This document shows positions 1 to 64,000 of a DNA stretch of 64,000 nucleotides, one piece after another. The position numbers and the translations under genes were made by a program. The DNA is from Leucoraja ocellata. Lineage: Eukaryota. Under the pieces are notes generated by a model. That model saw only the letters and a program-made list of their open reading frames with translations, made no database searches and had not been told where the DNA came from. Each line of letters starts with the position of its first letter. Within the stretch, counting starts at the first letter, position 1. The stretch is taken from NCBI GenBank assembly GCA_036785375.1, contig JAWMAR010000053.1, forward strand, positions 6,758,001 to 6,822,000. Reading direction: 5' to 3'.

Positions 1-13481: not shown

Positions 13482-13753
13482 TCACGAGAAGGGCATGTTA
13501 GTAGTCAGTCCTCGAATTCGGTTTTCTCTGCTCATTTTCTTCAGCTTCATTCTGCGATTTTGAAACCAGATCTTCACTTGTCTGTCGGTCAGATTCACGC
13601 CCTTACTTATCTCTAGACGGCGCTCACGAGTCAGATACATATTAAATAAAAATTCTTTCTCTAATTCCAGAGTTTGATGTTTTGTATAAGGGCATCTCTT
13701 TTTCCTTCCACTATGTGCTGTTAGCCAGTTGCTTATCGGAGTTTTGGTCTCTT
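13482..13753 (-). CDS. hoxd10: Hoxd10 exon 2 (homeodomain)
   Basis: [73 protein letters not shown], paralogue 10. Acceptor CTGATAG| at 13754/13753. Confidence 0.95.
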
Positions 13754-14814
13754 CTATCAGAAGTAAGAAACAAGAAATGAGATTCTGGTAAATACGCCTC
13801 TTACACAGTGCAGTGCATTTAAGGCTCAACACTTAGGATTAAATACAAAAACAATCACGGCCTCATTAGTTATATCCAACAACAAATTAATAAGTTACTC
13901 ATTGACAATTGATTTTTAAAAAATCGATACATATTATTATAATTGGAAAAAGAAATGTGGTTCAATAAAGTTATTGAAAAAATATATTTGCAGTTTGGCA
14001 AATAATGCTACAAAATATTTCGTTTCATAATTTGAACAATTTAGCAGAGATTTGTTAATCTACCCAAATATACCCTACTCACACGAACACAATGGGTTTG
14101 CAGGTAACGTTATTACCTGTGAACTGCTGCTTTCAGATCATAGGTTTTATCCCCCACCAATAGGTCGTTTTTCAAATTCATAACTAAATGTAGTGATTCT
14201 ATAATACCGACAGTACAAATATGCTGATAGTAATTTCAGAAGTAAATCTTCACATTAAACGTATCACGGCTGCCTCTTAGAAAGCGGCTCTATTCCATTT
14301 TATGATTATAAACGGCTAGCAATATTTCAATGTATTTGAAAGGAATTTTTTTCCCCACAGGCTATAATAATATGTTATATATTTAATGTAAAGCATTTCA
14401 GGCCAATTGACAATGTTTATACTTCCCCTTCAAACCTTTCAAGTCAGAAATGTTGCAAGTAACTTACATTGCAAGTCACCAAAGTAGCGTCTATAGAATT
14501 AATATATGAATATTTATTCTTCATAAAGATCGTCTTTGGTACTGGAAGGTTGGTACAATACCGTATCTACCATCTGTGCTGGCCTTTATTGTGCCTTTAC
14601 CAATTGCATGGTCGTTAATAAGCAAAATTACCAACAGTTCACCTTAATAACCAATGTGATTTTTGTCTTTATTAAAAGGGAAATAATTGAACAAAAGTAC
14701 ATACAACTTGCCAAATATATCACCACCATAGATACCGCATTATAATGGCAATGTAAGGTTTTGTATCCGCGTCACAATACTGCCATGTTCACATTCAATC
14801 TTTCCATCGCTCAC

Positions 14815-15553
14815 CTTCCGCCTCTTTGTCCGTCAGTTCCGAGCCAGACTCGCCGTCTTTGGCGGTTGCTCTGGCCTCCAGTAAACTCGGCTTTGGCTCT
14901 GGACTTTCCACATATATCCCCTTTACGGATTCCTGGGCGTTTGGTTTCTCGTTTACTTTCGTTTCCGCTGGAGATGGGTCGGACACCTGGAGTTTACTGA
15001 TAAACCCAGGGTTTGAATGCGGCATTACATTGGAACTGAGCTCTCCACTGTGATTATAGTCCAGACCTTTCTCTAGTGGGTAAGCCTGGCAGAGTCTGAA
15101 ATATCCCGGGATGGGAATCTCAGGGTTCTCAATAGAACAGCCTTCGGTTACCAGCCTGGAATAGGTGGGAATTGTGGTGGGGTTTACTTTGACCCGCTTA
15201 TCAGAATTATACATGCAGCAAGTGCTTTCTTCCTTTATGCTAGTAGGAAAAGAACACGTGGGCATCTGTGGAGTAACAGGTTGCTCAATTCGACATGGTC
15301 TGGAATGGTCAGCCCAACCATCTACCTGAGATAAATACGGATGAACGCTCATGCTCATATTTTGATGGGTGATCTCTCCTCGTTTAGTCATGGTCGGGAA
15401 CAGTCCACAGGTCTGCATTCCGTAAGTTCCCATGTCCATACTCGACGGCGTGTACAGGGAGCTGTTTGAATAGAAGCTGTCACCCCTGCAAGCACTGATC
15501 AGGGAATCTACTAAAAACGAGTTGGTAGCGGGAGAGCTATTGGGACAGGACAT
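14815..15553 (-). CDS. hoxd10: Hoxd10 exon 1
   Basis: ATG at 15553 starts MSCPNSSPATNSFLVDSLISACR, with Hoxd10 motifs YGMQTCGL and IPGYFRL. Donor GAAG|GTGAG at 14815/14814. Spliced CDS 1011 nt, 336 aa. Confidence 0.95.
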
Positions 15554-18500
15554 TTTGGAGAGCAATTTGAAGAAAGCAGAGGATGTCCTTTGTAAGCTGA
15601 CATCTCTAACAAAACATTCCCTGTGTAATTGTGGAAGCCTCTGTACAGCCACATGACTACTGAGCCAATGGTATTTGAAAGTGGCCTTGAGGCACTACCT
15701 CCCCGAACATCACATGATCGCCAGGCAGTTGAATTTGATCTTAACTGTGGACAACAGCGACACCTACAAACCCAATTCCAAAGCGGCGCCCGCTCTTGTT
15801 CACGTTAATCTGCCCAGAGCCCGTCTCAAATCCTTTAACGCATGCAGCTTTTACATTGTATAATCTCATCCCTGCCATCAACGGGAAAGTAATCAGCATG
15901 CTGGTTGTATTCTGTTTGCTAAAAGTGCAACAGTATTATATTTACTAGAAATTCTAACAACAAAGACGTCGATCGATAAAAACTAACTGCAGGCATTTCT
16001 TATTCCATCGTAAACCTCTTCGCAATGAAACGAATGCAGAGCAGAGTGCTGATACCAATCGTAATTTTGCAAACCAAAAGGGTGTCCAGTGTGTGCAGGA
16101 TACCCTATCGCCACCTAGAACCAATGCGGCCGTTGGGTGTTTTGGCATTGAACATGTTGTGAAATCGATGCGTGGAATCACATCTCCATCCACATTGGTA
16201 TTTATCGGTAGATTCCTTGCTGCTGTTTATCCGTTCCAGAATTCATCAGTAGATTTCTTGCTCTCTAAATAATCGTTGCACATCTGCAAATGTTTCGTTA
16301 CAAGTTAAACCAAATCTTCGTGAGAAAAAAAAATGTCTACTTCACACCCTCACCACGGTGGGCGCCAATGCTTTCTATTATACAAAATATCAATGCTGGG
16401 TAAAAGCCAGAAACACCTCGGGGTTACAATACACACTTCTTAATGCGGTATTTGCGGCCGAAATTTTACACGGACATACAAAATTTAAGACTGTGGGGGA
16501 GGAAGCGCCGCGTTTGCAAAACCTCTCATTAATTTGTTAGGGCAGAGAGTGACCTTTAATGAAGATTATTGGCGCTGGGGGTTTATTACTTTATTCTAAA
16601 AACTCTCCCTAAGGTTGAGTTCTTACCACGTTCTCCCTGTTCCATCGCCGATGATGATCGGTGGAAATATTCTCCATAATAGGACGAAAAGGTGTCACCC
16701 TCTCAAAATCAAACTATCGTGTAAGGTAACAGAAAGGCTGCCAGAACGCCCTCCTAGGGTCCACCGCTCGGTGTTTGTTGAATTTAGTATGACGGATGCT
16801 CATACTATTTGTGCTCTTACCCGTAGCAAGCGCTTTCTGACCTCTCTGCGCTTCTCGAGGCAAAATGCCAAATAAGAGCACACATTCACGGCTGACTATC
16901 GGAAAAACTAGCTCGATGGGGATCAGCTATGGAGGATCAATTTGACATCCACATAAAACGAAAGATATTTCCTACTTCACACCAAGAAGTGTGAAGGGGA
17001 CAGATTCAGGGTCAAGGTTGTCACGGCTGCGCCATTTCTTTTATTTTTTTAATGTAATTACATCACTCGGTAATTGCTTCAGAATTTGGTAAATATTAGT
17101 CTTGACCCAAACATTCAAAATTATACAAAAATGGCCGTGAACATTGATAATAAGGTGCGTGGATCATGCACATCAGACACAAATGTATACCATTTTTACT
17201 AGACAATCTGCATCCCTACAGTTGAAAACTGGTATTTGTGAAACTATATTTTGTACCACGTTTTATTAACTAATCGAACCTATTTCGCATTACTATTGTA
17301 AGTTCAACGTTGTTTATTCCAAGTCAGAATATGGCCACTTCGTAGCCCTTGGGTGTTTTGTACCACATTCCACAAGGTATTAAATCCAATAAGTATTTGC
17401 AGCGAAGTACAATTATCTTAATTCTGGAGAGCTTATATATTGTTTCCAAAATAGCTCGCTGTACCCAGCAACCACACTTGTCTTGGCAAAGGAGTTCCAA
17501 AAAGCGTGTTACTAACCCTGAGGATCGTTGGGTCATCCTTATTTTCGTGCACAATAAATTGACCAAGTCTTTAACGGCTATGTGAAGGGGCATGTCATGC
17601 ATCCAGTTGAGGCCAGGTGCATGCGGTATTCTTGGTGAATTCGTCATTGATAATGTTCAAGCAACTGATTAGTGCTCATGTGCAAACCTTTCCTTCTAAC
17701 CGAAGGCAAAGCAGGAGTACACATGTAAATATTCCTTCACTTGTCGTCTTGGACATTGGATGTCAATGCGGAGATTAATAGTAAAATGCAAGGGACTTTT
17801 AAATATTATTTATTATTTTCTCCGTCATCAATTTGTAACGTCCTCAAACCTTAAAGTTGGCACAACCTAAATATGTGTCAGTAAAATGAAACAGACTCTA
17901 AATGTTACAGATGCCATTCAGTAAACACATGTATAGAGCATGCTATACCTAGAACATGATACCTAAATAACTACTACATGCAATTAGAGAATCTCGGTTG
18001 TTTTGAGTACATAAGCCACGGTTCGTTGAGAACGCGCCTGACTTCTCTATAGTCCAATATTATTTTTTAATATCGACGCTATTTAGATTAAAATTGACCA
18101 AATCAGCCTGGTGGTGATTGTGGATATGCAGAAGCATATAACTAAGAGGGGTCCTTCGTTAGAAACTAATGCTGCACATTTTCCAGACAAAAAATCCTTC
18201 GCTCTGACTTGAAAAACCGAGAACTTGGCGTCTTCTGGCCGACATTATATAAAACTGGTTTCCTGTAGAAATTGTGGTGTCCAAATCTTCTGGTCTTTGA
18301 TGGAAGCGTTGCCTTGAACTTAATGTAGGCCAGGCATAGTTCGAATGCATTTTCACCACGGACTCATTCCTTTCCACCCACTATAAGGCTCAGTAAATGG
18401 CATACCATGCTAATCGGAATAACATTTACTCTTGCTCCAAATGTGTTAAAATGAAACACATTAGTAACCGCAAAAGTCTGTGGAAAGGCATAATCGTATA

Positions 18501-21500
18501 TTAGTGTATGTGTGTGGATATGTATCAGTTATACATTACTAGGAAGAGGATTTATTAAATTTACTAAGCAATTTCAGCAATTGTGTACTTGGTTATTACT
18601 TATTTATGTTAATTATTGTAATATGTTTGGTAAAACTAATAATAGTGGGATGTCATGTGCATCAAACAGAAAATCGCATTGTACCAATCACTAAAAATTA
18701 CAAGTCAACCACAAATTAACTTTTTTTATAAAGTTCTCAATGACATACGACAACTCGTAATTTCAATGAACTTAAGTAAAATGGTGTCTGCAAACCTGTA
18801 CCCTAAAGTCCCTTGTACGAAAAAAACTCATAAAATATAACGACTACAGATGCACTGGAATTAACGGATATGTATTATTTGCAATATAAAGTGGCCTAGT
18901 AGGCAGGAGAGACTATTATAGAATCAAACCACTGTTATCGTCTGGGTATGCTCACTGGAAGACGAGCCAAGTTACAGCAAAGGAATTGTTGTGTTAGTAG
19001 TACTTAGATAGTAGAATGAGTGATTAGTCTCCGAACGATACTTCCATGTTTAATAACGTAGTTATAAGCTGTTTATGGGGGGAAACCTAAGTACAATCCT
19101 CCTTAAATTAGTTCTAATGATGGAGCTTAATTAAAACCTCGTAATACTTTAAAGCACCAATGTGGAATGTGTTTTGCTGAAAGGATTTTATATATTGGCA
19201 GCTAAATGGATATTAGAGTTAAGCAGGAACATGGAGGCAACTTTATTAGGTTTGCTGTGATTTGCCATAGAACTGATTCGCCATTCTCCCACACATAGCT
19301 TATAATAATAATTTTCCTATCAAATTAATACAAACACTAATTTCTCCAAAAATGATGACCAAGCACTTCAAAATCGTTGCCTCATTTCGTCAGATAAAAT
19401 TTATTTTGTTTTCCTTATGGAGTTAATTAGCGTAATATCCCTTCTTTCATTCCACTTGGTTTCCTCATTAGCCTAAACTGCGGTGGTCTTATGACACAGA
19501 GACCACCGTCCACTTATATCCTGCACTTTTAACCTGATATTCGGACGTTCTCCATATTTCTATGTCAAATTTTAAAATTATTAAAATCACGAGCATGCCA
19601 TCAATTTCAACCTGGTCTTTCAGCTTAAAGCTCCTCGGATAAACACTGAAAAGGACTGTTCGAAAACCTTCCTTCTTATCTGAATATTCCATAAACATCC
19701 GGCCAAAATGCACGCTAAGCGTTCGGCAGTACCACCACGCTTGTTCTTTGACAAACTTTGTTTTAAGGTTACCACCTGTAGATACTTCGGAAATATTTTT
19801 CTTCATCGAATGTTTTCAGTTAAATTGTGTCTGAAAGCCAATTTATTGTGTACACGGCTGCTGCTTTCATTACGCTTGACTACAAATTGCAAATTACTAA
19901 CACAACTCCTCATATTTAAATCACTTCACTCCTTGTCACATCAAATAAACCTTTGCGATTTTTGCTATCACTAAACGATCGGTGATATAAGTAAGCCCTT
20001 ATTCTTACCAGAGTATTAACTTTCCTCTGTTCAAATAATACATGTCCATGCATTTTCGGCGGGATTTTATCTGAGGAAAAGACACGCACTATTTTTATGG
20101 CCTTATAAAATGAACAGGCAGATAAACAATAAACCCTCCCAGAACAGTTTCTCGTCATTTTAAACTGCAATAAAGGTTATTTTTACGAGGACAGAAGAGT
20201 CGAAATTTTTTCCACAAAAATTGACTAAATACTGCGATATGAAGCGAGGATAATCTGCTAAGGATGAAATTCCCCGTTGTCGCGAAATAAGGAATTACGG
20301 CCAGAATGTGATCTTAAGCTCGCTAGCATGGGCCGATGTGAAAAGCAAATGTACCCAATTAATGTCAACATGTTATTGGAGATGAAGTTGTAATTTCTGC
20401 CATTTACCATGATCAACGGTTGTCTATTATGAAATACATTGCTAATGTGGAGATTTGTTTTGAATTGCCAAATTAAGGAGTATTTCTTTGTGTATAATAG
20501 AGATAATTCTTGAAAACTATACCCATTTTGAAAGAAAGATGAACATTTCACAGTTTTAATGTGTCCGGTTGAGTGCACATTTGATCCCACTTGAACAGCT
20601 GATAGAACATGATCAGAATTATATAAGTCACTGACAAATATCGTTCGTCTCTATTGTCAGTGATATAAAGCGGTAGCTGCACATTTTCCATTGCTAAAGT
20701 ACATGTTTCATCCAATATTTCCACTTTTGCAAAAGAAAGGAGAAATTCAAAGGCAACGATGACGTGAATTGCTTCCTCTTTTTAAGGAAATTAAAATTGT
20801 GCTTTAACACTCCTTACTATCGAGGTGGAATGTATAAGCTAAAACGTTAGGCGGTCTTCGTCACTATATAATTTTGTAAAGTACTCTGGAAAGTGGGGAA
20901 GATATGAGGAGAGATCTTTGAGAAGCAGTAATCAGAAAGCGTTGGTTAAAAGAGTGTGTGCTGGCATTTCAAGCGCCCACATCAGCAGGATGAGAACATC
21001 ATTGTTCAGCATTTATCTGTTCGGCTTAGCAATGTTCACCTTACTCGGAATTTGAAACTAGAAATATTATGTTCCCTGTAGTTTACTATATACATTTACA
21101 ATTGTTATTTGAAATTGCTAGATAAATAATTCCCCAACCTATTTTTTTTCTACAGCTCGTTACAAAAGCTTTGTTCGGCCCCATGGATGCAAGTCCAACA
21201 TTCCTACGTCACACACATCTGATCAACGATTTTAACAAATAAACTAAGTAAAATTAAACGTATCCTTTGGAGAAATATCTTTGGGACATTTTTTTAATAA
21301 ATATGATTTTGTAGCGTTCCAGCGAATGGCATTCCAGCGAACACATGAAGATTTGTTTTACTTCGAAGCGACTAATAAACCAAACCAATAAAAACAAATC
21401 GCAGTTTACCATTACAACGAACTCCTTTTCACTTAACTACCTTCCTCGGCCTGCTGCTCCAGATATCTGATGGCAGCAGAACGTTACCGCTTGCAAGGCT

Positions 21501-23914
21501 TCACATTATATCAGTTAATTTCATGTTCATCTCCGAAAGCCATTGCCACAGACCTCGCTTGCAAGTGCGGTCGTGGTCATGGGCTGGAGTGCGCCTCCAT
21601 GTGGCTCTTTACAAAAGCAACCATCTTTGACAATGTTCAGAGTATCACTGTAAAATTATTTTCGCTGCTCTGCGTTCATTTTTTAAAACCTTAATCTAAC
21701 TATATTATGTGTTATGAGTCATTGAAGGAAGAATTGCACCGGCTCACCTCTACATAGTTAAGAATTGAACATTATAAGAGCACGGAATATGTGGAGGTGT
21801 CACACATACGTGGAAATCTTCAACCATTGAGTCATAAATTACATTTTCTCCCATTTCCATGGAAACCAAGACCCTCGCAGATGATTGGTGTAGTGTACAG
21901 ACATACGATGAATATTTTGACTAGTTCAGCTCGCATGTGTATAAACTATACGGTGTAAAGCCCAGCGAGGAGCAAATGGATGTTCATAGCAACATTCAAG
22001 AGTATTGTTGAATATAATCTTAACGCTTAGTAATAAGAGTATTGTTTTTACATTTTTACCAGTTGAGTACTTAAGCATGCGCACACAATAGTATCTTCTA
22101 AACATTGGAGAATCAGTTTTACTTTGGAGCTGGGGAAGCTACAAGAGCAACCCAACAGCCACCAGGCGCCTATGTCTTTAAAAAGGTTAAAGGTGGTGAC
22201 CTTGACTTTATAGAAGTTCAAAGGCAACATTATAAGCATCCTCTTCACGAAATATGCTTTAGTATGCTCAGGAGACGACACCACTTTTTCAGCATCATCC
22301 TGGTCTTCATTAAGTTTGACAGATTCAATGGACTTAATTTATGCACGATCCAGTTTTTGTTAAACTTTTTTTTTCAAATGTGAAACTTTATTAATGTAAT
22401 TGATGTTGCGGCTTCTTCCTTTTTTAAATCATCTGGTCGCCCCTATTTACTTTGATTTCCTTCGGTCCTTTTGTTTGGAATAGAATGCGGAAGCCCATCT
22501 TCGTGACTAGAAGGTGCAATAAGTCGCCATTAAGCTGTTTGGAGCAGTGAACTTTACGATGTTGTCTAGACAGTTCAAGGTTTTGTAAACAGCAAAGCCA
22601 TGTCATGCGGCACGGAAATTTGGCAATTCTTTTTCGAAGAGTTTTGCGAAGCTTAACTCGCTCTTCTAATAAGTCTCCGAGGTGAGCTGCAAGTTGTCCG
22701 AACTTATGTATACATTTAAGTGCCTCCCTTCAGCTGAAATTCAGCTAATTGTTCACACATGTTGCTATTTGTCCTTTGTCTTCACAAGTAATCGAAATAG
22801 ACCCATCAATTGATTTCCAGGTACTGACTGATAATGATATTAAATCAAATATTTATAAAAACAAATTACAGCTTTCTATTATGCCTAAGAAGCAAAACTT
22901 CAGTTTAACATATAGCTTTACATCTAAAATAGAGCACATTTGTGTTTCCATTTTTGTATCAAGGCTGTATGCTAAATGGCTGCTCATAGAGACGTGAAAC
23001 ATAAGAACCTGGGGTCCACATATGCTGAAAATAGTCAAGAGATTAGGCAACTCGGATTATATTTCCGGTTTCCACTATTTTGTAATTAATCCATTAAACT
23101 ATAAGGTTTGCTTTTCGTTATATTGCAGAATTTAAGAATAATTATGTTATTTGACGGTGGTCTTTGGAACCATTTGCACGGAATTTTCTTATACAGACGC
23201 AAATGGTCGTTTTATCGTAAAATGATGTTTTATTTGAAATATTTGGAATAACATATTGAAATTTTAATATTAACATATTGAATGTTTATTTGGAAAGGAA
23301 AGACATCCTATCACATGCATTTACCGTGAAATGTCATATTAGTGGGTAACCCGGAAACATTATTATTAACATCACATCAGCTTTAAACGTCCCTAGCTAC
23401 AGTATATTACAATTATCTCATGACATAGACTGGAAGGGTAAAGTAATAAATATGCATTTCTTCTTTTCACCGGAATACACAACTTAAACAATTCTGGTTA
23501 GTTTGGCTAACATCGACTAAAAGAAGAAATCGAGCACATTGTCTTATGTGATTGACCCATCGCTGTGAACTAACAATATTTAATTTTAGCCCTCCCTTAC
23601 CCCAGTTTGCTGTTTAAAATGAAAACCGTTTATGGTCCCTGAATATCCCGCAGAATCAAACTTCTTCCTTTGGAACGGAATAACATCTATGCTGAGGTAA
23701 GAATGTTTCCTAATCAACATTACGTCCATGTTATCTGAACCATCGCGTTATCTCAAATTCAATTCTATATTAATCGTTTAAATTGTTTTCCATACAAGAA
23801 CAGCAAAACCGTTTCCATCAAACTTGCAGTCCCTCCTTGTGTAAATAAATATTGACTAAGGCAATGAAGAGTCGGCCAAAGGGAATCCATCAGGGTATGT
23901 ATGCTGTATCATAG

Positions 23915-24147
23915 TCACAATAAAGGATTGCCAGTAAAAAAGTGCAGGCGGTCTCTGCTAAGTTTCTTCTCCTTCATTCTACGATTCTGAAACCATATTT
24001 TGACTTGTCGGTCGGAGAGGTTCAGCATCCTCGACAATTGCAAGCGTTTTTCTTTGTTGATGTAGACATTGAAGAAAAATTCTCGCTCAAGTTCCCGGAT
24101 CTGATATTTGGTATAGGGACATCTTTTCTTCCTGGATCGCAGAGCAG
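23915..24147 (-). CDS. hoxd11: Hoxd11 exon 2 (homeodomain; not in the ORF track)
   Basis: Hand translation: (T)[76 protein letters not shown]. Acceptor CCACCAG| at 24148/24147, TGA at 23915-23917. Confidence 0.95.
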
Positions 24148-24688
24148 CTGGTGGAAAAATGTTTTAAAAAAGTTACAAAATTATCTTTAAACCAATAGAC
24201 GCGATCTTTATTTTCTTGTACCTAGTTAAACTTGATGTAAAATGGCGCAAAACATAACGGTCACACACGGCTACCTTTAATTAATCACCATAGAGATATA
24301 CAATAAATATATGTAATCGCGTCTTTAATTAATTTATTGCATGCTTATACCCATATTGAAAGTTAAGTAGCAGAAACGAATCCTGAATTAAACTCGGTCT
24401 TGTTTGCACGAACGAAAGGATTCGCGAAGCATAGAACAAAAATATCCTCGCACAAATAATAGTCACATTAAGAAATCAATACAGGAACTTAAACATCGAG
24501 TAATCATGATTTTGCATATTCCAAAAGCCCACCTAAACTGATTTCCCATCGTAAACAATCTTTACAGCTTTAAAGCAGATCTTATAGGGTATATAAAATC
24601 CTGCGTCTGCTTATAAAATTTCACATAAAATCTGTGAGACAAAATGTGTTGGCCCTATATTCTACCCCTGGGTTACCAGTGCACCTAC

Positions 24689-25292
24689 TGGATACGCTGT
24701 CTTTGTCCGCCACACTGTTACCGGAGGATTCGCCGGTGTTCTTTTCGGTTGCACTTTCTTTCGTCTGATCCACAGAAACTTTATCAGACGTTGTAACACT
24801 CTGGCACGTAGACACGGACTTTTCGGTCAAATGTTCATAATTAGAAGTGTCGGGAATCCCATAGGCTGTCTCAAAAAACTGATCAAAACCTTGCGGGAGT
24901 ATTCCATTCCTGCCAACTGTGGTGTAGAAATTGCAAGATGGATTTGAGCTTGCACGCTGACTGTATAGATTATCATTTTTAAACAACATTCCCGTCCTGG
25001 CCGGTGGCTGAATATAGTCTCTGTGCATGATCTCTTCTGCAGGGCAATAAGGAGTATAGTTGCCCCTGTAATGCCACTTGGTCGGAAGTTCTAACCCGTA
25101 GTCTCTGAACGATACTTCGCGAACAGGTTGGACCTGAGCTAAATTAGAGGAGTAAGGAAATGTCATTTGGCAAGAAGTCGTCTGCGGTAAGAACGTTGAC
25201 ACTGTCGAGAAATCTTGGCCTGAAACATAGTAGGTGCAGCTGGGTAGATACATGCTGGAGTTGCAGCTACCACGCTCTTCAAACTCAGTCAT
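24689..25292 (-). CDS. hoxd11: Hoxd11 exon 1
   Basis: MTEFEERG...MYLPSCTYYVS...QVQPVREVSFRDYG...VGRNGILPQGFDQFFETAY, the Hox11 N-terminal region. Donor CCA|GTAGGT at 24689/24688. Spliced CDS 837 nt, 278 aa. An in-frame upstream ATG lies at 25346. Confidence 0.93.
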
Positions 25293-28200
25293 GTTTTGTT
25301 TTCGTGGTTTCGAGAACAAATTATCAGGATTGATGGCGTTAAGCATGCTCCATCTATTCTACTCTAAAGGCGTATGAACGGGTCGGCGAAAGAAAAAAAA
25401 AAGATTGGGAACGTAAGCTGACGTGCAATTCATCTTGATTGATTCTGAGGGTAAACGAGTCATGTGATCCAATGTAGAAATTACCATATATCAGTTTTGG
25501 TCATTAAGATCCATCCTTGGGAACCGGTAGATAATTCGAAATTAGCCTATTGCCTTTCAGTAGTTACATGTTAGCTGCGTTTTTTCCCCATGATCGAGGA
25601 GTGAGGAAAAAAACAAACTCTACAATAAATAATGAAGTGTCCGTATCGTAGTCTGTCATATTTGCATTTGGACTTTTGAAAGCATCAAAACCATCAACTG
25701 GGGTTCATTAGCTGGTGAATTCATATTCATAATAACGCGAGACTATTCTGTCAGAACGAATATAAATTATTATATTTTACATTTCGGAATAATTTGCTGT
25801 TGGCAAATGCAAATGTTACTTGCAGACTAAACTACGTCATGGTTAAATTATGTATTTATAAATTCTATGAATACAATTTTCAAAATATGTATCATACAGA
25901 AACGTGTGGAAATGCCAATGATAGTAAAGGATAATGAAATTATTTTGAAATGGCTAGTTTTTAATTATTTTGCTTCTGCTTCAGTATATTAAATAAATTA
26001 GGAACGTGCTATTGACAGGAATATGCAATTACCTATCTAGCTTTACTGCTTTAAATGATAGTGTATAATTTACATTTTGTAAGCCGATTGTGTCCAGGAT
26101 GTGTGAATTTAATATTATATTTTAGCACTAACAGGATGTGTATAAATCACGGGATTTTGAAGGTTGGAGTCTCGTGAACTGCTTGAAGTCCAACCCCACA
26201 GCATCCACCACCATAACGACTAACATCACAATATGGTCGTGCTACAAAAGTTAGAATATTATCAGGACACGAGAGTCACTCTAGGTACGCTATTATTGCG
26301 AAGCTTCCTTTCCAATTAAAACAATGGAAATGTAATATGAAAGTCTGGAATGTCAAAAAGATGGGAAATTGCTTTCAGTACGCTTAAGGATTAAAGACCC
26401 TGTATTGATGCGCTTTTCCGTAATTCACTCAATTCCAATAACCTGGTTCTTTAAAAAAAATAGTTTGATTTGCACGAGAGTGAAATTTTGATTTGAAAAG
26501 TATTTGAATCTCCACACGTGGGCTACACTGCAGCTCTCTTAATGGAACACCAGTCAAGCGAAAATTAAACCAGAGGAAGGCTGCAAGTAACTATCAAATC
26601 TAAATTGATCTATAGGATAAATAGCATCACACAGAGAGAGAAAAAAGTTATCCGGTGCAGAAGTAGCTGTTCGTATTAATGTTTATTTTTATGTTATTCT
26701 CCCATATTATGCATGATCAATGTTTGACGGATTAAAATCCATAGTTGAGCACATTTACAGCTGGCGGTTTAGATCAAAATTCTGTGCCACAAATTCGAGC
26801 AATCTGAAAATGACACTTAAATAAATTGGGAACTCTCGATTAACAAGAATATGCAAATATATATCTTATACTGACCGAACTGACACGCACTATTGTTGAG
26901 CTTTTTATTTTTGGAAACAAAATATTTTTTTTCTGAAACATATATAGATTACTAGAAACTTCTAAATACAATAATATGCGAATTTAGATTCGTTGAATCC
27001 ACGGGCACATGGATATAAAATGTACCATCCGGTTGATGTCAGCATAAGGCATGTGACACTGTACTGGTTTAATTAGTGAGATCCAGCTTCCAGTGTGCTA
27101 TTTGTTTGCTGTAGATATAATAATGATACTACCAGATAAAGAAAGTCTAGTTTGCTAAAAGATCGGAATTTGATTTCACTACCCGTAATGATTAAACCCC
27201 GCATACCGAGGAGGTTAAATCAAAAATGTAAAACCTAATACAACTAAGTGATCCATCTTCTCGTTAACGGTAATAGGGTATAACAAATATACGGCAAATC
27301 ACAATGAAGGATTAAATGCAGGGTGTTCGGCAGCATGCCATGTAAATTATTAGAAATACGACACTTCTAACACAGGCACACTCACACACTACTATACAAC
27401 ATATGAAGGTTTTAAACGTTCCGTTGGAACCTAATATTTGCCATGTTTCATTAATATGTCTCATCCTTGCGACTACTGTTCATAGGCTCGTGACTTTCAC
27501 GATTTAATCAGTTATTCTGTGGTTATAATACTTCTGCTGTTCAATGCAGCTATTTGAAAAAAAGATTAAAGTACTGGCCAAAACCTCAATGTAATTATAT
27601 TAATTGATCAAAAACTCAACGGCAAAATAGCATTAGCCAACGTTGTTCAATAACATGGCAATAACTGCGAATAGAACGGGAATTACGCGTGGCCTTTGTT
27701 CCCGTCTCGTGTTCGGAGCTCACTTAATGCTTATAGTCTGCAAGAATCTAACACGCTGCAGACTGTCGATGGGGAATCAACGTTAATACCGCTTTACAAG
27801 TTATGTTTTTCTTTGTAGCACAAGTTCAGGTATCATTCTCTTACATACAACATTAAGCGATGCACGAATCTAGCTTGTAGGGCGTTGCTTCTCTTACGCA
27901 ATTCATCTAGACCACGATCTTTGTTTTCAGTTTGACGATCCAGCAAAATATTCGCCTCGTTATATATTTTTTGTGTTGCACTGCACGAAAAAATAATACT
28001 TTACAATGTGGAAAGCAACATTCATTGGTCAGGCAGAGTACACGGCCAGTGAGCGGTATGTTAGACTTCTGCGGTCCAAAAAGAAGCACTAACTTGACCT
28101 TAACTTTGTTATGGCGCCCCCGGTATCTGGAAAACATGTAGAGACACCGTCTGGCAGCTCGACCATAAAAATGAAATGAAAAAGAGATTCTGGGCGATTC

Positions 28201-31200
28201 GACGGAAAGTCGACAATTTCCCAAAGCTTGGGTTAGCACTGCTGCAAATCTGATAACATTGTTGCAATGCATTTAGCTTTTCAAGCATTTTGTGTGTTAG
28301 GTTTATCCAACAGATGAACATAGTTGAAATAAAGGTCTAAGTTTAATGCATTGAGAAAGTATTTAGAAATTCAGCATCATTCCCCAAAACACACCAACAG
28401 TCGTTGGAACGGCATGAGAACTTTTTAATAAGTTAGTTTATAATTCAATTTATACGTGAATTTGCAACGCTAAACTATTGGAATCCCAGGCATTTTTATT
28501 TCCAAGTAATGTTTGAACCGGAATGATAATAACATCAACTAATATTTTTTCGAAAAGTCAATGTATGGTATCACAGTTTGCATATGTTCGGACTCAGACG
28601 AGGCCTACACATTTTGGTGTCTGTGTATATCAATGTGCAGCCAGCCCATGATGGAAGACAAAGAGTCGGCAGAAAGGTTACAGTTATTATCCTGATTGCA
28701 CTTGGAGTTGTGGTAGCAAGTGGGCAATGTATTACTTCACGAGTTCGTTTCTAGCACACTTAATAGTGCAATCCACGTAATATTATGCAAATATATACCA
28801 ATCCTACGAGAATTGATTTCGGTGGGAGCTTTCAACATTTAATTCGATATTTTATATGCAGTGGCAATGGTGGAAACTTTACTTCCGTGTCTCCTAATCT
28901 AAAGTATTTTCTCTCATAAAACCCGTCTTCCTGAAATGGAAAAGGCCCCAGACAAAGGCAGCACTTCTCTTTTCATTACCCAGTTAACAGGAACACAGGA
29001 AAATGTATGTAACATCTGGGCTACAGGCACCTATTTTTTTATTTTATTTGCTCGCAAGAAACATGAAGCCCAGGAACAAGGGCATAAACAGTCGTTTTAC
29101 CACCAGGAAATATTTCAATATTGCCCTCGAATTATTTTAATGTTGTTAACAATGTCGCTTCGTAGTTTGCAGTGCAATTCTCATTTACATACGTGGTTTG
29201 AAACAAAACACGATTTGAATTTCATAGGCACAGTGTAACAATCCTGAGAACGGCTCGTTCACCATTTATTATCTCAACATATTTGTCCCGTGAAACATTG
29301 TTGATGAATCCCCCAAAAAAGGTGTGCTGTGTCAAATAATTGCATTTAAGCGATTCATATTTATTTTGAAATTGATATGTTTCAATAAACGGTTTTAAAA
29401 GATTCATGAAAATTTCCCGGCGCATGCTTAATTAATGGCAGCCCAAACAAATGGCGGGATTGGAAGAAACTGCCTGTTTTCAGCCCACCCACGCCCTGAT
29501 TTGCTGGAAAGAAAATTAAAGAAGCTGCAACTCATTTGCTCTCGTTTACATCGTCTGCTAAATGCTCAGGCACAGGTACAGAGTTTCCCTTAAAGTCCTC
29601 ATTCATTAACAATCATAACTTAATTACATTGCAACATTGAAATTAATTAAAAACTTGAATCCATCTTTTTTAATAAATGGAACCGTTCGGACCCGGCTGT
29701 GATGTGGTCCATAAAACGTCCATGAAATTATCCCCTTTGGAAGAGGCTGTTACTTCTTTGCTTCATTCTTGAATATCGATTATTATTGCTACATATCTTA
29801 GGAAATATTAATTTCTAAACTGTTCGGCAATAATTGAATCGCCGCCAAACGGTAGGACAATAAATTAACAAATGAAATAGATCATGTCATAAGCGATCAA
29901 ATAACTATATACTTACCGAAAGGTTGCTTACTCTTTCTGGCGATATAAGTGAATACTTTGAAATTAGCTGGTAAAACACTTCCGTAGGGGGGGCAGCTAA
30001 TATTGTTTTTAATCAAAAAAATGATCCATTGCGCATGAAAAATGGATAATTGAGGAAATACCTCCCAACCGGGAAGTATTAAATGGCTAATAATCAAATC
30101 AGAAGCCAACAGATTGAAAGTGGGAGAGAAAAACCACGGGGTGTCTTAATGTCATGAAGTATTTCTATTGGGCACAGTTTCCGTTTTAATATGGAGAGAA
30201 AATATGTTTCGTTTAGTCTGGATTCGATGTGCTTATATTCCCATCGTGTCAAAATATCGAAGTGTTCGTCAGACCATTTTAACAATCAAAAATTCAAGTT
30301 GATAGGTAAACTAAATATACGGATAATAATGAGCTGGCATGTATACTAATGGTGTAATGTTGGTGCAATATTAATGCTTTGTTTGGAAGCCGTTGAGTTT
30401 GAAGCTTTGTACCTTGCGATTTGGCTGTTTTACACTTGATACTTCCCAGTTCCGCGGCTCGTGTAGCAGGTTAATATTGTACATCCGAATTAAAAAGCTA
30501 GTGTATAAATATTGTAACATTTAGAAATGGGTCCTTCAGAAATTACGTTACTGAACTAAAATGACAGCAATAAATCAATTTTATTTAAAAAAAAATGAAG
30601 CGCATTTCTTTCTTATTTTGTTCAGTGCGGGTCTTTAAAAGACCCAGGGAAAATACAAATATGTAATTTTATTGTTTATTGCTCATGTGTTTTATTTCTT
30701 TAATTTGTTTGACACCATTTGCTTACTTGTTTTATTATACGCACCAGATTCACCTGTAATTTCAGTTGGGTTCAATAGGCAACAGAGTAATGCAGCCGGG
30801 GTAAGCGCAGTCTTGAAAATCAGAGCAGCACACAATATTGAAGCGTGGCCAGAATGTAAATAATTCGCGCACCTACTCCTGACTAAAATCCGCAGCCATA
30901 GTTATCGTATATCCCCAACACGCTCTGCTTTCCAAAGATGAATGATTAAGTCTGCATCTTGATAAGATCCGCATACACCTTACAATTAATCAGCTTACCG
31001 GCTCCACCTTTATAATTCAATAAGTAAAGAACATGACATGTATACAAAAGAACATTTGTTTCGACATTCGTTTTATTATTACTCAATTTACATAGGTAGA
31101 GTGCATGCATAATATTTATATATTTAAGATTAAAATACGAATGTTCCATTCTAAATACCTGTTGTACTTACATTCTCAAAATGCAGAATATCTGCTTGTT

Positions 31201-31637
31201 ACTCAAGTGAAGAGTCACGGAGCAATTTAAACAAACAAGAAACGAAATAGCTACAAATGTCATTTGAAACTATTCAATGGTGATGAGATGGGGCTGGTAT
31301 GTCATCCACGGACAGCAAGATACAGGCTACCGAAAGTCTTTTTTTTTTTTTGCCCGGCGTTCAATTTCCTGCTACAACAATATTTCACGAGGTATCCATA
31401 GTTTGCATCTCAGTCCCTTTATGCCGCTGAGGTTAAACTAAACCAACACGCCCTGGACTAGTGGCAGTGGCAATGTAATGGTAGATTGCGGTTTTATATG
31501 ACAGCACATCAAAGGAGCACCTTTCCATTAAAACAATGGATATTCTTGATCTACATGCTTTCTGCGAGCAAGCTTAATTACCATTAAAAAAAGTTTAATT
31601 CACGACCTTGAAACTCACATTTAAACTTTACTTTGGT

Positions 31638-31876
31638 CTAAAAGAGTGAGAGCGTTTGTTCGCGCATAACAAGTCTTTTCTTTTTCATGCGCCGGTTTTG
31701 AAACCAGATTTTTACTTGTTGGTCGCTCAGGTTTAGCCTGTCGGACAATTCCTTTCTCTTCTGTCGGTTGATAAACTCGTTCGCGAGGAATTCATTTTCA
31801 AGTTCAGCTATCTGTTGCTTTGTGTAGGGCTTGCGTTTCCTCCTTGACCTCACTTGGGTCGGGCACCAGGAGAGCC
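31638..31876 (-). CDS. hoxd12: Hoxd12 exon 2 (homeodomain)
   Basis: (G)[73 protein letters not shown] is the diagnostic Hoxd12 homeodomain. Acceptor TTTGCAG| at 31877/31876. Confidence 0.96.
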
Positions 31877-32567
31877 CTGCAAATCGAAATTGGAAAAAAA
31901 CGTTGAAGACATTGTAGCACTTTTACCCACGTTATCATCGCAAGCTAGTCGATACTTTAATGTGTTTGTTAGTTCGCACGTTAACATTGTCAACATTGCA
32001 GGATTCACAATTTGGTTATTATTCGAGACCATATTATTTACTTTGCTGGCCTTTACTCGTACAACCAACAGCCAACACTGCGAAGCAGTTTAAGTATTCC
32101 CCAAGCCAAATAGAATAAACACAAATATTTAAACATGGCATCCGATCATCTAAATATTCTGTCATCGTCAACGCACAAAACTAACTCATTTAAATCCTAG
32201 CAAAGAGATCTTTTGATTTGTTTTGGCTTCCAAATAAAATTCAAAACAAAATCAGATATATGCTGTGTTCTCTTTGTCGTTTAAGTTGACTAACGTTTAA
32301 AGTAAAAACAAAAGACGTTGTAATTATACGCTTTAGGTACAATAACTAGTTATCACCTATGGTTTGATCTACGTTTTGTATTATCTCGTAATGTAATTAC
32401 AATAATTATTTCATGGTGATTTTGAATGCTTTTAGCATATTTCTTCCAAGATCACCGATGTTCAACAAATGAAATTCACGTGAAGATGACAGGTAGCACT
32501 TTGAACGAGGACGGATACGGCATTTTTGTCAAACGGTTATGGTTTTAATACTGCACTGATACTGTAC

Positions 32568-33147
32568 CATCGGAGGATCTGGTGCACACTGGCGTTACTG
32601 ATGACTGTAATGACATATTGAGGCTCACGCATTGCTTGACGCCTTCATTTACAGAGGGAGAGTTGGAATTCAATTCAAAGCCTTGATTATGTAAGGAGGA
32701 GCCATGGAGAGATGTTTCCACGTTTGGGTACTCGTACTTAGTAGGGTTGATGTTGACTGAAGAAGGGATACTGGTATCACTTGGGTAGGACTGACTGTGT
32801 CTGCATCTCTCCTCCAGTTTTCGGCTGCTGTCTTGGAAGTAGTACTTGGTGGGCTCTTCGCCGGCCGCTGCTTTGTCTGATCCATGCCTATTGATGCTGA
32901 TGGAGACAGAATTGCTGAGATAGGACTGAGAGTAGCCGCTGAAGGCGCGGCTCTGCGGCGGCGATGCGCATGGACTCGAAGTCCACGGGAGCGAGCACAC
33001 CTCCCGGCGGGTGTAAGAGAGTGCGGGTGACAGACTCGCCAGTTGAGCCGCATTCGGACGCAGGTTGGGAAAGTAGAAAGGCTCCGGGCTGGCAAAATTT
33101 AACAGGGAGCCGACATAGCCTGAATTTAGCAGATTGTGCTCGCACAT
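32568..33147 (-). CDS. hoxd12: Hoxd12 exon 1
   Basis: [32 protein letters not shown], the Hox12 N-terminus. Donor GATG|GTACA at 32568/32567. Spliced CDS 819 nt, 272 aa. Confidence 0.96.
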
Positions 33148-35917
33148 TTCCGAGAAGCGCGATCAGATCTTCTCTGTCTCCTATTTAGCTTCCAGACAGA
33201 GATAAATGAAAGGCGCTCGGCGATTGGCTCCTGGAGGGTCACAAGACAAGCGGAAGCAGCTTTTTCTGGCACCGCCTACGTCCCAATACAACTCGCAACT
33301 GAAATAGCCAAGTCCATGTCCATGTGTACTTGCCGGCTGTGAGGGCGACGCCGCTCGCTGAAGGCAACGGGGTGCAAATGTAGTTCAGAAAAACACTTTA
33401 ACGCGATCATTCTGACATAAAAACACATATATATTTCACAGAATAAATGCTATTCTGGTTACATTCTATATTTGATATACACATATTGCATTTGGTTTAA
33501 AACCGAAATAATCCCACTTTCTCGAAAGTATTGCAATTTGACGATTTGGCCATTAAAGAAAATAGCATTAAAGAACATTGAAGATATGATGCATTCCTAG
33601 AGATAATATATTATTCTACAATATTATATAATAGCGATATCTATTTAACTTTTAACATTACAACCGAAAATTTCTGGACAATTTATATTTGACACGATTC
33701 TTTTATTCGTGTGTTAGTGAGTATTTTTTGGACCGTCCAAATCCCATGATGACCGCATCTAAGTGTAAATCTTGCATACTACATATTTTGTTTTGTTTCC
33801 GTGTGCTCGCAAAAGGACGAATAAACGAAGACTAGGTTCAAAAGTCAGACACGTGAACGACAATCTAAATCTTCTAACGCGATTAGAAAATAAATTCCGT
33901 GCCGAATTTAGGGATGAGTTCAAGAAAACTAATACGCCAGTTTTTTTAAATAAAACTGAATACAATGTGCAAAATCTGGTTTGGGGATTTAGCAAGAATA
34001 TACACGTTAATCATGAAATTAAACAAAACTCTACATCACCGTTGTTTTTGCCGGAAGTCGATCCCTCAACCCCAGCGTTAAATGCAACATATTAAGTAAT
34101 TTGATTTTTAAAAATCAACCAATTTATTAGGTTAAAGTTTACAATGTATTTGCAGGGGGAAGGTAAAATGGCTCTGCTCCCAGTGTGTCCACATTTAAGC
34201 AGAAAGGGAGAGTGCAGTTCTCCTGCGCCTAATATTTACGACTGGGTTTAAATTACGGATCTTAAATTCCATTAGAATTTTGTGTTTACAATGCGTGTAT
34301 TTAAATAGAATACAGTATATTGAATTTAATCTCTCTTTAATTTGAAGGTTTTTAGTAGAGAAAAAAAACACAAATGTGTCTGAAGATTGGTATCGGTAAA
34401 ATCGAGCACCGTAAACTTTATTTTAAATCTAAACGAAAGCAAATGGTGCAATACGTCTGCTGTTGCAAATCCCAATGAGTTTGCCGACACTGACATCAAA
34501 ATACACGTGTCTTGCTGGTTTTGTTTTTTTTATTTCAAATGTAGCTGATTTTTTTTTACAACATCATGCGATGCATCAAAACTCTATATGATTCTATATA
34601 ATATTATCATGTCACTTTTTCATTTACTAACAATAATGCAAACGTAACAACAGTAATCCAAAGGCGCATATGGTTATCGACACAAACAATTTATTCTGTC
34701 GAATATGAGAACAAGATAATCCAAACTCACTCCTGGTTTCTAAAGTAACACAACTAACGTCTATTGCAGAAACACAATAGTCAGTTTTTGTTTCTACTAT
34801 CCATGATCGCAAGTCTATAATTTAACAACGTGTTTTACTCTTTAAGATGAATACTTACCTGCAACTTGACAAAAAATGATCCTTCTCAGCTAAAATCAGG
34901 AGCAGTAAAATCAAAGCAGACACCGCCACCACATCCTCACCGGAAGGAAAAACGACTGTTTGTCCCTTGTCATTTTATGGTCTCACCATTCCCTACAGAA
35001 GTCCAGAAAAGATTTACTTTAGTAAGACGTCAAAATCTAAAAGGAATTACAAACAAAGGCGCTTGACCGAAGCCGGATCTCTACCGAACCTTCGAAAATC
35101 TTCAAATTACCCGAAAATTAAACTGTGGCTCAGTTCAAGGTCAATGTCGAACGGAATCAAATCGCTGTTTTGTTTATTGAGAATATACTTACAATGTTTA
35201 AGATCAATATGTGTTTTGCCATTTTGTTTGGTAGCTGGTGTCAGGTTGCACACAATGAAATTTTCATTTGATTTAATGTAACCAAGGAATGCAACTGGGT
35301 CACGAATTCTCACTTTGCACTCTCTTCTACAAAAGCTGCTTTATTGTTAATGACGTTTCTCAAACCGCTTGCACGATCCCGGTTAACCTTTACGTTCTGT
35401 TTATTAGATGATATCGCTACGCGTTGAAAAATACTGAAGAATCACAGAACGGGGACATTTCTATGTTTTACATTTCACAGCAACTATCGGTGCAGAAACT
35501 AAGGCAGGTTTACTTACAACATAACGCCATGACCGGGATGTGCTTTGTTTTCCGGGCATCAGGGGCATGGCACAAAATTGACCTAGATATAGAAATACCA
35601 CATTATGCATAACTTCGTGAAACGCGCTAAATTTAAATTATGTGAAATATTAGACCTCGGTTATTAACACATTGCGCTCCGCCTTCGAAAATCTCACATA
35701 TTAGTTTATTCAAAAACTTATTTTGTCGTATCTATCTTGAAAACAAACCCGTTGCCTTCTGCATTGCACATCATTAAGAGCATGGAAGTAAAACTGAATA
35801 GTTGGCCCAATTCTCACAATGGTCTGCAACATTAAAGTTCGACCGACCGGCCGACCATCTTGAAGCCCGCGCTTCGGTTGCAACAACTGTGCTGCCCCAT
35901 GTTTTACAGCGGTTTAG

Positions 35918-35931
35918 CCAGCAGATGGCGA
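35918..35931 (+). promoter_or_regulatory. Candidate CTCF site between Hoxd12 and Hoxd13
   Basis: tagCCAGCAGATGGCGA is a near-perfect CTCF core. Confidence 0.75.
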
Positions 35932-35978
35932 ACTAGTTCTGTGATCAGGTCAGACTTTATTATTCATGATGCTAAATA

Positions 35979-36015
35979 AAGTCAAGGTCAAAGACTATAA
36001 CCATCGTCAAGGTCA
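35979..36015 (+). promoter_or_regulatory. Paired extended nuclear-receptor half sites (TCAAGGTCA x2; DR0-like AAGTCA-AGGTCA)
   Basis: TCAAGGTCA at 35982-35990 and 36007-36015, with an extra AGGTCA at 35947-35952. Confidence 0.55.
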
Positions 36016-38550
36016 ATGGTAAATAGAAATCTGACGTCAGAGAGCCGAGCAACCCCCCTCCCAAAATTATATTTTAATGTCCCAAAGTTTCAAAAAAAAG
36101 AGGGTGTAAAGTCAACGTATGCGGACAACCAAAGATGACGGAGTTTTAATTTAACACGAGAAAGCATGAATCTTTTAAATTTGTTCTTACGGTTGACCAA
36201 CAATACTTATCACAATGCCACAGGAATATGGTTTGCAATTGTTAGCAGCTGGTAAATAAAGATGGCTGGGTCAACAGCATTATCACCTACTAAGTTCGTG
36301 CTCATATAAAAGCAATGAATCTCACTTAATTCTAAATTTCATCACGTAATATGTCTATTTTCAAAACTAGGAACTCATGTATCGCCCCCCCCCTCCCCAC
36401 TTCCGTGCCACTATATTATGCTCCCCTTATTTTTTCCCTTCAAGGGGCGCGGGCATACCCTGGCAATGTTTTGGCTGCTTTCAACACGTAATTCATATCA
36501 TCATGTTTTTGTATTATTTATGCAGGGCAGCTAACAGCAATTGTACAATACATACTTTCCTTGCCCTTTTGGAGGAGGGGTGGGGGGGGGGGGGAGATAA
36601 TTTTCTTTCCAAATGTTTCAGTATAAATTCTGGAGAAATTAAATTAGCTGGATGGTGTCGACATTTAATTACAAATAATAAACGGGGGGGAATATCATTG
36701 CGAATATTTTGGAAAGGTTTATTGTAATTGCTTCTGATATCCACATGCCATTTCAATTTATTCACCCACCAAAAACATTTGTGGCGATCTTTACACAATG
36801 TTGGATGGCTGATGTGAAATTAATGTTACTTTGTTTTGAATTAATCGGCAAATGCGAAAATGAGGTGGTGCAATTGATTAAGATATTTTAAGATCTCATT
36901 GGATTTCATTCGAGTGCACATACAATTACTATTTTGAAATTTACTCGTCATGTTTTGCTATTGCTGTCTAATTATCTTATTTGTTATTTTCTTAAAGCTC
37001 AGCAACCTGGATCTACTGCATATTTCTAGAAGCTCACATTATGTTTACATAAATACCCAGGAAGCAAATATTGGACAGGCTGAAGTGTCTATTTAAAAAA
37101 CAAAACCATTTCAACAGCAACAGTTCTAATTCCTTTAAATTTATGAATGCAACAATATGTATTTATTCAATTTTTATTTGAATGGCGTCGAAAAAAGCGC
37201 AACATTGCGGTGAATTCTGAAACGTACATCAGAGCATTGTACAGTCTAATATGACACACGTTGATGTGGTTAGAAAAAACGAATTAATTTACATGAAATA
37301 TAAAACTTGGAGACAGTTGAAGTGCGATTTGTTTTAATTTTTTTTACATACCATAGATAAATCCATGTAAGAAAACTACCAAGGTCAATTTTAATTCGTC
37401 CCGTTAAAGGACGGAGGGAAATATGAACAAGGCTTATTTGAAAAATATACATAAACTACAGGAATGATTTTCACTATTTACTCATATAGTCATCGCGATT
37501 ACAATAAAGAAGTAATTTAAGTACACAGCGTAACAAGTTATTAATTAGAAAACAGCTGAACATGGTTCATTTAAAGACTCCGCATTCAAAACGTCAATGG
37601 AGCGTTCAAATATATTAGCTTTTGTTTTGAAAATAACAGTTCAAAGAACAAAATATTCAAAAGGCAGAACAAAGTATTTCATATTTTAATTAATAACATA
37701 TAGATACATTAAGACGTTTAAACTGGACAAATATTTCACTTGAAACTGAAATTTCTCTACAATGTCGACATCTGCTCCGCGAAATATGTTACTGCAGAAT
37801 TTTCTGATGTAAATCAACAGAAGGCGTTTTTTTTGGTATATGGGGTAAATAATTTGTTATGTACATGATTGTAAATTCGCTACCGATTAATATAATAAGA
37901 TAGTACGGTGTTCGCCGCACTTAGTATGCATGTATCTCTATTGCAAACAACTTCTTACGGCCATAGACTTAAAATGGCATTTTACCACTATATTTTCAAT
38001 CATTAAATGATTGTTGCTAGCATATGCGATTACCATTTGAACCCATTCACAATGCACCCATGGTACATCTTGCAAAACATGACAAAAATTAAAATGTAAA
38101 TAAATATCGCCGTGCATCAAGAAGGCTAAGGTCAAACTTTACTTAATGTCAGCTTTTAGGTGTAAATGTGTTATCGCTTGTAGTCGCCATTTTATCTCTA
38201 GATTGTGAAACCTTTGAATCCACAGAATGCTGTTAAATTATTTTGCAACTTTTGCAATGTGGCTCGTGAAAATGATCCAGCACGTTAAAGCAATACAAAT
38301 ATACGAATAACGAAGAGGGCGCGTTCTCAAGATGAGTGTATTATTTGTTCGCATGTGGTGATGAGTCACATCAAGCATTCTGGCAAAGTTTTTGCAAAAC
38401 ATCTCACAGAACTTGTCACTTCAAGGTTTTTTATGTTATAAATCCGAAGATGTTGCTTTAAAGTCTCCCACGTTCATGTAGCTTCCGTTTCTAAAAGACC
38501 ATTATGTATAATTTACAATGCGCCATTGTTGGTTAGTGATGTCGGTGCAA

Positions 38551-38801
38551 TCAAGGTATATTTTCTTTGACTTTGGAAACGACTTTTTTCTCCTTGACTC
38601 TTCTGTTCTGAAACCAAATGGTGACTTGTCTTTCGGTGAGGTTGGTGGCTGTAGATATCCTTCGTCTTTTTTCCTTGGTTATGAATTTGTTGGTGGCATA
38701 TTCTCGCTCGAGTTCTTTAAGCTGCGTTTTCGTATAGGGAACCCTTTTCTTCCTCCCTCGCCTGTAAATGTTTATATCTGTCTGATTGTGCATCACATCT
38801 C
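38551..38801 (-). CDS. hoxd13: Hoxd13 exon 2 (homeodomain)
   Basis: [65 protein letters not shown], paralogue 13. Acceptor CCCCCTCAG| at 38802/38801. Confidence 0.95.
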
Positions 38802-39171
38802 CTGAGGGGGAAAAATGCAAATTATAAGAACATAAACTTCAAGCGGCTGCAGTTGAAAGGGCCAGGAAAAGAAAAGGGAGGAGACAGAGGGAAGGTTACA
38901 AAGAAATAAAAATGACAACTCACAAACGTTTGTCTGTAGGGTACATTGGATAACTCATTTGAGTCATTTCAGCACTCGGTCAAACATACATTAATTCTGA
39001 TAAATGAACCCCATGCATTAATAATTTTAAATCTTGCAAATGATTTGAATAATAAAACAACACTAGACAATTCCTGAAAAGGTAAAATGAACTAAATGGA
39101 AGTTTCGTTTATTTTTCTTTATTTTACGTTAAAGTCGAACATATTTTCCAGCGCAAAATATTTCATGATAC

Positions 39172-39856
39172 CTGAAAGTGGCGATTTCCAAAAATGTGAA
39201 GACTGTGTCTGATCTTTAGGACAGTACACTTGACCATTCCAGCCATTAGTAAATGTCCAAGGCTGGTAACCCTCCATGGATAGTAAGGCTTCATGCCTTG
39301 GCTCTCCGTGGCCACTTATGGTAGGAACTACAGGAACGTCCAAATAACTAGATACCCGTTGATATGGATTAGGGTAACTCTGATAAAAAGCAAATTCCTT
39401 TGCCCGAGTTGATACATCGTCAGTGGGGACAGGACTGTTGGTCAACCCCGAAACGTCCATGTATTTATCCACTGGGTAGCCGGCTAAGGATGCATGAGCA
39501 CCAGGTTTCAATCCACTTTGTTGTATACCAACATTTCGACAACTGTAATAGCTGCTTCCAAAATGATAGCCGTAACTGAAGGCTGGATTTGGAGGGCTTG
39601 TAGGAGCTGGGCATGGGCTACATTGCTTAGCTGATTCAGAAATGACAGAATGCGTCCGATCTCCGCCTGAGTAAGCAGGTCCCGAAGATAATGAGTTGTG
39701 ATGTGCTCCAAATGCAGAGGGAGATAGAAAATTCCTGCATTGATTTGAAGGAACGTTCCCACCCAGTCCTTCCATCTCCGGCTTATTCGCGTCGTTTCTG
39801 CTGTGCAAGTATCTGATAGTATCAGTCCTCCAAGGGTCTGAAAGAAGAGCTGTCAT
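39172..39856 (-). CDS. hoxd13: Hoxd13 exon 1 (start at ATG 39856 or 39775)
   Basis: Hox13 motifs [56 protein letters not shown] and HFWKS. Donor TCAG|GTATC at 39172/39171. Spliced protein is 311 aa (first ATG) or 284 aa (second ATG). Confidence 0.92.
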
Positions 39857-39884
39857 ATCACGTCCCACAGCAAACTAAGTAGTG

Positions 39885-39986
39885 CTTTATAAAAGCAGGC
39901 TCGGCAGTGAGAAGAGGTGCTTATTTTCACTGATTAGAGTGCACTGCGCAAGTGAAACGCGATAGGTCGATCCCGACCACGTGACG
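39885..39986 (-). promoter_or_regulatory. Hoxd13 proximal promoter (E-box, CCTAT, TATA-like box)
   Basis: Minus-strand GTCACGTG at about 39978-39985, CCTAT at about 39962-39966 and TATAAAG at 39885-39891. Confidence 0.5.
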
Positions 39987-42188
39987 CAACGCAACTGATC
40001 TGCCTTCAGTTCCCATTGCACTCCTCTCCCGATCTTCAAATCATTGTTGCCCCCCCCCCCCCCCCAAATAAATCATAGTAAATAACCCAGCACTGTTGAC
40101 GTGTAGCGCCGTTTATTCGTCAATACTTGGACCGATGCGGTAGAGCTGAGATTTAAATGGGAAAATAGTGATACCTTAATAAATGTATTCTACAATTTGA
40201 AGAATCAGTTATACATATATGTCGAACACATCAGGTGTTTGTTTGACTGAATTATCAGTTAAAATTAAGCATTGAAGACATTTTGGAAAATTGCCATATC
40301 CATTTTGGAAATGGAATTGTGGTATCATCACGCGTTATTATTAGATTGGCAAATTTTTGTGACCGATTTTGTCTTTTCTTGTATTCTGATGAAGATCTCG
40401 GCAGCAACGATTTTTGCATCATAATATATGGTTCGTGATAGCATATACCAATCCCATCTATACAGCCAGCGTCAAGTAGATTTTAAAGATTACATATTCT
40501 CTTATTTTTCTAATTGAGCCTGAAGTCGATCACACTTACACTGGTTTCCATTCAGGTTATAAAAGCATGTTATATTATGGGGATAAAAACTGAGATGAAG
40601 TTACTTAAATTTACACTTTTATTCACACTCAGAAGTGATATATTTATCTTTTACATTGTGCTATTGATGTTTCGTACAAAAATAAATCGCATGATACAAA
40701 TGCATGGTAGCATTTGAGGGCAATGCTTTATATTTTGTATCGAAAAAGCTGTTATTCCAAATTATCCATTCGCCCAGCGCAACATGACCGTGCCACAACT
40801 TTAACTTATTTGCGTCAAGTAGACGAAAATATGATTTCAGAATCATAGGTTTTCTCAACAAGCCCCGCTTTAGCAAAGATTCGAAAATACCTTGCTTTTG
40901 CTTGAGCAAGCTAGCATAATTCGAGTGCCTGGCCCATTTTATTTCATTGTTATGTCAGACCTCAGGGCAGAAACATGTAAGAAGCATGTAAATTATATAC
41001 CAGATATTATGGAATAAAACATCTTTAGATTATAGCAACCCCGACGACAATACGATGTGATGTAAAAGTCTATCTAATTCTCTACCACAATTTACTTACA
41101 CGACGTATGTATGTTACGCCTAATGCAGTACATCAAACCATACCACACCATACACTGTTTAAATATTGTTTGTACGCGCACTAGGTGTTATATTCACATC
41201 GAGACTTAAACGAAGAAAGCGACAGATTTTACAAAAAAAGTTATGAATTATATCCAGTTAAAAAAAAACGGTAATGGTATAATTCAACTAATCGGATTGT
41301 GGAAGGAAATGAGACTATGATCTCGTAGTGAGCGTGGAATATTGTGGCAGACTGAAGGGCTGAGCTGGTCATTAACAGAGAAGATGTCCTCCCACCCCCT
41401 CCAAAGTTAAATTATGTGCACCAGCAATTACCTTGATTATGTTGCTACTCTCAGAAACATGGCACTTTTCGAGAAACAATTATTTAGATTAGATATCGCA
41501 TACAGGAGCAATTCGATATCGCATTAAGGAGCAAGATTAGGAATGTGACGAGATTTCTAAAAGTCATTTTGAATGGCGATTCTAGGCGACCCCATCCCCC
41601 CGCCCAGGCGGGGAGAATAAAATAAATATATAAGCAGTTACTTCAGTGAGACAAAACAGAATCTACCTGGAGGATTCGGTGCTTAGAAAACAAGCGGAAT
41701 CCACGATTTTGCATTAACTCAAATACATTAATTTCTGCGAATCCTTTGTTTTACTTTCTTCATTTAAAAGATGCACATTTTTCCTGATCTGGCGGTACAC
41801 TCCGCTAATATTTAGAGACGAATCTACAAAAGTGTTTAAAAAATCAGAGAGAATTACTTCAGAACAGCGAATTCAATGCTTATCCTTTGCACCCAAGTAT
41901 AATAGGAAAAGAAATGCAGCGCGTTTATTTAAGGCCATCCCTCGTTGTGTATCAAAATATATATGAAGTGAATTGCTCCTACTTTCGCAATGGAGAAAGC
42001 ATATGCTAACATTTGCTTTCGGGTAGCTGTTGTTCAGAAATCCGGGAGTGGGGGGAATGCAGGAGAGGATTTTAAAAAACAAGTCGCACTTTCAAGTTGC
42101 TCTCATCTCTGGTATGCAGACAAAGGGGTTCTTTCCGGAAGTAGATGAAGGCCAAGGTCAAGGTGGAGAGGGGGTGGGGTGGGGTGAA

Positions 42189-42354
42189 NNNNNNNNNNNN
42201 NNNNNNNNNNNNNNNNNNNNNNNNNNNNNNNNNNNNNNNNNNNNNNNNNNNNNNNNNNNNNNNNNNNNNNNNNNNNNNNNNNNNNNNNNNNNNNNNNNNN
42301 NNNNNNNNNNNNNNNNNNNNNNNNNNNNNNNNNNNNNNNNNNNNNNNNNNNNNN
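42189..42354. other. Assembly gap (N run)
   Basis: Ns. Confidence 1.
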
Positions 42355-45267
42355 TAAAAGCAGTTCCACAGCTCCGTGGGAGTTACGTGAGAATTTGAAA
42401 AAATGACGTTTGGTTACAAATTATAACAGATTCTAAAATATATGTTTTATTTCTAATATGTCCAATCATGGGTTGAAGACAAGTATTCGTGTAGAACTAT
42501 GTGAAACGAAGCTCTCATTTACAAACAGGGGATGTGTTACTTTGCTTATTCAATTGGTTGTAAAAGTAAAACGCCATTTTCATTAACAAGTTGAGTAAGA
42601 ATTCAAGTAGGATTTCACTAGAAGACCCATGGTCAACATATCATGGCAAAGAACGTGGCCTTGAAGCATCGCCAGTATCTGGATCAAATCAAAAATACTG
42701 AGGCGATCGAGGCAAATATAAATCTCCATTTTATTCAAGTAGATTGGTCGTATTTCCTTGCAAAATGTTAATGTTATATAGCGAGCAAATGATTTCCATG
42801 AACATTAAAAGCATTTATTGGGTGTTATTTGGGTCCAGGATTATTTTTTCTTTAATTGTTTCCTATTCTTGTGGAAACTTAAACAGAAACATTCTCTCAG
42901 TCACATTGTGGATTGTGTTGAGAATTGTAGTTTGGGTATTTTGCTTCGAACGCACAACATTTGGTTAATTCTACACTATTTTCGTGACGCTGGGGCTACT
43001 GCAAGTAGCATAAGGTAGTTATTGTTTAACATGTTTGCTGAATGTCATTCCGGATGGCAAGATCCATGGAGCGAATCATAAACCTAACGCATTAACAATA
43101 TTTCGGTTCATAAGTATATCTGGTATATGGGTAATGTACGCTCACATATGGACAGCATCCATTATGAAGTTCATGATAGTATGTCAGATATGTTTCTAAT
43201 CCTAATCAGAAGGGTTGTTTTTTTTACAAATTTTGATGTTTTGAAGGTAATGATGGGGCCAATCAGCTCACGCGAAGCAATTCGATGCACTTTATGCTGC
43301 ACCCAAAGTAAATTGATGTTAATATGTAAAAGTATCATCTTTACTTTGTTAACGTTAACATACATCTTCTTAAAAACAGAATCAATTGATAAAATATATA
43401 TCCAGGTATTCATAAGTGAATCTGACTATGTAACAGATTATATAAGCCCCGTTTGACTACACATTGTCGTAAACATGTCTTTTTTGTCAAACGCGATGGC
43501 CGATATTAATACCTGAATGAAACCAGATTACTCACCAGAAATATTTTCTTTCTTTAGCAAATGCAAAGCAAACTCCTATCAAGGCCTGGCTACATTTTTT
43601 TTCTGACACAATATATGTAATTGAATATAAACTCTTTGCAATCGCTGATATGAAATAGATTTTCTTTGCGACTTTACCGAATTGCATCAATAATAACCTT
43701 GAAAACATGGCGGTCTTTGAACTAAAATGGATTTAAACTATCAACAATGATCAGGATAACAAAAGATGTCTTTAATCTACCGTCATTAGCAACCGATTAA
43801 ACGCTTAAAATGAGCGCCTCCTGCCTCGACCTATATGCGTGTGTTCCAGTTGGAGCAACGGAAGTAATTTACTGCTTTGCAAGCCACAAAACTATACCTT
43901 CTGCCCCAAGTATCACAAATATTTATAAGTTTTGTGCCTGCGTATCTGTATAGAATTTGGAAACTAAGGCCATTAACTAAATCAAAAAAGCGGTTGTTAA
44001 ATATACTTCGTTCTCACAACGAAAATATTTTTTAAAAAACGTAGCACTCTTGTTGTAGGGAGCGAGTGTGCTAAAATCCAGCCGACAGAATTATTGCATC
44101 TTAAAAACGTATATGCCTGCATCCAATTCCAAGACCTCCACATTTGAGTTCAAAACAGTATCTTAAACCAGAATATTCTTTGAGGATCATATATTTTCTA
44201 TGGAAATGAATTCACCTCTTGCAACAAAATCTAATCCCAGAACACAATAGGTATACATTTTGTTTCAATAAGCAGAAAGAAATGTCCCGTGAAAGTTGGT
44301 AGTATTCGAATACACATAAAATGCAGACTTTAGGCGTGAGCTGCCGAGTGATGCGCATTCAAATATACTTCTGACCTCTATTTTAACGAATTTCAAAATG
44401 GAAAAATAAAACGATGCATTAATCTGTACACTACTGCAATTATGCTAAAGAGTATCACCCGTGAGTCGTTCTACTTGAGAGTGATGACATGAATAAATAA
44501 ATCCCACTGTCTGGTGTTTAAAAGGATTAGCTCAAATATTCAAATTATATTGACAATATTCTACTTAAACATTCATAACTATGTTTAACAATATCTTATA
44601 GGACATTGGATCCTCTAGAGCTTTCTATACTGGAAAATCGGTTTCCCCATGATCATTAATGAACCTGAAGAAAGATTGATGCACGGTAAGGTTCTTGACT
44701 AAAGTTTGGCGCACTTCAGCCTTTCCTATTGTACAACAGGAGCCACGAACAAATGCAGCCATCGGGGGACCTCCCACGACATGTTTTATTGGTTAAGAGT
44801 GCAGGCCCAACTCAGTATTCATTTTAAAGTAACCAATATTTACCTTTTTCCCTTCTCTTTATTAATGATGAGAATGTGTAAATTGTCATAATGCAATTAT
44901 CATAGAAGTGGCGATATGCCCAGAGCTGGTGGGCGTACCTAATTTCAGGGCGGTAAATTTGAATATTAAAGTCGATTTGCGGGTCTGGAAAACGATGCAA
45001 GGAATAGGCAAGACATAAGACAAGCTAATGAATATTTTTCCCAACTGGTAAGAATTGCCCTACACAATAGACTGTTTCATGTATTGATTATATTTCAAAT
45101 GTTCTTATAAAAAGTAGATCCTGATGTTTTCCATGCCTGTAGCAGTCTAATAATCGATTTAATCGATAGTAGGGTTTCCAATGGAACTCCAACACTGTAT
45201 TATAAGTAAGCTGGAATCCTTTATGGTCTGTTACAATTTTCGCCTAAATAACCAACACGGCCATGTA

Positions 45268-45352
45268 AAAGATGAGCCCCGTCCCGAAACCTCACATATC
45301 CATGTTCTCCAGGGATGCTGCCTAACCTGTGCAGTTCTTTCTGTTCCAAGCA
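45268..45352 (+). mobile_element. Old, degenerate copy of the short Penelope-like repeat family
   Basis: cccgaaacctcacatatccatgttctccagggatgctgcctaacc aligns by eye to the younger copies at 47381 and 48015. Boundaries approximate. Confidence 0.6.
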
Positions 45353-46231
45353 GAATTCCACCATCTGCCCTTCCTCGTATCTTCATTTCCGGACTATAAT
45401 GACCTTGGATAATCTGCTCTACGCAAAAAGTTGACACAAAAATAAAATGTGTTTTGTGATTTGATTTGTTAAGAGAAACTGGGTGCTTTATGTACCTTTT
45501 AATCAAATTGCATTTTAGATGGAACCTTTAATCCTCTGTAATGCATTTGAAATGGATTTCATCTGACAAGCATTGATTCGAGTTAATCTAAATGTAATTA
45601 GCTAATGAGGAGTGCGTTTCTCTTTGATTATTGTAAAGTTTTATCTATCTGTAAAACGGCCCTCTGCTTAAGCACAGCAAATATTGAGATGTGGTGTTTT
45701 AAATTAAGACCAACTTTCTGTAATTTTGCGCATTGCAGTTAAGACATCTCGAATTGCGCACAGTCGCAGAATATCGATTCCTACAACTTCCTTATACTTG
45801 AGCACAACATTTTAGTTTAATATTCCAGTACCGTGTCGACGACGTGCTACATTTTCAGAAGTAGCGTCTTTCAAATGATATGTTGAACTGGAATCCCATC
45901 AGCTCACTCTGGCAGCTGCACAAGATACAATGGCATGAATTCGAAGTTACGTTATAACCAAATTCCCGACGGGTATTTTGAATGTCATGAAAGGACGAAA
46001 AAGGAGGTGACGTGTTTATTTTTCGTCAGTAAGGAAGCTCTTCGTCGACAAATTATACAATAATGGCTTTGTTCTTCTGGACGTCTGCTGGCCATGTCCT
46101 TTTTGGCCATTTGTACCTTTTGCAGTTGGTATTAAACGTCGAACCAAAGACAGAACAAAGTCAAAACTATCGGACATAAGCAAAATAGGTGTGCGGAAAG
46201 ACTTCAAGTACAAATATGAACGGATAATTAT

Positions 46232-46545
46232 ATAGAAACATAGAAATAGATGCAGCAGTAGGCCATTCGGCCCTTCGAATCTGCACGCCATTCAATATGA
46301 TCATGGCTGATCATCCAACTCAGTATCCTGTACCTGCCTTCTCTCCATACCCCCTGATACCTTTAGCCACAAGGGCCACATCCAACTCCCTCTTAAATAT
46401 AGCTAATGAACTGGCCTCAACTACCTTCTGTGGCAGAGAATTCCAGAGATTCACCACTCTCTGTGTGAAAAATGTTTTTCTCATCTCGGTCCTAAAAGAT
46501 TTCCCCCTTATCCTTAAACTGTGACTTTTTGTTCTGGAATTCCCC
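46232..46545 (-). mobile_element. 5'-truncated CR1-clade LINE 3' end (HER1-like): ORF2 C-terminus, 3' UTR and tail
   Basis: The minus frame encodes SRTKSHSLRIRGKSFRTEMRKTFFTQRVVNLWNSLPQKVVEASSLAIFKRELD, typical of the CR1 ORF2 C-terminus. It is followed by the hairpin region GAAGGGCCGAATGGCCT and a TTTCTATGTTTCTAT tail. Confidence 0.88.
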
Positions 46546-46627
46546 AGGTGCCAGCGTCCTTTATTCAGGTGCCAACATCCTTTATCGTTTAAAAAAAATG
46601 ATTTTGACACGTGCATGAAATTAAATA

Positions 46628-46795
46628 ACACGTAGAATATAAAACAGTACAGCCCAGGAACCGGCCTTTCGGCCCATAATGTCCTCGCAAATAATGATGG
46701 TAAATTAAACCAATATCCTCCGCCTGCACATGATCCACACCCTTCCATTCCCTGCACATCGTGTTCCCATCTAAAAGTCCCTCAATGCCACAAAA
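46628..46795 (-). mobile_element. Second, more diverged CR1/HER1-like LINE 3' fragment
   Basis: The minus strand reads ...ggaatggaagggtgtggatcatgtgcaggc...attatgggccgaaaggccggttcctgggctgtactgttttatattc, the same 3' tail type (gggccgaagggcctgt) as the LINE at 46232 and the SINE at 52.1 kb. Confidence 0.65.
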
Positions 46796-46799
46796 CATG

Positions 46800-46821
46800 G
46801 AGAGAGAGAGAGAGAGAGAGA
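46800..46821. repeat. (GA)n microsatellite
   Basis: GA dinucleotide run next to the LINE fragment. Confidence 0.9.
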
Positions 46822-47081
46822 AAAAACACCGCGTCAGTCGAAAAGTAACATTTCAGAGAGCAATCAGAAAATAAATCCGCAGGTATTACTGAAATAATTT
46901 GATTGCACTTGGAGGATTGGGCTGATCTTTCACCTTTGTTATAGAATAAAGATCGATATCCATTCTAATCGAGTATAATGTGAAACATTCAGCCGTATAT
47001 TCTATGAACTGAAGTCCCACCGAAACACAAATTGAAAGTATACTTTCGCTTCGGAAATCAGGGAGCGAATGAACATAAAGC

Positions 47082-47246
47082 AAAGGTAGACATAAAATGC
47101 TGGAGTAACTCAGCGGGACGGGCAGCATCCCTGGAGGGAAAAATGGGTGACGTTTCGGGTCGAGACCCTTCTTCCTGAAGTAACTCAGCGGGACAGGCAG
47201 CATCTCTGGAGAGAAGGAATGGGTGACGTATCGGGTTGAGACCCTT
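47082..47246 (-). mobile_element. Short Penelope-like repeat, partial head-to-tail tandem, 10-bp TSD
   Basis: Two tandem units of gggtctcgacccgaaacgtcacccatt...gatgctgcctgtcccgctgagttact. Flanked by aacataaagc at 47072-47081 and 47247-47256. Confidence 0.8.
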
Positions 47247-47380
47247 AACATAAAGCTGAAAATGTGTAAAGAATACCAAATGTTCAAGGCGGAATTCAAC
47301 ATGAAGCAAACTTGGAAATTGAATAGATTGACACGACGATAGCTTGGTAAACAGGCAGAAAGGCAGACGCATATATGCAT

Positions 47381-47480
47381 CAGTCTGAAGAAGGGTCTCG
47401 ACCCGAAACGTCACCTATCCCTTTTCTCCGGAGATGCTGCCTGTCCCGCTGTGTTACTCCAGCATTTTGAGTCTACCTTC
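47381..47480 (+). mobile_element. Short Penelope-like repeat monomer with hammerhead-like core, degenerate 15-bp TSD
   Basis: cagtCTGAAGAAGGGTCTCGACCCGAAACGTCacc...ccagcattttgagtctacc. Flanks are gacgcatatatgcat (47366-47380) and gacgcatacatacgt (47481-47495), 12/15 identical. Confidence 0.8.
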
Positions 47481-47569
47481 GACGCATACATACGTATATG
47501 CTCACATAAATGCAACCAAACGCGCATCCATAGTTAAAGACAATCGGAAAATTACCCAAGCAGAACCGT

Positions 47570-47658
47570 ATCCAATCCTTGTCCTCCAGTAATGCTACCT
47601 GACCTATTAAGTTCTTCCAGAACTTTGTGTTTTGCTCAAGATTCTAGCATTTGCATTG
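47570..47658 (+). mobile_element. Old, degenerate copy of the same short repeat family
   Basis: tcctccagtaatgctacctgacctattaagttcttccagaactttgtgttttgctcaagattctagcatttgca resembles the 3' part of the family. Boundaries approximate. Confidence 0.55.
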
Positions 47659-47969
47659 TGTCTTCATTCATTCGACAATATTGTTCAACGGTAGGCCAAC
47701 AGTGTTTACAAATTATCTGCTCCACATAAAAGATGACCCGGTATGGCATTGTTCATGAAGCGTTTGTTGGAAGTGATAATATGCTTTATAAATGCAAAGT
47801 TTTAATCAAATATTATATTGGCTAGACAGTCATACATTTGAAAACGGTGCCGCATGGCAAGTGATTCTGGTTTCATTGGCGAATAACGATCTGTGTTCTT
47901 TCTGATTAATGCGAAGATTACTATCTCTCTAAGTTTTTATTTGAGTATACGTAACAGGTATCTGAATAT

Positions 47970-48109
47970 GAGATATATTCTGAAGAATATATTCTGAAGA
48001 AGGACCGGAATATTCTGAAGAAGGGTCTCGACCCGAAACGTCACCCATTCCTTCTCTTCAGAGATGCTGCCTGACCCGCTGAATTACTCCAGCATTTTGT
48101 GTATACCTT
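47970..48109 (+). mobile_element. Short Penelope-like repeat with hammerhead-like core and stuttered 5' end, 14-bp TSD
   Basis: CTGAAGAAGGGTCTCGACCCGAAACGTC at 48015-48042. Flanks are aggtatctgaatat (47956-47969) and aggtatcggaatat (48110-48123), 13/14 identical. Confidence 0.8.
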
Positions 48110-48216
48110 AGGTATCGGAATATAGTGCTTCAACTTAAATTTAATATTTGGTGTAATTTTTTGCATCAGAAATAAAGACACGAGAAACATCATCGAAATG
48201 ATGTTTGATTCTCTAA

Positions 48217-48833
48217 NNNNNNNNNNNNNNNNNNNNNNNNNNNNNNNNNNNNNNNNNNNNNNNNNNNNNNNNNNNNNNNNNNNNNNNNNNNNNNNNNNNN
48301 NNNNNNNNNNNNNNNNNNNNNNNNNNNNNNNNNNNNNNNNNNNNNNNNNNNNNNNNNNNNNNNNNNNNNNNNNNNNNNNNNNNNNNNNNNNNNNNNNNNN
48401 NNNNNNNNNNNTGNNNNNNNNNNNNNNNNNNNNNNNNNNNNNNNNNNNNNNNNNNNNNNNNNNNNNNNNNNNNNNNNNNNNNNNNNNNNNNNNNNNNNNN
48501 NNNNNNNNNNNNNNNNNNNNNNNNNNNNNNNNNNNNNNNNNNNNNNNNGGTGNNNNNNNNNNNNNNNNNNNNNNNNNNNNNNNNNNNNNNNNNNNNNNNN
48601 NNNNNNNNNNNNNNNNNNNNNNNNNNNNNNNNNNNNNNNNNNNNNNNNNNNNNNNNNNNNNNNNNNNNNNNNNNNNNNNNNNNNNNNNNNNNNNNNNNNN
48701 NNNNNNNNNNNNNNNNNNNNNNNNNNNNNNNNNNNNNNNNNNNNNNNNNNNNNNNNNNNNNNNNNNNNNNNNNNNNNNNNNNNNNNNNNNNNNNNNNNNN
48801 NNNNNNNNNNNNNNNNNNNNNNNNNNNNNNNNN
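48217..48833. other. Assembly gap (N run with a few called bases)
   Basis: Ns. Confidence 1.
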
Positions 48834-48847
48834 GGAGGGGGTGGGTG

Positions 48848-48935
<88 letters not shown>
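48848..48935. repeat. (GACA)n tetranucleotide microsatellite
   Basis: Perfect GACA array adjoining an assembly gap. Confidence 0.97.
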
Positions 48936-49581
48936 TAAAGCCACTTTTGTCACCAACCAATATATTCTGTTTTGTACATATTGCATTTTGTTGGAAAGAG
49001 GAAGTAACACTGTTTCGAATCAACTGCAATATAGCGCCTGTACAAAGCTGCCAATTTTATTAAAATACATATTAATACATTGAATTACTTTACATATTCA
49101 ATGTTTCAAATCATTTCAAATTTGAAAATAAAAAACTTAATTTTTCCAACATTCATCTGCAACTTCCTCTTCAACCCTTACCGACAAAATCATTTTAATA
49201 CAAAACATAACCTTCAGAAAAGCAATTATCTCACTCTAAAGAGTTATATACACGTTAAAATTAATAGTTTAGAGATAATATATATATTTGCAATCATACT
49301 GAATATCATGATATTAAGAACTAAAGTATGATGTTATTATTCCTCGTTTCCTATGTTTAACGAAGCCAACCTGTGAATATTGTTCAATGCAAAATGAACG
49401 GTAAATCTTTCATTATGGTTAAATATAACTTTTCCATGCGGGCAGTTGTGTCAAATATATGAAAATGCAGCTGCACGTTGAATGGTTTAAGTCCGTGTAT
49501 ATCTGAAGAGAAGTGTTTGGGCATTACATGCTGCAAACAATATTTTGTAAACTGCTTTCTTTGAGTAAAGGTGTTCCCATT

Positions 49582-49671
49582 TTACAGCCCAGGGCAGCTT
49601 GGACGCGTCGTTTGGTGCACACGAAGATGTTTTTTCTCTTTTTGTCTTTGGTTTTGGAACCATATTTTTAC
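49582..49671 (-). CDS. hoxd14: Hoxd14 exon 3 (homeodomain helix 3 and C-terminus; not in the ORF track)
   Basis: Acceptor TTTTCAG| followed by VKIWFQNQRQKEKKHLRVHQTTRPSCPGL* (TAA at 49582-49584). WFQNQR is the paralogue-14 helix-3 signature. Confidence 0.93.
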   Translation of the reverse strand, partial: VKIWFQNQRQKEKKHLRVHQTTRPSCPGL

Positions 49672-49846
49672 CTGAAAAGTAGTAGAATATTTGTTTTAAA
49701 CAGAAAACTTACAAATAGGAACTGTCTCGGTTTTTAATGTTCCCTGGAAATACATGCACCCACCTGTTGGCAAGCAAGAAAGACCAGACCATCGGATAGG
49801 GATTTCATTCTCTCATATTGTAACGGGTGGAAAAAGACTGTCTTAC

Positions 49847-50028
49847 CTGTCTTTCTGATAAACCTAATTTAAAGGAAATATTCAGTCGGATTTCAGGGGT
49901 GAGGAATCGATTTTTTTCAAAAGACTTTTCCAATTCAGCAATTTGCTGTTTGCTGTAAGGAATTCGTTTCTTTCTTAGGCTACTTCCAGGGTTCTGTGAC
50001 TGCGGCCAGTGCGATGTCAATCCGAAAG
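49847..50028 (-). CDS. hoxd14: Hoxd14 exon 2 (homeodomain helices 1-2)
   Basis: Acceptor GTTACAG| at 50029/50028. Encodes (A)[60 protein letters not shown]. Phase-0 donor CAG|GTAAG at 49847/49846. Confidence 0.92.
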
Positions 50029-50776
50029 CTGTAACGTACACACCAATGAAGACGTTAAACATACATTTAAGGCAATACCTTTACATAACTATGCTTTTAT
50101 ACACGCGAGTCGCCGTTGCGGTCCTTACTTATTTAATTCGAAGTTAGCTATTTTACCGCCACAACACTTATAAAGCCTGAAGATGACAATTAGTATCAAT
50201 ATATGTCAAAGTATTCATTCCATAGTTCATCTTCAAAAAGTAAATGTTCTTCTAATCTTATGCATCTGAAATGACGTGTCATATACTTAAAACTTGGTTT
50301 CCAATATCTCCAATGCATATTTGAATGGTTAGTGGCTATATCAAAAGTATTTGGTTTTCGACTGAAGTTGAAATTCTTCTTCTCTTGCTATGTTAACATA
50401 ATGTGTCTGCAAATAGAAACATTTGATTTTGCCTCCGAAATGTTTCAGTGAAAAGGGATATGATGAAATTTATTGGCGGCGAGCCGACATATATGATCAC
50501 TTTGCTGTGGTAAATAAGTTGAATGAACCTTATAAATGTTTAGGTTTCTTTAGGGGGAAAACACATTTCCTAAAGAGTTATGGATTTACTTTCCAAACAC
50601 TAAATGCAAAGAGTAAATGCGATATAAATACAGTCAAGGTAAAGTAACTCAGGTAACAACGGTGGTGCAACAAAGCAAGCAAATTCCAACACTTGCCTTT
50701 TTCAAACATATATTGAAAACGAAAGCAATCGTTAAGCACGTTAGCCAAGATTAGTACAAGGCATCATCAGACTGAC

Positions 50777-51305
50777 CTAAATGCATTGGGACGCCGGGAC
50801 CTGTCGTTGGAAGTGTTCCTCCTGAAATGGGTGCTCCGTAATACTGGGAATGGCTGAACGAAGTGAGGTCCAGGTCATTGGGATCTGTTTGGATCTGGAC
50901 AGGTGCAGCCCGGGAGTATTCTAGTGGCCAACTCTGATAAATTCCTGAGTTTGTGGAGGTTTCACTTCTCTCGCAGGGATTGTGGGGGTAGTTACTAAAC
51001 AAAGATATATGACTGTCACTTTGGAGCTGGTTGGCAGTGAATCGACCTGCCTCAGGTGAGACGGCAAAGATGTCCCGATCTACTATTCCACGTGAACTGC
51101 AAGTCGAAAAGTCCTCCGAATACAATCCGAGGCATTTTCCACCTGGGGTCGTTTTCAACGCTGAAGGAAACATAGCAGGGCGAAACGCAATATTCGTGGA
51201 AAGTACTGGATTCATATCAAGTGGACGCTGTTCATCCTGCAGCATTACTGCCTTATCGCTAGATGTCTCTAACGTCAGCTTGTACCGTAGCGAGGTCGAA
51301 TCCAT
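50777..51305 (-). CDS. hoxd14: Hoxd14 exon 1
   Basis: ATG-initiated ORF (MDSTSLRYKL...YQSWPLEY...VPMHL). Phase-1 donor TTAG|GTCAGT matches the phase of exon 2. Total spliced CDS 801 nt, 266 aa, with no internal stops. Assigned by position and phase rather than by recognised motifs. Confidence 0.8.

Positions 51306-64000: not shown

What the first reader, a model, noticed from the sequence alone, without database searches (positions are those of the whole stretch)
47072..48123. Short retro-insertions carrying a minimal hammerhead-ribozyme-like core inside a HoxD cluster
Seen: an approximately 100-bp repeat family whose 5' end reads CTGAAGA-A-GGGT(CTCG)ACCC-GAAA-CGTC. It is intact at 47385-47412 and 48015-48042, and damaged in two minus-strand units within 47082-47246. 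Established: the hammerhead core is CUGANGA / stem II / GAAA / stem III / UH, and Penelope-like elements (GIY-YIG retroelements) carry minimal type-I hammerheads with a vestigial, palindromic stem III thought to act as dimers. Inference: stem II is GGGU/ACCC with one extra A after A9; stem III is the loopless self-complementary ACGU, which could form only between two copies; cleavage would follow GUC at 47412 or 48042. Each insertion has a 10-15 bp TSD, as expected from target-primed reverse transcription. This suggests a non-autonomous, ribozyme-bearing Penelope-derived family in a cartilaginous fish. Caveat: stem I is only 1-2 bp in these copies, so they may be inactive relics of a longer parent.
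Basis: partly seen in the sequence, partly recalled or inferred. Interest (0 to 1): 0.75.

Follow-up and report, generated by a model that had tools for sequence, protein, structure and literature searches.

The report
Skate Penelope fragments with minimal hammerhead
These are short end pieces of a very abundant Penelope-type jumping gene in a skate, carrying a known kind of minimal self-cutting RNA motif that is probably inert at this spot, so the catch is correct but the kind is not new.

Summary
The 28-nt motif is exact at 47385-47412 and 48015-48042 and damaged in two minus-strand units. It fits the published minimal hammerhead of metazoan Penelope-like elements (PLEs) letter for letter. 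With the partial tandem and 8-14-bp TSDs, these are the PLE insertion hallmarks. The host is a skate; the site lies between HoxD14 and HoxD13. The family is very abundant: about 133,000 contigs per DNA run and 0.3% of poly(A) reads. Not shown: an RT plus GIY-YIG parent, a separate non-autonomous family, covariation, or cleavage. RNA shows no end pile-up at the scissile bond, most copies span it, and predicted folds bury the core. Antisense tRNA-promoter-like boxes remain unexplained. The scan found the same kind three times before in sharks. Verdict: new member of a known kind.

The parts
47385..47412 (+). Minimal type-I hammerhead core, copy A: CUGA box, extra A after A9, 4-bp helix II with 4-nt loop, GAAA, loopless palindromic helix III (47408-47411), cleavage triplet ending at 47412
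   Evidence: matches the consensus of Fig. S3 in PMC4209133
47383..47414 (+). Copy A hammerhead with its 2-bp helix I (47383-47384 pairing with 47413-47414)
47379..47480 (+). Insertion A, short 3' end (no tail); TSD 47366-47373 and 47481-47488 exact, 11 bp with one mismatch
47418..47431 (+). Pyrimidine-rich tract complementary to the 5' core and helix II 5' strand; buries them in predicted folds
   Evidence: prediction only
48014..48113 (+). Insertion B, begins at position 2.1, core 48015-48042, helix I 1 bp; TSD 48006-48013 and 48116-48123 exact
47082..47174 (-). Unit C2: downstream unit of a partial tandem, begins at core position 5
47175..47246 (-). Unit C1: upstream, 5'- and 3'-truncated unit of the partial tandem; the pair C1+C2 is flanked by a 10-bp TSD (47072-47081, 47247-47256)
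52761..52932 (.). Fold-back insertion F: two 5'-truncated arms head to head, inversion centre 52822|52823 at the helix III palindrome, 39-nt tail (52894-52932) on the right arm only; 14-bp TSD (52747-52760, 52933-52946)
53011..53156 (.). Fold-back insertion G: head-to-head arms, 34-nt tail (53011-53044) on the left arm only; 13-14-bp TSD (52997-53010, 53157-53170); centre not at the palindrome
45269..45345 (+). Older, decayed family copy D (58 of 77 identical to A); no TSD found
47563..47640 (+).

Best explanation
These are the 3' ends (pLTR pieces) of a Penelope-like retroelement family that has spread to very high copy number in skates, and the motif is the standard PLE minimal hammerhead. 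Mechanism: a PLE protein (GIY-YIG nuclease plus RT) cuts the target with a stagger of about 8-14 nt and primes reverse transcription at one of two internal sites about 70 and about 105 nt downstream of the scissile bond. That gives the short end and the tailed end. cDNA synthesis usually stops early, mostly just 5' of the CUGA box. When both cut strands are extended, the two cDNAs join head to head and give the fold-backs. The template was uncleaved RNA. In the parent the hammerhead most likely cleaves slowly, as a dimer and with protein help; the copies at this HoxD site are dead passengers. Shown here: motif, polarity, TSDs, tandem, fold-backs, tail, abundance, no cleavage signal. Inferred from the literature: the enzyme, the two priming sites, two-strand priming, dimer cleavage.
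For: Motif equals the published consensus, including the unpaired base after A9, G10.1-C11.1 and the palindromic 15.2-16.2. PLE hallmarks in print are 5' truncation, partial tandems, head-to-head inverted copies, a 30-40-bp tail on one end and 8-10-bp TSDs in rotifer Penelopes. In the window: 1 partial tandem, 2 fold-backs, each with one tailed arm (39 and 34 nt), and TSDs on 5 of 7 insertions. The tail recurs in reads: loose-end consensus at 47481, 2463 reads, agreement 0.8. Inverted and head-to-tail joints occur in both DNA runs. Two internal RT start sites, extension of both strands and use of unprocessed RNA were shown for the anole PLE. RNA depth is 0.93/0.91 just before and 1.0/0.99 across the scissile bond, so there is no step. 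Non-CpG variants inside the hammerhead lie in loop II (2), at position 17 (1), or keep a pair as U-G (2). PLEs are expanded in whale shark introns.
Against: No RT or GIY-YIG parent was found: 0 of 72 scanned window frames and 0 hits for the element's open frame. No Rfam hammerhead model matches. Predicted folds do not give the hammerhead: helix II probability 0.0-0.35, designated dimer -6.1 against an MFE of -22.3 kcal/mol, and no fold beats shuffles except C2 at z -2.0. No true compensatory pair in helix II; the one two-sided change counted comes from the decayed copy E. Core conservation is not significantly above the flank: 0 of 7 checkable core positions against 11 of 66 downstream positions vary at 4% or more in run X1 (about 0.28 by chance, hand estimate). 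G12 decays in 12-22% of reads like any CpG. The sharp 5' boundary and the antisense promoter-like boxes are not predicted by simple random truncation.
Confidence: 0.82

Rival explanations
1. Sub-variant of the best explanation: a dedicated short non-autonomous element of 100-140 nt with its own defined 5' end at helix I, mobilised in trans by a PLE protein. The 5' end could be a transcription start or the 3' splice site of the pLTR intron.
For: 5' ends cluster at 47379-47384: loose ends there number 1279-2172 contigs each in X1 and 2365-3486 reads each in X23, and those at 47382/83 have random AT-rich flanks. B starts exactly at position 2.1. Both upstream consensuses are pyrimidine-rich and run into CAG right before position 2.1. 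The Drosophila virilis PLE intron ends at helix I.
Against: Two different upstream extensions exist, so longer parents exist. Window units start at 7 different offsets (47379, 84, 87, 91, 410, 421, 424). The reference copy itself starts at 47379, so depth cannot show what lies upstream. PLE copies are reported to keep their introns.
Confidence: 0.35
2. A tRNA-derived SINE read from the opposite strand, with the hammerhead a coincidence.
For: The antisense strand has A-box-like and B-box-like words (1 mismatch each in A and C2; 2 and 1 in B) 51-52 nt apart; 0 of 5000 shuffles reach this. With the hammerhead stem held fixed the two chances are 1313 of 20000 and 390 of 20000. By eye, 6 of 7 acceptor-stem pairs fall in tRNA register. 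The box consensuses were recalled; the B box also appears.
Against: No tRNA by ARAGORN or by Rfam at E up to 10, even on 105-114-nt stretches. The family extends 17 nt (short form) to over 50 nt (tailed form) beyond the putative start, where a Pol III copy cannot reach. The putative 3' end is missing in the fold-back arms and carries no LINE-like or simple-repeat tail, unlike the LINE end at 46227-46545. The B-box overlaps helix II, and the A47401G subfamily worsens it while keeping the sense-strand pair.
Confidence: 0.05
3. A non-LTR retrozyme: tandem units cut by dimeric hammerheads into circles of about 95 nt that are reverse-transcribed once around.
For: Head-to-tail joints from 47468-47475 back to 47380-47382 occur in DNA contigs (4-16 contigs per listed joint). 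A preprint reports retrozymes in 1 of 1 chondrichthyan sampled.
Against: Such joints are heterogeneous and few against about 133,000 contigs laid (288 further joint rows were hidden). The tail cannot come from a 95-nt circle. The window's tandem joins two different subfamily units at another point. No RNA joint of this kind above 7 reads and no end pile-up.
Confidence: 0.05
4. The copies were co-opted to cut or end RNA at the posterior end of the HoxD cluster.
For: Two intact cores lie 630 nt apart on one strand, so one transcript could hold both.
Against: Both intact cores are antisense to the Hox genes; the sense-strand units are the damaged ones. In the 739-nt region the A-B helix III has probability 0.0. 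The flanks drew almost no contigs or reads from the distant run X11 or the RNA runs, so no sign of a conserved or transcribed locus was seen.
Confidence: 0.02

Closest known systems
Minimal hammerheads (min-HHR) of metazoan PLEs (Cervera and de la Pena 2014, PMC4209133)
   Same: Core, extra base after A9, G10.1-C11.1, loopless palindromic helix III, short helix I, pyrimidine/U-rich upstream, mostly found as single motifs from truncated PLEs, sometimes as close pairs on opposite strands.
   Different: No chondrichthyan among the 56 aligned representatives. Helix II of 4 bp and helix I of 2 bp are at the short end of the range. Abundance looks one to two orders above the 4,000-9,000 motifs given for coelacanth and Xenopus (rough; contig counts are not copy numbers).
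Poseidon from Anolis carolinensis (Frangieh et al. 2024, PMC11167929)
   Same: Hammerhead followed by two 3' end classes that differ by a 30-40-nt tail; uncleaved RNA as template; no RNA-seq ends at the cleavage site.
   Different: There the ORF overlaps the hammerhead and the protein is known. Here no ORF link was found and the clade is unknown.
Adineta vaga Penelope inverted pLTRs (Arkhipova et al. 2013, PMC3846280)
   Same: Head-to-head inverted pLTRs, tail on one arm, 8-10-bp TSDs, palindromes at the inverted junction.
   Different: Here the fold-backs hold no ORF at all, and in one of two the junction palindrome is the hammerhead's own helix III.
Non-LTR retrozymes (Cervera and de la Pena 2020, PMC7229834; Li et al. 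2026 preprint 10.64898/2026.07.22.740005)
   Same: Non-coding, type-I hammerhead, derived from pLTRs.
   Different: Retrozymes are tandem arrays with a hammerhead in each unit; these copies are dispersed monomers, fold-backs and a partial tandem with damaged cores.

Membership tests
Metazoan PLE minimal hammerhead | Core CUGANGA, extra base, helix II opening with G-C, GAAA, N-U-H | tested here: met
Metazoan PLE minimal hammerhead | Palindromic 15.2-16.2 with no or tiny loop III | tested here: met
   47408-47411 is self-complementary
Metazoan PLE minimal hammerhead | Helix I closing the type-I fold | tested here: met
   2 bp in A, 1 bp in truncated B; 2-bp cases among published representatives
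Metazoan PLE minimal hammerhead | Covariation in helices and a core better kept than flanks across the family | tested here: inconclusive
   Only U-A to U-G changes at 11.4 and 1.1; 0 of 7 checkable core against 11 of 66 flank positions vary in X1, not significant; 25 variant rows hidden
Metazoan PLE minimal hammerhead | Self-cleavage as a dimer | not testable with these tools
   Indirect only: no RNA end pile-up; dimer fold not favoured in prediction
Penelope-like elements | ORF with telomerase-like RT and GIY-YIG nuclease between pLTRs | tested here: inconclusive
   None in 72 of 228 window frames scanned; element frame finds no protein; no genome held
Penelope-like elements | 5' truncation and partial tandems | tested here: met
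Penelope-like elements | Inverted 5'-truncated copy joined head to head | tested here: met
   2 of 7 window insertions; inverted joints in both DNA runs
Penelope-like elements | Optional 30-40-bp tail on one end | tested here: met
   39 and 34 nt, one arm each; tail consensus in reads
Penelope-like elements | Short TSDs | tested here: met
   8-14 bp exact on 5 of 7 insertions; none on the 2 oldest
Non-LTR retrozymes | Tandem units each with a complete hammerhead | tested here: not met
   The window's one tandem has two damaged cores; whole-unit tandem joints are rare in contigs
tRNA-derived SINEs | tRNA-like head with A and B boxes 10-15 nt from the 5' end | tested here: not met
   Box-like words exist antisense but start 23-27 nt or more from the end; no tRNA model match
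tRNA-derived SINEs | Constant 3' end with LINE-like or simple-repeat tail | tested here: not met
   That end is the variably truncated one and has no such tail
Rfam hammerhead families | Match to a curated covariance model | tested here: not met
   0 matches at gathering and none at E up to 10
Named Dfam or Repbase family | Identity to a deposited consensus | not testable with these tools

The most novel reading that the evidence does not exclude
A dedicated SINE-like element of 100-140 nt mobilised by Penelope, at hundreds of thousands of copies in skates, whose 5' end is set by a splice site at helix I. Its hammerhead works less as a cutter than as a joining device: the helix III palindrome and the core-complementary tract are the points at which two cDNAs anneal to make the head-to-head inversions, and the opposite strand carries a Pol III-like promoter that supplies the antisense RNA once proposed for PLE inversion. 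Hints: F inverts exactly at the palindrome (1 of 2 fold-backs); the best-supported inverted joints link 47383/84 to 47420-47432, the core-complementary tract; antisense boxes at a joint chance of about 1 in 1000.
Probability: 0.12. Interest if true: 0.6.

Novelty: new member of a known kind. Interest (0 to 1): 0.27.

Why it matters
The kind is known since 2014, so the motif alone is not surprising. The value is practical. This looks like one of the most abundant hammerhead-bearing repeats in a vertebrate, in a lineage missing from the 2014 alignment and not named in the two skate genome papers searched. So many copies would let someone test two open questions by counting alone: whether selection on the parent keeps the ribozyme fold, and how PLE inversions and tails arise. 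It says little about Hox regulation, beyond marking where the repeat-free part of the cluster ends.

Tried and rejected
Own-genome search: no genome held. Motif scans of viral, metagenome and prokaryote contigs: 0 hits in 4 scans, so no further loci with flanks. Rfam: nothing at gathering over 64 kb, only chance-level unrelated families at E up to 10. ARAGORN: 0. Search for longer proteins holding the element's open frame: 1 candidate, none scored; weak evidence. Pfam on 72 of 228 frames of 62 aa or more (72 of the 90 right of 39.9 kb): homeodomains only. Sequencing-run search: no RNA holder listed; raw RNA runs came by species label and belong to a related organism, not the window's best holder. 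In vivo cleavage: no pile-up of ends, but the table needs a fifth of the depth, and reads come almost wholly from copies embedded in host RNA (98-99% run on), so rare cleavage would be missed. Strand of transcription could not be told (mates near equal). Pair count used a misregistered structure and was discarded; one search is the corrected one and rests on only 10 rows. Literature searches for this family or its sequence words: none found. Lunse et al. 2017 is not held; one search opened an unrelated paper through a wrong id. Earlier scan notes by sequence and by place: nothing.

Full report
Observation. The 28-nt motif is exact at 47385-47412 and 48015-48042 and present with 2 mismatches at 47149-47176 on the minus strand; 0 of 100 shuffles reach 3 matches. 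A fifth, decayed copy E (47563-47640) also lies there. Exact TSDs are 8, 8 and 10 bp for A, B and C, or 11, 10 and 12 with one mismatch; random flanks matched as well in 3 to 20 of 1000 trials.

Setting. The window holds HoxD8 to HoxD13 on the minus strand, a three-exon HoxD14 and Evx2 (gene names other than HoxD14 are my reading of the translations). HoxD14 exon 1 is 90% identical to a Rhinoraja longicauda protein and 53-72% to those of other rays, sharks and a chimaera, one of them labelled HoxD14. The host is a skate. The finding sits between HoxD14 and HoxD13.

The motif. The published consensus for PLE minimal hammerheads is the CUGA box, one extra base, helix II opening with G-C, GAAA, a palindromic N-N-U and H, with a U-rich stretch upstream (PMC4209133; main text parts 1-3 of 4; supplement parts 1-2 of 3). 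Copies A and B fit it fully. Helix I of 2 bp occurs among the published representatives (Culex, three Drosophila species, Oikopleura). My descriptor finds only these 2 sites in the window; 11 of 300 shuffles give any hit and 4 of 300 a hit with 2-bp helix I. That chance is low but not tiny, so the motif alone would not settle the matter. Rfam has no matching model.

The insertion shapes settle it better. Two more insertions of the family lie between HoxD14 and Evx2: F (52761-52932, 14-bp TSD, 0 of 1000 random) and G (53011-53156, 13-14-bp TSD, 1 of 1000). Each is a head-to-head pair of 5'-truncated arms, and each has a tail on one arm only, 39 and 34 nt beyond A's end. Partial tandems, inverted 5'-truncated copies and a one-sided 30-40-bp tail are the stated PLE hallmarks (passages of PMC8557442; PMC8969392; PMC3846280, which also gives TSDs of 8-10 bp and palindromes at inverted junctions). 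PMC11167929 (parts 1-2 of 4) shows for the anole PLE that the tail reflects two internal RT start sites, that both DNA strands are cut and extended, that uncleaved RNA is the main template, and that the hammerhead cleaves only with protein.

Family-wide data (copy A with flanks, likeness 80). Laid: 133,514 of 20.4 million contigs (X1) and 132,732 of 26.3 million (X11); 39,548 and 41,680 of 12.9 million RNA reads, 0.31% and 0.32%, from a related organism. These are not copy numbers, but they point to at least the order of 100,000 copies. Of the RNA reads laid, 98-99% run on into unlike sequence, as expected of copies inside host transcripts. The tail recurs as a loose-end consensus at 47481 (2463 reads, agreement 0.8). 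Inverted joints and rare head-to-tail joints occur in both DNA runs; 288 joint rows were hidden. 5' loose ends cluster at 47379-47383. Those at 47382/83 look like random flank; those at 47379/80 show two pyrimidine-rich upstream consensuses (agreement 0.37-0.44), so longer parents exist. Both run into CAG just before position 2.1, which resembles a 3' splice site; in D. virilis the PLE intron ends at helix I. This splice reading is inference.

Conservation. Among variants at 4% or more, those inside the hammerhead are CpG decay (including G12, 12-22%), two loop II changes, position 17 C to U, and two A-to-G changes that turn U-A into U-G in helices II and I. From the change counts, only 3 of 34 variant places in X1 are unlocated (one G>A, one C>T, one C>G), so the 7 core A and U positions stay under 4%; C3, G5 and G8 cannot be cleared. 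Against 11 of 66 variable downstream positions this is not significant, and reads are clipped near the 5' edge. On the 10-row window alignment helix II is paired in 79% of cells, with no convincing two-sided change. Covariation is therefore not shown.

Activity. No place with many RNA starts or ends was found, and relative depth is 0.93/0.91 before and 1.0/0.99 across the scissile bond. Most copies thus come from uncleaved or religated RNA. Predicted folds pair the core with a tract at 47418-47431 instead of forming the hammerhead; helix II probability is 0.0-0.35, and the full dimer scores -6.1 against an MFE of -22.3 kcal/mol. This is against activity of these copies, though weak activity is the rule for the class: low even as dimers (passages of PMC6765202), and 1 of 9 tested Xenopus dimers cleaved (preprint 10.64898/2026.07.22.740005, parts 1-3 of 5). 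At this locus both intact cores are antisense to the Hox genes.

What was not found. No RT or GIY-YIG remnant in 72 of 228 window frames, no protein bearing the element's frame, no further loci in four collection scans, no genome. PLE membership therefore rests on the RNA motif and the insertion shapes, not on the defining ORF. Whether the copies come from autonomous parents or from a dedicated short element is open.

Against my reading. The antisense strand carries A-box-like and B-box-like words 51-52 nt apart; 0 of 5000 plain shuffles reach this, and the joint chance with the hammerhead stem fixed is about 1 in 1000. The consensuses were recalled. No tRNA model matches, the family extends past the putative start, and the polarity is wrong for a SINE, so I give that rival 0.05. 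The boxes stay unexplained.

Known and new. PLE expansion is reported in whale shark (passages of 10.1101/443036). Retrozymes are reported in 1 of 1 chondrichthyan sampled; the species and families are in closed preprint supplements and could include a relative of this repeat. Term counts for Penelope were 0 in two skate genome papers and one ray and skate preprint; passages of PMC7229834 name no shark. Eight searches found no description of this family, but Dfam, Repbase and Lunse et al. 2017 (known only through its citation) could not be seen. Three earlier scan notes report the same kind in shark genomes; they are unchecked and not independent support.

Verdict. A correct catch of a known arrangement: new member of a known kind, interest 0.27. 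The boldest reading left open is a Penelope-driven short element whose hammerhead palindrome and core-complementary tract direct the inversions (probability 0.12, interest 0.6).

Noticed in passing
window 1-39900 against 45269-53156: All 7 insertions of the family lie beyond HoxD13, around HoxD14; none lies among HoxD8-HoxD13 (about 0.001 if uniform).
   Followed up: partly
window 52822|52823: Fold-back F inverts exactly in the middle of the helix III palindrome (one base changed); fold-back G does not.
   Followed up: partly
window 47975-48024: The 5' junction of copy B (part of the TSD plus the first 8-11 nt of the element) is repeated twice more just upstream, as if by slippage or repeated template jumps.
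   Followed up: no
window 47405-47464 (reads laid): RNA reads join 47464 back to 47405 with 6 extra letters (432 and 538 reads in X23 and X24), a 66-nt unit without the CUGA box. Related joints exist in DNA contigs; the RNA is from another organism, so genomic tandem or circle cannot be told.
   Followed up: no
window 47393-47463, minus strand: tRNA-promoter-like A and B boxes and a partial acceptor-stem register on the antisense strand; unit C1 ends one base from the putative start.
   Followed up: partly
window 47397 and 47401: C47397T and A47401G rise and fall together between runs (12% and 10% in X1, 3% and 2% in X11), suggesting a subfamily with a UUCG loop closed by U-G.
   Followed up: no
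window 47421-47432 and matching places in other copies: A small second hairpin downstream of the hammerhead is paired in 88% of cells with two two-sided changes in the 10-row alignment, but loose-end consensuses of other subfamilies break it.
   Followed up: partly
window 46227-46545, minus strand: 3' end of a LINE, probably CR1-type (label recalled), ending in a short tandem repeat.
   Followed up: no
window 49621-51314, minus strand: HoxD14 with an open exon 1 and a homeobox split by an intron; databases mostly mislabel its relatives as Hox-D12-like and similar.
   Followed up: partly
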